Assembly: GCA_013204355.1 (NCBI GenBank)
Contig: JABMOA010000006.1
Location: forward strand, 1 to 42,385
Direction of reading: 5' to 3'
Origin: Candidatus Woesearchaeota archaeon
Lineage (GTDB): Archaea; Nanobdellota; Nanobdellia; Woesearchaeales; GW2011-AR9
DNA: 42,385 nucleotides
Numbering within the stretch: position 1 is the stretch's first letter; the number at the start of each line of letters is the position of its first letter. Both the position numbers and the translations under genes were made by a program. This document shows positions 1 through 42,385 of the stretch, piece after piece. Below the pieces are notes generated by a model, which ran no database searches, had not been told where the DNA came from, and saw only the letters and a list, made by a program, of their open reading frames with translations.

Positions 1-46
1 AGCTTGTTTCCTTCGGGATATCCCGGTTCAAATCCGGGCGCTGGCG
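1..46 (+). tRNA. 3' portion of a tRNA gene; the 5' part lies outside the window and the isotype cannot be determined
   Basis: T-arm CCCGG-TTCAAAT-CCGGG (22-38), then acceptor 3' strand CGCTGGC and discriminator G. An oligo-T run at 48-54 follows. Confidence 0.7.
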
Positions 47-60
47 CTTTTTTTCGTTAA

Positions 61-70
61 TTTTATATAA
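61..70 (+). promoter_or_regulatory. TATA box for the leaderless gene starting at 91
   Basis: ttttatataa lies 21-30 nt upstream of the ATG at 91. The same spacing recurs before many genes in this window. Confidence 0.4.
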
Positions 71-90
71 CCTCTAACTCTCAGATCACA

Positions 91-1356
91 ATGCCTAAAA
101 ATCACGTTAAAATAAATCTAATATTGTCAATTATAGTATTACTAGGAATTCTGTTTGTGAATCCTTTGCGTGACCAAGCTGTATCAGTAATTATGCTACT
201 TTCGTTTGTAGTATTAATGATCTCTCTAAAAAAGAAAGAATGGCAAGATGTGATTATCTCTCTAATAACATTACTTTCATTTGGCGTTGCAAAACTAATG
301 TTTGATGTTGATCAACCAATACTTGCTTTGAGGACTGCGGCAATTCTTGCATTTCTATTCTTGAATTATGTATTATTGATAGGTCCGTGGAGCAGGTTTA
401 GCAAAAAGTTTTTACCCTTATATGAATTTAGAAGGCATTTTGGTGTTGCAGCGTTATTACTTGGTTCCGTGCATGCTGCACTTGTCTATGCACATTATTT
501 TACATTTTCATTTATCGCAATCCTTGAAACCGGATTTACATTTTATGGGTTACTGGCCCTTCTAATTATGTTCTGGTTAGGGGTTACAAGTTTGGATTAT
601 CTTCAGAAACATGTTAAACCATTACAGTGGAGTATTTTGCATACTATATTATTTTTAGTGTTTGTGTGGCTAAGTTATTCATTTTATCAGTTCAATCCTA
701 AAACACTGCATCTTGTTGCGTTAGGATTATTTGGTTTATTTTGGATTTCTGTTGCACCATATAGCCTTGCAAAACGATTTATCACACAATGGGTGTTTGG
801 ATGGAAGCAGTTACATGTGCTTGTTCATGTTGCCTATTGGTCTATTGTATTACATGTTGCACTTGGTGTGATTGAAGTTCAGGCTACATGGTTGCAGATT
901 TTATTTTGGGGATTAGTAGCGTTTGTCTTAGGGTCACATCTTGTTGGAATTTGGATGTTGCTTAAGAAAGATCATAAAAAATATGAAACGATTATGAAAG
1001 ATGATAAAAGATTTACTTTGGTTGGAGAATCTAAAGATTTTAAAGAGAATGTTGGACAAAAGTTTGTTGTAAATGATATTCCGATCGCTATTTTTAAATA
1101 TCAGAACAAATTTCTTGCATACAGTAATATCTGTGCTCATCAAAAAGGTCCATTGTCTGAAGGAAAAATAGTGAATGGATATTTAGAATGCCCATGGCAC
1201 AAATTTCAATATTCAGTTAAAGATGGATGTGGGCCAGAAGGATACGATGATGCTGTACCATTTTATGAGGTAATTGAGAAAGAGGACAAGGTATATGTTT
1301 ATATAAATCCTGAACTAAAAGATAAATGTCCACGGAGAAAGAATGATCCTAGATGA
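91..1356 (+). CDS. Polytopic membrane protein: ferric-reductase/YedZ-like His-rich TM domain fused to a C-terminal Rieske [2Fe-2S] domain
   Basis: 421-aa ORF. It has about 8 hydrophobic helices with conserved His (GSVHAALVYAH, HVLVHVAYWSIVLHV). The C-terminus carries CAHQKGPL...CPWHKFQY, which is the Rieske C-x-H...C-x-x-H signature. Confidence 0.7.
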   Translation: MPKNHVKINLILSIIVLLGILFVNPLRDQAVSVIMLLSFVVLMISLKKKEWQDVIISLITLLSFGVAKLMFDVDQPILALRTAAILAFLFLNYVLLIGPWSRFSKKFLPLYEFRRHFGVAALLLGSVHAALVYAHYFTFSFIAILETGFTFYGLLALLIMFWLGVTSLDYLQKHVKPLQWSILHTILFLVFVWLSYSFYQFNPKTLHLVALGLFGLFWISVAPYSLAKRFITQWVFGWKQLHVLVHVAYWSIVLHVALGVIEVQATWLQILFWGLVAFVLGSHLVGIWMLLKKDHKKYETIMKDDKRFTLVGESKDFKENVGQKFVVNDIPIAIFKYQNKFLAYSNICAHQKGPLSEGKIVNGYLECPWHKFQYSVKDGCGPEGYDDAVPFYEVIEKEDKVYVYINPELKDKCPRRKNDPR

Positions 1357-1495
1357 AAAAAAGATTCCTGAACAAAAACATGCAAAGGAAGAAAAGAAGA
1401 AAAAGAAGCAAAATCCATTAGATCATTATCTAGATGAATTGGAAGGTTATGATGAAGGTTGTACACCGAATGATTTGATGTCTTCAGGAGAATAA
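1343..1495 (+). CDS. Possible 50-aa Lys/Glu-rich micro-protein
   Basis: The ATG at 1343 lies 11 nt upstream of the TGA stop of the Rieske fusion gene (14-nt overlap, different frame). Translation: MILDEKKIPEQKHAKEEKKKKKQNPLDHYLDELEGYDEGCTPNDLMSSGE. Confidence 0.25.
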   Translation: MILDEKKIPEQKHAKEEKKKKKQNPLDHYLDELEGYDEGCTPNDLMSSGE

Positions 1496-1496
1496 G

Positions 1497-1628
1497 ATGG
1501 AAGAATTTATTATAAGAAAATTTAAGGTGACGTGTTGCAAGTCTTATTTAACACCTAAGGGAAGATGTTATACCTGTCCTGAACGACAGGAGTGGAAGGA
1601 CCCTGATGAAGAGGAAACCTTTTTATAA
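1497..1628 (+). CDS. Possible 43-aa Cys-containing micro-protein
   Basis: Starts 1 nt after the previous stop. Translation: MEEFIIRKFKVTCCKSYLTPKGRCYTCPERQEWKDPDEEETFL, with CC...CxxC. Confidence 0.3.
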   Translation: MEEFIIRKFKVTCCKSYLTPKGRCYTCPERQEWKDPDEEETFL

Positions 1629-1691
1629 CTTCTAAGTTTCATTATTTTATGAAAATTATATATTGGAACCGCACAGAGGTGACAAGATAAA

Positions 1692-2444
1692 ATGAAAATT
1701 ATTAGTTGGAATGTCAATGGCATCAGAGCATGTGTTAAGAAAGGATTCCTAGATTTTGTTGAAAAAGAAAAACCTGACATCATTTGTTTACAAGAAACAA
1801 AAGCACATCCAGATCAAGTTGATGATATGTTACATGATTACCCCCACCATTTCTGGAATGCTGCGGAAAAAAAAGGTTATTCTGGAACTGCAATTTTTTC
1901 TAAGGTTAAACCTATCTCAGTCTTATATGGTGATAAACCAATGGATGATGATCAAGGTCGTGTGATCGCAGTTGAGTTTAGTGATTATTATCTTGTGACT
2001 GTATATACACCTAATTCTAAACGTGGTTTAGTTGGGTTAGATAGAAGAGCGAAATGGGATAAGGAGTTTCATAAATTTTTAATGGATTTGGAAAAGAAGA
2101 AGCCAGTCATTTTCTGTGGTGATTTGAATGTAGCACATACTGAAATTGACCTTGCAAATCCAAAATCAAATTATAATAAGAATGCTGGATACACACAAAA
2201 AGAAATTGATGGGTTAGATAGATATATTGAATCTGGATTTATTGATAGCTTTCGGGAATTTAATAAGGAACCACAAAATTACACGTGGTGGAGTTATATG
2301 TTTCATGCAAGAGATAAGGACATTGGTTGGCGAATTGATTATTTCATGGTTTCTAAGAAATTGAAAAGTAGATTGAAGGATGCATTTATTCTGAAGGATG
2401 TGATGGGTTCTGATCATTGTCCTGTAGGAATTCTTCTAAAATAG
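1692..2444 (+). CDS. xth: Exodeoxyribonuclease III / AP endonuclease
   Basis: MKIISWNVNGIRA...LQETK...GDLNVAH...WRIDY...GSDHCPV. This is the full-length Xth/APE1 motif set. Confidence 0.9.
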   Translation: MKIISWNVNGIRACVKKGFLDFVEKEKPDIICLQETKAHPDQVDDMLHDYPHHFWNAAEKKGYSGTAIFSKVKPISVLYGDKPMDDDQGRVIAVEFSDYYLVTVYTPNSKRGLVGLDRRAKWDKEFHKFLMDLEKKKPVIFCGDLNVAHTEIDLANPKSNYNKNAGYTQKEIDGLDRYIESGFIDSFREFNKEPQNYTWWSYMFHARDKDIGWRIDYFMVSKKLKSRLKDAFILKDVMGSDHCPVGILLK

Positions 2445-2673
2445 AACCCCCTTTTACTGGATACAAATTATAATCTGGAGCACAATGTAATTTCATAATT
2501 TCAAATAAATCAAAAGGAACATCTTCACTGAGAATTGTGATGTTATTTCTATATGCATCATTCCTTAATCCTTGAAGAACAAGACCTTGCATAACCCTGT
2601 TTCCTTTTTCATCAAAGATTAGGTATGTTGGTTTTAATCCGTCTTGTTTATATTGAAGGAGATAATGTGTCAT
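2386..2673 (-). CDS. Hypothetical 95-aa protein
   Basis: ORF with a TATA-like tttttaaaac about 27 nt upstream on the minus strand. Its 3' end overlaps the xth 3' end by 59 nt (convergent). Confidence 0.4.
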   Translation of the reverse strand: MTHYLLQYKQDGLKPTYLIFDEKGNRVMQGLVLQGLRNDAYRNNITILSEDVPFDLFEIMKLHCAPDYNLYPVKGGSILEEFLQDNDQNPSHPSE

Positions 2674-2750
2674 AGATAGTTATAAGATGGGTGTTTTAAA
2701 AAACTTCTGAAAAATAGTACGTAATATTTATAATAAATAGTATCTAAAAT

Positions 2751-3239
2751 ATGTTTATGAACAAAATTCAATCTTTAGCTGTAACGGTTGCATTATTATT
2801 CAATGTGGGTTGTACTACTTCTTTAGATTCTTATAGGAAAGAAACTGGTTACGAAAAACCTCATACGGTTGAAGGATATCATCATTTTGCTGGTTGGTGT
2901 AAAAAGACTGGCAGAATTGAAGATCAAATCTGGGCACATCAAGAAGCAGTGAGAAAATTACCGAATGGGAGTGAAGCAGAAATTACTGAAAGAATTGAAT
3001 TAGGACAAAGTTACTTGACTTTACTAAAAGATTTTCAATTAAATATCAGCACAAACAGATATTCTTCTGATGTTAAAGATACTTGGATTAAAGCAAGAAA
3101 TAAGTGTGTTGAAGCAAAAGAAAATTCTAATTTAATCCCGCCAAAAGAAATTCGGTTTTATGGAACACGAGAAGAGATAGATTATTTATGTGATAAATTT
3201 AATCATCAAAAAACATTTAGAGATTTCCAGACTTTTTAG
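2751..3239 (+). CDS. Putative lipoprotein, function unknown
   Basis: N-terminal signal with a lipobox-like LLFNVGC. Confidence 0.6.
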   Translation: MFMNKIQSLAVTVALLFNVGCTTSLDSYRKETGYEKPHTVEGYHHFAGWCKKTGRIEDQIWAHQEAVRKLPNGSEAEITERIELGQSYLTLLKDFQLNISTNRYSSDVKDTWIKARNKCVEAKENSNLIPPKEIRFYGTREEIDYLCDKFNHQKTFRDFQTF

Positions 3240-3825
3240 ACCATAGTTCTTTCATCATTTCTTTTGCACGTTTGGGGTCATGAGCTGTAATGATATCAAG
3301 ATTCATACGTGCAATTTTCATACTTTCATGACAATCAGTATCACAAGGAAAATGAGAAATTAAAACACTATCCTTGTCTCGTTTAGAGAGATTTGTCCAT
3401 GGATTTGTAGGTTGTTTTTGAAGATCTGTATATATGTCTGAAAAATGTTTTGTGAAATATTCCACACAACATTTTGGGTATCCCAAGACTTTTCCTAACT
3501 CTCCAGAATTATTCATCATTTCATGATATGCTGCAAGCCATGATTTTTCTTCATCTTTAGAAATATACACAAAGAACATACCAGGACGTTTATCTGTTTC
3601 AGGAATACGAATACCCTTATTGGAATAGGAAGAATCATCTGCAAGAATTACTTTAAATCGTGATTTGACAAGGTAAAGATGATGTTTTTTGCAATATGAT
3701 TCTACTTGTGGTAATTCATGATCATAGAATCCTTGTCTCACAACTTTTTTTGCCCCATCTTGAAGAAATAATATTTCTTGTGCTTTTGTTTTAGATCCAA
3801 ATATAAGGGAGAGTTTTTTAATCAT
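3217..3825 (-). CDS. Conserved Cys/His-motif protein, function unknown; the motifs remind me of the archaeal DUF483-type family (unverified)
   Basis: 202-aa ORF with LGYPKCCVEYF and ISHFPCDTDCHES motifs. Confidence 0.6.
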   Translation of the reverse strand: MIKKLSLIFGSKTKAQEILFLQDGAKKVVRQGFYDHELPQVESYCKKHHLYLVKSRFKVILADDSSYSNKGIRIPETDKRPGMFFVYISKDEEKSWLAAYHEMMNNSGELGKVLGYPKCCVEYFTKHFSDIYTDLQKQPTNPWTNLSKRDKDSVLISHFPCDTDCHESMKIARMNLDIITAHDPKRAKEMMKELWSKKSGNL

Positions 3826-3852
3826 ACAATACGAAAGTTTATTAATTATAAA

Positions 3853-4554
3853 ATGATTTCTATTCTTATGACTTTACTTATTAAAGATAAAAAAATGGAT
3901 GATGTTGATCGGTTTCAATTAATTTTATCATATTTTATGCAATTGATAGTGATTGTTGGAATTTTTATTTTTGCTGTTAGAAGCAATTGGATTAATATGG
4001 TTGCTTGTCTTGGAATTTTATTTCTTACATTTCTTCCTGCAATTGTAAGAAGAAGATATCATGTGTATTTCCCTCTTGAAATTGATTTTGTTGTAATTGG
4101 ATTTATTTTTGCAGCTATTTTTCTGGGAGAAATCCATGGATATTATACAAGATTTTGGTGGTGGGATAGTGTACTTCACATGGGTTCCGGTTTATTATTG
4201 GGGTTAACAGGTTTTCTTTTGATATATATTCTTAATGAGGAAAAAAAAGTTCATGTGAAAATGAAACCAGGATTCGTCGCATTATTTGCGTTTGCATTCG
4301 CTGTGATGATGGGCGGGATCTGGGAAATCTTTGAATTTAGTATGGATGGTTTCTTTGGATTAAACATGCAGAAATCAGGATTAATTGATACGATGTGGGA
4401 TTTAATTGTCGATACGGCCGGTGCTTTAGTAATTGCATTGTTAGGTTATTTCTATTTGAAGAAAGGAAATTCGTTTATTTTTGATAGAATCGTTCACAGG
4501 TTTGTAAAAAGGAATCCTCAGTTATTTAAGATGAAGATAAAAAAGAAAAAGTAG
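3853..4554 (+). CDS. Multi-pass membrane protein, function unknown (start uncertain: 3853 or 3896)
   Basis: About 6 TM helices with an acidic WEIFEFSMDGFFGLNMQKSGLIDTMWDLIVDTAG segment. The longer ORF from 3778 overlaps the divergent neighbour, so I trimmed it. Confidence 0.6.
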   Translation: MISILMTLLIKDKKMDDVDRFQLILSYFMQLIVIVGIFIFAVRSNWINMVACLGILFLTFLPAIVRRRYHVYFPLEIDFVVIGFIFAAIFLGEIHGYYTRFWWWDSVLHMGSGLLLGLTGFLLIYILNEEKKVHVKMKPGFVALFAFAFAVMMGGIWEIFEFSMDGFFGLNMQKSGLIDTMWDLIVDTAGALVIALLGYFYLKKGNSFIFDRIVHRFVKRNPQLFKMKIKKKK

Positions 4555-4618
4555 ATTCTTTAAAAAATGAACAAAAATAACTAAAACATTTTTAAAATAA
4601 AGAATAAAAATGAACTAA

Positions 4619-5872
4619 ATGTTATGTTCAATAGATTTGCTCCCCACACCACAAGGTTATAAAATTGTTGAAATAAATGGTATTAGTTCTGGGATGAAAG
4701 GATTTTGTGAGGTTTATGGAGATAATAGAGTACAAGAAAAAATATTCTCAATGTTAAGAGAAAGATATGGCACACTCTCAATGAATTTGGGTTATAGTTC
4801 TTGGCTAGAGTTAGAAGAGAAAAGAGCAGAGTATGCCTTAGATCATCCCTTCAAACATCGGTTAGAGAATTTATTCTCAATAATGTCACATAAAACTGGA
4901 ATTACAAAGAAATTACATCATTATAGTTATTCAAAACAACCCTATGTTAATTCTGATAAAGCATTAAATTCATGGGAATTTCAAAATGCTCCAAAAAATG
5001 AACCAATTGAGCTTCCATTTGAACATTATATCTGGCAAGATTCGTATATTATGAATTATGTTAATTCACGAGAAAAACATCCTAATGTTAATCCATTTTT
5101 TTTGGAAGAAATTTTAAATAACAAATTTTTAACATATAGGTTACTTAAGGATTCTACAATTAAAGATTATTTAATTCCAAGTGCACTTACAGGTTTAGGG
5201 TTTTCATATGGAAAAGACATTAATTCTGTTTTGGAAAATGGTGAACAAGATTTTGTAATCAAACCGATACGAGGGATTCAAGGGATTGGTGTTGAATTTG
5301 TAAAAAGAGAGAGAGTTGAGTACGAGAGAAGTTTAGAAGGATCAATGGCTTCTTTAAAATATTCACTATTTGATTTAGTGAAAGAGAACTTACTTAAACA
5401 GATTATAGATTTTGATAAAGAAATACCATATGTTGAAGACATGGTAGACAAGGGAGATTTACGGTTTGGGAATTCTCTTGCAATTATCCAACCATTTTTA
5501 GATACAAGAACAAACATTGATGGAGAAGATTATTTTCAATCAATTAGAGCAATTGTGTGTAATGGAGAATTTGTTGATGCATATACGCGTTATAGTAAAA
5601 ATCCATGTGTAAATTTATCACAAGATGCTAAAGCACGATTATTTGAAGGTGATATAGCACAAATCTGTGAAGATGTTGTTGAAACGCTATGTGAGTCTCT
5701 AACTGAGCAAATAAGAAAAGAAATAGAAAATTCTAATTTTAAAGATACTGATTTGCAATTATGGAAAGAATATGTTGAAGAAAGAGGAAGAACATCTCGT
5801 GAAGAGAGAGTTTCTCGCGTTATGAGGGATGGAATTAATGAGTTTATTAAAATGTTATATTTTCAAAAATGA
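4619..5872 (+). CDS. ATP-grasp-like enzyme with an apparently permuted motif order
   Basis: DFVIKPIRGIQGIGVEF, IIQPFLD, RAIVCNGEFVDAYTRYS and NLSQDAKA are in the usual order. The E-x-N metal-binding segment (GYKIVEINGISSGMKGF) sits at residues 14-30 instead of the C-terminus. Confidence 0.6.
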   Translation: MLCSIDLLPTPQGYKIVEINGISSGMKGFCEVYGDNRVQEKIFSMLRERYGTLSMNLGYSSWLELEEKRAEYALDHPFKHRLENLFSIMSHKTGITKKLHHYSYSKQPYVNSDKALNSWEFQNAPKNEPIELPFEHYIWQDSYIMNYVNSREKHPNVNPFFLEEILNNKFLTYRLLKDSTIKDYLIPSALTGLGFSYGKDINSVLENGEQDFVIKPIRGIQGIGVEFVKRERVEYERSLEGSMASLKYSLFDLVKENLLKQIIDFDKEIPYVEDMVDKGDLRFGNSLAIIQPFLDTRTNIDGEDYFQSIRAIVCNGEFVDAYTRYSKNPCVNLSQDAKARLFEGDIAQICEDVVETLCESLTEQIRKEIENSNFKDTDLQLWKEYVEERGRTSREERVSRVMRDGINEFIKMLYFQK

Positions 5873-5929
5873 GATTATCAAAAATCTAATCCCAAACAAT
5901 CAAAATCATACTCATCCTCAGGCTACTTA

Positions 5930-6150
5930 CATATATTCCATAATGGATTTACGTTGGGGCTCATCATTGGATCTTGAGAGATTAGAGCGGACCTGGGAGG
6001 ACATTCAGAAAAACTCTGCTTTTCTAATGCGAAAGCGTAGCTTCTCGTTCGAACCCCCGATCTATTCCTTACTTCCCATAATTGAGTAGGAGGGAATCGC
6101 CTTTTCTGGTCAATTAATGATATCCAGGCTGGGCCACAGGTCCACAATGA
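5930..6150. ncRNA. GC-enriched island, candidate structured RNA of unknown class (strand unresolved, plus slightly favoured)
   Basis: GC is clearly above the flanks. GGACCTG (~5988) pairs with CAGGTCC (~6137). Inside are local hairpins: AGAAAA/TTTTCT, a GAAA tetraloop in aTGCgaaaGCGt, and CGAT..TTCC..TACT / AGTA..GGGAATCG. Only two mutually overlapping antisense ORFs cover the island. Confidence 0.3.
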
Positions 6151-6221
6151 TGAAAAAAGGGAGGTTCTTATTTATAGTTTGTGGGTAAAGATTTAAAAAT
6201 GGAAATATAAACTAATCCTAC

Positions 6222-6554
6222 ATGAAATTATACAGAGGCATGAGTGATGTAGAATTATCTGATTGGGTTGAAAATGAAAGATCAATTCCAAAAGAAAAAT
6301 ATTTTACCTGTTGTCCAGAAGAAGCAATTGGTTTAGGAAAATTCTATTTGAGAAGTGGAAATTTAATTATTCTTCAAGTTCAAGCAGATGATTATTTTAC
6401 TGCATTTCATAATACTGATTCAAAAGGAGCAGGATATTGGTATGAAAATAAAAATAAAATATCTTTGGATGAAATTATCTTTGATATTCTCACCCCAAAA
6501 GAAGCTATGGCTTATAACGTTCCATTGTCCGTGGGAAAGGGATCGCATCTTTAA
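6222..6554 (+). CDS. Hypothetical 110-aa protein
   Basis: ORF only. Its 3' end overlaps the asnS 3' end by 50 nt (convergent). Confidence 0.4.
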   Translation: MKLYRGMSDVELSDWVENERSIPKEKYFTCCPEEAIGLGKFYLRSGNLIILQVQADDYFTAFHNTDSKGAGYWYENKNKISLDEIIFDILTPKEAMAYNVPLSVGKGSHL

Positions 6555-7806
6555 TTGAATCTAATCCACAAATCCATTTGATTACACGTTCTACACCTAA
6601 ACCAAAACCACCGTGTGGAACACTTCCGTATCTCCGTGTGTCAAGATAAAATTCGTATTCTTCTGGTTTCTCGCCATCAGCAATAAGACGTTGTTTAACT
6701 TTTTCAATATCATGTTCCCTATGAGACCCACCAATAATTTCGCCATGTCCTTCTGGTGCTAAGAAATCACATCCTTGCACAACTTTTGGATCCTTAGGGT
6801 CTTCAGTCATGTAGAATGCTTTTACTGCTTTTGGATAATGTGTTACGATTATTGGAACATCATATAATAATGTTAATTTTTCTTCTTCAATTGTTCTAAG
6901 ATCTTTACCCCAAGGTACATCCATTTCACATTTATCTTTCAGAATCTTAAGTGCTTCTGTATATGTCATTCGTATAAATGGTTTTTTCACAGTTGGTTCA
7001 AGAAGTTTCCAATCTCGTTCAATTGTTTCTAATTCTGGTTTGTGTTTTTCTAATACTACTTTGACTACATGTTTTAGTAATGCTTCTCCGTGATCTTGAA
7101 TATCTTTAAAGTCAGCCCACGCCATTTCCATTTCTGCATGCCAGTATTCTGTTAAATGTCTACTTGTTTTTGATTTTTCTGCACGGAAAGATGGTGAGAT
7201 CGTATAAATTTTTTCTAATCCAAAAATTGCTGGTTCTGCATACAACTGCCATGTTTGTGCTAAGAACACATCTTTCTTTCCAAAATAGTCAACGGAAAAT
7301 AAATCTGAACCACCTTCACATTGGACTGCTTGGAAGATTGGGGAATGATATTCATAGAACCCTGCTCCTTTGAAATATTCATCAATTGCGCCAAAAACGG
7401 TTGATCTGATTTTAAGAATTGCAATCATTTTTTGTGAACGTAACCATAAATGTCTATGGTCTGCAAGATGTTCAATTGATGTATCTTTTGTAATTGGAAA
7501 TTTATCAGATGTTCCCACAATGTCTAACTTTTCTACTTGTACTTCAAATCCTGTTGGTGCGCGTTCATCTTTCTTAATTTCACCGGTAATCATGATAGAG
7601 GATTCTACTTGTAACTTATCAATATCATCCCATTGTTTCTCAAATTGATCTCGTTTTAAGACACACTGAATAAGTTGTGTAGAATCTCTAAGTACAATAA
7701 ATTTAAGTTTAGAACTTCCTCGTTCTCTATGAACCCAGCCTCGTAGGGAAACTTTTCCTGTGCCGATGTCCATTGCGTCCTTGATTTGAATGTATTTTGT
7801 TGCCAT
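6505..7806 (-). CDS. asnS: Asparaginyl-tRNA synthetase (class IIb)
   Basis: FRAEKSKTSRHLTEYWHAEMEMAW, KAFYMTEDPKDPKVV, LAPEGHGEIIGGSHRE and RRYGSVPHGGFGLGVERV match archaeal AsnRS rather than AspRS signatures. Confidence 0.85.
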   Translation of the reverse strand: MATKYIQIKDAMDIGTGKVSLRGWVHRERGSSKLKFIVLRDSTQLIQCVLKRDQFEKQWDDIDKLQVESSIMITGEIKKDERAPTGFEVQVEKLDIVGTSDKFPITKDTSIEHLADHRHLWLRSQKMIAILKIRSTVFGAIDEYFKGAGFYEYHSPIFQAVQCEGGSDLFSVDYFGKKDVFLAQTWQLYAEPAIFGLEKIYTISPSFRAEKSKTSRHLTEYWHAEMEMAWADFKDIQDHGEALLKHVVKVVLEKHKPELETIERDWKLLEPTVKKPFIRMTYTEALKILKDKCEMDVPWGKDLRTIEEEKLTLLYDVPIIVTHYPKAVKAFYMTEDPKDPKVVQGCDFLAPEGHGEIIGGSHREHDIEKVKQRLIADGEKPEEYEFYLDTRRYGSVPHGGFGLGVERVIKWICGLDSIKDAIPFPRTMERYKP

Positions 7807-7846
7807 ATTTTGTTATATTTTATGATATTATAAAAAGGTTTACCCC

Positions 7847-9460
7847 CTAAACTGATTCTACAGGTTGTTCATGAACTTTTACCGCACGTCCAGAAGGGTC
7901 TGCCATTCCTTCAAATAGTTTACTCCAACGATAAGCTGTTGGTGAAGAGCATGCAATTGAAGGACCGACTTCAACGGTTAATATTTCATCTTCTGTGGGA
8001 TATTTATCTTCAAAAATTGATCTATAAAGATAAGCTTCTTTTGTATCAGGTGATTGAATAGGGAATCGTTGTTTTACATCAACCATCATTTGATCAGTCA
8101 CCATTTTTTCAGCATACTCTTTTAATGAATCTATCCAACCATAACCAACACCGTCAGAAAATTGTTCCTTTTGTCGCCATAAAACTGATTCAGGGATATA
8201 ACCTTCAAATGCTTTACGAAGTACATATTTTTCTGGTTTATCGCCACCACACATTTTATCTTGAGGGTCAAAACTCATTGCATAATCAAGGAAATCTTTT
8301 CCGAGGAAGGGTACACGAATTTCTATACCCCACGCCGCCATGGATTTGTTCGCACGTAAACAATCGTATTTACTTAGTTTCATTAATTTTCGTACAGTTT
8401 CATCATGAAATTCTTTTGTACTTGGAGCCATATGAAAATACAAATATCCTCCAAAAATTTCATCAGCACCTTCACCTGAAAGAATCATCTTGATTCCTAA
8501 ACTTTTAATTTTTCGTGCCATTAAGTACATTGGAGTGGACGCACGAATTGTTGTTACATCGTAGGTTTCAAGATGGTAAATTACATCATGTAATGCGTCT
8601 ATTCCTTGCTGGGCCGTAAATGTAAATTCGTGGTGTTTGCTCCCAATATGTTTTGCAACTATTCTTGCAAATTTTACATCAGGCGAGCCTTCTAACCCTA
8701 TTGAAAATGAATGAAGGCCTGGACGTACTTTAGCTGCTATTGAAGCTATAAGAGATGAATCTAACCCTCCTGAGATTAATACACCATAAGGTACATCTGA
8801 CATTAATTGTTTTCTAACAGAAATTTCTAATTCATCACGTAATTGTTTTAGTGAAACAGGAATAGTTGGATGTTCAACAGCCCATTTAGGTTTATACCAT
8901 TGGATAAATTCTTGTGTACTTCCAAGGAAATAATGTCCTGGTGGGAATTCTTTGATGCTGGTACAATATTTTAGAGCTTTCATTTCACTTGCTATATGGG
9001 TTGTTCCTTGGTCATCCCAACCAATATATAATGGTACAATTCCCATATGATCTCGTGCAATGAAATATTCTTTAGTTCTAGGGTCATAAATTGCAAAAGC
9101 GAAAATACCGTCTATTTTTTCCAAAAATTGTGGACCAAATTCATCATAGAGATATAGTAATATTTCACAATCAGATTTCGTTTGCCATTGATGTGGTTTT
9201 GTAAGTAGAGTTTTCAATTTTTGATGATCATATATTTCTCCGTTTGCAATAAGAATACGTTGTTTTGTGGTATCATAGAGAGGTTGAGCTCCATGATGGA
9301 CGTCAACAATGGATAATCGTTCATGTATTAAGATTGAATAGTTATCACTATAAATCCCACTTTCATCAGGTCCACGATGACGAATTTTTGATGCCATCTT
9401 TAAGGTTTTCCCCCTTTGAGTCTCATCCTTTATTCCAAATAATCCAATTATACCACACAT
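7847..9460 (-). CDS. asnB: Asparagine synthetase (glutamine-hydrolysing)
   Basis: N-terminal MCGI nucleophile, SGGLDSS PP-loop, 537 aa. Confidence 0.9.
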   Translation of the reverse strand: MCGIIGLFGIKDETQRGKTLKMASKIRHRGPDESGIYSDNYSILIHERLSIVDVHHGAQPLYDTTKQRILIANGEIYDHQKLKTLLTKPHQWQTKSDCEILLYLYDEFGPQFLEKIDGIFAFAIYDPRTKEYFIARDHMGIVPLYIGWDDQGTTHIASEMKALKYCTSIKEFPPGHYFLGSTQEFIQWYKPKWAVEHPTIPVSLKQLRDELEISVRKQLMSDVPYGVLISGGLDSSLIASIAAKVRPGLHSFSIGLEGSPDVKFARIVAKHIGSKHHEFTFTAQQGIDALHDVIYHLETYDVTTIRASTPMYLMARKIKSLGIKMILSGEGADEIFGGYLYFHMAPSTKEFHDETVRKLMKLSKYDCLRANKSMAAWGIEIRVPFLGKDFLDYAMSFDPQDKMCGGDKPEKYVLRKAFEGYIPESVLWRQKEQFSDGVGYGWIDSLKEYAEKMVTDQMMVDVKQRFPIQSPDTKEAYLYRSIFEDKYPTEDEILTVEVGPSIACSSPTAYRWSKLFEGMADPSGRAVKVHEQPVESV

Positions 9461-9563
9461 TTTAATCCTCCTATATCTGAAGATGTTTTGGAAATCATTA
9501 TTTCCATATCATCCGTTATTTATAATATTCAAGAGTGAGATTCTTTTTAAGCGTGTTTCAAAA

Positions 9564-9627
9564 ATAATGGAAAAATACTCCATTATTACGGAAAGTATAT
9601 AAATAAGTGGAACATATGTTCCATTAT
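9564..9627. promoter_or_regulatory. Divergent asnB/lrp control region with a TATA box and two inverted repeats (candidate Lrp operators)
   Basis: ATAATGGA-n7-TCCATTAT (9564-9586), TATA tatataaata (9596-9605), and the perfect 16-bp palindrome TGGAACATATGTTCCA (9608-9623). The palindrome abuts the ATG at 9626. Confidence 0.45.
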
Positions 9628-10069
9628 GAATTATACACCAGACGAGAAAGATAAAAAGATTTTAGAGATATTAGAAGAACATGCTGATTACCCTACAAGA
9701 AAGATTGCAAAAAAGACATTATTGCCAATCACTACGGTCCACAATAGGATCACAAAGTTACGTAAGGAAGGTATCATCAAAAAGTTTACAATTGAACTTG
9801 ATTATGCTAAAGTAGATTTAGGTCAGCTTGCATATATCCTTGTTTCCACAAATTTGCAAGCACTTCGTGAGAAAAAAAGAACTCAATATGATGTGGTGAA
9901 GGAAATTAAGAGGTTAGGAGTAGTACGTGCTGATATTGTATCTGGAGGAACAGACATTGTTGTTATTGTTAGAGTTAAAGATGTTTCTGCCTATGATAAA
10001 TTTCTTCTGGGAAAATTACAGAAGATTGAAGGGATTGATAAAACACAAACGTTGATGGTCATTCATTGA
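9626..10069 (+). CDS. Lrp/AsnC-family transcriptional regulator
   Basis: N-terminal HTH (DKKILEILEEHADYPTRKIAKKTLLPITTVHNRITKL) plus a C-terminal RAM/AsnC ligand domain; 147 aa. Confidence 0.85.
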   Translation: MNYTPDEKDKKILEILEEHADYPTRKIAKKTLLPITTVHNRITKLRKEGIIKKFTIELDYAKVDLGQLAYILVSTNLQALREKKRTQYDVVKEIKRLGVVRADIVSGGTDIVVIVRVKDVSAYDKFLLGKLQKIEGIDKTQTLMVIH

Positions 10070-10099
10070 GGGATTATTTTAAGTGTGCTAAAACTTGTA

Positions 10100-10350
10100 C
10101 TGTAACATTAAATTCTTTGAAATGTTTCATCGGTTCTTGAACGGCATGTGGACTTCTATCAACTGTTGTGAGAATTACGCCTTCGGATGCAAGAATAATC
10201 CCGAGTAACCATTCGAAATTCCTAATTCTTAAAAAAACTTTGGTTTTAGTTATTTAATTTTATCTAAAATCCATCTTCCTTTCTCTGGCACAATTATGGA
10301 TATTTTTTTGATAGATTCGTATTCAAGTTTTTTTAGTTGTTCTATATCCA
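10100..10350 (-). pseudogene. Decayed copy of the 5' ~255 bp of the SAM-methyltransferase gene at 14575..15105
   Basis: Colinear nucleotide similarity to 14850-15104. The minus-strand translation MDMDIEQLKKLEYESIKKISIIVPEKGRWILDKIK then hits a stop, and no long ORF remains. Confidence 0.75.
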
Positions 10351-10403
10351 TATCCATGATAGTTCTAGGAATGATATAAACTTTCCAAAATTTTAATTGA
10401 TAC

Positions 10404-11975
10404 TTATTCTTTGGGTTTTCTAAATTCTATGATTTTCTCTTTAGAAACAACACGAGGTTCGCTTGGCCCTTCATACATAATAGCATAGACTTTACCCACA
10501 TGTAGATCTCTGTAGGTTCCTTCAATTTTGGTGATTTCATCTCCAACCTGAACAACAAAATAATTCTCTTGAAGATGGTTCCTTCCTGTCTTTTCATCTA
10601 AAAAAATATCTAATTTATGGTCTAATACCAAAAAAGGAGGAGTCATATAAACTACAGATTGTTTTATATCTTCTGGGGGTTCGAGTCCAGTTAATGCATA
10701 CACCTTTCTTCCCTGCGTTTCAAGAAGATTTTTTGGATTTATAGTAACACCACTAATATCTTTATAATCACAATACCCAATCACCTCTTGATCTAATGAA
10801 GGTTCTATTTTTTTTCTATCAGTTGTGTTTAATGCTTTAAAATCTTTAATTATACCATATGGAATAATCGCAGATAAAGATCCTATAAAAATTGTTATTA
10901 ATCCTGTGATTGTAATTCCAAGAGCAATTCCAAAATTTTCGGGACCAGAATTTACAATTTTCTCAAAAAGTTCATAAGTTACTCCAGCACCAAGAATTGA
11001 ACCTGTTAATAGAGCAGGAAATAATATAGCTTCACCCCTTATTGATTTCCTCCGAAACGGATGATTTTCACTATAGAGTCTTAAAACATCTTTGGGTGTA
11101 TAATCTTTATGCCATGCATTTTGGATTGCAAGTGTTTGTTGATCTAATGTTATAATGTTTGTTCTTGGTGGTGTTTGTGTGCTGTGAATACTCGGGGAGA
11201 TATTTAGTTCATAACGATCTTGAGGATTTTCTGCAAGAAGCATCTTTAATGTGAGTTTAAGTTCAGGTGTTAATCTAGAAAATGATTCAAGATCAGGACG
11301 CCACTGAGGGTCATGATTGTTTAATCCTTTGTTTGTTACAAGTGCAAAAAGTGTTGCGCCTAAAGAATACCTATCAGTTGCAGTTGTTAGTCGGTCTCTG
11401 TTAGAAGGATCATGTTGTTCTGGGCTCCAATAAGGAATGGTTCCAATCCCCATACTTTTGGTATCTGTATCTTCGCCATCTAGTTTTGCAATTCCAAAAT
11501 CTATGATTTTAACAATACCTTGATTTGTGACCATTATATTTTTTGGACTAATATCTCTGTGAATTATCCCTCTTTCATGAGCTGCATCTAAGCCAAAGAG
11601 TGCTTGATTGCAGAGATCTTCTAATTCTTTATTTGTATGAAGGTGTCCCCTATCTAATCTTTTTTGTAAGGATTCTCCTTCTACCCATTCAAAGGCAATA
11701 TAATGTTTTGGCACACCACGAGAATCTGTTTCTTGCCATGCATCTTGAAGATTAACAATATTGGGATGATTTAAATCTCTTGCAATGCTAGCTTCACGTA
11801 AAAAACGATCTATGGAAAAATTATCCTCAAGCACCATTTCCTTAACTGCATGAATTTCTCCAGATTCTGTAATTCCCTTATAGACAACTCCATGATGTCC
11901 TCTTCCTGCAAAAATTAATGAGGTATAACGCTCATTTGTTGTTCTTGATGATAATTCCAAATAAGAATCAGTCAT
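10404..11975 (-). CDS. Membrane-anchored Hanks-type Ser/Thr protein kinase (catalytic motifs intact)
   Basis: GRGHHGVVYKG, AVKEM, HRDISPKNIMV, DFGIAK and PYWSPEQ. Two Gly-rich TM helices lie around residues 320-385, followed by a ~140-aa C-terminal domain. Confidence 0.85.
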   Translation of the reverse strand: MTDSYLELSSRTTNERYTSLIFAGRGHHGVVYKGITESGEIHAVKEMVLEDNFSIDRFLREASIARDLNHPNIVNLQDAWQETDSRGVPKHYIAFEWVEGESLQKRLDRGHLHTNKELEDLCNQALFGLDAAHERGIIHRDISPKNIMVTNQGIVKIIDFGIAKLDGEDTDTKSMGIGTIPYWSPEQHDPSNRDRLTTATDRYSLGATLFALVTNKGLNNHDPQWRPDLESFSRLTPELKLTLKMLLAENPQDRYELNISPSIHSTQTPPRTNIITLDQQTLAIQNAWHKDYTPKDVLRLYSENHPFRRKSIRGEAILFPALLTGSILGAGVTYELFEKIVNSGPENFGIALGITITGLITIFIGSLSAIIPYGIIKDFKALNTTDRKKIEPSLDQEVIGYCDYKDISGVTINPKNLLETQGRKVYALTGLEPPEDIKQSVVYMTPPFLVLDHKLDIFLDEKTGRNHLQENYFVVQVGDEITKIEGTYRDLHVGKVYAIMYEGPSEPRVVSKEKIIEFRKPKE

Positions 11976-12158
11976 TTTTAAAAACCTCTGATTTAATTAG
12001 TAAAGAAAAAAGTTTATGTATTGTAAATAATATGTGTGTGTTCATTGTTCTACTCTATAACACACCTCTAAAAACCTTATCATCTTAAAACAAGCTAATA
12101 CTTATAAATATTATGGACATTTTTGAAGGATATTTTTTTTCAAAATAAGTTGCAAAAT

Positions 12159-12734
12159 TTATTGTTGTTTCCATAAATGCACATAATCATCAAATTCTGC
12201 TTTTAGGATTGAATGGATTGCATCATAGGGAAGATGCATGGAAGTTCTATGTGATTTTTCATGTATTCCTCCTACTGAAATATCCACTAATCTTCCTTGT
12301 AATTCTGGTTTATTTAAAACAATTAATCCTGTAATTTCGTAGCCCATGCTTGATGCAAGAGGAAATGGGGTACAGGTTCCTGGTTCCATGTGTAGAGGTA
12401 ATCTTTCTGCAGCACAAGGTCTATATCCTTTTGCTTTTTTGTGTTTAATTCCTAATATTTCTGCAAAAATATCTTCAGTTGGAATCCTACCCTCTTCTGG
12501 CGTGATGATCCCCCATAGTTCTCCGTGCCCTCTAAAATAGAGAGCTTTTACCATTTGATTTAATGTCCAATCTCCAGGATGTGTTTCTTGTAAAAGGTCT
12601 AATTTTTCTTGACAGGTAGACGTAGATTTGGAATGATAAATTAATTTTGGTTCTAAACCTAGTAATTTTGCATGATCCATGACGTATTGTTGTTCAAGAT
12701 CTAATTCTAGTTTTGTTTGTGTTGTTAGTTGCAT
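12159..12734 (-). CDS. YbaK/ProX-like (aminoacyl-tRNA trans-editing deacylase fold) protein with an N-terminal extension
   Basis: VKALYF (conserved Lys), GIITPEEGRIPTEDIFAEILG, EPGTCTPFPL and VDISVGG align by eye with YbaK motifs KTL, G..GG.SP.G and v.vSgG. Confidence 0.5.
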   Translation of the reverse strand: MQLTTQTKLELDLEQQYVMDHAKLLGLEPKLIYHSKSTSTCQEKLDLLQETHPGDWTLNQMVKALYFRGHGELWGIITPEEGRIPTEDIFAEILGIKHKKAKGYRPCAAERLPLHMEPGTCTPFPLASSMGYEITGLIVLNKPELQGRLVDISVGGIHEKSHRTSMHLPYDAIHSILKAEFDDYVHLWKQQ

Positions 12735-12762
12735 TTTGTTTGTGTTGTTAGTTGCATTTTGT
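12711..12762. repeat. Tandem duplication, 23-bp unit x 2.26, spanning the start codon of the YbaK-like gene
   Basis: ttttgtttgtgttgttagttgca repeats with period 23. This creates a second, out-of-frame ATG (12757) that opens a 10-codon uORF. Confidence 0.7.
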
Positions 12763-12944
12763 GTTCTTCTTAAATTAAAATGGTTCTAGTTAAAACCTAT
12801 TTAAATTTACTCCAAAATTAATGGCATTTAAGAGTAGGATCCAAATACATTAATCACTATAATAGAGTAGTAAATATGGGAAACTTTATAAACTAAATCA
12901 TTATTTTTCTATAATATTGATATATTTAAGATATTATAAGGCAT

Positions 12945-14516
12945 ATGACAGAGATAGGAACTTTTGGAAATGGAAGGATTGAAGTTGGGGATAGGGTTTA
13001 TTCTCTAGATGAATTACTAGGCCAAACTTCTCGTTCAAAGGTTTGGAGAGCTAACAATGGTGAAAAGGATGTTGCTCTTAAAATGATGATTCTTAATACA
13101 GATGCTGGACTTTCAGATATGGAAGATCTCAATGTTATTGGAGATGTTGAAAGTAGAGTAGCAGTATACCGAAATTTAAATCATCCTCATATTACTAATT
13201 TAGAAGATTTCTTTTTTATTGATAGTGGAATTGTGGAATGGCCAGTTGTTGTCCGAGAATATGTTGCAGGTCAAACTTTAGATGAAAAAATGGATAAAGG
13301 TTACATACCAACTAATGAAGAAGCTCTCAACATATTTAAAACGTTACTTAACGTTACTAATTATTTAGAATCATTTGGCAGAGAAATTGTTAATAGAGAT
13401 ATTAAACCCTCCAATATTTTGATTGGTGAAGAGGGGACAATTAAATTAACTGACTTTGAAATCTGTACAACTTCAGCTGGTACAACTACTGGGGGTCGTG
13501 GAACTTTTGAATATATGTCACCTGAACAAATGTTAGGCGGAACACCAACTTCTATGTGGGACAGATATTCAATTGCTAAAACCATGGAACATCTTCTAAC
13601 TGGAAAAACTCCAGGATTTGGTAAACAAGTTGTTTTGAATGGTGGTATATTGGATGGTATTTTATCAAAAATGACTGATCCAGATCCAAAATTTAGATAT
13701 AATACTTCAAAACAAATTTTAGCAGAATTAGAATTTAATGAAAAGACCGGAACTCAACTTGTGCAGGTTAAACGTCAAAAGATTGTTTCTTCAAATGAAG
13801 TAGAAGTACATAAAACTGTTGTAGATACAAAAAGAGATTTATGGTTATTGGACCAGTTTGGTGAAAAAGATTTAGCAGTAGGACTATATGATTTTATGCA
13901 AAGAGTTGAAGGGACTCCATTATATAAAAGAGCAGCGTTAGTAGCATCCGCTGTAAGAATGGCGATAGGAGAAGATAGAATTGATTCCGAAATATTAGAT
14001 CAGTTAAAATACTTAAGTCAATGTAAAATTTATTCAAGAGATATTGTGGTAGTTGATAAACCATGGGGAGAATTAGTTACTGATTTAGTGGGCTATAATG
14101 GTTATTGTCTTCCTGAGGAAACAAACATCCCATATTTTTTTGAAAATCTCAAAAAATGGAATTTTCATGGTCTGGATAACAAGTCATGTGAAGCTTTACA
14201 CAAAGATATTCAATCAATTTCGGATCGTACCTTTTTGGGATCAGTGGTGGGGTTGCTTGTAGGAGGTTTAGGTTTTGGGTATTCTGTTTATGAATTATCT
14301 GGGAGTTCGTATGGAGCATTTCTTGCTGGTATTGTTGGTGTAATTGGTTCAGGTGTTGCTGGTGCTAGGTATAGCACAAAAGTTGAATCTGCGAAGAGAT
14401 TAGAATATGAAAAATCTTCTCAAAAGAATCCTTGTTTGAAAACTATTTCAGGACATGAGGTTATATTGTATACATTCTTACCAGAATATATGGGAGATCC
14501 ATTAAAATCATCATAG
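12945..14516 (+). CDS. Membrane-anchored protein-kinase-like protein with degenerate catalytic motifs (putative pseudokinase or atypical kinase)
   Basis: The kinase fold is recognisable (VALKMM, DIKPSNILI, EYMSPEQ), but HRD is NRD (13392-13400) and DFG is DFE (13452-13460). A Gly-rich TM hairpin lies near the C-terminus. Confidence 0.8.
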   Translation: MTEIGTFGNGRIEVGDRVYSLDELLGQTSRSKVWRANNGEKDVALKMMILNTDAGLSDMEDLNVIGDVESRVAVYRNLNHPHITNLEDFFFIDSGIVEWPVVVREYVAGQTLDEKMDKGYIPTNEEALNIFKTLLNVTNYLESFGREIVNRDIKPSNILIGEEGTIKLTDFEICTTSAGTTTGGRGTFEYMSPEQMLGGTPTSMWDRYSIAKTMEHLLTGKTPGFGKQVVLNGGILDGILSKMTDPDPKFRYNTSKQILAELEFNEKTGTQLVQVKRQKIVSSNEVEVHKTVVDTKRDLWLLDQFGEKDLAVGLYDFMQRVEGTPLYKRAALVASAVRMAIGEDRIDSEILDQLKYLSQCKIYSRDIVVVDKPWGELVTDLVGYNGYCLPEETNIPYFFENLKKWNFHGLDNKSCEALHKDIQSISDRTFLGSVVGLLVGGLGFGYSVYELSGSSYGAFLAGIVGVIGSGVAGARYSTKVESAKRLEYEKSSQKNPCLKTISGHEVILYTFLPEYMGDPLKSS

Positions 14517-14574
14517 AAATTCGGTTTGACAACAAAATTTTAGTATATAACCTTGGATTAAATTGTTCTAATTA

Positions 14575-15105
14575 TTATTTCAATATGCTATAACTCATCC
14601 CATTTCCAATTTTAATCATTTCTGTATTTAATTTTGGATGTACTTGAATCTTTTCTTTGAATTCGTAACATCCTGGCAAGTCTATATTATCTGCGACTAG
14701 CACACCATCTTTTGAAAGAATTTTGATGCAATTTTCTAAAACGTTAATGTATTCTTTATTTGCAAAATCTAAAAGGATCATGTCAAACCTTATATTTTCT
14801 TGTGCAAGTTCTTCCACATATTTCACACCGTCACCAAGAATTACGTGAGCTGTAACATTGAATTCTTTGAAATTTTTCATTGCCTCCTGGACCGCATGCG
14901 GACTTGTATCAACTGTTGTGAGAATTGCGCCTTCAGATGCGAGAATAATGCCAGAATATCCGTTTGCTGTTCCTAATTCTAAAATTGTTTTTGGTTTTAG
15001 TTGTTTAATTTTATCTAAAATCCATCTTCCTTTTTCTGATCCGATGATAGGAACTTTTCTTTCTATGGATTCTTGTTCAAGTTTTTTTAGTTGTTCTATA
15101 ATCAT
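14575..15105 (-). CDS. Class I SAM-dependent O-methyltransferase (COG4122-like)
   Basis: ILELGTANGYSGIILA is SAM motif I, followed by ILLDFANKEY. The start is set at MIIEQLKK (15105) rather than 15147. Confidence 0.8.
   Translation of the reverse strand: MIIEQLKKLEQESIERKVPIIGSEKGRWILDKIKQLKPKTILELGTANGYSGIILASEGAILTTVDTSPHAVQEAMKNFKEFNVTAHVILGDGVKYVEELAQENIRFDMILLDFANKEYINVLENCIKILSKDGVLVADNIDLPGCYEFKEKIQVHPKLNTEMIKIGNGMSYSILK
14850..15104. repeat. Right copy of the ~250-bp direct repeat (the intact 5' end of the methyltransferase gene)
   Basis: Pairs with 10100-10350 in the same orientation, roughly 80% identity by eye. Confidence 0.75.
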
Positions 15106-15124
15106 TTTTATTGTCAGAATTGTA

Positions 15125-15136
15125 AAAATATATAAA
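15125..15136. promoter_or_regulatory. Single central TATA element shared by divergent leaderless genes (methyltransferase and TVP38-like)
   Basis: aaaatatataaa sits in the middle of a 53-bp intergenic region, about 20 nt from the ATG at 15105 (-) and about 23 nt from the ATG at 15159 (+). Confidence 0.35.
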
Positions 15137-15158
15137 CGTTTATGCATTTTCTAGTAAT

Positions 15159-15863
15159 ATGAAACATAAACATCGGTATTGGGGTTATGTTGGATTATTA
15201 GTAGTTATGTTGATTTTTGGGTACTTGAATTATTTTTTTGATTTGAAACAATTCGCTGATCCTATCTTTGTTCGTGATTTTTTATTAAGTTTTGGTGTAT
15301 GGAGTTATCTTGTATATATGGTCATGTTACTTGCAACAATTCCTTTACCAATTCCTTCAACGCCTGTTGTATTAGCTGGTGGTTATGTGTTTGGTACAAT
15401 TGTTGGTACAATCTTGTCTTTAATTGCGGGTGCTATGGGGAGTAGTATTGCATTCCTTTTAACACGTAAATATGGGCGACCGATGTTAGAAAGATTAGTT
15501 GATAAACACCATATAATTCAGTTCAACCATATTTTTAAGAAGCGTGGCACATCAGCTGCATTTGTTTCTTATACAATTCCTACATTTCCTTCAGATGCAA
15601 TTAGTTTAATGCTTGGTTTGACAAAGATGTCATTTCACACATTTTTATTATTGTATTTCTTTGCACATATTCCACGATATTTAATTCTCAATTCTATTGG
15701 AAGTGATCTTTTTCATGGATTCTCTGCGACCACCTTTGTTGTATTGATCCTAGCACTAGGATTGATTCTTGTTGCTTTATTTAGAGAAAGGTTAAAGAAA
15801 GTTTTCTTTAAAGAATTGCATGAAGTTGAAAAAGAAGTAAAAAAGTTAGAAAAGGAAATTTAA
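15159..15863 (+). CDS. TVP38/TMEM64 (DedA/VTT-domain) family membrane protein
   Basis: Multi-pass membrane protein with PIPSTPVVLAGGYVFG and FLLTRKYGRP motifs. Confidence 0.65.
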   Translation: MKHKHRYWGYVGLLVVMLIFGYLNYFFDLKQFADPIFVRDFLLSFGVWSYLVYMVMLLATIPLPIPSTPVVLAGGYVFGTIVGTILSLIAGAMGSSIAFLLTRKYGRPMLERLVDKHHIIQFNHIFKKRGTSAAFVSYTIPTFPSDAISLMLGLTKMSFHTFLLLYFFAHIPRYLILNSIGSDLFHGFSATTFVVLILALGLILVALFRERLKKVFFKELHEVEKEVKKLEKEI

Positions 15864-15881
15864 AAGAATCATTACTTTTTA

Positions 15882-16652
15882 TTAAATATCAAAATCAATC
15901 ATCAAAGGAAGATGATCTGAAAATTCGTAGTGTAAAATTGAATATTTCTTGATTTTTATTTGTGGTGATGTGAGAATCCAATCTAATCTTTTGGAAGGAT
16001 GCCATGCTGGTTCTGTGAAGGGGATTGATTTTTTGTCTAATGCGATTCTATCTTTAAGATGAGTTTTCTGTTCCAACTCTTTCATTTCAGATTCACCATT
16101 AAAAGTATTGAAGTCTCCCATGAGAATTACTGGGTTTTTTATCTTGTTCACAATATCAATTAATTCTTTAATTTGGAGAGCACGTGTTTTTGGTCCTAAT
16201 GCAAGATGTGCTGCAAGTAAAGTCACTTTCTTTTTGTTGATGGTAACTGTACTTTCAATGACCATTCGTTTTGTTCCTTCATGGAATACATGATATATTA
16301 TTTTTTCAAGCGGAAATTTTGATATGATTGCATTTGCTTGGTGATTCAAAATGGGAACATGATGAAATAATTTTAACCATCCTGTTACTGGATACTTGAC
16401 TTTCTCTGCATAATTATGCATCCCTAATCCTTCTTCAAAGAATTTTACTTGATCTTTTCCTCTTGCACGTAATGAACCTGTATCAACTTCAATTAATGTT
16501 ACAATATCTGGTTTTAATTTTTTTAATTGATCTAGAATTTGTTGTTCTAACTTTGGTGGAGGAAAAAAAATTCTCCAGAAGAAAAGGTATTGATACCACA
16601 ATCCTTCCATCCCTTCGCAATATTCTATGTTGTAGGAAATAAGTTTAACCAT
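15882..16652 (-). CDS. Endonuclease/exonuclease/phosphatase (EEP) family protein
   Basis: ISYNIEY...LIEVD...GDFNT...SDHLPLMIDF motif series. Confidence 0.8.
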   Translation of the reverse strand: MVKLISYNIEYCEGMEGLWYQYLFFWRIFFPPPKLEQQILDQLKKLKPDIVTLIEVDTGSLRARGKDQVKFFEEGLGMHNYAEKVKYPVTGWLKLFHHVPILNHQANAIISKFPLEKIIYHVFHEGTKRMVIESTVTINKKKVTLLAAHLALGPKTRALQIKELIDIVNKIKNPVILMGDFNTFNGESEMKELEQKTHLKDRIALDKKSIPFTEPAWHPSKRLDWILTSPQIKIKKYSILHYEFSDHLPLMIDFDI

Positions 16653-16692
16653 ATTCTTAGAAATATTTTAGAGTTTAAAAACCTAATGTTTA

Positions 16693-16870
16693 TTGGGCGC
16701 TGTCCCAAAAGGCGGTAATTTGTATACTACCTGCAATAGGCACATACGAGAAAAGCTTTGCTTTTCTGGATGTCCCAAAAATCTTTGATTTTCGTGACAT
16801 TTTTTCTTTCTCTAGAAAAAATAATCGTGCCGGCACGTAGTATACATTTTTATTCCTTTTGGGACGGTGC
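16693..16870. mobile_element. MITE-like nested-palindrome element, copy A (178 bp, carries a 55-bp internal insertion)
   Basis: Terminal inverted repeats GGGCGCTGTCCCAAAAGG / CCTTTTGGGACGGTGCC. Internal GTATACTAC...GTAGTATAC arms, a GTGCCGGCAC palindrome and a TTTCTCTAGAAAAA palindrome. Homologous to 27215-27336 in the opposite orientation. Confidence 0.55.
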
Positions 16871-16873
16871 CGT

Positions 16874-17950
16874 TTATTGCGGAACTAGAATAAGGTCATT
16901 TTTACGCACTCGATCTTTTACAGGAATTGTGAATAGCCCTTGCTCATCAATCATAAATGTGTTAATTTCTTGCGTGAAAGAGGTAGTTTTTCCTTGAATT
17001 TGTATAGTCATACCTTCTTGTGGTTTTTGATCAAATGTTATTAGTGCGATATGATTCTTGTTATAGTAATTAAGAACTGTTCCAATTTCTTGTAATGTTA
17101 TTTTTTGTTTTCGTTGTCTTGGGGCCTGCATACATTCTTTACTACATGTATTGTTAAATTGTTCCGCGCAATCCTTACAAGAAACATGTAATTTATCACA
17201 ATCTAAATTATGACAGTTATACATTTGTAATTCATCTTTATTACAATGAAGACATTTTGAAATCGGAAGTCCAACATCAGAAATGAGCCGATCATCAAAA
17301 ACAAATAATCCCCCTTTCCATTTATCATGAGAGAATTGATTCACATAATTAATAATGCCACCATCCAATTGATTAACATCCTTGAACCCATTTTCTTTCA
17401 TAAATGCTGATGCTTTTTCACATCTTACACCACCGGTGCAATATAAAACTACTTTCTTCTCTTTCCAATCTTCATGTTTTAAAATTTCTTGTGGAAATTC
17501 ACTGAATGTTTGAATTGGAAGTTTCATCGCATTTTTGAAATGACCAACATCATACTCATAATCATTTCGTGCATCTACAATAATGAAATCTTCATTTTTT
17601 TCATAGAGTTGTTGCAGTTCTTGAGGTGTGAGGTGATGTCCTGTATTTTCAAGATTAGGATGCTCACCAAAGACACATATTTCTTTCCTTACTTTAATCA
17701 CTAGTTTATGATAGGTATTTTTATCTGCAGATTGTTCTCTAAAGGTTAAATTGGAAAATTTTTCTTGTAAGAATAATTTAATTAGATTGATGTCTTGTAT
17801 TCTTCCCGATACAGCACCATTAATCCCTTCGTCTCCAATAAGAACTCTTCCTAGGATGTTATGTTGATTACAGAATGATCTAAGTTGGTTGTGAAGTTCC
17901 TGAGGATCTACTAGGGTTGTATATCGGTAAAACGAGATTGTATTGTACAT
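16874..17950 (-). CDS. trhO: Rhodanese-domain tRNA U34 hydroxylase family (UPF0176/YceA/TrhO) with a Cys-rich C-terminal extension
   Basis: ISFYRYT...GRVLIGDEGINGAVSG, active-site loop YCTGGVRCEKA, and Cys clusters downstream. The start is set at MYNTISF (17950), which has a TATA about 30 nt upstream. Confidence 0.75.
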   Translation of the reverse strand: MYNTISFYRYTTLVDPQELHNQLRSFCNQHNILGRVLIGDEGINGAVSGRIQDINLIKLFLQEKFSNLTFREQSADKNTYHKLVIKVRKEICVFGEHPNLENTGHHLTPQELQQLYEKNEDFIIVDARNDYEYDVGHFKNAMKLPIQTFSEFPQEILKHEDWKEKKVVLYCTGGVRCEKASAFMKENGFKDVNQLDGGIINYVNQFSHDKWKGGLFVFDDRLISDVGLPISKCLHCNKDELQMYNCHNLDCDKLHVSCKDCAEQFNNTCSKECMQAPRQRKQKITLQEIGTVLNYYNKNHIALITFDQKPQEGMTIQIQGKTTSFTQEINTFMIDEQGLFTIPVKDRVRKNDLILVPQ

Positions 17951-18022
17951 AATAATAATTTTATGAGGAAAGTTTAAAAATGTTTCTTGAATAATGTTTA
18001 AATACCAAAGAACATCAAAGAA

Positions 18023-18511
18023 TTGATGGTAATTCATTTTGATAAAACATTAATTTCTGCATTGGAAAAGATTGGAAACCATAAATTTTGTAAGTTTGAG
18101 ATTCATTCTAAAGAAGAAGTTGTAAAACATGAACATAACCTTATTGAAAAATATGGTAATGCAAAATGGGCAATCGTTGATTTATTGAATGAGAGGTATA
18201 ATCTGAAAATTGATTTGCAGAATTGGTTGGATGAGAAGGAAGATGAAGTTGCACATTTCTTGAATGAAGCTGGTTCAAATAGTTTGCATCATGCAGAATT
18301 TAAAGCTCCTTATCGGTTATGTTTATGGTTAGGTGAGAAAGGGTTTGTAATTGGGATTGAACAGAAAGGAAAAGGGTTTGATGCGGTTAAAATTGATAAT
18401 GAGAAGATTAAAGAGAATGAAGGAGCCGCATTTGAATTCTTTCGGAGATGTAAAGGGAAGGTGTTCTTTGATGATGCTCATGATGCAAAATGTGTTTATT
18501 ATAAAGGTTAA
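18023..18511 (+). CDS. Hypothetical 162-aa protein; weak resemblance to a small GHKL/anti-sigma-type ATPase
   Basis: EAGSNSLHHA (N-box-like), GFVIGIEQKGKGFD (G1-like) and EGAAFEFF. Confidence 0.5.
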   Translation: MMVIHFDKTLISALEKIGNHKFCKFEIHSKEEVVKHEHNLIEKYGNAKWAIVDLLNERYNLKIDLQNWLDEKEDEVAHFLNEAGSNSLHHAEFKAPYRLCLWLGEKGFVIGIEQKGKGFDAVKIDNEKIKENEGAAFEFFRRCKGKVFFDDAHDAKCVYYKG

Positions 18512-18620
18512 AAATGAGTATAGCCTATACTTGGTGTTTTCTGATGATAACACTAAAATTCCTTTGATGATTTCATCAATTTTTGCACTCAATCATCACC
18601 ATTTATTTGCGTTTTTTTTA

Positions 18621-19382
18621 TTATGAAAAAATAATATTTTTAATATCTCCAAATAATTGACTATGTGAGGATGGAATATCACCTGAAGGGTAACGAATTA
18701 CATGTTGAGTTTCTTTTCCATCAGCATTTGTCCAAATTGTAACTCTTGGAGACCCAAGACCTTGCACTCTGGTTACATGATAAGTTTTTATAAAGTCGTC
18801 TGCTTTTCCTCTAGAGATATGGTTTTCTATTACTTTTTGGTCTATAGAAATTACTTTATGTCCTTGCATAAATTCATCATAAGAAAGAATTGAATCTGCA
18901 GGTCCATTTCCACGTTTATCAGCAAGATTTTCAAGATAACCTAATCCTTTAAACATTGTGTGACTTGTTTCTCCTTCGTTGCAAAAACGATTCAAAAAAG
19001 TAGTACCATAATAAGGCACAAATTGTGTTTCAGGTCCAAAAGTGGTATAATTTTTATCTAAATCAATTTGGTGTGCAATTCGCTTAAGATACTCAAGACG
19101 CTTTGGTGTTAGAACACATTCTGCAGAATCCACAACCGCCTTAAAAAGATGCCAATAATTTTCTGTATTTAAAAAAGGGAATTCATAGACATTTAATATT
19201 TCAACCGCAACATTACTTACAGTATCAACAAGCATTGTCTGATGACGCTTATTAAGAGCACGTGATCTTGCATAAATATGGTCAATCCCCTCTAAAAAAT
19301 TAGTGGGATTTATTTCTCGTAATATTAAATCATCAACTAAACTTGATAAATGTTTAGGTACACTCTTTCCTTTAGATGCCAT
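18621..19382 (-). CDS. Hypothetical 253-aa protein
   Basis: Long uninterrupted ORF with no motif I recognise. Confidence 0.55.
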   Translation of the reverse strand: MASKGKSVPKHLSSLVDDLILREINPTNFLEGIDHIYARSRALNKRHQTMLVDTVSNVAVEILNVYEFPFLNTENYWHLFKAVVDSAECVLTPKRLEYLKRIAHQIDLDKNYTTFGPETQFVPYYGTTFLNRFCNEGETSHTMFKGLGYLENLADKRGNGPADSILSYDEFMQGHKVISIDQKVIENHISRGKADDFIKTYHVTRVQGLGSPRVTIWTNADGKETQHVIRYPSGDIPSSHSQLFGDIKNIIFS

Positions 19383-19531
19383 TGTTCTGTGAAATAAAAG
19401 GCTTTATTTTTAAAGCTAATGGAATTAATTTGATTTAAAGGTCATTGGTTTTTACAGAAATAAAGGTAATTAAATCAAAATGATAATTTTTTAAGCATAC
19501 TATTTTAAAGTAACTTCACATTCATTCTATT

Positions 19532-20461
19532 ATGTATAAACTCAAAGAAAAGCCGGAAGATTTTATTGTAAGGGAAAAGAGTAATGTTAACATTAAGGAT
19601 CAAGGTAGATTTTCCTATTTTAAATTAACAAAAAAAAACAGGAATACATTGGATGTTGTAAAGGAAATAGCAAAACAGCTTGGTATCAAAGAGAATGAGA
19701 TTGGTTTTGCAGGAAGTAAGGATAAGCATGCAATCACGGAACAATTGATTTCAATCCCACGTAAGAAGGTTGAGGTGAATGTGGAGAATGTTTCTTTGGA
19801 ATTTGTGGGTTATGGAGATAAACCAATCTCTTTAGGAGATTTGGAGGGAAATTATTTTGAGATTGTCATTTCAAATTATTCTGGAAAGATTGATAACATA
19901 AATTTTGTTGAAAATTATTTTGATGAGCAACGATTCTCAAAAAGTAATGCGAGGGTTGGAAAACATTTAGTAAAAAAAGAATTCAAAGAAGCGTGTGCAG
20001 TATTGGGTTTAGACGTAGTAAAAAATAATTTTATTGGCGCGTTATCTAAAATCCCAATGAGGATGTTGCGGATGTATGTGAATGCATACCAGAGTTACTT
20101 ATGGAATGAAACTGTTGCTTCTGTATTGAGAATGAAGGATGTTCTTAAAAAAGTTGATTATTCATTAGGAACATTTGTATTTGTTAAGAAATGTGAAGAT
20201 TTACAAATTCCATTAATTGGTTTTGGGTCAGATGAATTTGAATCAGATGAAGTTAAAGAAGTAATTAAAAATATCATGAAAAAAGAAGGAATAAGATATA
20301 AGGATTTTATTATTAAACAAATTCCACAACTAACCTTGGAGGGTGAGTTACGAGATGTGTTTATTGATGTTAAGGGATTCAAGGTTACTAAAAATAAGGT
20401 TTCTTTTTTCTTACAAAAAGGATCATATGCGACTATGGTTATTAAAAAAGTTTTAGATTAA
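19532..20461 (+). CDS. truD: tRNA pseudouridine synthase TruD/Pus7 family (short form)
   Basis: KPEDFIVRE N-terminus and the catalytic GSKDKHAITEQ motif. Confidence 0.85.
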   Translation: MYKLKEKPEDFIVREKSNVNIKDQGRFSYFKLTKKNRNTLDVVKEIAKQLGIKENEIGFAGSKDKHAITEQLISIPRKKVEVNVENVSLEFVGYGDKPISLGDLEGNYFEIVISNYSGKIDNINFVENYFDEQRFSKSNARVGKHLVKKEFKEACAVLGLDVVKNNFIGALSKIPMRMLRMYVNAYQSYLWNETVASVLRMKDVLKKVDYSLGTFVFVKKCEDLQIPLIGFGSDEFESDEVKEVIKNIMKKEGIRYKDFIIKQIPQLTLEGELRDVFIDVKGFKVTKNKVSFFLQKGSYATMVIKKVLD

Positions 20462-20802
20462 CTGCATTTCTCACAAATCCCTGTAATATCAATTTGGATG
20501 TGGCAAACCTTCCCTTTAATTTGAGAATTTAGAAAATCTAATTTATTTAGATTAATATGTTTAACTTCAGCACATTTCTCACAAAGAAAATGAGAATGGT
20601 TTTTTTTACTGCTAGAATAAATAAACTTGCGATTACACTGATAAGCATGTAATTCTCCATTCTTAACAGATTTATTAAGGAAACGATAAATCGTTGCAAT
20701 GCCAATCGTAGGTACATGTTGATGTAGCTCTTCTGCACTAAAGAAAACATCCATTTTTTTCAAAGAATTATTTAAAGTTTCTTTTTGTTTTGTTTGCCTC
20801 AT
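20458..20802 (-). CDS. Fur-family metal-responsive repressor (Zur-like)
   Basis: IATIYRFLN winged helix, HSHFLCEKC...GICEKC structural Zn site. Divergent from a ZIP transporter gene. Confidence 0.8.
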   Translation of the reverse strand: MRQTKQKETLNNSLKKMDVFFSAEELHQHVPTIGIATIYRFLNKSVKNGELHAYQCNRKFIYSSSKKNHSHFLCEKCAEVKHINLNKLDFLNSQIKGKVCHIQIDITGICEKCS

Positions 20803-20805
20803 TAA

Positions 20806-20834
20806 TGATAAAGAGTATCAGTAACATTTATAAA
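20806..20834. promoter_or_regulatory. Candidate Fur/Zur operator plus a shared palindromic TATA in a 54-bp divergent intergenic region
   Basis: Inverted repeat TGATA-n5-TATCA (20806-20820), then TTTATAAA (20827-20834). The TATA lies about 25 nt from the ATG at 20802 (-) and about 23 nt from the ATG at 20857 (+). Confidence 0.35.
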
Positions 20835-20856
20835 CCTTATCAATTTAGATTAAAAG

Positions 20857-21666
20857 ATGTCAGTTATATTAAATGCGATTATTAGTGTGATTATTGTATC
20901 GCTTGTATCGTTAGTTGGTATTTTTTCAATTCTTTTAAGGAAGAAGAATACACAAAAATTTTTATTGCTATTAGTTAGTTTGTCAGCAGGAACATTATTT
21001 GGTGGTGCATTTCTACATTTGCTACCTGAAGTTGTTGCTGATCATGGATTTACAATTCAAATTTCACTTTTAGTACTAGCTGGTGTTATGGCATTTTTTG
21101 TATTAGAAAAATTTATTCATTGGGGTCATTGTCATCATCATCCTGCATTTGATTTTTTACATTCACATAAACATTCAACGGAAAAAAATCATCATCATCA
21201 TGAAAAAGAAAATCCTAAATCACAAATAGCAGTATTAAATTTACTTGGTGATGGAATTCATAATTTCTTAGATGGTTTAGTGATTGCAGGAAGTTATCTT
21301 GTAAGTCCTGCTGCTGGTATTGCGACAACCATTGCTGTTGTGATTCATGAAGTCCCACAAGAGATTGCAGATTTCGGAGTATTATTATATGCTGGTTTAA
21401 GTAAGAAAAACGCATTATTGCTAAATTTTGCTTCAGCAACAATTTCTATTTTAGGTGCAGTTGTCGGATTATGGTTAGGAAGTAATTCAGATACATTTAT
21501 TCCATTCATTTTACCATTTGCAGCAGGTGGGTTCCTCTATATTGCTGGGTCTAATTTAGTTCCAGAATTACATAAGAAATGTGATGTTGCAATTGAGTCA
21601 TTCTGGCATTTTGTAATGATGATTGTGGGTATTGGATTGATGTATGGATTGACTTTTTTAGGGTAA
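20857..21666 (+). CDS. ZIP-family divalent metal (zinc) transporter
   Basis: HEVPQEIADFGVLL signature, a His-rich loop (HCHHHP...HHHHEKE), and about 8 TM helices. Confidence 0.85.
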   Translation: MSVILNAIISVIIVSLVSLVGIFSILLRKKNTQKFLLLLVSLSAGTLFGGAFLHLLPEVVADHGFTIQISLLVLAGVMAFFVLEKFIHWGHCHHHPAFDFLHSHKHSTEKNHHHHEKENPKSQIAVLNLLGDGIHNFLDGLVIAGSYLVSPAAGIATTIAVVIHEVPQEIADFGVLLYAGLSKKNALLLNFASATISILGAVVGLWLGSNSDTFIPFILPFAAGGFLYIAGSNLVPELHKKCDVAIESFWHFVMMIVGIGLMYGLTFLG

Positions 21667-21724
21667 CATTTTTAAACAACTTCTTATCTTAGGTAATTGT
21701 GAGTAAGATACTCATTTAAATTGT

Positions 21725-21872
21725 GGGCCTGTAGCATAACCTGGATATGATTCAAAACCCTACCGGAAAGTGCGGCCGAAGCATTTAATAGATGCTGCCG
21801 AAGCTTCGGACCGGTTGACTTGTTCATGTAAATGACAAGGCCGAAATCGGGGTTCAAATCCCTGCTGGCCCA
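21725..21872 (+). tRNA. tRNA-like gene of 148 nt with ~70 nt of intervening sequence; isotype unresolved
   Basis: 5' GGGCCTG-TA-GCAT-AACCTGGAT-ATG..., 3' CGGGG-TTCAAAT-CCCTG-CTGGCCC-A, then oligo-T. The acceptor has one U-U mismatch. The GC-rich interior forms CGGCC/GGCCG, AGCAT/ATGCT and CCGAAGCTTCGG helices. Confidence 0.55.
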
Positions 21873-21969
21873 CTTTTTATTTTTATCGTGACTAAGCGAA
21901 GAATGAACGCATGTCACTGCGTCTCCAAATGAGGAGACATTTGTGCAGGTCCACTTTTATATTTTTAAA

Positions 21970-22179
21970 ATGAAATACATTGAATTAAACACGTTCTTGA
22001 ACATTTCAGGAGTTGCTAGTTCTGGAGGGGAAGCAAAACAATTGATTCGTTCTGAAGCTGTGAAGGTGAATGGTGAAGTTGAAACTCGGAACAAAAAGAA
22101 ACTAGTTGCTGGTGATAAGGTTGTAGTTGGTGAGAAGGAATTTGTTGTGGTTGAGGATGTTTGTCAAAAAGAAAAATAA
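21970..22179 (+). CDS. Small S4-domain RNA-binding protein (YbcJ-like)
   Basis: GVASSGGEAKQLIRSEAVKVNGEVETRNKKKLVAGDKV is an S4-type alpha-L motif; 69 aa. Confidence 0.6.
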   Translation: MKYIELNTFLNISGVASSGGEAKQLIRSEAVKVNGEVETRNKKKLVAGDKVVVGEKEFVVVEDVCQKEK

Positions 22180-22253
22180 ATCATTATTCTAGAAAACATT
22201 ATTATCCAGTGTCATAATTATTAAATAAGAATAGTTTTAACTTTTATTACAAT

Positions 22254-22868
22254 ATGACCTACATTCGTGTTCTTGAAGCAGACAACAAATCAAAATTGGA
22301 GGATTTAGCTAATAATTTCTTAAATGGAATTAGGGGTAAAGTGAGAGGTTATTCCATCCATCCAACTACTGGAAAATATACTTGTTTGATAGAATTCACA
22401 GGTGAAAATCCTAATAATGGCCAAAGAGATTTAGAACCTCAAGAACAGAAAACTTTAGAAAGTGAAGTAATGCTTACTTTAATTTGTCGTAATGATTTTA
22501 GTAGTGGTGAGTTCCAAGAACAATATGGAATATCAGATTGTGAAGCTGTTCGGAAGTATCATCTTTATGATAAAGTCATTGGAACAGAAGCAGGGAAAAG
22601 AGTTACTTTAGATGATATTAAGACAAATGGATACAAAAAAGCAGCCGAAATGCAACAATTAGAACTTCGTAAATTTAAAGAAGTAAATGGTATTTCATGG
22701 AAAGAATTAGCAGATCTTTATAATTTACCAAAATGTCCAATAGATTATAATTTATTAGCTCAAAATTTAGGTTTAAATTTAGATGATATTTGTGACATTG
22801 ATCGAAGAGTTCGTTATGCCTTAAAAAAGAAAAAAAGGTCACCAAAACCAATTATAGCGTTTTCCTAA
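22254..22868 (+). CDS. Hypothetical 204-aa protein with a basic C-terminal tail
   Basis: ORF with an upstream AT-rich promoter region and no recognisable motif. Confidence 0.55.
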   Translation: MTYIRVLEADNKSKLEDLANNFLNGIRGKVRGYSIHPTTGKYTCLIEFTGENPNNGQRDLEPQEQKTLESEVMLTLICRNDFSSGEFQEQYGISDCEAVRKYHLYDKVIGTEAGKRVTLDDIKTNGYKKAAEMQQLELRKFKEVNGISWKELADLYNLPKCPIDYNLLAQNLGLNLDDICDIDRRVRYALKKKKRSPKPIIAFS

Positions 22869-22914
22869 TACCTTACCCATAACTTTTATATAACCACTCT
22901 TATTCTAGTATAAA

Positions 22915-24255
22915 ATGGTCTTAGACAAGCTTGGTGATTCATTAAAGAACACGTTACAGAAGATAACGAAATCTATGTTTGTAGATGAAAAGCTCATTAA
23001 TGAACTTGTAAAGGATATCCAGCGTGCTTTGTTACAATCAGATACGAATGTGCAGTTAGTATTTACATTGAGTAAGGCCATTAAGGAACGTGCAAAAAAT
23101 AATCCTCCTGCAGGTATTACAAAACGTGAGCAGTTAGTGAAAATTGTCTACGAGGAGTTAACAAATTTCTTAGGGAAGGAAGCCTATGAAATTAAAGTTA
23201 CAAAAAAAGCTACACAGATTATGTTAGTAGGATTGTTCGGTTCTGGGAAAACGACAACTGCCGGTAAGTTGGCGAAGTATTACAAAAAACGTGGTTTGAA
23301 AATTGCAGTTATGCAAACAGATACATGGAGACCAGCAGCGTATGAGCAGCTTCAACAAACGGCTGCAGCTGTAGGTGTTGATTTTCTTGGAATCAAAGGT
23401 GAGAAGGATCCCGTTAATATTTATTTGTCATTTGAAAAGAAGTTAAAAGACTATGATGTTGTGATTGTTGATACAGCGGGACGAGATGCGTTATCGGATG
23501 AATTAATTGAAGAATTAAATAAATTACATGGTGCTGTACAAGCAGATGAGAAATTGTTAGTTATTTCTGCAGACATTGGTCAGGCTGCACAAAAGCAAGC
23601 GCAGGCGTTTCATGATACTTGTCATGTAACTGGTGTTATTATTACAAAATTAGAAGGAACTGCAAAAGGTGGTGGCGCATTATCAGCGTGTGCAGTTACA
23701 GAAGCAAAAATTGCATTTATTGGAGTTGGAGAAAAAATTGATGATTTAGAAGTATTCCATCCTGAACGATTTGTTGGACGTTTGTTAGGCATGGGGGACA
23801 TAGAATCTTTATTAGAAAAAGCAAGAGAAGTAATCACAGAAGAATCTGCAAAAGATATGCAAGAAAAATTTATGAAAGGAGATTTCAATCTTGTGGATTT
23901 GTATGAACAAATGAAAGCCATGAAAAAAATGGGTTCATTTGGAAAAATCATGGAAATGATTCCTGGGATGGGTCAATTAAAGATGCCAAAAGATATGTTG
24001 AAAACCCAGGAAGGGAAATTAGAAAAATGGAAATTCGCAATGGATTCCATGACGAAAGAAGAATTAGAAGAACCAGAAGTTCTAGATGCACAAAGAATTG
24101 ACCGCATTGCATCTGGAAGCGGTTTAAAGATTCAAGAGATCAGAGAATTATTGAAACAATATCGTCAAAGTAAGAAAATGATGAAGATGATGAAAGGCGA
24201 AGGCGATATTAACAAAATGATGAAGAAGATGAAGGGAAGAGTTCCTGGAATGTGA
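22915..24255 (+). CDS. srp54: Signal recognition particle protein SRP54
   Basis: GLFGSGKTTTAGKLA, DTAGR and TKLEGTAKGG GTPase motifs, plus a Met-rich M domain. Confidence 0.95.
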   Translation: MVLDKLGDSLKNTLQKITKSMFVDEKLINELVKDIQRALLQSDTNVQLVFTLSKAIKERAKNNPPAGITKREQLVKIVYEELTNFLGKEAYEIKVTKKATQIMLVGLFGSGKTTTAGKLAKYYKKRGLKIAVMQTDTWRPAAYEQLQQTAAAVGVDFLGIKGEKDPVNIYLSFEKKLKDYDVVIVDTAGRDALSDELIEELNKLHGAVQADEKLLVISADIGQAAQKQAQAFHDTCHVTGVIITKLEGTAKGGGALSACAVTEAKIAFIGVGEKIDDLEVFHPERFVGRLLGMGDIESLLEKAREVITEESAKDMQEKFMKGDFNLVDLYEQMKAMKKMGSFGKIMEMIPGMGQLKMPKDMLKTQEGKLEKWKFAMDSMTKEELEEPEVLDAQRIDRIASGSGLKIQEIRELLKQYRQSKKMMKMMKGEGDINKMMKKMKGRVPGM

Positions 24256-24276
24256 GTTCTTAGTGCAATGAGTGAT

Positions 24277-24423
24277 TTATTTTTGATGTAATTCTTTTTC
24301 TGGCATGGGTTTTTCTTCTCTAAATCCACATTCTTTACAATATTTGATGGTGTAATATCCATCTGAGAATTTATGTTGTCCTTCGTGTAATGTACGTTTG
24401 CAATCTGGGCAGTGGGTTAGCAT
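24277..24423 (-). CDS. 48-aa zinc-ribbon protein
   Basis: MLTHCPDCKRTLHEGQHKFSDGYYTIKYCKECGFREEKPMPEKELHQK with CPxC...CxxC. It is below the ORF-track cutoff. Confidence 0.45.
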   Translation of the reverse strand: MLTHCPDCKRTLHEGQHKFSDGYYTIKYCKECGFREEKPMPEKELHQK

Positions 24424-24520
24424 GGTATAAAAGAAAGAAAACCAATACTTATAAGTTTCTAAAAAGAATTGTCTCTAAATAGTAGTTAAGTTTATAAAGG
24501 AATTAATAAAATAATGACAA

Positions 24521-25015
24521 ATGAAAGAAAATCAGGAATTTTACCATACTTTTGAACGCTATCAAGAACAAGGTTTAGAACCATTTGTTCAACATGCTCT
24601 ACAATATCTTAGAGGTGAAAGAACTGTTCCAGTTTCCAAACCAAATGTTTTACTTGGAATGAAAGAAGTTTTACTTACATTTTCTGATAAATTATTACAT
24701 AACATAGTAGACACAGTAACAGATTTAAGAAAACCTTACGAAGTTGCAATCAAATATGGGTTTAGAGGTCATACTAATGGAGGAATTAACGGTATTTTCT
24801 TTCAAGAAAGAGAAAGTTCATTAGGTCCTAAAACAACAAAACTAATTCAACCTCATGAAACAAGATTACAACAAGATTTAGATATCTCATTAGAAAACCT
24901 TGATTCTTTAATTAATGTTAAAGTTGTATGGCATGAACCTTCCGGTAAAAGAATTGTTGGTGTCTATAACATGAATAATAACAGAATTTTTTTGTTAGAT
25001 TTTGCTCACTATTAA
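24521..25015 (+). CDS. Hypothetical 164-aa protein
   Basis: ORF with TATA gtttataaagg about 25 nt upstream. Confidence 0.5.
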   Translation: MKENQEFYHTFERYQEQGLEPFVQHALQYLRGERTVPVSKPNVLLGMKEVLLTFSDKLLHNIVDTVTDLRKPYEVAIKYGFRGHTNGGINGIFFQERESSLGPKTTKLIQPHETRLQQDLDISLENLDSLINVKVVWHEPSGKRIVGVYNMNNNRIFLLDFAHY

Positions 25016-25860
25016 GCTGCTTTAAGAAATTCTACAGGTATTCCTTTTGGGAATTTATATTCTCTTAATCCGTTAGATTGAGGAACAGGACCAACAACTG
25101 GTTTTAGCTTTGTTCTAAAATAAACAATATTATCGGTTGAACGCACACCAATTTCTTGAAAATAAGTTGATCTACGGTCAGTAGACATTGAATCAATTCT
25201 ATCAATAACAGCGGGAGTTGCATCAAATACAGGAGTTGGATTTTTATCAGAACTCAATAATCCTGTTGATTTCATATTACGAAACTCTTTTGAACTCATG
25301 ATTCTACCGTATGTTTTTTCTGATGGATAATAACTCTCATTTTCAAATTTATCAACTTTCTGATTTAATTGGTTTAATAAATCAATAAACCTTAAAATTT
25401 GATTTGACATTCTTTCAATACTAGATAAGAGATGAGCAACTTTATTTGCCTCATTTTTTTGAATTGCCTTATCAATTGATTGAAATTGCACAATTAATAA
25501 ATTTGTTAAAGTGAATGTATTATTCATATATTCCAAAATAATTCTCTCAAAATGAAGTTTTAAACCTGTGTAAGCATGAAAACTAGTTTCTAATTCTTTA
25601 ATCTCGCTGATGTTATCATTAAAAAATTTTTTAATATCATTTTCTATTTCACTCACTATTATACATTCATTAATTAATTTATTTATTATTATAGAATTAA
25701 AATTATGTTTATGTTTTATAACATATTTTCTTAAAATAAAACCTTGCCTTACTAAAAAATAAGAGTGAATTAGTCTGTCCTCTTTGAGAATATCCCTTAA
25801 TAAGATTTCAAGGTCATGAAGCTTTACAAACACAAAAGAAGTAAAATTTGTAGTGGACAT
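25012..25860 (-). CDS. Two-domain hypothetical protein: helical N-terminal region plus a C-terminal module resembling polymorphic-toxin C-terminal domains (unverified)
   Basis: The C-terminal ~100 aa read YGRIMSSKEFRNMKSTGLLSS...VFDATP...VYFRTKLKPVVGPVPQSNGLREYKFPKGIPVEF. Confidence 0.5.
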   Translation of the reverse strand: MSTTNFTSFVFVKLHDLEILLRDILKEDRLIHSYFLVRQGFILRKYVIKHKHNFNSIIINKLINECIIVSEIENDIKKFFNDNISEIKELETSFHAYTGLKLHFERIILEYMNNTFTLTNLLIVQFQSIDKAIQKNEANKVAHLLSSIERMSNQILRFIDLLNQLNQKVDKFENESYYPSEKTYGRIMSSKEFRNMKSTGLLSSDKNPTPVFDATPAVIDRIDSMSTDRRSTYFQEIGVRSTDNIVYFRTKLKPVVGPVPQSNGLREYKFPKGIPVEFLKAA

Positions 25861-25898
25861 ATATTAATAATAATAATCTCAAAACTATTTATATGTTT

Positions 25899-26498
25899 CT
25901 AAAACTCAATGATTTTCCCAGTTTTTCCAACATTAATAACTTTTGTTGATCCAATCACTTCTTCTATACCATGAGTTTCATGGATGTGACCACAAATGTG
26001 AATGTCTGGTTTGAATTCGTTGATTGCTTTTCTAACACCAGTTGATCCCCATCCCGGTATTTTCATGGAAATAATAGAATCGTTTGGTTGGACATGAGTT
26101 ACCATGAGTTTCTTTTTACAGTCTTTAATAGATTCGTGTGATTTCTTTAAAGTTTGAAAAAATTGTTCCTCATTTAATTGATGTAAACCTATATCTCCAT
26201 AACCACATCCAAATATGCCCACATCACCAAATCTTAGGCTGTATCCGTGAAGATTCTTAACTTGATATGTTTCTACCATGGCGTTGATTTCTGCTAAGCC
26301 TTCATGGTTTCCTGGGACAACTGCCACTTCTAGACCTTTTTCTTTGAATGGACCAATCATCCCTTGTTGGAATTGATCATGGTCAAAGATGTCACCAGCA
26401 AGAATCACAAGATCTACTTTTTCATCTGCTCCTCTCTTCGCCATTTGCTGCATGAAGTGACGATCGTTGTGTACATCTGAGATTGCGAGTATTTTCAT
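25899..26498 (-). CDS. Calcineurin-like metallophosphoesterase (YfcE/MJ0936-like)
   Basis: ISDVHND, AGDIFD, GNHE and CGHIHETHG motifs. Confidence 0.8.
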   Translation of the reverse strand: MKILAISDVHNDRHFMQQMAKRGADEKVDLVILAGDIFDHDQFQQGMIGPFKEKGLEVAVVPGNHEGLAEINAMVETYQVKNLHGYSLRFGDVGIFGCGYGDIGLHQLNEEQFFQTLKKSHESIKDCKKKLMVTHVQPNDSIISMKIPGWGSTGVRKAINEFKPDIHICGHIHETHGIEEVIGSTKVINVGKTGKIIEF

Positions 26499-26599
26499 GT
26501 GGTATTAAGAATTGTATGAGTTTATAAGGTTTTTGGATTGATTACTATAAAGTAGTTATCCTGGAAAGATTTATAAAGAATCATAATAATAACATAGAC

Positions 26600-27163
26600 A
26601 TGAAAATAAATAACATTATAGGATATATTGCAGCAGGATTAGCAGCACTAACTATTGCAGGTTGTGAAAGAGAATATGTCCCACAAAATCCATTAGTACA
26701 AGAGACAGTTGTTACACACGAGGATCCTAATGGAGGGATTGCGATATACCAATTTCATACTCTAAGAGACCCACAAATTAAAGGAGCTACATTTATTAAA
26801 CAATTCAAAAATGATTATTTAGGTCAAAAAACTTTAGCTGGGCAATATCAAGATTTAAACAAGAACGGAGTAGTAGATAAAGGAGATTTTTGCTTTGTAA
26901 CCCAAGGTGAAAGATATCAAATGCCATTAGAAGAACGTTTTGTATGTTCTACGCATATTCTTAGAACAATCCATACAGCTCATCCTATGAACTATGATGC
27001 ATCTAACCAATCAGAAAGTCTTACTGAAGATGGAAAACTTAAGATGTATACCACAGTAGGAATGTGGCATTTACGAAATGGAGAAAGAACTCCTCACCAA
27101 TCTATTGATCAAGCAAAAGATTGTATCAGGGAATGTCCTTCTAATTTACTAGAAAGACTTTAA
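26600..27163 (+). CDS. Putative lipoprotein, function unknown
   Basis: Signal peptide with lipobox LTIAGC. Confidence 0.6.
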   Translation: MKINNIIGYIAAGLAALTIAGCEREYVPQNPLVQETVVTHEDPNGGIAIYQFHTLRDPQIKGATFIKQFKNDYLGQKTLAGQYQDLNKNGVVDKGDFCFVTQGERYQMPLEERFVCSTHILRTIHTAHPMNYDASNQSESLTEDGKLKMYTTVGMWHLRNGERTPHQSIDQAKDCIRECPSNLLERL

Positions 27164-27214
27164 TAAAATATATTTAAATGGATTATCATAACTATTTTTA
27201 TAAATTTCTCAAAT

Positions 27215-27336
27215 GGGCGCTGTCCAGAAAGTCATAAAAATGTATACTACGTGCCGGCACACTTATTTTTTCTAGAAAAAGAAAAAATGTGCCTATTGCA
27301 GGCAGTATACAAAATAGAGAATTTCTGGACAGCACC
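27215..27336. mobile_element. MITE-like nested-palindrome element, copy B (122 bp)
   Basis: Terminal inverted repeats GGGCGCTGTCCAGAAA / TTTCTGGACAGCACC. The core is the reverse complement of copy A without the 55-bp insertion. Confidence 0.55.
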
Positions 27337-27379
27337 TACAAAAGAAAAAGTATTTATAAGAATAATATTTCCTTAAAAC

Positions 27380-28729
27380 ATGGGTAGTATAAAAATAAAT
27401 CATTCTAAACAAGAAATGCAAGCGTCATTACAAAAAGATATGGTAAAAATTCTTGAAAGCCTATATGGATGTTTGACAATTTTTAAAAAAAAATATAAGA
27501 CAAGAGATGAGACAAAATATATTGAATTAATTGAAATACAACAAAAATATGTAGAAAATTTTATGAATGCATTTTTGAGTGTCATTGCATTAACAAAAGA
27601 ATTAGAAGTCTTACCAAAATTACATTTAGAAAAAGATTCATTAGAATTAGCAGAAGCTAATGCGGGCCATATATACCAACAATTACATGATGAAATGCTT
27701 CCAATTTTAAAATCAGAAATTAAAGATAAAGATCCAATGTTTAGAAATAAATTGAAAAAATGGGAACAAAAGTTTTGGGCAAATTTGGAATTATCAATGA
27801 GGGGATTTCAAAAAGAGCTTGCTGTTGTAGCAGATAAAGCAAAAAGAAATCTTTCTAAAAAGCAGATTCAATCTGCAAGACAAATTCTACCACGATTTTC
27901 ATTTGCAAATATCCTTTCAATTCCTTATGGATTTAGACGAGCATTATCACTTTCAATGACTACAATAATGATTGCAATTAGTGCAGGGTGTAGTGATGAT
28001 CCAACTCCTAATGAACCCCCTCCTCATTCTCAAGGAGAGACAAGTACAGAATTAATAGAAACACCAACGTTAATAAAATTGGATGGATTAACTAAATATT
28101 TGGGAGATCTTAAAATTAAAAATATATCTGGGTTTCTCTTTACGGTGAATTCATCAAACCAAGGTGTTTCTAAACGATTAGGATGGAGACATAATGATAA
28201 AATTATTTTTGGAGAAGAAAATTGGGTCCAAAAATTAGAAGAGAATGTAACAAATGGAGATTATGGGCTTATTATAATCACAGGACATCATACATCAAAT
28301 ATTGATTATATTTATGGAAATTCTGGCGAAAAATTTCGTTTGGAAGATCTCCCCTATTCTGATAAAATAGAAGTTGTAATGTTTAGCGCGTGTAGAACTG
28401 CAGGAACTGCAGATTATGTTTCACGAAATGTTTATGCTCCCCTCATAAGAAGATTTCCTAATTTAAAAGTAATTATGGGATTTGAAGTTGCTTCATTAAA
28501 AGAAGAAGGTATTACTACTGCTATACTAACTGGATTTCAGGAGAAAAAATTTAGACCGTTATTAAAAGAAGAAAATGGTCCTGAGAAATTTGCAACTAAT
28601 GTTATTGAAATTAATAGAAATAGAGGATATGGTGTTGCATTCATTGGAAAAGATCAAAATTGGAATTACATTAGTTCATTTGATCAAAAAATAAAACCGC
28701 TTTCTCTAATTAACAATAGTTTACAATAA
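27380..28729 (+). CDS. Type-II membrane protein: helical cytoplasmic N-domain, one TM with a lipobox-like ISAGC, and an extracytoplasmic domain with a caspase-like His/Cys signature
   Basis: GLIIITGHH (His303/304) and IEVVMFSACRTAG (Cys338). Each catalytic candidate is preceded by a hydrophobic strand, as in clan CD peptidases and CHAT domains. Confidence 0.6.
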   Translation: MGSIKINHSKQEMQASLQKDMVKILESLYGCLTIFKKKYKTRDETKYIELIEIQQKYVENFMNAFLSVIALTKELEVLPKLHLEKDSLELAEANAGHIYQQLHDEMLPILKSEIKDKDPMFRNKLKKWEQKFWANLELSMRGFQKELAVVADKAKRNLSKKQIQSARQILPRFSFANILSIPYGFRRALSLSMTTIMIAISAGCSDDPTPNEPPPHSQGETSTELIETPTLIKLDGLTKYLGDLKIKNISGFLFTVNSSNQGVSKRLGWRHNDKIIFGEENWVQKLEENVTNGDYGLIIITGHHTSNIDYIYGNSGEKFRLEDLPYSDKIEVVMFSACRTAGTADYVSRNVYAPLIRRFPNLKVIMGFEVASLKEEGITTAILTGFQEKKFRPLLKEENGPEKFATNVIEINRNRGYGVAFIGKDQNWNYISSFDQKIKPLSLINNSLQ

Positions 28730-28800
28730 TTATGAAAATCATTAAAGCTGAATTTAGCCAAGCCCAAAAATAATAGTTGTCAATCACTCAAATTAAAATA

Positions 28801-28940
28801 AAAATCCCAACGGAGCAAGCTCCGGGGTATTAAATTAATTGGGATTTTTAATCTTGCTTTAATTCAATAACCGATGCGAGCATCGGGGTACGAGAAAACA
28901 ATGTTTTCTGGAGTTTTTTATAAAAACTATTGAACCCAGC
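28801..28940. other. Cluster of four or five hairpins in a convergent intergenic region; two are GC-rich and each is followed by GGGGTA
   Basis: AAAATCCCAA...TTGGGATTTT encloses CGGAG-CAAG-CTCCG+GGGGTA. Then come CCGATG-CGAG-CATCGG+GGGTA, AGAAAAC-AAT-GTTTTCT and AGTTTTT-TAT-AAAAACT. Confidence 0.35.
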
Positions 28941-28954
28941 AAGAAATAAAAAAA

Positions 28955-29668
28955 TTAGCGTTGAATATAAACAGGAATTGGTTTTCCATTATATGAAGGA
29001 ATACCGTTATCCCTCAGATTTAATAATGGTTCAAAAACACCTTTTTTCATTTCTTGGTCTCCTGCAATACATCCATTTGTCCAATCAAGAGAATTTCCTC
29101 CACCATGAATTCCAACTCCAAACCAAATATCTGGAGAATGATCTTTATTGAATGATCTTACTTCTTTATCGGTATCAATTGTACCATGTTCTTTTTCCCA
29201 TTCATTAATTAAATTTGTATTATTCTCATGTTTATAATCTTCTACTGCACGTGGAACTGTTGCAAGTCGCATCCAATATCCTCCCCACGTATCAATACGT
29301 GCGATTTGCTCAATATAGAATTTACCCTCAGGAGTTCTACCATCACCTGATGTAATTTTATCACCAAGGTCCCCTTGTCCAAGTGCAATTTTATAGGTCT
29401 TTATTTTTTCTTGATTATGAAATGTTAATGTACGGTCACATTTATCTATTAAAATGTAAATATTTTCTGTTGGAGAATACGTTTTTGTTTTTTCTGCACA
29501 AGCACCTGTTGTTTTATCCAATACAAAATCTGTTATTTCAGTACTTACACGTTCAGCCGTAGATGAAATCCGAGAAGAAGTAGAAGGTTTAATCAAATAT
29601 GGACCTGTAGCTACACCTAAAGAAAAAGCTACAAGTGCAGTTAATCCTTGCTTCACTATGCTACCCAT
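28955..29668 (-). CDS. Secreted or membrane-anchored L,D-transpeptidase (YkuD-domain) protein
   Basis: N-terminal hydrophobic anchor and catalytic signature GIHGGGNSLDWTNGCIAG (His...Ser/Thr-x-Gly-Cys). Confidence 0.75.
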   Translation of the reverse strand: MGSIVKQGLTALVAFSLGVATGPYLIKPSTSSRISSTAERVSTEITDFVLDKTTGACAEKTKTYSPTENIYILIDKCDRTLTFHNQEKIKTYKIALGQGDLGDKITSGDGRTPEGKFYIEQIARIDTWGGYWMRLATVPRAVEDYKHENNTNLINEWEKEHGTIDTDKEVRSFNKDHSPDIWFGVGIHGGGNSLDWTNGCIAGDQEMKKGVFEPLLNLRDNGIPSYNGKPIPVYIQR

Positions 29669-29770
29669 TTATGCTAATTAATTTAACTGATTTATAAACT
29701 TGCTGGTTTTGATTACCTGGGAGTAGTTAATGTGAAAACATTTATAAAGTATAAACAAAATATAAATAAA

Positions 29771-30871
29771 ATGTTAGAAAAATTAATGAGTGAAGAACGT
29801 CATTCAAAATTAGCTAGATTTCATCCTTCTTCTAAAAATATTTTTGTAGATAATGAAACTTTTGATTATGTAACTAATCAGGTTCTAAATACAAGAAATA
29901 AGAGGGGATGGAAAAAAATAGGAATTGGAAGTTTAAATGGGATTGCACATATAGGATATGGTGTATTAGAAGGTGTTTCACGTTTAACTGAAAGTGGATT
30001 GCGTTTAGCTGGAGGTTTAGTAGAACGAATCGGAAGTACTGCAGATGATAAACTTCAAGCAATCACTACAGACCAATATGATGATGAAATTAATTGGCCT
30101 AAATCTATTTCAAGAAATGCTAGAAAAATTTATGGAAATATAAAAAATGGATTTCAAAAATCAACATCACAGCAAGCAAGGAATAAAATGATGGTAGGTT
30201 TGTCGTTAATTGTTGGATTAAATTTAGGATATAAAATATTGCCCAATGTTGAATTTTTTCAAGATGATGGAATAACAGTAGTAGAACCGACTGAACCATT
30301 ACCACCTACCCCTAGACTACCACAAACTCAACCCTCACAAATAGATGTCAATAATTTATCAAATTTTAGTGACCAAAATGTATTAATTTATTGTGCAAAT
30401 GATGATGAAAGAATATCCGTAAGAGATACATTAAGATCGCGAAACGCACGGTTAACTCATGTAAGAGAAGGCATTTATAAAACAAGATTGAATGGATCAA
30501 ATGTTGATATCGTTGTACAAGGAAGTACAATTCCACAAAGTAATTATGGTGTAATTCAATTACGTGGTCATACCAGTGATATGATTCCTTTATCAGAAAG
30601 AGTTGAAAATAGTGGAAGAAGAAATCATTTATTAGTACTTGGTGGATGTAATAGTGCTGGTTACATTGGTGATTTAGCAAGATCAAATAGACCCGTTATT
30701 GGAAGTAATGGAACCCAAGACAGTTCACAGAACACATACCTATTAGCACAACTTTTACAAGAAGTTGGAACTGCACGCTCTTGGTCAGAATTAAGTGGAA
30801 ATATAAAAAGTCAATCAGAAAGAGCACGATATGAAACTACATTTCCAGGTGATACAAATTATAGACATTAA
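29771..30871 (+). CDS. Type-II membrane protein with a Pro-rich linker and an extracytoplasmic domain carrying a caspase-like His/Cys signature
   Basis: GVIQLRGHTS and HLLVLGGCNSAG, TM helix MMVGLSLIVGLNLGYKIL. The ATG at 29771 has TATA catttataaag about 25 nt upstream, so I prefer it to the GTG at 29732. Confidence 0.55.
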   Translation: MLEKLMSEERHSKLARFHPSSKNIFVDNETFDYVTNQVLNTRNKRGWKKIGIGSLNGIAHIGYGVLEGVSRLTESGLRLAGGLVERIGSTADDKLQAITTDQYDDEINWPKSISRNARKIYGNIKNGFQKSTSQQARNKMMVGLSLIVGLNLGYKILPNVEFFQDDGITVVEPTEPLPPTPRLPQTQPSQIDVNNLSNFSDQNVLIYCANDDERISVRDTLRSRNARLTHVREGIYKTRLNGSNVDIVVQGSTIPQSNYGVIQLRGHTSDMIPLSERVENSGRRNHLLVLGGCNSAGYIGDLARSNRPVIGSNGTQDSSQNTYLLAQLLQEVGTARSWSELSGNIKSQSERARYETTFPGDTNYRH

Positions 30872-31428
30872 CGTCCTTTCAACTTCAAATCAAGCACTAG
30901 ATCTTCTAATTTACGTAAATCGTATTTAACTGCGTCAACTTTACGACGCACTTCGTTATTTCTAAAATCAAATTTGAGTAATTCACCATAAATCATATCA
31001 ACTTCATCTTTAATTTTTAATACGGCGTCTACTTTGCCTTTTCCTGCTAAAAAGACAGCTTTCCGAACAAGTTCACCAGGAAGATCTGCAAGACCAAGAA
31101 TATAATGTTCAGGGTGTATTTTTAAATCAATGAGTTTGCCTTCTTTGACAAATGTGTAATAAAGCACAGCTTCTGCATATTCTTGAATTGCAACTTTATA
31201 ACTTCCTTCAAATGCGAGTTTATTGTTCTTCTTAGCGATTGTATCAAGTGTCTTACGTTCGTCTTCTATTTGCTTTAATAATTTAGTAGCGTTGCTTATT
31301 TCGTCTCTATGAACTGCATAAATGAGTAGTTTACTTAATTTAAGGACAACCCTACTTTGATTGATCAGAAGTTCTCTATCTGAGTCGTATTTTTTGAATT
31401 CTTGTTGTAATTTAGTGAAGTTTACCAT
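30868..31428 (-). CDS. Translin-family (COG2178-like) protein
   Basis: 186-aa all-helical protein with LSKLLIYAVHRDE...QEYAEA...GLADLPGELVRKAV, the pattern of archaeal translin-like proteins. Confidence 0.55.
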   Translation of the reverse strand: MVNFTKLQQEFKKYDSDRELLINQSRVVLKLSKLLIYAVHRDEISNATKLLKQIEDERKTLDTIAKKNNKLAFEGSYKVAIQEYAEAVLYYTFVKEGKLIDLKIHPEHYILGLADLPGELVRKAVFLAGKGKVDAVLKIKDEVDMIYGELLKFDFRNNEVRRKVDAVKYDLRKLEDLVLDLKLKGR

Positions 31429-31532
31429 GGAGTGAGAAATAGATGTTTCTTTATATAAATATCGGATTGGAAAAAGGAAAAAGTTCTAAATTTAAAGAAA
31501 GATTTAAAGAGAATTAATATCCCAAAATAATT

Positions 31533-32495
31533 ATGAGACGAAAGGATAGGCCTGTTATTAATCACAGCGTGGATGCCGTACGTGAAATTCTTGAAGTCGA
31601 TGATAGAGGTCAAGAAATATCTCAAGGAAAAGTGTGGGTAACTGGGGATGAATTTCCTAGATTACAAGGCCAAATCACTTCTGATGATACATTTGATGGG
31701 AAATCGCTTACAGATACTGCATTTGTACCTGGAAAAGAAGGCTATCATGATACAGATGTTGTTAACTCAGAAACTATGATTCTTGAAGAATTAGAACATA
31801 CCAAGATAAAGGATAGACTTGGTAAACATATTCAAAAGAAAAAAGATGAAGGTCCTTATAGAGATTATAATGATTTTTTTGAGAGGGAGTCAAAAAACCT
31901 AGATGAATTTAATTTGACATTATATCAACTTAATGTAAAACTTAAACAAAGAGACGAACTTTGTTCTAAAGATAGTCTTGAAGGAATGATTGAAAGGTCA
32001 AAAAATGTTCTTAATCAACAAAGTATTATGTTTGAAAAAACAACAAATCTTTGTGTATATTTTTATTTTAAGAAAGAAAAGGAAGGCTATTCTATAAATG
32101 TTTCAAGGGATTACCATAAAGATAGTGAGGGAATTTTTCTTATTAACATTGAAAATTGTGAAGATAAGCTCCGACGACGTACAATAGGATATGTTGTTAT
32201 TTATGAAAGAAAAATGCCCCTTCAAAATATCTCAAGATTATTTACTGCATATAATCAAGAAAAAGGCATTCATATCAAAAAGTTAATTCTTAATGAAGAT
32301 GGTTCAACAACTGAATATTTTGGTGGATTCACTCCAAGGATTCTAGAATCAGGAACAAGTACCAATATTGATTCTATAAATTTACCATTTTTGGAGATTG
32401 AAAGATTAGTAAATGATTACAAATCTAAAAACCCCCTGGATTCAAAATTTGAAGAAATTTATAAAACACTTAGAAAAGACATAGTTTTTCCGTAA
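31533..32495 (+). CDS. Hypothetical 320-aa protein
   Basis: Long ORF with no recognisable motif. Confidence 0.55.
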   Translation: MRRKDRPVINHSVDAVREILEVDDRGQEISQGKVWVTGDEFPRLQGQITSDDTFDGKSLTDTAFVPGKEGYHDTDVVNSETMILEELEHTKIKDRLGKHIQKKKDEGPYRDYNDFFERESKNLDEFNLTLYQLNVKLKQRDELCSKDSLEGMIERSKNVLNQQSIMFEKTTNLCVYFYFKKEKEGYSINVSRDYHKDSEGIFLINIENCEDKLRRRTIGYVVIYERKMPLQNISRLFTAYNQEKGIHIKKLILNEDGSTTEYFGGFTPRILESGTSTNIDSINLPFLEIERLVNDYKSKNPLDSKFEEIYKTLRKDIVFP

Positions 32496-32594
32496 CCTTT
32501 TTAAATGAGCCCACTTCTAACATCCTATTATATATCAAAAAAGAACCTTCTTTTTTGGGAATATTGAAATTATACAAAATTTCAACATGAGGTA

Positions 32595-32828
32595 ATGTTA
32601 AAAATGGAACAATCACGACCGTTAGATATGCTTAATCAAGCAAGAAATAATACTGTAATGGTAGATTTAAAGAACAACTTACGATATGTAGGTAAATTAA
32701 AAGCATTTGATATTCACATTAATGTGGTTCTTGAAGATGCAGAAGAACACAAAGATGGCGAACTTAAAAGAAAGTTAGGAAATGTCTTCATTAGAGGAGA
32801 TACAATCATAACAATTTCTCCAGCTTAA
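32595..32828 (+). CDS. Archaeal Sm-like (LSm/SmAP) protein
   Basis: Sm1/Sm2 motifs: VMVDLKNNLRYVGKLKAFDIHINVVLEDAEE...VFIRGDTIITIS. Confidence 0.85.
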   Translation: MLKMEQSRPLDMLNQARNNTVMVDLKNNLRYVGKLKAFDIHINVVLEDAEEHKDGELKRKLGNVFIRGDTIITISPA

Positions 32829-32839
32829 GGTAAAATAAT

Positions 32840-33013
32840 ATGGTAAAAGGAACAGCAAGTATGGGTAAAAAAAGTGGGAAGAAAACCCACATCCCGTGTA
32901 AACGATGTGGCGGTTTCTCTTATCACGTTAGAAAGAAGAAATGTGCTTCTTGTGGATTCGGAGATACTTCTACAAAACGTAAGTATGCTTGGAATAAGAA
33001 AAATTCAGCTTAA
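32840..33013 (+). CDS. rpl37e: 50S ribosomal protein L37e
   Basis: MVKGTASMGKKSGKKTHIPCKRCGGFSYHVRKKKCASCGFG...; 57 aa with a C4 zinc ribbon, 11 nt after the Sm gene (a conserved archaeal pair). It is below the ORF-track cutoff. Confidence 0.9.
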   Translation: MVKGTASMGKKSGKKTHIPCKRCGGFSYHVRKKKCASCGFGDTSTKRKYAWNKKNSA

Positions 33014-33173
33014 ATTGTTTATATTTCTTTATTTTTATTAATATTATTTTTTTAATATTTTCTTAATTAAAAAGAATTGAATTTTCTAAATTTTATTGAA
33101 AATAGTTTCCTATGTTATTTGTGATTCAATAAAAGGAGGAAGGTTTATAAAAAACTTTTTTGATTTATCTTTT

Positions 33174-33713
33174 ATGACAACACTTGACACATTTATTCAG
33201 GAAGAAGATTATAAGATGTTTAATTCCCGTAGAATCCTCTGGAAGCTACGAGGTTGGGATATTAAACTTACAACCACAGTAGAACAAGGAACTTATAGGG
33301 ATTATTCTGATGCTATAACTTATGAAATAGGGGTTGCCTTGCGGGAATTTGTTAGAAATGGGTTTAAAGCAATTTACGGGGTTGGAGCTCCAATGTATGA
33401 AATAGATGATTTGGAAGCACAAGAAAGGGCGAAAAGTATACCTGCAAGACTTTCAATAGAACTTTCTCAAACTGAAAACAATTATGTTATCGCAGTTTCT
33501 GACAATGGACGAGGTATTATGCTCCAGGATCGTAATAGATTATTTGAAGAAGGATTCTCCACTTGTGGTACAACAGGAATAGGTTTACCAGCAGCACGTG
33601 AAAATGTTTGTCAGTTTGGAGGAAGAATTTACTTTAACACTCACTGTTGGGGAGACCATCTGGAAGATGAGAATATTACAGGAACCACTTTTTACTTGGC
33701 GTTACCAAAATAG
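33174..33713 (+). CDS. Stand-alone GHKL (histidine-kinase-like) ATPase domain protein
   Basis: EFVRNGFKA (N box), VSDNGRGI (G1), GTTGIGLPAA (G2), and no DHp/His-phosphotransfer region. The ATG at 33174 has TATA ggtttataaaaa about 25 nt upstream, whereas 33096 is a TTG. Confidence 0.6.
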   Translation: MTTLDTFIQEEDYKMFNSRRILWKLRGWDIKLTTTVEQGTYRDYSDAITYEIGVALREFVRNGFKAIYGVGAPMYEIDDLEAQERAKSIPARLSIELSQTENNYVIAVSDNGRGIMLQDRNRLFEEGFSTCGTTGIGLPAARENVCQFGGRIYFNTHCWGDHLEDENITGTTFYLALPK

Positions 33714-33806
33714 TCAAATGTTAGAACAGCTAAAAAATATAAACAATAGTCTCCTGGTAGATTATTCTAAAAAACAGCCATTAATTCATCAAAAATAATA
33801 AAAAAA

Positions 33807-34475
33807 TTATCCAGTAATCTTTTCTCTACAAGTAATCCTTAATTCTTTAAAGGTTAGTTGATCACAAATTGTCATGTCGCCCTTAAGTTTTGCAACTTTT
33901 GCAATACAAACTTCTGCATTTAATAGATTCTTTATTTTCTTACATGTTTCTACATCTTTGGTAGCTTGTGCGATTTTATTAAAACAAATATCTTTATCGG
34001 GATTATTGAGGATAAAACACAGACCTGCCTTGTTTGTCTTTAAGGCAACGTCCATGTAACATTCCATGTATTGCAGGTCATTAAATATTTCACCACAAAA
34101 CTGACCTTTCTCTTCCTCTAATGCAAATTTATTATAACAATTATCATGCCAATAAACATTTTCAATATCATCACACGCATCTGGATTATTTTTTAAGATT
34201 GCAATCTCAGATTGACAGAACCCTTGCGTTGTTTCATCTTTCACTAATTTACATGCATCTAAACTCTGACTTTTCTTTGCAAGTTCTACAACACAAGTAT
34301 CTCTTACAACTTCACTCTTAACCTTACTACATGTTCCTGCTTCCATATAACAATAATCTTTCTGACCACCTTCTAAAGCAGAACAAGGGTCATTTGGATC
34401 TACTGGTTCTTTGAATAAGGTACATCCTGCGAAAAGGAGTGTTAATGCCAATAAGATAATTATTAAATATTTCAT
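33807..34475 (-). CDS. Cys-rich repeat lipoprotein
   Basis: Lipobox LLFAGC, then 22 further Cys in a quasi-periodic D-x-C...C pattern (DACKLV, DACDDI, DICFNK, ETCKKI). Confidence 0.65.
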   Translation of the reverse strand: MKYLIIILLALTLLFAGCTLFKEPVDPNDPCSALEGGQKDYCYMEAGTCSKVKSEVVRDTCVVELAKKSQSLDACKLVKDETTQGFCQSEIAILKNNPDACDDIENVYWHDNCYNKFALEEEKGQFCGEIFNDLQYMECYMDVALKTNKAGLCFILNNPDKDICFNKIAQATKDVETCKKIKNLLNAEVCIAKVAKLKGDMTICDQLTFKELRITCREKITG

Positions 34476-34535
34476 TTTATGTGTATTTAGAGAAATCTCC
34501 TTTTAAGTTTTGTGGAAGTGGAGAAATATAATGGA

Positions 34536-34577
34536 AAAAAGAAAATATGTGGACGGCAGGGTTTGAACCTGCGTAGG
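34536..34577. repeat. 42-bp perfect direct repeat, copy 1 (copy 2 at 34615-34656)
   Basis: aaaaagaaaatatgtggacggcagggtttgaacctgcgtagg occurs twice with a 79-bp offset. It covers the tRNA-Leu 3' end plus 12 nt of downstream flank. Confidence 0.85.
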
Positions 34578-34610
34578 AACTGCGCATAAGGGCAGTCTGC
34601 CCTTATCAAC
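34548..34610 (-). pseudogene. Orphan tRNA-Leu 3' half (T-arm + acceptor 3' strand + flank) preceded by a novel 7-bp hairpin
   Basis: The minus strand reads GTTGATAAGGGCAGACTGCCCTTATGCGCAGTTCCTACGCAGGTTCAAACCCTGCCGTCCACA. No complementary 5' acceptor strand lies nearby. Confidence 0.5.
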
Positions 34611-34626
34611 CCTCAAAAAGAAAATA

Positions 34627-34710
34627 TGTGGACGGCAGGGTTTGAACCTGCGTAGGCACTAAGCCACTGGGTCCTAAGCCCAGCCCGTTTGACCGCTCCG
34701 GCACGTCCAC
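34627..34710 (-). tRNA. tRNA-Leu (anticodon UAG), class II, no intron, CCA not encoded
   Basis: GTGGACG-TG-CCGGAGCGGTCAAACGG-G-CTGGG-CTTAGGA-CCCAG-long variable arm-GCAGG-TTCAAAC-CCTGC-CGTCCAC-A. Confidence 0.9.
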
Positions 34711-34754
34711 GTAAACGTATCATTATAGTAGTTTATTTAAAAAAGTATCTATGT

Positions 34755-36329
34755 TTAAACGATCTTAAACAATTTCACAACTCTCTCTTTTCCAATTTCA
34801 AGAATGAATGAAGCTAATCGTGGTCCTTGATCTTTGTTGATTAAGACATTATACGCAATCTTAAAGAAATCTTTGATTGGAAAATCTGCGTTTTTACATA
34901 AGATGTACATTTCTTCATGTAACTCTTTATCTGTCCATTCTTTCTCTTCTAGTTTTTCTGCTACTTGATGTAAAATTGCTTTCTCTTGTTTTGCGAGAGT
35001 AACTTGGGATTTCTTTTGAACTGTAAATGTGAATTCGTCAGGTGCATATTTTTTGATCCAATTAATCGCACATTCTGCTCTGGTCCTTAAACGTTGTTTA
35101 TCATGCTCATTCTTGAGTTCTTTTTCAAAATAGCCAATGACTTTATCTATATCACATTCATAAATTTGTAAAAATGTTGTTAAATGACGGAAGCTTGGTT
35201 GATAAGGGATAGTTTTAGGAATTTTGCCAATATAACTTAATTCATATGCAACAGACATTTTGATTTTATCTTTTTCATTAACGTGGTGTTCACCAAAGTA
35301 CACTCGTTCTACTTTATCAAATTCTTCATAGATTGCAATGACATCTACATCAAATGAAATTGCAAATTCTCTATTTGGACGTGTACCTGCAAATAAGTAT
35401 CGTGCAACTTCTGGTTCGTAAATTTCTAATACATCAGATAAGGTTGTAACATCTCCTGAGGAAGAAGACATTTTTCCAGAACCACCTTTAATGCGAATAA
35501 AATCATACATCACATAAGTTGGTGCATCAAATCCATAAACTTCTTTACAGATTTGTTTTCCTGTATCAAAACTTCCACCTTTCGTAGAATGGTCCTTTCC
35601 ACCAGGTTCAAAATCTACGTTTTCATACATCCATCGCATTGGCCAATCAATCCGCCATTTTAATTTAACATTTCCATCTTTACGAATGTCAACGGTTTCA
35701 GTTGTATCACCACTTAATTTGTAAGAAATTCCCCACTTGCCATCCCATGTTAAATCTGTAACATCATCTGTCCCTAACTTTTTTGAAAAAACTGCGATAG
35801 GTAACCAACTGTCTTCTAAAGGATGTTCTCTATATTGATTGATAATTTTTTTAATTTCTGTAGTATGTTCTAATGCTATTTTGATTTCTTTTGCATATGT
35901 GCCTTTTCTATACATTTTGTGTTGATAAATAAATTCTGGATTAATCCCTACACGCTTCACAGCTTCTTCTACTGCAACTTGATTATGTCGTGCATAACTT
36001 TCATGCATATCATAAGGATCTGGAACATCTACAATTGCTTTTCGTAATTGTTTTTCAAGTTCTTTTTGTTTTGGCATGCCTTTAGGTACTTTTCTAAATA
36101 CGTCGTAATCATCCCATGAATAAATAAAGCGCACTTTCTTTCCTTTCTTTTCTAGTGCACGTTTAACTAAATCTACTGTAATGATCTCTCTAAAATTTCC
36201 AATGTGAACGACTCCAGAAGGCGTGATTCCTGAAGCAACAGTATACTCTTTCTTATCCCCTTTTTGTCGGATAATGTTATCTGCTGCGACATCAGTCCAA
36301 TGAAAGGATTGTTGTTCTTGTGCCATCAA
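34755..36329 (-). CDS. lysK: Lysyl-tRNA synthetase, class I
   Basis: HIGNFRE (HIGH-type) and KMSSSSG (KMSKS-type) motifs; 524 aa with archaeal class I LysRS architecture. Confidence 0.9.
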   Translation of the reverse strand: MMAQEQQSFHWTDVAADNIIRQKGDKKEYTVASGITPSGVVHIGNFREIITVDLVKRALEKKGKKVRFIYSWDDYDVFRKVPKGMPKQKELEKQLRKAIVDVPDPYDMHESYARHNQVAVEEAVKRVGINPEFIYQHKMYRKGTYAKEIKIALEHTTEIKKIINQYREHPLEDSWLPIAVFSKKLGTDDVTDLTWDGKWGISYKLSGDTTETVDIRKDGNVKLKWRIDWPMRWMYENVDFEPGGKDHSTKGGSFDTGKQICKEVYGFDAPTYVMYDFIRIKGGSGKMSSSSGDVTTLSDVLEIYEPEVARYLFAGTRPNREFAISFDVDVIAIYEEFDKVERVYFGEHHVNEKDKIKMSVAYELSYIGKIPKTIPYQPSFRHLTTFLQIYECDIDKVIGYFEKELKNEHDKQRLRTRAECAINWIKKYAPDEFTFTVQKKSQVTLAKQEKAILHQVAEKLEEKEWTDKELHEEMYILCKNADFPIKDFFKIAYNVLINKDQGPRLASFILEIGKERVVKLFKIV

Positions 36330-36548
36330 ATCAGTGAGTGAGGTGAGTTATATAAAGATTTCCTCCAAACTTTATCAAAGTGCGAAGAAATTGAAGATTT
36401 CTAGCACGCCAAAAATCACATAGATTTTTTAGCGTTTGATCAAAAATATATGGCATTCGTTTACACTCAACCATATTTTAAAGTGTATAAATTTGTTAGT
36501 TACTTTTATAAACCACAAAAATTTACTATATATAAAAAAGAGGTACAT

Positions 36549-37427
36549 ATGATTATTACAAGCTGTGGGAATTCTGTAAAGTTAGCGAAGCAACTAGCGA
36601 AAAAGCTGAGATGTAAATATGTACCATTAGAAGTAGGAGCATTTCCTGATGGCGATATGCTCATGCGATTTAAGGCGAAATCTTTTAAGAAAAAGAAGGT
36701 TGTGATTGTACAATCATTTCAACCAAATCCTGATATGAGTTTGTTTGATATTATTTGGGCTGCGGAAACGGCAAAAGATTTGGGAGCGAAAAAGGTGATT
36801 CTTGTTGCACCGTATCTTGCATACATGCGTCAAGATAAGAGATTTAATCCTGGTGAAGCTGTTTCATCTAGAATAATGTCTAAGTTATTAAACAAATCTA
36901 TTGATAAAATAATTACAATTGATCCTCATTTACATAGATACAAATCATTGAAAGATATTTTTACAATTTCTGCAGTAAAGTTAACTGCTAATGATTTAAT
37001 TGGAGATTTTATTAAAAAGAAAATTAAAAATCCTGTGATTATGGGTCCTGATTGGGAATCATACCAATGGGCTGATAAAATTGCAAAGCAAGTAGGAGCT
37101 GAAAGTACATGCTTGGCTAAAACACGATTTTCATATAGAAGAGTCACATCTAAGATGACGAAAGATGTTGAAATCAAAGGAAAAAATGTAATTATTATAG
37201 ATGATATTATTTCTACAGGACATACAATTATTGAAGCTGCAAAAAAAGCGAATAAAAAAGGTGCAAAATCTGTAACTGCAATTGGTGTTCATGGATTATT
37301 TGTTGAAGGAATGGATCAGTTAAAGAAACACGTTGATTATATTTATACGACAAATACGATTGAACATAAAACAAATAAGATTGATATCCTTCCGTTAGTG
37401 TTAAAAGAATTAGCAAAAGAAGAATAA
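36549..37427 (+). CDS. prs: Ribose-phosphate pyrophosphokinase (PRPP synthetase)
   Basis: FPDGDMLMRF, YLAYMRQDKRF and IIIDDIISTGHT PRPP-binding loop. The start is set at MIITSCG. Confidence 0.9.
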   Translation: MIITSCGNSVKLAKQLAKKLRCKYVPLEVGAFPDGDMLMRFKAKSFKKKKVVIVQSFQPNPDMSLFDIIWAAETAKDLGAKKVILVAPYLAYMRQDKRFNPGEAVSSRIMSKLLNKSIDKIITIDPHLHRYKSLKDIFTISAVKLTANDLIGDFIKKKIKNPVIMGPDWESYQWADKIAKQVGAESTCLAKTRFSYRRVTSKMTKDVEIKGKNVIIIDDIISTGHTIIEAAKKANKKGAKSVTAIGVHGLFVEGMDQLKKHVDYIYTTNTIEHKTNKIDILPLVLKELAKEE

Positions 37428-37429
37428 AT

Positions 37430-37720
37430 TTAATTATATAATGCTTTCTTTAAACCAGTATACGTTCCTGATGCTCCTTTTGTTATAGCTACAGAAGTTA
37501 AGTATGCTGTTAACACAGCGCCACCTGCAAGAGTTGCTGCCATGGTTCCATTAAGAATTTTATCTAATAATTCAGGAGATTGATGAAAAAAATTTGCAGA
37601 TTCAATTGCACCACTTGCATAAAAAGAAGATAATGATGCAATCAAAGGAGATACTTCTAAAAGAATCAATGAATCGTAGAGTCTTAATTTTTCTTGTTTT
37701 GCTAAGTTATCTAATATCAT
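37430..37720 (-). CDS. Hypothetical 96-aa protein with a Gly/Ala-rich hydrophobic C-terminal segment
   Basis: ORF begins 1 nt after the stop of the upstream 128-aa gene. It contains GTMAATLAGGAVLTAYLTSVAI. Confidence 0.5.
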   Translation of the reverse strand: MILDNLAKQEKLRLYDSLILLEVSPLIASLSSFYASGAIESANFFHQSPELLDKILNGTMAATLAGGAVLTAYLTSVAITKGASGTYTGLKKALYN

Positions 37721-37721
37721 T

Positions 37722-38108
37722 TTAATTAGTCAATCTCTTAGTTGCCACATCTAAAATCCGATAACAACTCTCTAAATCATGCAATTTAAGTCCTGATTCA
37801 AGTGTAAATTTGACTCTGGAATCATAGGGATGGTTATCAAATTGACCAGATTCATCATATCCATATCGCTCAAAAACACCTCTTGACACCATACGGTCAG
37901 TATTTATACTAAACCTATTTGTTAATTCATAATGTTCTTGCTCAGACATATCTTCCAAAGCATCTAATGCAATTTCTATAGCTGGAAGGTATTCACGAAG
38001 TTCTAAGTCTACAAGTAAACCTGTATTTGAGGGTAATGTTTCTCCTGCAAATTGATACGCCCTTTGAAATGCTTGCTTAGCTTCAATTAAATACTCTATA
38101 TTTTCCAT
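37722..38108 (-). CDS. Hypothetical 128-aa acidic protein
   Basis: ORF with a GGAG about 8 nt upstream and a TATA-like ggtttataaag further upstream. Confidence 0.55.
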   Translation of the reverse strand: MENIEYLIEAKQAFQRAYQFAGETLPSNTGLLVDLELREYLPAIEIALDALEDMSEQEHYELTNRFSINTDRMVSRGVFERYGYDESGQFDNHPYDSRVKFTLESGLKLHDLESCYRILDVATKRLTN

Positions 38109-38185
38109 ATTAATATCTCCTCTATTTAGGTATAAAAAAATAGAATACTTTATAAACCTTTTGTCCCTTCCAAGTGATTATAGAT

Positions 38186-38770
38186 TCAGGCGACTCTTTT
38201 TTTCTCTATCTTTTCAACAGTTGCTGTTAATGAAGATATCCATTGTTCTGCATCATTCGTTACTTCTTCAAATTCAGAAATGAATTTCATTAAATCGTTA
38301 AGAAGTATCTCAATTCTATGAATTTCTGTTTTTCTCTTAATATGACGATCAAGTAAAATAAAAGCACTTTTTAAATTAATAAAAACTCTTTGTAATTCTC
38401 CTGTATGGGAGGATAATTCTTCAATTAATTTTTCTTGTGCGATGTTAAAATCTTCCTGATATTGAAGAGGTACCGCAAGTGTTGTAAATTCTTCCCGAAG
38501 ATCATGACCATAATGGTTAGATTGATATTCTGCTTGAGAAGCAAAACGAAGTTTTTCACATGCATTAGAAATATCGTTTTTCATTTTTCTCAAAAGAAAT
38601 TGTTCTTCAGTTCTAAATGTTCCATCTTTTTCTTGACGGTTTAATACTCCTTGAATTTCTGATTCAACTTTTTTTAAATTTATTAAATGTTCTTTAGCAT
38701 GTGCTATATTTTCCTTTAATTCACCTACATATTTAAATTCCACAGCTAACCATTTTAAAATATTATTCAT
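38186..38770 (-). CDS. Hypothetical ~194-aa all-helical protein, translationally coupled to the adenosyltransferase gene
   Basis: The ATG at 38770 overlaps the pduO-like stop within ATGAATAA. The sequence is predicted to be coiled-coil rich. Confidence 0.55.
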   Translation of the reverse strand: MNNILKWLAVEFKYVGELKENIAHAKEHLINLKKVESEIQGVLNRQEKDGTFRTEEQFLLRKMKNDISNACEKLRFASQAEYQSNHYGHDLREEFTTLAVPLQYQEDFNIAQEKLIEELSSHTGELQRVFINLKSAFILLDRHIKRKTEIHRIEILLNDLMKFISEFEEVTNDAEQWISSLTATVEKIEKKRVA

Positions 38771-39332
38771 TTTTTTTGACCTCATTAAAATATTTGTAAA
38801 TTGGTTGTTGCTCTTTGACTTCTAATTCATTATTTGAATGACGTGCTAATACATAAAACAAATCGCTCAACCTATTAACGTAACATAAAACTGAAGGATT
38901 AATAAGATGATTGGTACTTGCTTTTACTAAAATACGTTCTGTTCTCCTCGTTATGGAACAACATAAATGGAGAAAGGAACTTGCTATAGTTCCACCTGGC
39001 AATATAAATGATGTTTGTGGGCTAAGAACATTTGTAAAACCATCAATATGTTCTTCTAAATCTTTGATATGTTGTGATTCTATTTTTGGGATATCGTAAT
39101 CTGGAAGATGAGAACTTGCCATATCTGACCCAACCGTAAAAAGGTCATGTTGTATTTTTGAAAGTAATTCCCGTAGCTTTTCATTTTCTGTAAAACAGAG
39201 TGTTACCCCAATGATTGAATTTAATTCATCAACAGATCCAATTACTTCTATCCGAAGATCATCTTTGGGAACTCTTGTGCCTCCATAAAAAGATGTTTTT
39301 CCTTGATCACCTGTTTTTGTATATATTCTCAT
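38763..39332 (-). CDS. pduO: PduO-type ATP:cob(I)alamin adenosyltransferase
   Basis: MRIYTKTGDQGKTSFYGGTRVPKDDLRIEVIGSVDELNS is the canonical PduO/MMAB N-terminus. The start is trimmed to 39332, 16 nt after the nrdJ stop. Confidence 0.85.
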   Translation of the reverse strand: MRIYTKTGDQGKTSFYGGTRVPKDDLRIEVIGSVDELNSIIGVTLCFTENEKLRELLSKIQHDLFTVGSDMASSHLPDYDIPKIESQHIKDLEEHIDGFTNVLSPQTSFILPGGTIASSFLHLCCSITRRTERILVKASTNHLINPSVLCYVNRLSDLFYVLARHSNNELEVKEQQPIYKYFNEVKKNE

Positions 39333-39348
39333 TACCCACCTTTTATTA

Positions 39349-41409
39349 TCAATATCCATCTCCAATATTAATGACTTGATCTTCGTAACTTCCATCTCTA
39401 TAAATGGTAATTCCTTTACACTTTGATTTCCATGCAAGCATATACGCATTTTCTACGTCTTTAATAGATGTTGTTCGTGGGAAGTTAATTGTTTTTGAGA
39501 TGGAATTGTCAACATTCTTTTGTAATGTTGCTTGCATTTTAATATGCCATTCAGGTGTAATGTCTTGTGCTGTTACAAAAATATCTCGCACGTCTTTTGG
39601 AATTTCTTTGAATCCTTGAATTCCTCCTGATTTTGCAATCTTCCTAATTAATTCAGGCGTATAAAATCCTCGTTCTTTTGCAACGTTCTCAAATGTTTTG
39701 TTTAAGTAAATTATTTCAGAATCACCTAATACTGTTTTTTGGTAAGAGATTGCAAATAATGGTTCGCATCCGGGAGATGCATCAGCAAGAATACTAATTG
39801 TGCCTGTTGGTGCAAGAGAATTACAGGTAAGATTTCTCATTTTTCTTCCTGCTTGTTCATGTTCAGAACCGCTCCAAGCTGGGCAAGATCCACGTTGTTC
39901 AGCAAGTTTAGATGACATTTCATAGGTTGTATTTTTAATAAAAACCATTAATTTATCTGCGACTTCTAATCCTTGATCTGAGTCATATTTGATACCTAGT
40001 TTGATTAGAAAATCTGCAAAACCCATCATTCCAAGCCCGAATTTTCTGGTATGTTTTGTTCGGTCTTCAATTTCTTTTTGAGGATAACTATTCATATCAA
40101 TAACATTATCTAAAAAGTGAACAGCAGTTTTGATTGTTTCATAAAGATCATCCCACAAAATTTCTTTGTTTTCTACAAATTTGTTTAGATTTAATGATCC
40201 TAGAACTACGCCTTCATAGGGAAGAAGAGGTGCTTCCCCACATTGATTCGTTGTTTCAATGTCTCCAAGATGATTCCCAGGATGTTTTCTATTAATTTCA
40301 TCTATAAAAATTAATCCAGGGTCACCTGTTTTCCATGCATTCTGTGTAATCATTGAAAATACGTCACGTGCCCGAAGTTTTCCATGCTGCTTTCCTGATT
40401 TGGGATCTGTGATCATGTAATCTCTATCTGCTTCTACAGATTTCATGAACCTATCTGTCACACCTACAGAAATATTGAAATTTTTGAGTGACATCTTATC
40501 TCGTTTTGATTCTATGAAACGAATGATGTCTGGGTGATCAACACGCAATACTGCCATATTTGCGCCTGGCCGGATTCCTCCTTGAACGATTGCACCAAAG
40601 GCTTTATCATAAACTTTCATAAATGCAACAGGGCCTGCTGCAATTCCTTGGTGCCTTCCAACCGCATCCATTCTAGGACGCAAACGTGAAAATGAAAAAC
40701 CGGTACCAGATCCACGTTGATGAATAAGAGCTGCATCTTTTAATGTTCCAAAAATTCCTTCCATTGTATCTTGGATTGGAAGAACGAAACAAGAAGAAAG
40801 TTGTTGGGTTTTTGTTCCTGCGTTTTTTAAGGTTGGAGAATTTGGCATGAATTTTAATTCTGACATAACATTAAAAAAACGTTCTTGATAATTTTTAATT
40901 TCTGTATCTGTACCATTATAAAATTTATCAGCTTTCGCAACATTTTCTGAGACTCGTTGTAACATCTGTTGAGGTGTTTCAGTGAGATTTCCAGTGACAT
41001 CTTTTTGAAGATATCGTCGTTCCAGAATTCTGAGAGCTTGATGTGAAAAATTTAAACTCTCATGTGATTCACCTGTACCAATGATTAAAGCAGATGTTTT
41101 TCTTTGCTCATCTTTTTGATGTCTGTGAAGAATGTAGGCTTTTGCAATTTTCACATGACCCCTTTCTATAAGAACTTCTTCTACTAAATCCTGCACAACC
41201 TCAGCAGAAGGTATATTATCCTTATGACGTGCCTTAAGATATGTTAATACATCATTTGCTAATCCGAGTGAGAGAGTACGATCTGCGAGATTTACAGATA
41301 ATGCTGCTTTAAAAATCGCATCTGCTATTTTGACATGATCAAATACAACAACTTTCCCACTACGTTTTTTAATTCCTGTGAGTTCTGTTAATTTATGTGG
41401 ATCTTGCAT
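39349..41409 (-). CDS. nrdJ: Class II (adenosylcobalamin-dependent) ribonucleotide reductase, short type with an N-terminal ATP-cone
   Basis: ATP-cone (VVVFDHVKIADAIFKA), active-site region SSCFVLP, NQCGEAPL, and SISKTINFP...ITIYRDGS. It ends without a Cys-rich tail. Confidence 0.9.
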   Translation of the reverse strand: MQDPHKLTELTGIKKRSGKVVVFDHVKIADAIFKAALSVNLADRTLSLGLANDVLTYLKARHKDNIPSAEVVQDLVEEVLIERGHVKIAKAYILHRHQKDEQRKTSALIIGTGESHESLNFSHQALRILERRYLQKDVTGNLTETPQQMLQRVSENVAKADKFYNGTDTEIKNYQERFFNVMSELKFMPNSPTLKNAGTKTQQLSSCFVLPIQDTMEGIFGTLKDAALIHQRGSGTGFSFSRLRPRMDAVGRHQGIAAGPVAFMKVYDKAFGAIVQGGIRPGANMAVLRVDHPDIIRFIESKRDKMSLKNFNISVGVTDRFMKSVEADRDYMITDPKSGKQHGKLRARDVFSMITQNAWKTGDPGLIFIDEINRKHPGNHLGDIETTNQCGEAPLLPYEGVVLGSLNLNKFVENKEILWDDLYETIKTAVHFLDNVIDMNSYPQKEIEDRTKHTRKFGLGMMGFADFLIKLGIKYDSDQGLEVADKLMVFIKNTTYEMSSKLAEQRGSCPAWSGSEHEQAGRKMRNLTCNSLAPTGTISILADASPGCEPLFAISYQKTVLGDSEIIYLNKTFENVAKERGFYTPELIRKIAKSGGIQGFKEIPKDVRDIFVTAQDITPEWHIKMQATLQKNVDNSISKTINFPRTTSIKDVENAYMLAWKSKCKGITIYRDGSYEDQVINIGDGY

Positions 41410-41465
41410 TAAGTGTTTAAGGGGAGTAGGACTTTAAATATTTATTGGAATAAAAAATAAAAAAA

Positions 41466-42383
41466 TTAACTACACCCAGTAGTCTCTCCACACACTTCAC
41501 ACAGCATACAGGTCCCATTCTGTCGCATTTGTGATGCACCACAACTTCTACATTTTTCTTTATCTTCCGAATTCTTTGAGGAAGGACTAGAAATGTTTGC
41601 ATTTCTATTTGCTTCTTTAGATTCTATTGTTACTGTAGTTTTCTGAACTTCAACCTTTCCAATATCGTCAAACTCCAATAAGAATTCTTTTAACTCATTC
41701 AGAACTGGATGTCCGTCTGATGCAAGAAATTTTTCTGCAATAAGATGTGGGCTTAGTCCTTGGGACAAACTGAAGTTTACTGCTGTTAAGATTGTATTCA
41801 AAAGAACTTCTTGTGCTGGTACGAGCCCTTCCATACTAAAAGAAACTTCTTTCAATGTTCCTTCATCTTCACGTCCTTTCAATTCTAATTTCCTTGGGCC
41901 AACTTTAACTCTTTTGATTACGTTGTTGATTATGATGGTTCCTGAACTTGCTACTTCCTCAACAGGTGTTTCAAAGATTTCTTTGAGTTGTGTGTTTCCT
42001 TCTAATGTTGTATTAAGAGGTTGAGATAATTTACATCCATCTCGGTAAAGCGCAGTTGCTTTCGTTCCCATTGCCCATGCATCATAATATGCTTGTTTGA
42101 TTTGTTCAACAGTCCAATCAGGGGGCATGTTGATTGTTTTTGAAATTGCACCTGAGATAAATGCTTGTGCAGCTGCTAACATTTTCAAATGACCATAAGG
42201 ATGAATATATCTCTCTCCTTTCTTTCCACATTTATTTGCACAATCAAAAATTGGAAGATGTTCTTCTTTCAAATGAGGTGCACCTTCTAAAGTCATAGTT
42301 CCACAGATGTATTCATTTGCGTCAGCAATTTGTTGTTGTGAGAATCCTAGTGCTGTAAGGAGATCTCCTTTTTTACCTTGCAT
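41466..42383 (-). CDS. nrdJ: C-terminal ~305 aa of a second, long-type class II ribonucleotide reductase (5' end outside the window)
   Basis: LEGAPHL..EHLPIFDCANKCG, AISKTINMP...ALYRDGCKLSQPL, and a C-terminal CRSC...CMLCEVCGETTGCS zinc-ribbon/redox tail. Confidence 0.85.
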   Translation of the reverse strand: MQGKKGDLLTALGFSQQQIADANEYICGTMTLEGAPHLKEEHLPIFDCANKCGKKGERYIHPYGHLKMLAAAQAFISGAISKTINMPPDWTVEQIKQAYYDAWAMGTKATALYRDGCKLSQPLNTTLEGNTQLKEIFETPVEEVASSGTIIINNVIKRVKVGPRKLELKGREDEGTLKEVSFSMEGLVPAQEVLLNTILTAVNFSLSQGLSPHLIAEKFLASDGHPVLNELKEFLLEFDDIGKVEVQKTTVTIESKEANRNANISSPSSKNSEDKEKCRSCGASQMRQNGTCMLCEVCGETTGCS

Positions 42384-42385
42384 TA

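Follow-up and report, generated by a model that had tools for sequence, protein, structure and literature searches.

In Escherichia coli, the asnC gene encodes a regulator and is divergent from the asparagine synthetase gene asnA. The relatives of the locus described here likewise carry a gene for a regulator of the Lrp/AsnC family that is divergent from an asparagine synthetase operon, to which a YbaK-like gene and often that of the asparaginyl-tRNA synthetase (AsnRS) are added, an arrangement that is broken up in the window, i.e. the whole stretch of 42,385 nucleotides of Candidatus Woesearchaeota DNA that was analysed. For the INS superfamily, to which YbaK belongs, an invariant Lys and the GXXXP motif have been described as the defining catalytic elements, common to all characterised members (PMC11286415), and uncharacterised clusters, ProXp-7/8/9, also exist (PMC11295145). 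In the window, a direct repeat encloses two kinase genes, K1 and K2, and a gene encoding a YbaK-like protein (Table 1). It is reasonably likely that this repeat is the leftover of an old local duplication in a reshuffled asparagine locus and that the three enclosed genes do not form a single system; we regard the repeat as an ordinary rearrangement scar, and not as marking the border of a kinase cassette that was acquired.

Table 1. Features of the locus (window positions) and gene orders around YbaK-like genes (YbaKl) in other loci
Feature	Coordinates	Strand	Remarks
Asparaginyl-tRNA synthetase (AsnRS)	6505..7806	-	NF003037 493 bits, cutoff 414
Variable block	7842..14552		absent between methyltransferase and AsnRS in L037
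Asparagine synthase B (AsnB), glutamine-hydrolysing	7847..9460	-	NF006949 782 bits, cutoff 499
Lrp/AsnC-family regulator (Lrp)	9626..10069	+	divergent partner of YbaK-like gene, conserved in relatives
Left repeat copy	10093..10355	-	pseudogene fragment, methyltransferase codons 1-88
Kinase 1 (K1), NQV90883.1, 523 aa	10404..11975	-	Pfam Pkinase 139 bits
YbaK/ProX-fold (INS superfamily) protein, NQV90884.1, 191 aa	12159..12734	-	invariant K63, G119-T-C-T-P123
23-bp tandem duplication over YbaK-like start codon	12711..12756
Kinase 2 (K2), NQV90885.1, 523 aa	12945..14516	+	atypical Hanks-type kinase, C-terminal helical hairpin
Class I SAM-dependent O-methyltransferase (PF01596), intact, 176 aa	14575..15105	-
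Right repeat copy	14843..15105	-	codons 1-88 of intact methyltransferase gene
Gene order, L005/6			Lrp / YbaKl-AsnB
Gene order, L007/27, L021			Lrp / YbaKl-AsnA
Gene order, L028			Lrp / AsnA-YbaKl-AsnRS
Gene order, L029			AsnB-YbaKl-AsnRS
Gene order, L009/10			ND-AspRS-YbaKl-AsnRS
Gene order, L019			Lrp / YbaKl..AsnRS
Gene order, L024			AsnRS / YbaKl
Gene order, L025			Lrp / YbaKl

The two repeat copies, 82% identical (E 5e-64), constitute the strongest of all the repeats in the whole window, and the repeat search resolved them into three colinear blocks: 10093-10202/14843-14952 (85%), 10200-10307/14951-15058 (77%) and 10303-10351/15057-15105 (84%). The preliminary description had claimed a colinear repeat in the same orientation, with ca. 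80% identity and small indels, and blastn of 10100-10346 against 14850-15100 bore this out (82.1% over 251 columns with 4 gaps, E 4.6e-64, 241 bits); the best score rendered by 50 shuffled queries was 33.7 bits. The left copy, which had been reported to be decayed, translates as MDMDIEQLKKLEYESIKKISIIVPEKGRWILDKIK followed by an in-frame stop, and its damage amounts to 2 in-frame stops, a 1-nt frameshifting deletion and a 3-nt deletion. As had also been described, the repeat encloses what remains of the methyltransferase gene beyond the right copy, a kinase gene (minus strand), the 191-aa gene (minus strand) and a second kinase gene (plus strand).

The open frame of the methyltransferase gene reaches 15147, and the ATG at 15105 is preferred as its start on the basis of the homology of the left copy, the homology of L037, which is the closest relative found, and the gene call in L003. 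A three-way comparison of the left copy, the intact copy and L037 over 251 sites rendered 27 changes private to the left copy (10/7/10 in the first, second and third codon positions), 12 private to the intact copy (1/0/11, nearly all of them in third positions) and 20 private to L037 (6/3/11), with third-position branch lengths that are roughly equal (10, 11 and 11). The pattern of the intact copy indicates that this gene is under purifying selection, whereas the even distribution over codon positions of the changes in the left copy points to neutral decay since its origin, and the left copy would have arisen at about the time when this lineage parted from its nearest sampled relative. Being a decayed duplicate of the 5' end of the methyltransferase gene, the left copy can be taken as the scar of a duplication or rearrangement.

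In L037, the sole close relative (ca. 82-84% nucleotide identity), which is a 1.5-kb contig and possibly chimeric, the methyltransferase gene is joined directly to that of AsnRS. This junction defines the presence/absence block as 7842-14552 and not as the repeat-bounded interval. The block contains AsnB, Lrp, the methyltransferase fragment, K1, the YbaK-like gene and K2, and the right-hand repeat copy lies outside it; the 6.7-kb difference from L037 could stem either from an insertion in the window genome or from a deletion in L037. Neither a target duplication nor inverted repeats were found at the ends of the block. There was no integrase or recombinase within ca. 10 kb of the locus, no att site or tRNA target at the locus and no relative in viral contigs, and neither kinase gene nor the YbaK-like gene stands out from the window in GC content or synonymous codon usage (z from -0.42 to +0.36). 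The earlier interpretation of the repeat as the scar of a duplication or insertion event is thus retained as regards the decayed methyltransferase duplicate, but not as regards a Campbell-type integration, for which integrase, att/tRNA target, target-site duplication and shifts in composition or codon usage are all missing, nor as regards an insertion bounded by the repeat, since the block identified by synteny also takes in AsnB and Lrp.

Of 22 other loci, ca. 10 have the YbaK-like gene next to genes encoding Lrp/AsnC, AsnA/AsnB, AsnRS or non-discriminating AspRS (ND-AspRS), and the Lrp/AsnC, AsnB and AsnRS genes found there are of the types that flank the window locus, whose regulator scores 53.5 bits against the NCBIfam AsnC model (cutoff 227). 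DPANN archaea would thus have a conserved asparagine module, made up of an Lrp/AsnC-type regulator, a putative deacylase of the YbaK/ProX fold, AsnA/AsnB and AsnRS. Bud32, a small kinase/ATPase, adjoins genes of the YbaK-like family in Pacearchaeota and Nanoarchaeota, but a K1- or K2-type kinase gene adjoins the YbaK-like gene in none of the 22 other loci, and tblastn detected no such kinase in the flanks of those listed in Table 1. These neighbourhoods argue against the earlier proposal that the three enclosed genes were acquired as a unit. As regards the 191-aa protein itself, the YbaK/ProX fold ascribed to it was confirmed by an AF2 model (pLDDT 93) whose top 36 Foldseek matches in the PDB are all members of the INS superfamily; matches to the signalling proteins SadB (9qzk) and Maqu_0641 (3mem) were also obtained (E ca. 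1e-3 to 1e-2). The family, mostly DPANN archaeal, is uncharacterised in all its members; PF04073 weakly matches 4 of 24 of them, and the window protein falls below the Pfam threshold. The 23-bp tandem duplication yields a 10-codon upstream ORF that overlaps the real start of the gene. Judging from its fold, motifs and neighbours, the protein would most likely hydrolyse mischarged tRNA linked to Asn/Asp charging, and the habitual location of this family beside asparagine-synthesis and asparaginyl-tRNA genes is a lead worth following.

Both kinases have 523 aa, as originally stated, and K1 carries every canonical kinase motif (G24xGxxG, K45, HRD139-141 and DFG159-161) in a canonical Hanks-type Ser/Thr kinase domain that spans residues 1-258. 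Its 69% identity to P0026, which sits in a different locus near SecE/Spt5, is confined to residues 6-258 within that domain, and an exhaustive phmmer search of 1.84 billion representative proteins rendered no homologue of residues 260-523 other than K1 itself. K1 thus combines a canonical kinase domain with a C-terminal half that is an orphan, and its motifs suggest that this kinase with its novel tail is active. K2 has noncanonical motifs (GQTSRSKV, NRD and DFE), but the label of degenerate kinase is overstated, since it retains the beta3 Lys, the catalytic Asp, the Asn and the DFG Asp, all of which are invariant across its subfamily. The noncanonical motifs are also conserved in the subfamily, one relative has an array of four paralogues of K2-type genes, and K2, an atypical kinase, belongs to a subfamily separate from K1 that is small, conserved and rich in paralogues. 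Adjacent pairs of hydrophobic Gly-rich segments are indeed found in both proteins (314-334 and 346-378 in K1, 429-449 and 454-476 in K2), but the signature that they were said to share, as well as the VIGYCDY/LVGYNGYC likeness, has E values of 0.9-30. BLASTP detects homology between K1 and K2 within the kinase domain only (32% over 170 aa), and hhalign of the C-terminal half of K1 with the K2 family gives a probability of 0.4%, against the view that the non-kinase modules are permuted and also against an acquired unit.

This part of the window was probably formed by lineage-specific reshuffling of the conserved DPANN asparagine module, with the genes of two unrelated membrane-anchored Hanks-type Ser/Thr kinases coming among those of the module and the YbaK-like gene moving to the other side of Lrp. 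The repeat of ca. 260 bp would be a by-product: part of the neighbouring O-methyltransferase gene, its first 88 codons, would have been duplicated, and this copy would have been dead from the outset, would have drifted neutrally and would be roughly as old as the divergence from the nearest sampled relative. Two routes are the most economical: a unit of ca. 4.75 kb (10356-15105) may have been duplicated in tandem, one deletion then removing the bulk of the left copy, or the methyltransferase 5' fragment alone may have been duplicated in a single step. Among the points against this account, the survival of a 260-bp neutral pseudogene to ca. 18% divergence is somewhat unexpected in a compact genome, and the boundary of the duplication lies at most ca. 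10 bp from the start codon.

Whatever their origin, the genes might now cooperate, the two membrane kinases, one active and one atypical, phosphorylating the YbaK-fold protein or being scaffolded by it, so that aminoacyl-tRNA quality control or asparagine supply would respond to a membrane signal; we consider this rather unlikely, although a functional link specific to this lineage is compatible with the trio not being conserved. Such cooperation would be consistent with the tight juxtaposition of the genes, the divergent promoter region of the YbaK-like gene and K2, the position of K1 183 bp downstream of the YbaK-like gene on the same strand, the YbaK fold of SadB and Maqu_0641, and the proximity of Bud32 to the family in Pacearchaeota and Nanoarchaeota. 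However, the trio is absent from the ca. 21 other loci that have a family member, the K2-family loci and the K1-like locus lack a tRNA-editing gene, the K1 tail is unique to the window organism, and Bud32 is a KEOPS tRNA-modification subunit and not a Hanks signalling kinase. Still less probable is the acquisition of K1, the YbaK-like gene and K2 as a signalling cassette, by a Campbell-type insertion via a methyltransferase fragment on the incoming DNA. The three genes do lie between direct repeats of part of a host gene, the region differs between the window genome and L037, and no relative has orthologues of K1 or K2 at the same position, but the Lrp, AsnB and AsnRS genes that flank the YbaK-like gene are its ancestral neighbours, the indel relative to L037 does not correspond to 10356-14842, and the marks of mobility and foreign composition looked for above are lacking. 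Moreover, a single crossover would leave two full or chimeric copies, instead of an intact copy upstream and a 5' fragment downstream, so that an extra deletion would be needed, and the left copy, having no third-position excess among its changes, has no detectable past as a functional donor gene. An assembly artefact as the source of the repeat or of the gene order is hardly credible: the window comes from a MAG and assemblers can be misled by repeats, but copies 82% identical are too divergent for collapse or mis-joining, a JGI contig covers the whole segment at 100% identity, and two independent Logan assemblies cover, also at 100%, the Lrp-left copy-K1 and K2-methyltransferase-VTT junctions.

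The rearrangement scar that we favour resembles Campbell-type scars and att-flanked islands in having a truncated host gene, present as a direct repeat, at one side of a variable region, but it differs from them in the lack of a recombinase, a tRNA target and a compositional signal, in that the ends of the repeat are not those of the presence/absence block, and in that the truncated copy is on the "wrong" (downstream) side. With regard to the methylation-associated defence system (MADS), the PADLOC mad6 (kinase) model matches K1 and K2 and mad2 (methyltransferase) matches the methyltransferase, but these matches are at the domain level only (102 and 46 bits for NCBIfam MAD6, with a cutoff of 460; mad2 limited to positions 272-395 of 492), and none of the remaining MADS genes is present at the locus. 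The kinase domains of K1 and K2 both exceed the Pkinase threshold, and among the bacterial Hanks-type Ser/Thr kinases (PknB, StkP and PknA) StkP and PknB are their best solved relatives. Those enzymes have one TM helix followed by an extracellular domain, whereas K1 and K2 have a Gly-rich two-helix hydrophobic hairpin and neither PASTA nor other known sensor domains, and in place of GxGxxG, HRD and DFG the K2 subfamily has GQTxxSxV, (V/N/D)RD and D(F/L)E. The YbaK-like protein has the same fold as the INS trans-editing deacylases ProXp-x (2cx5/2z0k), ProX (8huz/2dxa), YbaK (1dbx) and APE2540 (1wdv), with a Foldseek probability of 1.00 and a target-normalised TM of 0.63-0.72; K63 aligns with the Lys of APE2540 and the GXXXP loop (G119-P123) is also invariant in the family. 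The solved INS members share 11-18% sequence identity with it and are ca. 35 residues shorter, and the YbaK-like genes adjoin those of AsnRS, ND-AspRS, AsnA/AsnB, Lrp/AsnC or Bud32, and not that of ProRS.

The preliminary description of this region reported that about 250 bp from the 5' end of a methyltransferase gene recur, in decayed form, beyond three genes encoding a kinase (K1), a YbaK-like protein and a second kinase (K2). Both the repeat and its decay have been confirmed. A repeat search found three colinear direct blocks (10093-10351 and 14843-15105, 77-85% identity), and blastn aligned 10100-10346 with 14850-15100, 82% of the 251 columns being identical (E 4.6e-64, 241 bits), with 50 shuffled queries all giving 34 bits or less. 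No comparable repeat was found elsewhere by blastn of the whole window. On the minus strand, the left copy corresponds to codons 1-88, start codon included, of the intact O-methyltransferase gene, which passes the threshold of PF01596 (O-methyltransferase family 3; 53.8 bits, cutoff 22). This copy contains two in-frame stops and has lost 1 nt, with a shift of the frame, and, separately, 3 nt. The Lrp gene is convergent with it, and 23 bp separate the end of the copy from the Lrp stop codon. The segment is recovered at 100% identity in one JGI contig, which covers its entire length, and in two independent Logan assemblies, which cover the left and the right junction, and is therefore not an assembly artefact. 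The 190-aa methyltransferase ORF had no exact record in a look-up for strain variants. The regions upstream of the two copies are unrelated, homology starting within about 10 bp of the ATG; none of the mechanisms tested here explains this coincidence of the boundaries of the duplicated segment, at 10355 and 15105, with the start of the gene.

Features of the Candidatus Woesearchaeota MAG contig JABMOA010000006.1 considered in this work
Feature	Coordinates	Strand	Remarks
AsnRS gene	6505-7806	-	
Block variable with respect to one relative, L037	7842-14552		AsnB, Lrp, methyltransferase fragment, K1, YbaK-like gene, K2
AsnB gene	7847-9460	-	
Lrp-like gene	9626-10069	+	
Methyltransferase fragment (left copy)	10093-10355	-	
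K1 gene	10404-11975	-	523 aa, NQV90883.1
YbaK-like gene	12159-12734	-	191 aa, NQV90884.1
23-bp tandem duplication	12711-12756		
K2 gene	12945-14516	+	523 aa, NQV90885.1
Intact methyltransferase gene	14575-15105	-	
Right copy, within the intact gene	14843-15105	-	
Partial copies of the palindrome	16696-16745, 16797-16871		inverted
Intergenic palindrome	27193-27364		
46-bp direct repeat	34536-34581, 34615-34660		
tRNA-Leu gene	34627-34710	-	

A metagenome scan with the methyltransferase rendered only one closer relative, the 1.5-kb contig L037 (PVBE011268834; 87% amino acid and ca. 82% nucleotide identity). In L037, a stretch made up of the 5' end of the VTT gene, the methyltransferase gene and the 20 bp that follow it matches window positions 15310-14553 colinearly, and the next base continues as 7841-7313, that is, the AsnRS promoter and gene. 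The difference between the lineages is therefore the block lying between 14553 and 7841, and not the interval bounded by the repeats (10355/14843), so that the repeats do not behave as the boundaries of an insertion in the comparison with this single relative. No target duplication and no inverted or terminal repeats were found at the ends of the block, the best word shared by them being a 9-mer. As AsnB, and also the YbaK-like gene, adjoin AsnRS in distant relatives, this 6.7-kb difference may be due to a loss or relocation in the lineage of L037, which is represented by only 1.5 kb.

The repeat around the three genes had also been read as the scar of a Campbell-type insertion, which is not supported. 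A single crossover of this kind would not leave an intact upstream copy and a downstream 5' fragment without a further deletion. Moreover, Pfam calls for all genes revealed no integrase, recombinase or transposase within ca. 10 kb of the block, and there is no tRNA gene at either of its boundaries. GC content is 27-37% across the whole window and 31-35% in the region of the block, with no compositional step, and the codon usage of K1, the YbaK-like gene and K2 does not deviate from that of the host (z of -0.42, +0.36 and -0.30, respectively). A viral or mobile origin was discarded, neither the K2 family nor the YbaK-like family having relatives in IMG/VR viral contigs.

The age of the left copy was estimated by an unrooted three-way comparison with the intact copy and L037 over 251 aligned sites, the methyltransferase of locus L028 (49% amino acid identity) being judged too distant at the DNA level to serve as a root. 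The 27 substitutions private to the left copy are distributed over codon positions 1/2/3 as 10/7/10, the 12 private to the intact copy as 1/0/11 and the 20 private to L037 as 6/3/11, and the seven sites at which all three differ are all third positions (0/0/7). By this distribution, the left copy has drifted without coding constraint along its entire private branch, and the intact gene is under purifying selection. The third-position branches are approximately equal (10, 11 and 11), and therefore the duplication dates from about the time at which the L037 lineage split off. The pattern of substitutions fits a dead-on-arrival local duplicate, and it contains no sign that the fragment once worked as a gene in a foreign donor.

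The three enclosed genes are not a recurring system. Tblastn of the fetched flanks detected no K1- or K2-type kinase at the ca. 21 other distinct loci of the YbaK-like family, and no YbaK-like gene was found at the loci of the K2 family or at the K1-like locus. Since asparagine genes also flank the YbaK-like gene in the window, this gene is an old resident there and not cargo, which, together with the lack of recurrence, speaks against the acquired signalling module that the three genes had been suggested to form. The ca. 22 YbaK-like loci and the K1- and K2-type loci offered no comparative evidence that the kinases are functionally linked to the YbaK-like protein; such a link in this one lineage is conceivable.

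K1 contains a complete Hanks-type domain in residues 1-258 (PF00069, Pkinase, 139.4 bits, cutoff 31.7), with the motifs G24RGHHG, K45, H139RD..N146, D159FG and an APE-like S184PE. This domain is 69% identical to that of P0026, a 798-aa kinase of a relative whose locus, beside SecE and Spt5, is unrelated to that of K1, and the similarity stops abruptly at residue 258. The rest of the protein (residues 260-523), which carries two hydrophobic Gly-rich segments, matched nothing except K1 itself when 1.84 billion representative proteins were searched exhaustively with phmmer. A derivation of this tail from K2, from the kinase closest to K1 or from a different frame was discarded, neither tblastn nor tblastx finding a match in any of the fetched loci or elsewhere in the window. 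The probability of a 264-codon open frame arising by chance at this DNA composition is ca. 7e-10 and the codon usage of the tail is normal, and therefore the tail is a real, orphan coding region. K1 thus joins a canonical kinase domain to a 264-residue ORF without detectable relatives, and illustrates on a small scale the construction of new proteins in reduced archaeal genomes.

K2 also contains the kinase domain (PF00069, 89.7 bits), in which the canonical G-loop, HRD and DFG are absent and GQTSRSKV, N150RD and D170FE are found. It is a member of a small subfamily (P0146-P0150, with kinase domains 40-51% identical to that of K2) that keeps GQTxxSxV, (V/N/D)RD and D(F/L)E plus the catalytic Lys, Asp, Asn and Asp, with K46, D152, K154, N157 and D170 of K2 being invariant, as well as a hydrophobic hairpin at the C-terminal end and the tail AFLPEY. 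K2 is atypical yet clearly under selection. Its AF2 model, built on six sequences, had a pLDDT of 60, and below 60 in the C-terminal half, and was not used for fold search. Four K2-type paralogues of 563, 551, 558 and 471 aa lie in one array in L033/L035 (JGI 3300009374, Ga0118720_1003221; L033 8001-16132), which is interrupted by a HEPN/MNT nucleotidyltransferase (toxin-antitoxin-like) pair; this array shows a lineage-specific expansion of the subfamily. Another member adjoins an AAA ATPase. K1 and K2 are 32% identical over 170 residues of the kinase domain, and BLASTP and hhalign found nothing shared beyond it, so that the permuted non-kinase modules ascribed to them in the preliminary description were discarded; the equal length of K1 and K2, 523 aa, is a coincidence. 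Both proteins are predicted to have kinase activity.

The YbaK fold proposed for the 191-aa protein has been confirmed. An AF2 model on the family alignment reached a pLDDT of 93.2 and a pTM of 0.89, and ranks 1-36 of a Foldseek search of the PDB were all ProX, YbaK or ProRS-INS structures, that is, members of the INS superfamily (best E 5.7e-8, probability 1.00, target TM 0.63-0.72). The protein has no Pfam or NCBIfam match, missing the threshold of PF04073 (tRNA_edit), a model weakly matched by 4 of the 24 family members (best E 8.6e-5). Its 23 homologues, 36-54% identical, come mostly from DPANN archaea. The literature describes a conserved Lys and a GXXXP loop as used by every characterised INS-superfamily enzyme (PMC11286415), and in this family K63 is invariant in 24 of 24 members, as are G119 and P123 of G119-T-C-T-P123, the GXXXP loop as judged on sequence only. 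The family profile also weakly matches APE2540 at the lysine motif (VKalYf opposite VKTLIV), and S153-x-G155 and S165-M-H-x-P-Y are further invariant motifs. The superfamily has been divided into nine clusters, three of them uncharacterised (PMC11295145).

Two members of this otherwise archaeal family, both 36% identical, were found in bacteria, namely in a Betaproteobacteria MAG (L023) and in Variovorax boronicumulans (L026), where the gene comes after a MocR-like PLP-dependent regulator or aminotransferase; they may reflect inter-domain transfer. In the window, the 23-bp tandem duplication spans the ATG and the first 20 nt of the YbaK-like gene, and a 10-codon ORF in another frame (MQLTTQTKCN*) begins in its upstream copy; this ORF overlaps the real start and could affect translation initiation.

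Eight loci retrieved by exact look-up and 18 from GTDB species genomes, ca. 22 distinct loci after merging duplicates, were used to study the genomic context of the family, which is linked to asparagine genes in about ten of them. The YbaK-like gene precedes AsnB, divergently from Lrp/AsnC, in L005/6, and precedes AsnA, an AsnRS paralogue, beside Lrp in L007/27 and L021. It lies between AsnA and AsnRS beside Lrp in L028, between AsnB and AsnRS in L029, and between a non-discriminating-type AspRS and AsnRS in L009/10; L019 (Lrp, YbaK-like gene and, farther on, AsnRS), L024 (AsnRS and YbaK-like gene) and L025 (Lrp and YbaK-like gene) complete the set. The linkage recurs in several different gene orders, which speaks for selection acting on it and not for inherited synteny. 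A second context, VKOR-Bud32-YbaK-like gene-ParA with a convergent ParA/MinD ATPase gene, was found in eight or nine Pacearchaeota/Nanoarchaeota loci (L004/L016, L011, L014, L015, L017, L018, L020 and L022), where the KEOPS kinase/ATPase Bud32 scores 180-213 bits with TIGR03724 (cutoff 125). The neighbours AsnRS, non-discriminating AspRS, AsnA and Bud32 are all tRNA-centred. The left flank of the window contains AsnRS (493 bits, cutoff 414), AsnB (782 bits, cutoff 499) and the Lrp-like gene, which passes the thresholds of PF13412 and PF01037 and falls below that of the AsnC equivalog (NF008384, 53.5 bits, cutoff 227), being a member of the general Lrp/AsnC family only.

The repeat and the cassette that it had been taken to bound are ordinary and of little consequence, the former being a partial gene duplicate from local reshuffling. 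Most probably, the conserved asparagine module, which comprises an AsnC-type regulator, the putative YbaK-like deacylase, asparagine synthetase and AsnRS, was reshuffled in this lineage, two unrelated membrane kinase genes came to flank the YbaK-like gene and a partial duplicate of the adjacent methyltransferase gene remained behind, an order of events that we infer. The fragment could have originated by tandem duplication of 10356-15105 plus one deletion or by duplication of the fragment in one step.

The window holds two other repeated elements. The intergenic palindrome, of ca. 170 nt and near-perfect, folds at -64.3 kcal/mol (z -9.6 with respect to shuffles), has no Rfam match and resembles an element of the MITE-like or palindromic repeat kind; its partial copies, 82-88% identical, lie between the EEP and rhodanese genes. 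The 46-bp direct repeat (97.8% identity) has one copy overlapping the 3' end of the tRNA-Leu gene, the only hit of an Rfam scan of the window, and the other copy 33 bp away. The two copies, which enclose nothing, form an att-like partial duplication of the tRNA; there is no integrase nearby, the neighbours being a class I LysRS and a protein without Pfam match.

With respect to known systems, a PD-T4-6 reading relied on generic domain matches and was discarded, as was the MADS system, NF047741 giving 102 and 46 bits (cutoff 460) and PADLOC domain-level matches only; none of the other mad genes is present. The point worth following is the divergent, asparagine-linked YbaK/ProX-fold clade that keeps the catalytic Lys and the GXXXP loop. 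It is possible, if rather doubtful, that the 191-aa protein represents an INS-superfamily clade dedicated to the Asn/Asp branch of tRNA charging, co-regulated with asparagine synthetase by an AsnC-like regulator and, in this lineage, also under two membrane kinases. The specific and testable part of this tentative proposal, no less doubtful, is a free-standing deacylase of Asp-tRNA(Asn) or of other mischarged tRNA(Asn/Asp), an activity and a substrate that are predicted from fold and gene context. If true, reduced archaea that possess AsnRS could, thanks to such a deacylase, cope with a non-discriminating AspRS in the absence of an amidotransferase. To our knowledge, the INS-superfamily enzymes characterised so far all act on errors related to tRNAPro or on Ser/Thr-tRNAs, and an Asn/Asp-linked member would, if true, add a new editing specificity to the superfamily.

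What the first reader, a model, noticed from the sequence alone, without database searches (positions are those of the whole stretch)
27380..30871. Two membrane-anchored proteins with caspase-like His/Cys signatures flank an L,D-transpeptidase homologue in an archaeon
Seen:
- The proteins at 27380..28729 and 29771..30871 share one architecture. Each has a helical cytoplasmic N-domain, a single TM, a Pro/Thr-rich linker (DDPTPNEPPPH and TEPLPPTPRLPQTQP) and an extracytoplasmic C-domain.
- Each C-domain contains a hydrophobic strand plus G-H (LIIITGHH; VIQLRGH). About 27-35 residues later there is a hydrophobic strand plus small-small-C-x-(T/S)-A-G (VVMFSACRTAG; LLVLGGCNSAG).
- Between them, on the opposite strand, lies a secreted YkuD-domain protein with the catalytic GIHGG...TNGCIAG signature.

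Established: in clan CD peptidases (caspase, gingipain, legumain, CHAT) His precedes Cys, and each follows a block of hydrophobic residues. YkuD enzymes act on peptidoglycan stem peptides.

Inference: three surface-exposed Cys-nucleophile enzymes are clustered in an organism whose other markers are archaeal and which should lack murein. This may be an envelope or host-surface remodelling module, acting for example on a host wall, pseudomurein or an S-layer anchor. The cytoplasmic helical domains could transmit a signal. I have not seen this described.
Basis: partly seen in the sequence, partly recalled or inferred. Interest (0 to 1): 0.7.

Follow-up and report, generated by a model that had tools for sequence, protein, structure and literature searches.

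The report
Caspase-like surface enzyme with YkuD partner

Summary
All three genes and every quoted motif are present as described.

Protein A (27380-28729):
- Its C-domain (aa 238-449) belongs to a rare family: 16 clusters among 1.84 billion representatives, no Pfam model.
- GHH and S-x-C are invariant in the 15 aligned domain sequences.
- AlphaFold (pLDDT 86.8) plus Foldseek place it with CHAT proteases, caspases, legumain and GPI transamidase.
- Every full-length member has a signal peptide, lipobox or membrane anchor upstream, so the domain is extracellular.

The pair: a convergent gene of one coherent YkuD subfamily follows the A-type gene in six distinct loci. This pair, not the trio, is the conserved unit.

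Protein C (29771-30871): its C-domain is an orphan. Similarity to A is marginal (shuffle p about 0.03; HMMER not significant) and its model failed (pLDDT 34). Its N-terminal anchor recurs with other heads, apparently including the A-type domain.

Context: in a sister genome (about 80-88% nucleotide identity in the flanks) A+YkuD are replaced by a VWA-OmpA protein plus an M23 peptidase, and C's head is swapped.

Best reading: a strain-variable surface-enzyme cassette, probably aimed at bacterial peptidoglycan. The target is inferred, not shown. Peptidoglycan-degrading genes in DPANN archaea are already published; this family and its YkuD pairing appear new.

The parts
26600..27163 (+). Conserved 187-aa lipoprotein-like gene (signal ending LTIAGC). 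It forms the left, conserved flank of the variable cassette.
   Evidence: ORF. 84% nucleotide identity to L001 up to position 27163, where homology stops. No Pfam family.
27205..27347 (.). 143-nt long hairpin in the spacer at the left cassette junction. Function unknown.
   Evidence: 50-nt inverted arms. RNA fold -57.3 kcal/mol, z=-9.35. No Rfam family. Not aligned to L001 or L004 by blastn, apart from its last 10 nt in L004.
27380..27940 (+). Protein A, N-terminal domain (aa 1-187), predicted cytoplasmic. It looks helical by eye; no structure was predicted for it.
   Evidence: No signal peptide. Conserved only in P0002. No family. Unrelated to the coiled-coil protein upstream of P0013.
27941..27991 (+). 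Protein A hydrophobic anchor (aa 188-204, ALSLSMTTIMIAISAGC), preceded by RR and ending in a lipobox-like ISAGC.
   Evidence: Kyte-Doolittle (15-residue window) 1.77. Conserved in P0002.
27992..28090 (+). Protein A Pro/Thr-rich stalk (aa 205-237).
   Evidence: Sequence. P0002 is 32 aa shorter and the stretch 28003-28102 does not align, so most of the stalk is missing there and it is length-variable.
28091..28729 (+). Protein A extracellular clan-CD-like (caspase/CHAT-like) domain, aa 238-449, plus stop codon. Candidate catalytic His303/His304 = 28286-28291; Cys338 = 28391-28393.
   Evidence: 16-cluster family. Invariant GHH, G, S-x-C. AF2 pLDDT 86.8, pTM 0.88. Foldseek top hits are CHAT, caspase-8/-7, legumain and GPI transamidase and viral caspases.
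28955..29668 (-). Secreted or anchored YkuD-domain enzyme, convergent with gene A. His188 = 29105-29107; Cys200 = 29069-29071.
   Evidence: Pfam YkuD E=3.1e-14. N-terminal hydrophobic segment aa 8-26. Same subfamily next to A-type genes in five other distinct loci. 28% identical to E. coli DpaA/YafK over 98 aa, E=1e-6.
29709..29762 (+). Promoter-like element upstream of gene C. It is a 72%-identical copy of 26538-26591, which lies upstream of the 187-aa gene.
   Evidence: Direct repeat D1. Both copies end 8 nt before their ATG and contain TTTATAAAG.
29771..30283 (+). Protein C N-terminal 'MLE' anchor module (aa 1-171): N-domain plus hydrophobic segment aa 140-158 (30188-30244).
   Evidence: 64% identical to P0004 over 160 aa. 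71% nucleotide identity to L001 up to position 30283. The same MLE...YG..E..SR..E pattern occurs ahead of A-type domains in P0005, P0008, P0009 and P0011.
30284..30871 (+). Protein C variable C-terminal part: Pro/Thr linker plus orphan head, plus stop codon. His267 = 30569-30571; Cys293 = 30647-30649.
   Evidence: No homologue. Unrelated to the P0004 head. AF2 pLDDT 34. Marginal similarity to the A family.

Best explanation
The interval 27164-30867 is a strain-variable surface-enzyme cassette of a Woesearchaeota (DPANN) archaeon.

Shown:
1. Protein A has an N-terminal domain without a signal peptide, one hydrophobic anchor, a flexible Pro/Thr stalk and a 212-aa head.
It has an invariant His-His after one hydrophobic strand and an invariant Ser-x-Cys after the next core strand.
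3. Every full-length family member places the domain behind a signal peptide, lipobox or membrane anchor, so the domain works outside the cell.
4. The gene is followed by a convergent gene for a secreted YkuD enzyme of one coherent subfamily, in six distinct loci.
5. In a sister genome the same slot holds a VWA-OmpA (peptidoglycan-binding type) protein and an M23 peptidase.
6. Protein C is a conserved 'MLE' anchor module whose extracellular head differs between the two genomes.

Inferred:
- The clan-CD-like head is a Cys/His peptidase or transpeptidase.
- The YkuD partner is an L,D-peptidase or amidase of the DpaA/Tlde1 type.
- Both act on the peptide part of bacterial peptidoglycan, or on proteins attached to it, at the contact face with a bacterial partner or prey, for attachment, wall opening or scavenging.
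- C's orphan head serves the same interface, with unknown chemistry.
For: Family and fold:
- 16 hits in 1.84 billion representatives.
- Invariant G-H-H, G, S-x-C.
- AF2 pLDDT 86.8, pTM 0.88, with strand 60-64 followed by GHH and strand 95-99 followed by A-C.
- Foldseek against PDB: CHAT of Craspase E=1.9e-4 (probability 1.0), SAVED-CHAT, caspase-8/-7/-3, CED-3, legumain, GPI transamidase. By my count 26 of the top 50 hits are clan CD.
- Foldseek against BFVD: viral caspases.
- Sub-threshold CHAT is the Pfam family hit by the most members, 3 of 15.

Export signals in family members: sequences.

Pairing with YkuD:
- Window; L004/L005; L011; L015/L016; L018 and L019.
- The six YkuDs share LG..DK..GD..TPEG and IHG.G..G...WT.GC.A.

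Cassette replacement:
- blastn break points.
- L001 genes are VWA+OmpA (E=3e-13) and M23 (E=7e-22).
- In L004 the A-YkuD pair sits in a different neighbourhood, with DsrE upstream.

Module shuffling.

Literature:
- YkuD enzymes include hydrolytic LD-carboxypeptidases and the amidase DpaA (PMC10653827).
- A YkuD-fold T6SS toxin, Tlde1, exists (PMC9638812).
- Tox-Caspase, Tox-LD-peptidase and OmpA occur as toxin heads (PMC3482391).
- Woesearchaeota/Pacearchaeota and other archaea carry peptidoglycan-degrading enzymes (PMC8204110, PMC9723730, PMC12352652).
Against: - No peptidoglycan-binding domain was found in A, C or the other A-type loci.
- The substrate is inferred only from the YkuD family and from the sister cassette.
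- TM-scores to clan CD structures are modest (0.40-0.44).
- The catalytic His is followed by His rather than the usual Gly.
- Dyad geometry could not be measured.
- Three A-type loci with downstream sequence lack a YkuD neighbour (L009, L010, L012).
- The pair is convergent, so it is not co-transcribed.
- Some long family members sit beside proteins whose N-termini look pilin-like by eye, which could point to a role on the archaeon's own surface.
Confidence: 0.5

Rival explanations
1. Self-directed envelope maturation. The clan-CD-like enzyme and the YkuD transpeptidase process, anchor or cross-link the archaeon's own surface proteins (S-layer, pilin-like fibres), in the way sortases, GPI transamidase or legumain-type ligases do. 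Bacterial peptidoglycan is not involved.
For: - Archaea lack murein.
- Clan CD includes transpeptidases, and GPI transamidase and legumain are among the Foldseek hits.
- In L011 and L015 the long family members follow a conserved 346/366-aa protein (28% identity, E=7e-44) whose KKGQ + hydrophobic N-terminus looks like an archaeal class III (pilin-type) signal by eye.
- No peptidoglycan-binding domain is present in these loci.
Against: - The family is very rare (16 clusters).
- The cassette is dispensable. A sister genome at about 80-88% nucleotide identity in the flanks replaces it with an OmpA-type peptidoglycan binder plus an M23 peptidase.
- Every YkuD activity described in the paper read here (PMC10653827) acts on peptidoglycan stem peptides or on peptidoglycan-protein links.
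Confidence: 0.2
2. Processing protease. The clan-CD-like head does not attack a foreign substrate. Instead it cleaves a partner, for example by activating or releasing the neighbouring YkuD enzyme, or by cutting its own stalk to shed itself. Caspase-like domains act this way in MARTX and polymorphic toxins.
For: - Caspase-like domains are frequent releasing peptidases in secreted toxins (PMC3482391).
- The gene pairing with YkuD is conserved.
- A flexible stalk lies upstream of the head.
Against: - The domain is always the C-terminal-most domain with nothing downstream to release. Zhang et al. associate that position with toxin rather than processing function (PMC3482391).
- The YkuD partners show no obvious pro-region conserved across loci.
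Confidence: 0.12
3. Protein C is not a clan CD enzyme. Its GH...GGC resemblance to A is coincidental, and its orphan head has another, possibly non-catalytic (binding), role on the same anchor module.
For: - HMMER profile of the A family against C is not significant.
- hhalign probability is 0.8-13%; 10 of 300 shuffles score as well.
- No homologues exist to test conservation.
- AF2 pLDDT is 34.
- The same anchor carries an unrelated head in P0004.
Against: - The best local alignment in every method is exactly the GH / P-x-S-x-x-[IV]-E / hydrophobic-C-x-[ST]-A-G stretch, which matches family-conserved positions L87, P88, S90, C101 and T103.
- The C-type anchor appears to be fused to true A-type heads in P0005, P0008, P0009 and P0011.
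Confidence: 0.5

Closest known systems
Clan CD cysteine peptidases, especially CHAT domains (Craspase Csx29, SAVED-CHAT) and caspases, legumain and GPI transamidase
   Same: - Alpha/beta fold.
- His precedes Cys, each at the C-terminal end of a hydrophobic strand.
- Ala-Cys dipeptide in 13 of 15 members.
- Best Foldseek hits.
   Different: - No significant sequence match to any Pfam clan CD family or to PDB sequences.
- The motif is G-H-H instead of H-G.
- A beta-hairpin replaces the helix expected between the two catalytic strands.
- The domain is small (about 210 aa), always extracellular and C-terminal, and so far seen only on contigs named Woesearchaeota or carrying archaeal-type genes.
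YkuD-fold hydrolases and effectors: E. coli DpaA/YafK (Lpp-peptidoglycan amidase), LD-carboxypeptidases (Csd6, Pgp2, Bd1075), T6SS toxin Tlde1
   Same: - YkuD domain with catalytic His and Cys.
- GD..(T/S)PEG and GC(I/Y)A motifs shared with DpaA.
- Weak Tlde1_dom hits on two partner YkuDs, L015 and L018.
- Exported.
   Different: - Far below the DpaA equivalog cut-off (16.7 against 365 bits).
- The window, L004 and L011 members carry an extra helical insert ahead of the catalytic His.
- Encoded by an archaeon.
- Paired with a clan-CD-like gene rather than an immunity gene.
- Activity unknown.
Peptidoglycan-directed enzymes of archaea: GH23 proteins of Woesearchaeota/Pacearchaeota (PMC8204110, PMC9723730) and modular peptidoglycan hydrolases including M23 in Nanoarchaeia and Halobacteria (PMC12352652)
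   Same: - DPANN host.
- Extracellular enzymes of bacterial-wall type.
- Patchy, strain-variable distribution.
- The sister cassette contains M23 and OmpA domains.
   Different: - None of those studies lists YkuD (0 occurrences in PMC12352652). No paper in the searched library combines YkuD with DPANN.
- No cell-wall-binding domain is fused to the window proteins.
Bacterial polymorphic toxin systems with Tox-Caspase, Tox-LD-peptidase or OmpA heads (Zhang et al. 2012, PMC3482391)
   Same: - Conserved N-terminal module with swapped C-terminal heads between close strains (C versus P0004).
- The same kinds of head domains.
- Located in a recombination-prone locus.
   Different: - No immunity gene follows; the next gene is a conserved translin.
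- No known secretion-system N-domain.
- No orphan cassettes seen.
- Heads are membrane-tethered rather than injected.

Membership tests
Clan CD (caspase/CHAT-like) peptidases: protein A | Caspase-hemoglobinase alpha/beta fold | tested here: met
   AF2 model pLDDT 86.8, pTM 0.88. Foldseek PDB top hits are CHAT (E=1.9e-4, probability 1.0), caspase-8/-7/-3, CED-3, legumain and GPI transamidase, with TMq 0.40-0.44. Viral caspases appear in BFVD.
Clan CD (caspase/CHAT-like) peptidases: protein A | Catalytic His precedes catalytic Cys, each directly after a hydrophobic beta-strand, conserved in homologues | tested here: met
   G65-H66-H67 and S99-x-C101 are invariant in 15 sequences. Model strands 60-64 and 95-99 end just before them.
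Clan CD (caspase/CHAT-like) peptidases: protein A | His-Gly and Ala-Cys dipeptides at the dyad | tested here: inconclusive
   Ala-Cys in 13 of 15 members and Ser-Cys in 2. His is followed by His (GHH), never by Gly.
Clan CD (caspase/CHAT-like) peptidases: protein A | His and Cys side chains within catalytic distance; superposition on a known dyad | not testable with these tools
   Model coordinates and residue-level Foldseek alignments are not exposed by the tools.
Clan CD (caspase/CHAT-like) peptidases: protein A | Significant sequence match to a curated clan CD family (CHAT, Peptidase_C14/C13/C11/C25 and others) | tested here: not met
   No Pfam or NCBIfam hit for A. CHAT only at E>=0.14 in 3 of 15 members. 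The profile against PDB sequences finds no clan CD chain.
Clan CD (caspase/CHAT-like) peptidases: protein C | Fold and conserved His/Cys | tested here: inconclusive
   Single-sequence AF2 gave pLDDT 34. No homologues of the head. hhalign to the A family: probability 0.8-13%, shuffle p about 0.03. HMMER not significant.
YkuD (L,D-transpeptidase catalytic domain) superfamily | Pfam PF03734 above gathering score, with catalytic His and Cys | tested here: met
   54.2 bits against 23.4. IHG (His188) and GC (Cys200) are invariant in six partner YkuDs.
DpaA/YafK (LdtF) amidase equivalog | NCBIfam NF040599 above its cut-off | tested here: not met
   16.7 bits against 365. Pairwise BLASTP to E. coli DpaA gives E=1e-6, 28% over 98 aa, with a shared GC(I/Y)A motif. 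This is a resemblance, not membership.
Polymorphic toxin/effector systems | Conserved N-terminal part with unrelated C-terminal heads between close relatives | tested here: met
   C and P0004 are 64% identical over aa 1-160 and unrelated afterwards. The N-module appears related to those ahead of A-type heads in P0005, P0008, P0009 and P0011, on weak evidence.
Polymorphic toxin/effector systems | Cognate immunity gene immediately downstream; recognised secretion-linked N-domain | tested here: not met
   The downstream gene is a conserved translin in both genomes. The N-module has no Pfam, NCBIfam or PHROG match.
Modular archaeal peptidoglycan hydrolases (sensu PMC12352652) | Catalytic domain plus cell-wall-binding domain in one protein | tested here: not met
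   No binding domain in A, YkuD or C. In the sister locus OmpA and M23 are on separate proteins.

The most novel reading that the evidence does not exclude
Woesearchaeota may possess their own polymorphic surface-effector system with two components.
- A conserved cytoplasmic-plus-transmembrane 'MLE' stalk that presents interchangeable extracellular enzyme heads.
- A mobile two-gene unit: a clan-CD-like Cys enzyme plus a DpaA/Tlde1-like YkuD.

Together these would cut, or even covalently transpeptidate, archaeal surface proteins onto the peptidoglycan of a bacterial host. That would be an enzymatic basis for cross-domain episymbiotic attachment or predation.
Probability: 0.15. Interest if true: 0.85.

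Novelty: new variant of a known kind. Interest (0 to 1): 0.55.

Why it matters
How DPANN archaea physically engage their partners is largely unknown, and whether some use bacteria as hosts or prey is an open question.

What this finding offers:
- A compact, exported enzyme pair that recurs across divergent Woesearchaeota-type contigs.
- The pair sits in a slot that a sister genome fills with classical peptidoglycan tools (an OmpA-type binder and an M23 peptidase).
- That gives a concrete, clonable handle: two small Cys enzymes that can be expressed and tested on bacterial sacculi.

It also adds a distinct extracellular family to the caspase/CHAT fold. It shows that archaeal surface proteins can exchange heads on a conserved anchor, as bacterial polymorphic toxins do.

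Tried and rejected
- Pfam, NCBIfam and PHROGs on A and C and on their isolated C-domains: no family.
- phmmer, and the A-family profile, against PDB sequences: nothing relevant.
- Word-indexed homologue searches: only one relative each for A and C. The third search, with the family alignment, returned only a fragment.
- The search for related loci with the family alignment in GTDB genomes and JGI metagenomes: nothing. With C's head in metagenomes: nothing. With the C/P0004 N-module in genomes: only a second MAG (L013) with the same arrangement as L001.
- Single-sequence AF2 of C's head: pLDDT 34, so it was not used for fold search.
- My by-eye idea that the P0004 head is SLT/lysozyme-like: rejected as unsupported. 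hhalign against an E. coli Slt70/MltD/EmtA profile scored 13.1, and 31 of 100 shuffles scored as well. tblastn against phages found no match. The head of P0004 is therefore unknown.
- A's N-domain against the 188-aa coiled-coil protein upstream of P0013: unrelated.
- Downstream neighbours of P0008 and P0009 as YkuD: no. One looks like the tail of an SMC/Rad50-type ATPase by eye; the other has no family.
- Rfam on the junction hairpin: no family.
- I did not feed C aligned to the A family into AF2, because that would impose the A fold rather than test it.

Full report
**1. What is in the sequence**

The three ORFs exist at the stated coordinates:
- A: 27380-28729, + strand, 449 aa.
- A YkuD-domain protein: 28955-29668, - strand, 237 aa.
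- C: 29771-30871, + strand, 366 aa from the ATG. This is the NCBI model; a GTG at 29732 would give 379 aa.

NCBI names A and C as hypothetical proteins HQ489_00345 and HQ489_00355 of a Candidatus Woesearchaeota archaeon. Neighbouring genes are archaeal-type or housekeeping: Sm/LSM, translin, a metallophosphoesterase, and SRP54 and class I LysRS in the syntenic relative. The window is about 32% G+C throughout.

All quoted motifs are present:
- A: LIIITGHH at aa 297-304 and VVMFSACRTAG at aa 332-342.
- C: VIQLRGH at aa 261-267 and LLVLGGCNSAG at aa 287-297.

Each protein has a single moderately hydrophobic segment preceded by Arg/Lys and followed by a Pro/Thr-rich linker. The middle protein passes the Pfam YkuD gathering score (54 bits against 23.4). 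It has an N-terminal hydrophobic segment and the IHG...GC catalytic motifs.

**2. Protein A's head is a real, conserved, caspase/CHAT-like domain**

Word-indexed searches found only one relative, P0002, at 74% identity. A full HMMER scan of 1.84 billion cluster representatives with aa 215-449 found 16 proteins at E<=1e-3, nine of them at E<=1e-10. So the family is real but very rare.

In an alignment of 15 domain sequences (19-77% identical to A), the invariant columns are G-H-H (A His303/His304), one Gly, and S-x-C (Cys338). L-P-x-S ahead of the Cys strand is nearly invariant.

AlphaFold2 on this alignment gave a confident model: mean pLDDT 86.8, pTM 0.88. It is an alternating beta/alpha domain in which strand 60-64 runs into GHH and strand 95-99 runs into A-C.

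Foldseek results:
- Against the PDB, the top hits are the CHAT protease of Craspase (8d9h_E, E=1.9e-4, probability 1.0) and SAVED-CHAT (8tl0). These are followed by procaspase-8, caspase-7/-3, CED-3, legumain-type endopeptidases and the GPI transamidase. By my count 26 of the top 50 hits are clan CD. TM-scores are modest, at 0.40-0.44.
- Against BFVD, the top hit is an uncharacterised myovirus protein (E=4.6e-6). Giant-virus and ascovirus caspases follow.

At sequence level the family is outside every curated model:
- No Pfam or NCBIfam hit for A.
- No clan CD chain found by the family profile in PDB sequences.
- Only sub-threshold CHAT hits, best E=0.14 in 3 of 15 members. CHAT is nevertheless the family hit by the most members.

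Differences from the textbook clan CD pattern:
- The motif is G-H-H rather than H-G.
- A beta-hairpin lies between the two catalytic strands, where I expected a helix.

I could not measure the His-Cys distance, because model coordinates are not exposed.

**3. The domain works outside the cell**

This is read directly from the sequences.
- P0013, P0016, P0017 and P0019 start with classical signal peptides and carry the domain at the C-terminus of 645-732-aa proteins.
- P0007 has a signal peptide ending in a lipobox (ASGGC).
- P0006 and P0012 have N-terminal anchors.
- A, P0002, P0005, P0008, P0009 and P0011 place the domain after an N-terminal domain plus one hydrophobic segment.
- The domain is always the last domain in the protein.

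**4. The conserved unit is a pair, not a trio**

A convergent YkuD gene lies directly after the A-type gene in six distinct loci:

| Locus | A-type protein | Source |
|---|---|---|
| window | A | Woesearchaeota contig |
| L004/L005 | P0002 | ENA metagenome assemblies |
| L011 | P0017 | a different Woesearchaeota MAG |
| L015/L016 | P0016 | TARA 0.1-0.22 um fraction; a tandem A-type paralogue is also present |
| L018 | P0019 | Logan assembly |
| L019 | P0014 | JGI metagenome |

The six YkuD proteins form one subfamily, with invariant LG..DK..GD..TPEG and IHG.G..G...WT.GC.A.

Three loci with downstream sequence lack the YkuD neighbour: L009, L010 and L012.

In L004 the pair sits in a different neighbourhood. 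DsrE lies upstream. A remnant that looks transposase-like by eye abuts the YkuD gene, which there has lost its signal segment. There is no gene C.

The window YkuD resembles E. coli DpaA/YafK (BLASTP E=1e-6; shared GD..TPEG and GC(I/Y)A motifs). It is far below that family's equivalog cut-off. Two partner YkuDs, in L015 and L018, give weak Tlde1-domain hits.

YkuD enzymes include cross-linking transpeptidases, LD-carboxypeptidases and the Lpp-detaching amidase DpaA (PMC10653827). A YkuD-fold T6SS toxin, Tlde1, is also known (PMC9638812). So a hydrolytic, wall-attacking role has precedent.

**5. The locus is a strain-variable cassette**

blastn against the syntenic contig of another Woesearchaeota MAG (L001, GCA_018656525.1; L013 has the same arrangement) shows 78-90% identity on both sides, with clean breaks:

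| Window interval | Window content | L001 counterpart |
|---|---|---|
| up to 27163 | 187-aa lipoprotein gene and upstream genes | homologous |
| 27164-29735 | A + YkuD | unrelated: a VWA + OmpA-domain protein and an M23 peptidase on the minus strand |
| 29736-30283 | promoter and first 171 codons of C | homologous, 71% identity |
| 30284-30867 | C's head | unrelated: the head of P0004 |
| from 30868 | translin onward | homologous |

The Pfam E-values for the L001 genes are 3e-13 for OmpA and 7e-22 for M23.

So two nearby genomes fill the same slot in two ways:
- Window: tethered clan-CD-like protein plus secreted YkuD.
- L001: OmpA-type peptidoglycan binder plus M23 endopeptidase.

Both genomes hang different heads on the same anchor. 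This is the main basis for inferring a bacterial-wall target. It fits published reports of GH23 transglycosylases, M23 peptidases and other peptidoglycan hydrolases in Woesearchaeota, Pacearchaeota, Nanoarchaeia and other archaea (PMC8204110, PMC9723730, PMC12352652, PMC11537232). None of these mentions YkuD, and no paper in the searchable library combines YkuD with DPANN.

**6. Protein C**

Its N-terminal 160 residues are 64% identical to P0004.

The same kind of N-module precedes genuine A-type heads in P0005, P0008, P0009 and P0011:
- It starts with invariant M-L-E and contains the Y-G-x-x-E-x-x-S-R-x-x-E motif, followed by one hydrophobic segment (alignment).
- hhalign gives E=4e-4 and probability 35% over the motif.
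- The link is therefore plausible but weak.

So the 'MLE' module appears to be a reusable anchor with at least three head types.

C's own head has no homologue anywhere I could search. Its relation to the A family rests on a short collinear stretch: YG-hydrophobic-GH, then P-x-S-x-x-[IV]-E, then hydrophobic-C-x-[ST]-A-G. The tests gave:
- BLASTP E=0.17.
- hhalign probability 0.8-13%.
- 10 of 300 shuffles score as well.
- HMMER not significant.
- The single-sequence AlphaFold model is unusable, at pLDDT 34.

I therefore cannot say whether C is a clan CD enzyme. I rate it about even.

**7. Mechanism**

*Shown:* an exported, stalk-borne domain with a caspase/CHAT-like fold and an invariant His/Cys pair. 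It is genetically coupled to an exported YkuD Cys enzyme and lies in a replaceable cassette. The alternative version of that cassette encodes peptidoglycan-type tools.

*Inferred:*
- Both enzymes are thiol peptidases, amidases or transpeptidases.
- They act on stem peptides, cross-links or peptidoglycan-attached proteins of a bacterial partner or prey at the cell-cell interface.

*Rivals:*
- Maturation or anchoring of the archaeon's own surface proteins. This is supported by the transpeptidases among the fold hits. It is also supported by neighbours of the long family members whose N-termini look pilin-like by eye.
- A processing role for the caspase-like head.

Bacterial polymorphic toxins already use Tox-Caspase, Tox-LD-peptidase and OmpA heads (PMC3482391). 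That is the nearest conceptual precedent. Here, however, no immunity gene and no recognised secretion domain is present.

**8. Verdict**

- The A-type family and its pairing with YkuD appear undescribed. They are a new variant within known kinds (the clan CD fold; archaeal wall-directed enzymes), not a new category.
- Interest is moderate to good, because the finding provides small, clonable enzymes for testing how DPANN archaea engage bacterial walls.

Noticed in passing
window 27205-27347: A 143-nt long hairpin with 50-nt arms; GCTGTCCAGAAA is exact in both arms. It sits in the spacer between the 187-aa lipoprotein gene and gene A, exactly at the left junction of the variable cassette. RNA fold is -57.3 kcal/mol, z=-9.35. 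It has no Rfam family, and blastn does not align it to the syntenic relative L001 or to L004 (apart from its last 10 nt). It could be a terminator, a small RNA, or a MITE-like or recombination scar.
   Followed up: partly
window 26538-26591 and 29709-29762: A 54-nt direct repeat, 72% identical. Each copy ends 8 nt before the ATG of the 187-aa lipoprotein gene and of gene C respectively, and each contains a TATA-like TTTATAAAG. This suggests a shared promoter architecture and possibly co-regulation. It also supports ATG 29771, not GTG 29732, as the start of C.
   Followed up: no
window 27977-27991 (A aa 200-204): The hydrophobic anchor of A ends in a lipobox-like ISAGC, which is conserved in P0002. 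Family member P0007 has a true N-terminal signal plus ASGGC. An internal lipobox after a 185-aa N-domain is odd and may hint at processing or lipidation.
   Followed up: no
window 24425-25900; 31462-32587; 33004-33796: Three further segments differ from the otherwise 78-90% identical relative L001.
- 24425-25900: two ORFs (164 aa and 282 aa) with no family. L001 has 350-aa and 158-aa genes in their place.
- 31462-32587: a 320-aa ORF that is absent from L001.
- 33004-33796: a divergent 205-aa ORF.
The neighbourhood as a whole is a hot spot of gene turnover.
   Followed up: partly
L004 2162-3152: In the contig carrying P0002, the YkuD gene lacks the N-terminal signal segment. It abuts a 113-aa ORF that looks by eye like the C-terminal remnant of an IS4/IS1634-type transposase (no Pfam hit). 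The gene upstream of the pair is DsrE rather than the 187-aa lipoprotein gene. The A-YkuD pair therefore appears to have moved as a unit.
   Followed up: partly
L015 4892-10049; L011 6951-10199: The long secreted family members sit in apparent operons. A conserved 346/366-aa protein (28% identity, E=7e-44) precedes them, and its N-terminus (KKGQ + hydrophobic stretch) resembles an archaeal class III, pilin-type signal. L015 additionally has two tandem A-type paralogues (671 aa and 682 aa, 39% identical).
   Followed up: partly
P0011 (239 aa, metagenomic): This protein has an MLE-type anchor followed by an A-type domain that lacks the whole N-terminal half, including GHH. It joins directly at the LPSS...SAC segment. 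It is probably a decayed or recombined copy.
   Followed up: no
L001 11712-12401-equivalent (L002 11712-12401; L003 10333-11022; also the JGI variant without DNA): Some variants of the sister contig carry a 229-aa LAGLIDADG homing-endonuclease gene between the 222-aa gene and LysRS. Others, including the L001 gene calls, do not. In the window, the corresponding interval holds tRNA-Leu (34627-34710).
   Followed up: no

Follow-up and report, generated by a model that had tools for sequence, protein, structure and literature searches.

The window analyzed here is a stretch of 42,385 nucleotides and corresponds to one whole contig (C45) of a Candidatus Woesearchaeota archaeon genome. It contains the downstream portion of a gene string for deoxyribonucleotide supply that is conserved in Woesearchaeota and made up of nrdR, a long NrdJ, a short NrdJ, pduO, and a 194-codon gene referred to here as U194. 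The features of the locus, each with the evidence for it, are as follows.

41466..42385, minus strand: long NrdJ, 3' part (last 305 codons; the C-terminal 305 aa are read over 41466-42383); profile matches and assembly join.
41410..41465, minus strand: 56-nt spacer between long nrdJ and short nrdJ; sequence only.
39349..41409, minus strand: short NrdJ, 686 aa; Pfam, TIGR02504, and Thermotoga maritima alignment.
38763..39332, minus strand: PduO-type ATP:cob(I)alamin adenosyltransferase, 189 aa; PF01923 and TIGR00636.
38186..38770, minus strand: U194, 194 aa, a predicted four-helix bundle of the family named here U194fam; profile searches and AF2 model.
38109..38185, minus strand: 77-nt spacer between U194 and U128; inferred from the sequence.
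37722..38108, minus strand: U128, a 128-aa acidic helical protein; genus-restricted.
37430..37720, minus strand: U96, 96 aa, with a hydrophobic Gly/Ala-rich C-terminal segment; genus-restricted.
36546..37427, plus strand: prs (ribose-phosphate pyrophosphokinase), convergent; conserved downstream border of a variable slot.

An earlier note on this DNA had read seven items along the minus strand, and all are present in the sequence where it placed them. The long-type NrdJ C-terminus with its CRSC tail, the short-type ATP-cone NrdJ without a Cys tail, the PduO-type enzyme 16 nt past it (supported by PF01923 and TIGR00636), and the ~194-aa helical protein overlapping the pduO stop are all borne out. 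An acidic U128, 77 nt after U194, and a U96 with a Gly/Ala-rich hydrophobic tail are likewise fair descriptions.

The gene string recurs across the same Woesearchaeota family. Of the 20 PduO loci examined, nearly all combine PduO with two NrdJ, one tail-bearing and the other tail-less with an ATP-cone, so the view of the NrdJ pair and the adenosyltransferase as a unit holds across the family.

The long nrdJ reading frame runs off the window and was completed by joining contig C45 to contig C2 through a 27-nt overlap; the completeness of the gene rests on this join. The joined frame is an intact ORF of 1081 aa, collinear with its orthologues. The full protein scores 1017.8 bits against NF005122 (cut-off 859) and 559.9 bits against TIGR02504 (cut-off 399.95). 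The motifs HACFIQS, NPCSE, and TACNLAS are all found, which places both redox cysteines and the thiyl cysteine. The protein closes with a six-Cys zinc-finger-type tail, CRSC...CMLCEVCGETTGCS, with the spacing CRSC...C..C..C....C. No ATP-cone-containing model matched the N-terminus, and the sequence opens directly in an NrdJd-type N-terminus. The long NrdJ is thus, as predicted from these features, a complete class II reductase whose six-Cys zinc-finger tail would re-reduce the active site. A truncated upstream nrdJ pseudogene had been named as a finding that would count against the island; the recovered gene is intact, and this objection falls away. The nrdR gene lies upstream of the long nrdJ on contig C2, and the island therefore begins further upstream than the window.

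The 56-nt spacer contains T7 and T6 runs that resemble archaeal terminators, followed by a TATA-like AATAAATATTTAAAG box approximately 30 nt before the ATG of the short nrdJ. These elements agree with the putative promoter that had been proposed for this spacer.

The short NrdJ contains ATP-cone, RNR all-alpha, and RNR barrel domains by Pfam. The barrel (PF02867, 434.7 bits), the all-alpha domain (PF00317, 75.6 bits), and the NrdJ-specific HMM (TIGR02504, 663; cut-off 399.95) place it among the class II RNRs, and the N-terminal ATP-cone covers residues 13-101 (PF03477, 59.8 bits; cut-off 25.8). It is a class II RNR by sequence and is predicted to carry out adenosylcobalamin-dependent nucleotide reduction. 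The best structural relative is the dimeric class II RNR of Thermotoga maritima (PDB 1xje/1xjk, E 1e-108). The finger loop TNQCGE holds the N-x-C-x-E pattern with the thiyl-radical cysteine, and its N388, C390, and E392 correspond to N320, C322, and E324 of the T. maritima enzyme. The redox pair is incomplete. The βA cysteine is kept as C207 (C134 in T. maritima), while C333 of T. maritima, the βF position, aligns with V401 (40207-40209). Cys prevails at the βF position among short NrdJ orthologues, with V replacing it in this genus, I in two genomes (G006 and G128), and A in one (G028). Loss of this cysteine at least three times, and possibly four, would fit a βF cysteine that is dispensable in the short NrdJ clade. 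The short NrdJ further departs from the T. maritima enzyme in its ATP-cone, its lack of a Cys-rich C-terminal domain, and two additional cysteines specific to the clade, C529 (39823-39825) and C548 (39766-39768). Neither a C-terminal Cys pair nor a zinc-finger domain was found at its end, which reads ...YRDGSYEDQVINIGDGY, and the tail is absent from all of the approximately 25 short NrdJ orthologues in which it was sought. The dN/dS of 0.07 indicates strong purifying selection despite the missing tail and βF cysteine.

The domain content and the sequence ends thus bear out two structurally different NrdJ paralogues with a redox tail on only one. Genomes with two NrdJ, one of them Cys-rich-tailed, occur in Frankia and some Alphaproteobacteria, and a split NrdJa and NrdJb occurs in Pseudomonas aeruginosa (Loderer et al. 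2017, PMC5704485; Crona et al. 2015, PMC4520616). Within subclass NrdJd, the Cys-rich domain was seen to be missing only where the genome codes for a second NrdJd that has it (Loderer et al. 2017, PMC5704485). As in those systems, a class II reductase without a tail shares its genome with another gene that encodes a six-Cys zinc-finger domain. The present case differs in that the two nrdJ genes are adjacent, belong to an archaeon, and encode proteins only ~23-27% identical. It also differs in that the domains are complementary, with the ATP-cone on the tail-less enzyme only, and in that the βF redox cysteine, too, is gone from the tail-less enzyme of this genus. By analogy, the tail of the long NrdJ may act in trans on the short NrdJ. 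C529 and C548 could also serve as relocated internal cysteines for re-reducing the active site of the short NrdJ, or an external reductant could do so.

The pduO gene begins 16 nt after the short nrdJ, with its real start (MRIYTKTGD) at 39332 and a Shine-Dalgarno-like AGGTGGG in the gap. The protein contains the N-terminal TKTGDxGxT motif and is assigned to PduO by both the domain and the equivalog HMM (PF01923, 185.9 bits, cut-off 24; TIGR00636, 181.6, cut-off 108.45). Class II RNR needs adenosylcobalamin, which is required at every turnover. The RNR genes of this genome are the two NrdJ only, with no NrdD found, and three radical-SAM enzymes account for the rest of its B12-binding proteins. 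NrdJ thus appears from the gene content to be the sole evident adenosylcobalamin client, and PduO would adenosylate scavenged cobalamin directly beside it. PduO and CobA exclude each other across the 114 family genomes: 67 have PduO, 38 have CobA, and one has both (104 have either). The identity of CobA is backed by Pfam scores of 195 and 155 bits.

The ATG of U194 overlaps the pduO stop by 8 nt (ATGAATAA), with a Shine-Dalgarno-like GAGGT inside the 3' end of pduO. The same overlap is present in both sister genomes, and U194 is predicted to be co-translated with pduO through it. Single-sequence searches of billions of proteins with U194 gave no match, and no described family was found in Pfam, NCBIfam, PHROGs, PADLOC, or PDB sequences, the only matches there being coiled-coil noise. 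Profiles built with the help of synteny brought in more than 40 relatives. The genus cluster of U194 aligns with that of five other genera by hhalign with 95% probability (E 3e-8, 155 columns). The AF2 model of U194 consists of four helices of ~43 residues (pLDDT 82.5, pTM 0.74), and a Foldseek search of PDB and BFVD folds returned only generic or designed helical bundles. Judged by this model, the ~190-aa proteins of U194fam form an undescribed family of four-helix bundles. The family shows no nucleotide-binding motif and no conserved His, Cys, or Met able to ligate cobalt. Within the genus, U194 changes fast (36-45% identity, dN/dS 0.41-0.56).

Known delivery systems include PduO in pdu operons beside diol dehydratase, and MMAB/ATR with the MeaB/MMAA chaperones for methylmalonyl-CoA mutase. 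In these, as here, the adenosyltransferase gene lies beside an adenosylcobalamin-dependent client and a gene for an accessory, non-catalytic protein. The present case differs in that the client is NrdJ and in that U194fam is a plain four-helix bundle without P-loop or GTPase features; the likeness is an analogy of possible role only, not family membership. U194 was considered as a G-protein B12 chaperone of the MeaB/MMAA kind and rejected, as the P-loop GTPase domain is absent (no Pfam or NCBIfam match, and only four helices in the AF2 model). We know of no dedicated chaperone for NrdJ, and a literature search turned up none.

The U194fam HMM gives full-length matches of 160-240 aa in 43 of the 114 family genomes; it also catches long coiled-coil proteins, so the weaker members among the 43 may be false. 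An adenosyltransferase gene lies within 281 bp of the U194fam gene in 32 of these 43 (18 PduO, PF01923; 14 CobA, PF02572), and since all association counts come from one taxonomic family, inherited gene order contributes to this number. Three U194fam genes sit at contig ends with their neighbors out of view and are counted outside the 32. In the loci inspected, NrdJ stands on the far side of the adenosyltransferase from U194fam, and one genome (G010) has the order NrdJ-U194fam-CobA. The outer flanks of the trio vary and contain prs/lysS, thymidine kinase and a Rad50-like gene, or HIT genes and polB. U194fam is present in 23 of the 67 PduO genomes and 19 of the 38 CobA genomes. It is missing from ~60% of family genomes with NrdJ and an adenosyltransferase; as over half of the relatives that have these enzymes do without it, it would be an optional helper. 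The gene is located elsewhere in at least five genera. It adjoins cbf5 and ribosomal-protein genes in G070 and G067, is on other contigs in G079 and G007, and is 4.6 kb away in G066.

Adjacency to the adenosyltransferase supports a functional link of U194fam to the B12/NrdJ step. The adjacency is kept despite the exchange of PduO for CobA and differing NrdJ types, which suggests that U194fam would act on what these variants share, the corrinoid itself or NrdJ. The most serious alternative, somewhat unlikely in our judgment, is that the adjacency is gene order inherited in one archaeal family and that the protein is a helical, structural, or coiled-coil-like one unrelated to B12 and ribonucleotide reduction. 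Consistent with it, these loci also share synteny of prs, lysS, and a gene for a Cys-rich lipoprotein, none of them linked to B12, and U194fam is weakly conserved in sequence, coiled-coil-like, dispensable in most genomes, and relocated in several genera. Inherited order fits less well with an adjacency that outlasts a swap to the non-homologous CobA, a swap of NrdJ type, the inversion of order in G010, and a full replacement of the outer flanks, or with genes that are co-directional with short gaps or the 8-nt overlap.

U194fam could also serve the reductase and not the cofactor, for example as an adaptor bringing reductant or the zinc-finger tail of the long NrdJ to the short NrdJ, or as a partner of ATP-cone NrdJs in allostery or assembly. 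Every NrdJ directly beside the adenosyltransferase-U194fam pair has an ATP-cone, the short NrdJ has no tail of its own, and the Cys-rich domain is used in trans in the split NrdJa+b (PMC5704485). This account is nonetheless quite improbable: U194fam is just as much a neighbor of single NrdJs that have a CxxC or zinc-finger tail themselves (G115, G036, and G081-G084), and its place in the string is at the adenosyltransferase end, away from the tail-bearing paralogue.

The two remaining genes have a different distribution. The 77-nt spacer ahead of U128 contains a T7 run, two TTTATA boxes, and a Shine-Dalgarno-like GAGGAG, and U96 starts 1 nt after U128. The T-run and TATA-like box suggest a separate transcript; the spacer is likely a transcript boundary and promoter, and U128 and U96 probably have their own promoter. 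Both are genus-restricted. One sister genome (G001) has no U128, and its U96 is broken by an in-frame TAA. Their dN/dS values are 0.71 (U128, nearly neutral) and 0.31 (U96), compared to 0.07 for NrdJ. Neither has a described family in Pfam, NCBIfam, PHROGs, PADLOC, or PDB sequences, and the U128 model (AF2 pLDDT 91) has no fold match in PDB or BFVD folds. A few weak relatives exist elsewhere, none near nrdJ or an adenosyltransferase. Other genomes have either no gene at all or unrelated ones between the adenosyltransferase and prs. U128 and U96 are genus-specific, fast-evolving genes in a variable slot, outside the B12 module. The earlier note had suggested joining all three uncharacterized genes with pduO and NrdJ in a self-contained module for corrinoid delivery, reductant supply, or uptake; despite the shared strand, tight spacing, and hydrophobic tail of U96, this is highly improbable and largely refuted by the distribution data, with U194 retained, as its family accompanies the adenosyltransferase in many genera, and U128 and U96 not. 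The analysis gave no sign of a reductant or of a membrane component for uptake.

The preferred reading of the locus, at a probability of about 0.55, is a conserved nrdR-NrdJ-NrdJ-pduO-U194 string in which U194fam is most likely a cobalamin escort or adaptor, with U128 and U96 outside the B12 module. U194fam would most likely be a non-enzymatic escort or adaptor that keeps cobalamin or passes it on between adenosylation and NrdJ loading. Two bolder statements are speculative and rather unlikely. One is that in U194fam class II RNR has its first dedicated factor for cobalamin escort or loading, a small four-helix bundle that would receive the cofactor from either kind of adenosyltransferase and pass it to NrdJ in B12-scavenging DPANN archaea. 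The other, separate one is that the short tail-less NrdJ clade is a mechanistic variant of class II RNR.

U194 is invisible to single-sequence search, and its relatives were reached only by synteny-guided profiles. The NrdJ pair, with its complementary domains and, in the short enzyme, a conserved active site without the βF cysteine, offers a natural experiment on how far a class II RNR depends on the canonical redox relay. Methylmalonyl-CoA mutase has a well-described chaperone system, while the delivery, retention, or repair of the cofactor on NrdJ is essentially unstudied. A family that keeps with the adenosyltransferase through a swap of two unrelated types is a cheap and specific candidate for cofactor delivery. 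U194fam is found in organisms wholly dependent on scavenged B12 for DNA synthesis.

The genes of the island are listed below as read along the minus strand, followed by the neighbouring prs gene. The inventory that the earlier note gave for the minus strand of 37430-42385 matches the sequence exactly.

37430-42385, minus strand: the stretch of the island inside the window, with all parts listed in the earlier note
to the window end, minus strand: long NrdJ, last 305 codons, with a six-Cys tail
56 nt, minus strand: AT-rich spacer from long NrdJ to short NrdJ
39349-41409, minus strand: short NrdJ, 686 aa, with ATP-cone, all-alpha and barrel domains and a cysteine-free C-terminal end
16 nt past short NrdJ, minus strand: PduO-type adenosyltransferase, 189 aa (PF01923, 185.9 bits; TIGR00636, 181.6 against a cut-off of 108.45)
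overlapping the pduO stop with its ATG (8 nt), minus strand: U194, 194 aa
77 nt, minus strand: spacer before U128, with a T7 run and TTTATA boxes
after the 77-nt spacer, minus strand: U128, 128 aa
1 nt past U128, minus strand: U96, 96 aa
36546-37427, convergent to the island: prs

A search of 33000-42385 for a cobalamin riboswitch or other RNA returned nothing except a tRNA. A scan for sigma-70 promoters and terminators, uninformative for an archaeon, returned 17 sites, with 20.6 expected by chance left aside from any terminator, of which there were none.

The window is the complete contig C45 of a 1.04 Mb genome (81% complete). Its end overlaps the start of contig C2 by 27 nt, and joining the two gives an uninterrupted frame. 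The earlier note had considered that the upstream nrdJ might be a truncated pseudogene; the recovered gene is an intact 1081-aa ORF. The joined long NrdJ is collinear with the orthologues of relatives, scores above the cut-off on two curated NrdJ models, and contains the βA, finger-loop, and βF cysteines. Directly upstream of it on C2 is nrdR (joined coordinates ~44719-45242, past the window end), the product of which carries the Zn-ribbon MYCLFCNNNDTKVLESR. An NrdR-box-like palindrome, ACACTACATCTAGCGT, stands ~13 nt ahead of the nrdR start. Several relatives have nrdR upstream of nrdJ as well (loci L080, L086, L088, and L090). A search for related loci with a narrow alignment recovered nine, eight in Woesearchaeota/Nanoarchaeota MAGs and the ninth on a contig filed under a Methanosarcinales MAG.

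The long NrdJ of some relatives contains an intein-like insertion of ~360 aa exactly at a catalytic cysteine. The insertion follows NPC (the thiyl Cys) in the sister genome G001 (L023 7578-11879), and HAC (the βA Cys) in G024 (L030 10885-15252) and G012 (L039 10877-15241). The long NrdJ described here has neither.

No further RNR α gene or NrdD was found in this genome. Three B12-binding-domain proteins with CxxxCxxC radical-SAM motifs were located (C33:721-1032, C131:987-1358, and C38:8-211), and cobalamin clients other than NrdJ therefore exist. These clients probably need no adenosylcobalamin.

Across the 114 genomes of the family, PduO is present in 67 and a CobA-type adenosyltransferase in 38. 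Either type is found in 104 of the 114, and both occur together in one genome. The two types share one slot, after nrdJ, and their near-perfect mutual exclusion there indicates non-orthologous displacement in situ. In nearly all of the 20 PduO loci opened, PduO is preceded by a short ATP-cone NrdJ, which is itself preceded by a cone-less, tail-bearing NrdJ. The tail-bearing NrdJ is of the long type in most of these loci and of a ~670-aa type in three. With this order kept in nearly all of these loci, the two NrdJ proteins have a stable, complementary domain content. In Frankia and some Alphaproteobacteria, an NrdJ without the Cys-rich domain coexists with one bearing it, and the domain can also stand as a protein on its own, which is the case in NrdJa+b (PMC5704485). 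Here too one paralogue has the Cys-rich domain and the other does not, and the pair is a new member of an already described pattern.

In a single genome, an 888-aa ORF consists of a short-type NrdJ fused to PduO (L116, G113:C53, 2493-5159). The NrdJ part is cut after ITIYRD, and from the PduO part the first ~35 residues are missing, among them the ATP-binding N-terminus. Either a deletion-fusion or an artefact of the assembly would account for this ORF.

Alignment of the short NrdJ with the T. maritima NrdJ shows that N388, C390, and E392 are retained, as is the βA cysteine C207. A conserved βA/βF cysteine pair has been described for class I and II RNR (PMC9669993). The βF position is C333 in T. 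maritima, whereas in the short NrdJ it is V401 (40207-40209). Most short NrdJ orthologues have Cys at this position; as exceptions, the three genomes of the genus all have Val, G006 and G128 have Ile, and G028 has Ala. Two extra cysteines, C529 (39823-39825, RNxxC) and C548 (39766-39768, SGCEP), are conserved throughout the tail-less clade and have counterparts in none of the tail-bearing paralogues. Both adjoin active-site motifs in the sequence, and the short NrdJ may contain a relocated redox pair. It may instead use the tail of its neighbour in trans, or it may be a regulatory pseudoenzyme. Purifying selection on the gene is strong (dN/dS 0.07).

The three genes downstream of pduO were searched individually. 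Word-index single-sequence searches of 5.8 billion proteins with U194, U128, and U96 returned only self-matches, and Pfam, NCBIfam, PHROGs, PADLOC, and PDB sequence profiles gave nothing meaningful for any of them.

In relatives, the interval from the adenosyltransferase gene (or the U194-like gene) to prs is empty or contains unrelated genes. The only genome homologue of U128 is in the sister genome G002, and it is absent from G001. Its other homologues are two weak metagenomic proteins (phmmer, 1.8 billion representatives) and two more weak matches, both away from nrdJ and adenosyltransferase. U128 has a dN/dS of 0.71, and its confident AF2 model (pLDDT 91.4) had no match among PDB and viral folds. 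U96 is present in all three genomes of the genus, with one weak match elsewhere. In the G001 orthologue of U96 (L023 1955-2242), a TAA interrupts the frame at the codon that corresponds to E50, and 82% identity carries on past it; recent pseudogene formation, an error in sequencing, or read-through could each account for this. The T7 run and TTTATA boxes of the 77-nt spacer suggest a putative separate transcript from U128 onward. The earlier note had counted both genes in the module and had taken co-occurrence with nrdJ or pduO in other genomes as its own measure; by that measure both fall outside it, as their weak relatives elsewhere are not near nrdJ or adenosyltransferase. A defence, viral, or mobile origin of this variable slot found no support.

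The slot holds extra genes in the sister genomes (L023 2244-3811 and L024 5996-7164). One of them, in G001, encodes a 284-aa protein that matches no family; G001 and G002 each also encode a Cys-rich, lipoprotein-like protein of ~201 aa with a signal peptide and a lipobox-like Cys.

For U194, the empty single-sequence result was a false negative, and relatives were later recovered by profile. Helical ORFs of ~170-200 aa occupy the same place downstream of pduO in relatives, and when the genus cluster was compared, profile against profile, with five other genera, the match had 95% probability and an E value of 3e-8 over nearly the full length. An HMM of the U194 family, which also catches obvious coiled-coil noise in long ORFs, identified 43 genes of 160-240 aa across the 114 genomes. 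The order-level search beyond the family returned only two plausible partial relatives, both in family f9 and neither beside NrdJ nor adenosyltransferase.

Built on 26 sequences, the AF2 model of U194 shows four helices of ~43 residues each in a bundle (pLDDT 82.5, pTM 0.74), and Foldseek returned only generic or designed helical bundles. A divergent PduO or ferritin-like bundle was rejected in view of the four long helices, the lack of conserved metal ligands, and the lack of a Pfam match.

Among the 43 genes, all from a single taxonomic family, 32 lie within 281 bp of an adenosyltransferase gene (18 PduO and 14 CobA). The co-occurrence that the earlier note proposed to look for was thus found for the first of its three genes. 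A further three of the 43 lie at contig ends, with the adenosyltransferase likewise at a contig end. NrdJ is the next gene in all loci inspected. The trio is kept with short NrdJ, with a 715-771-aa NrdJ with a CxxC end, and with an 855-868-aa NrdJ with a zinc finger. It is also kept across flanks of prs/lysS, thymidine kinase and a Rad50-like ATPase, or HIT genes and polB. G090 has the layout described here with PduO swapped for CobA, and G010 is locally reordered (NrdJ, U194-family gene, CobA) with the trio intact. Adjacency that outlasts changes of type, flank, and order classically marks genes linked in function, as opposed to genes that merely share ancestry.

In three CobA-type loci (L078, L080, and L082; e.g., L080 5587-6834), the U194-family gene adjoins, in divergent orientation, a gene for a protein of ~390-415 aa with two tandem thymidine-kinase domains. 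A Rad50/SbcC-like ATPase of ~810-840 aa comes after it.

The U194 family is optional in the module. About 60% of the genomes that have these enzymes lack it, and in at least five genera it is relocated. It evolves fast within the genus (dN/dS 0.41-0.56) and has no conserved metal-ligating residue.

The earlier note had suggested that the island is a self-contained module. This reading is supported in part, by the U194 family, which tracks adenosyltransferase and NrdJ, but not by U128 and U96, which are unrelated to the module. At its core the island has a conserved nrdR-nrdJ-nrdJ-adenosyltransferase module; to this are added one optional accessory family, newly recognised here, and two unrelated genus-level passengers. 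PduO and CobA have no structural relationship, which makes the adenosyltransferase itself a less likely partner of the U194 family than the corrinoid or NrdJ. Our best guess from these sequences is that the family would serve as a non-enzymatic escort or adaptor in the step from adenosylation to the loading of NrdJ.
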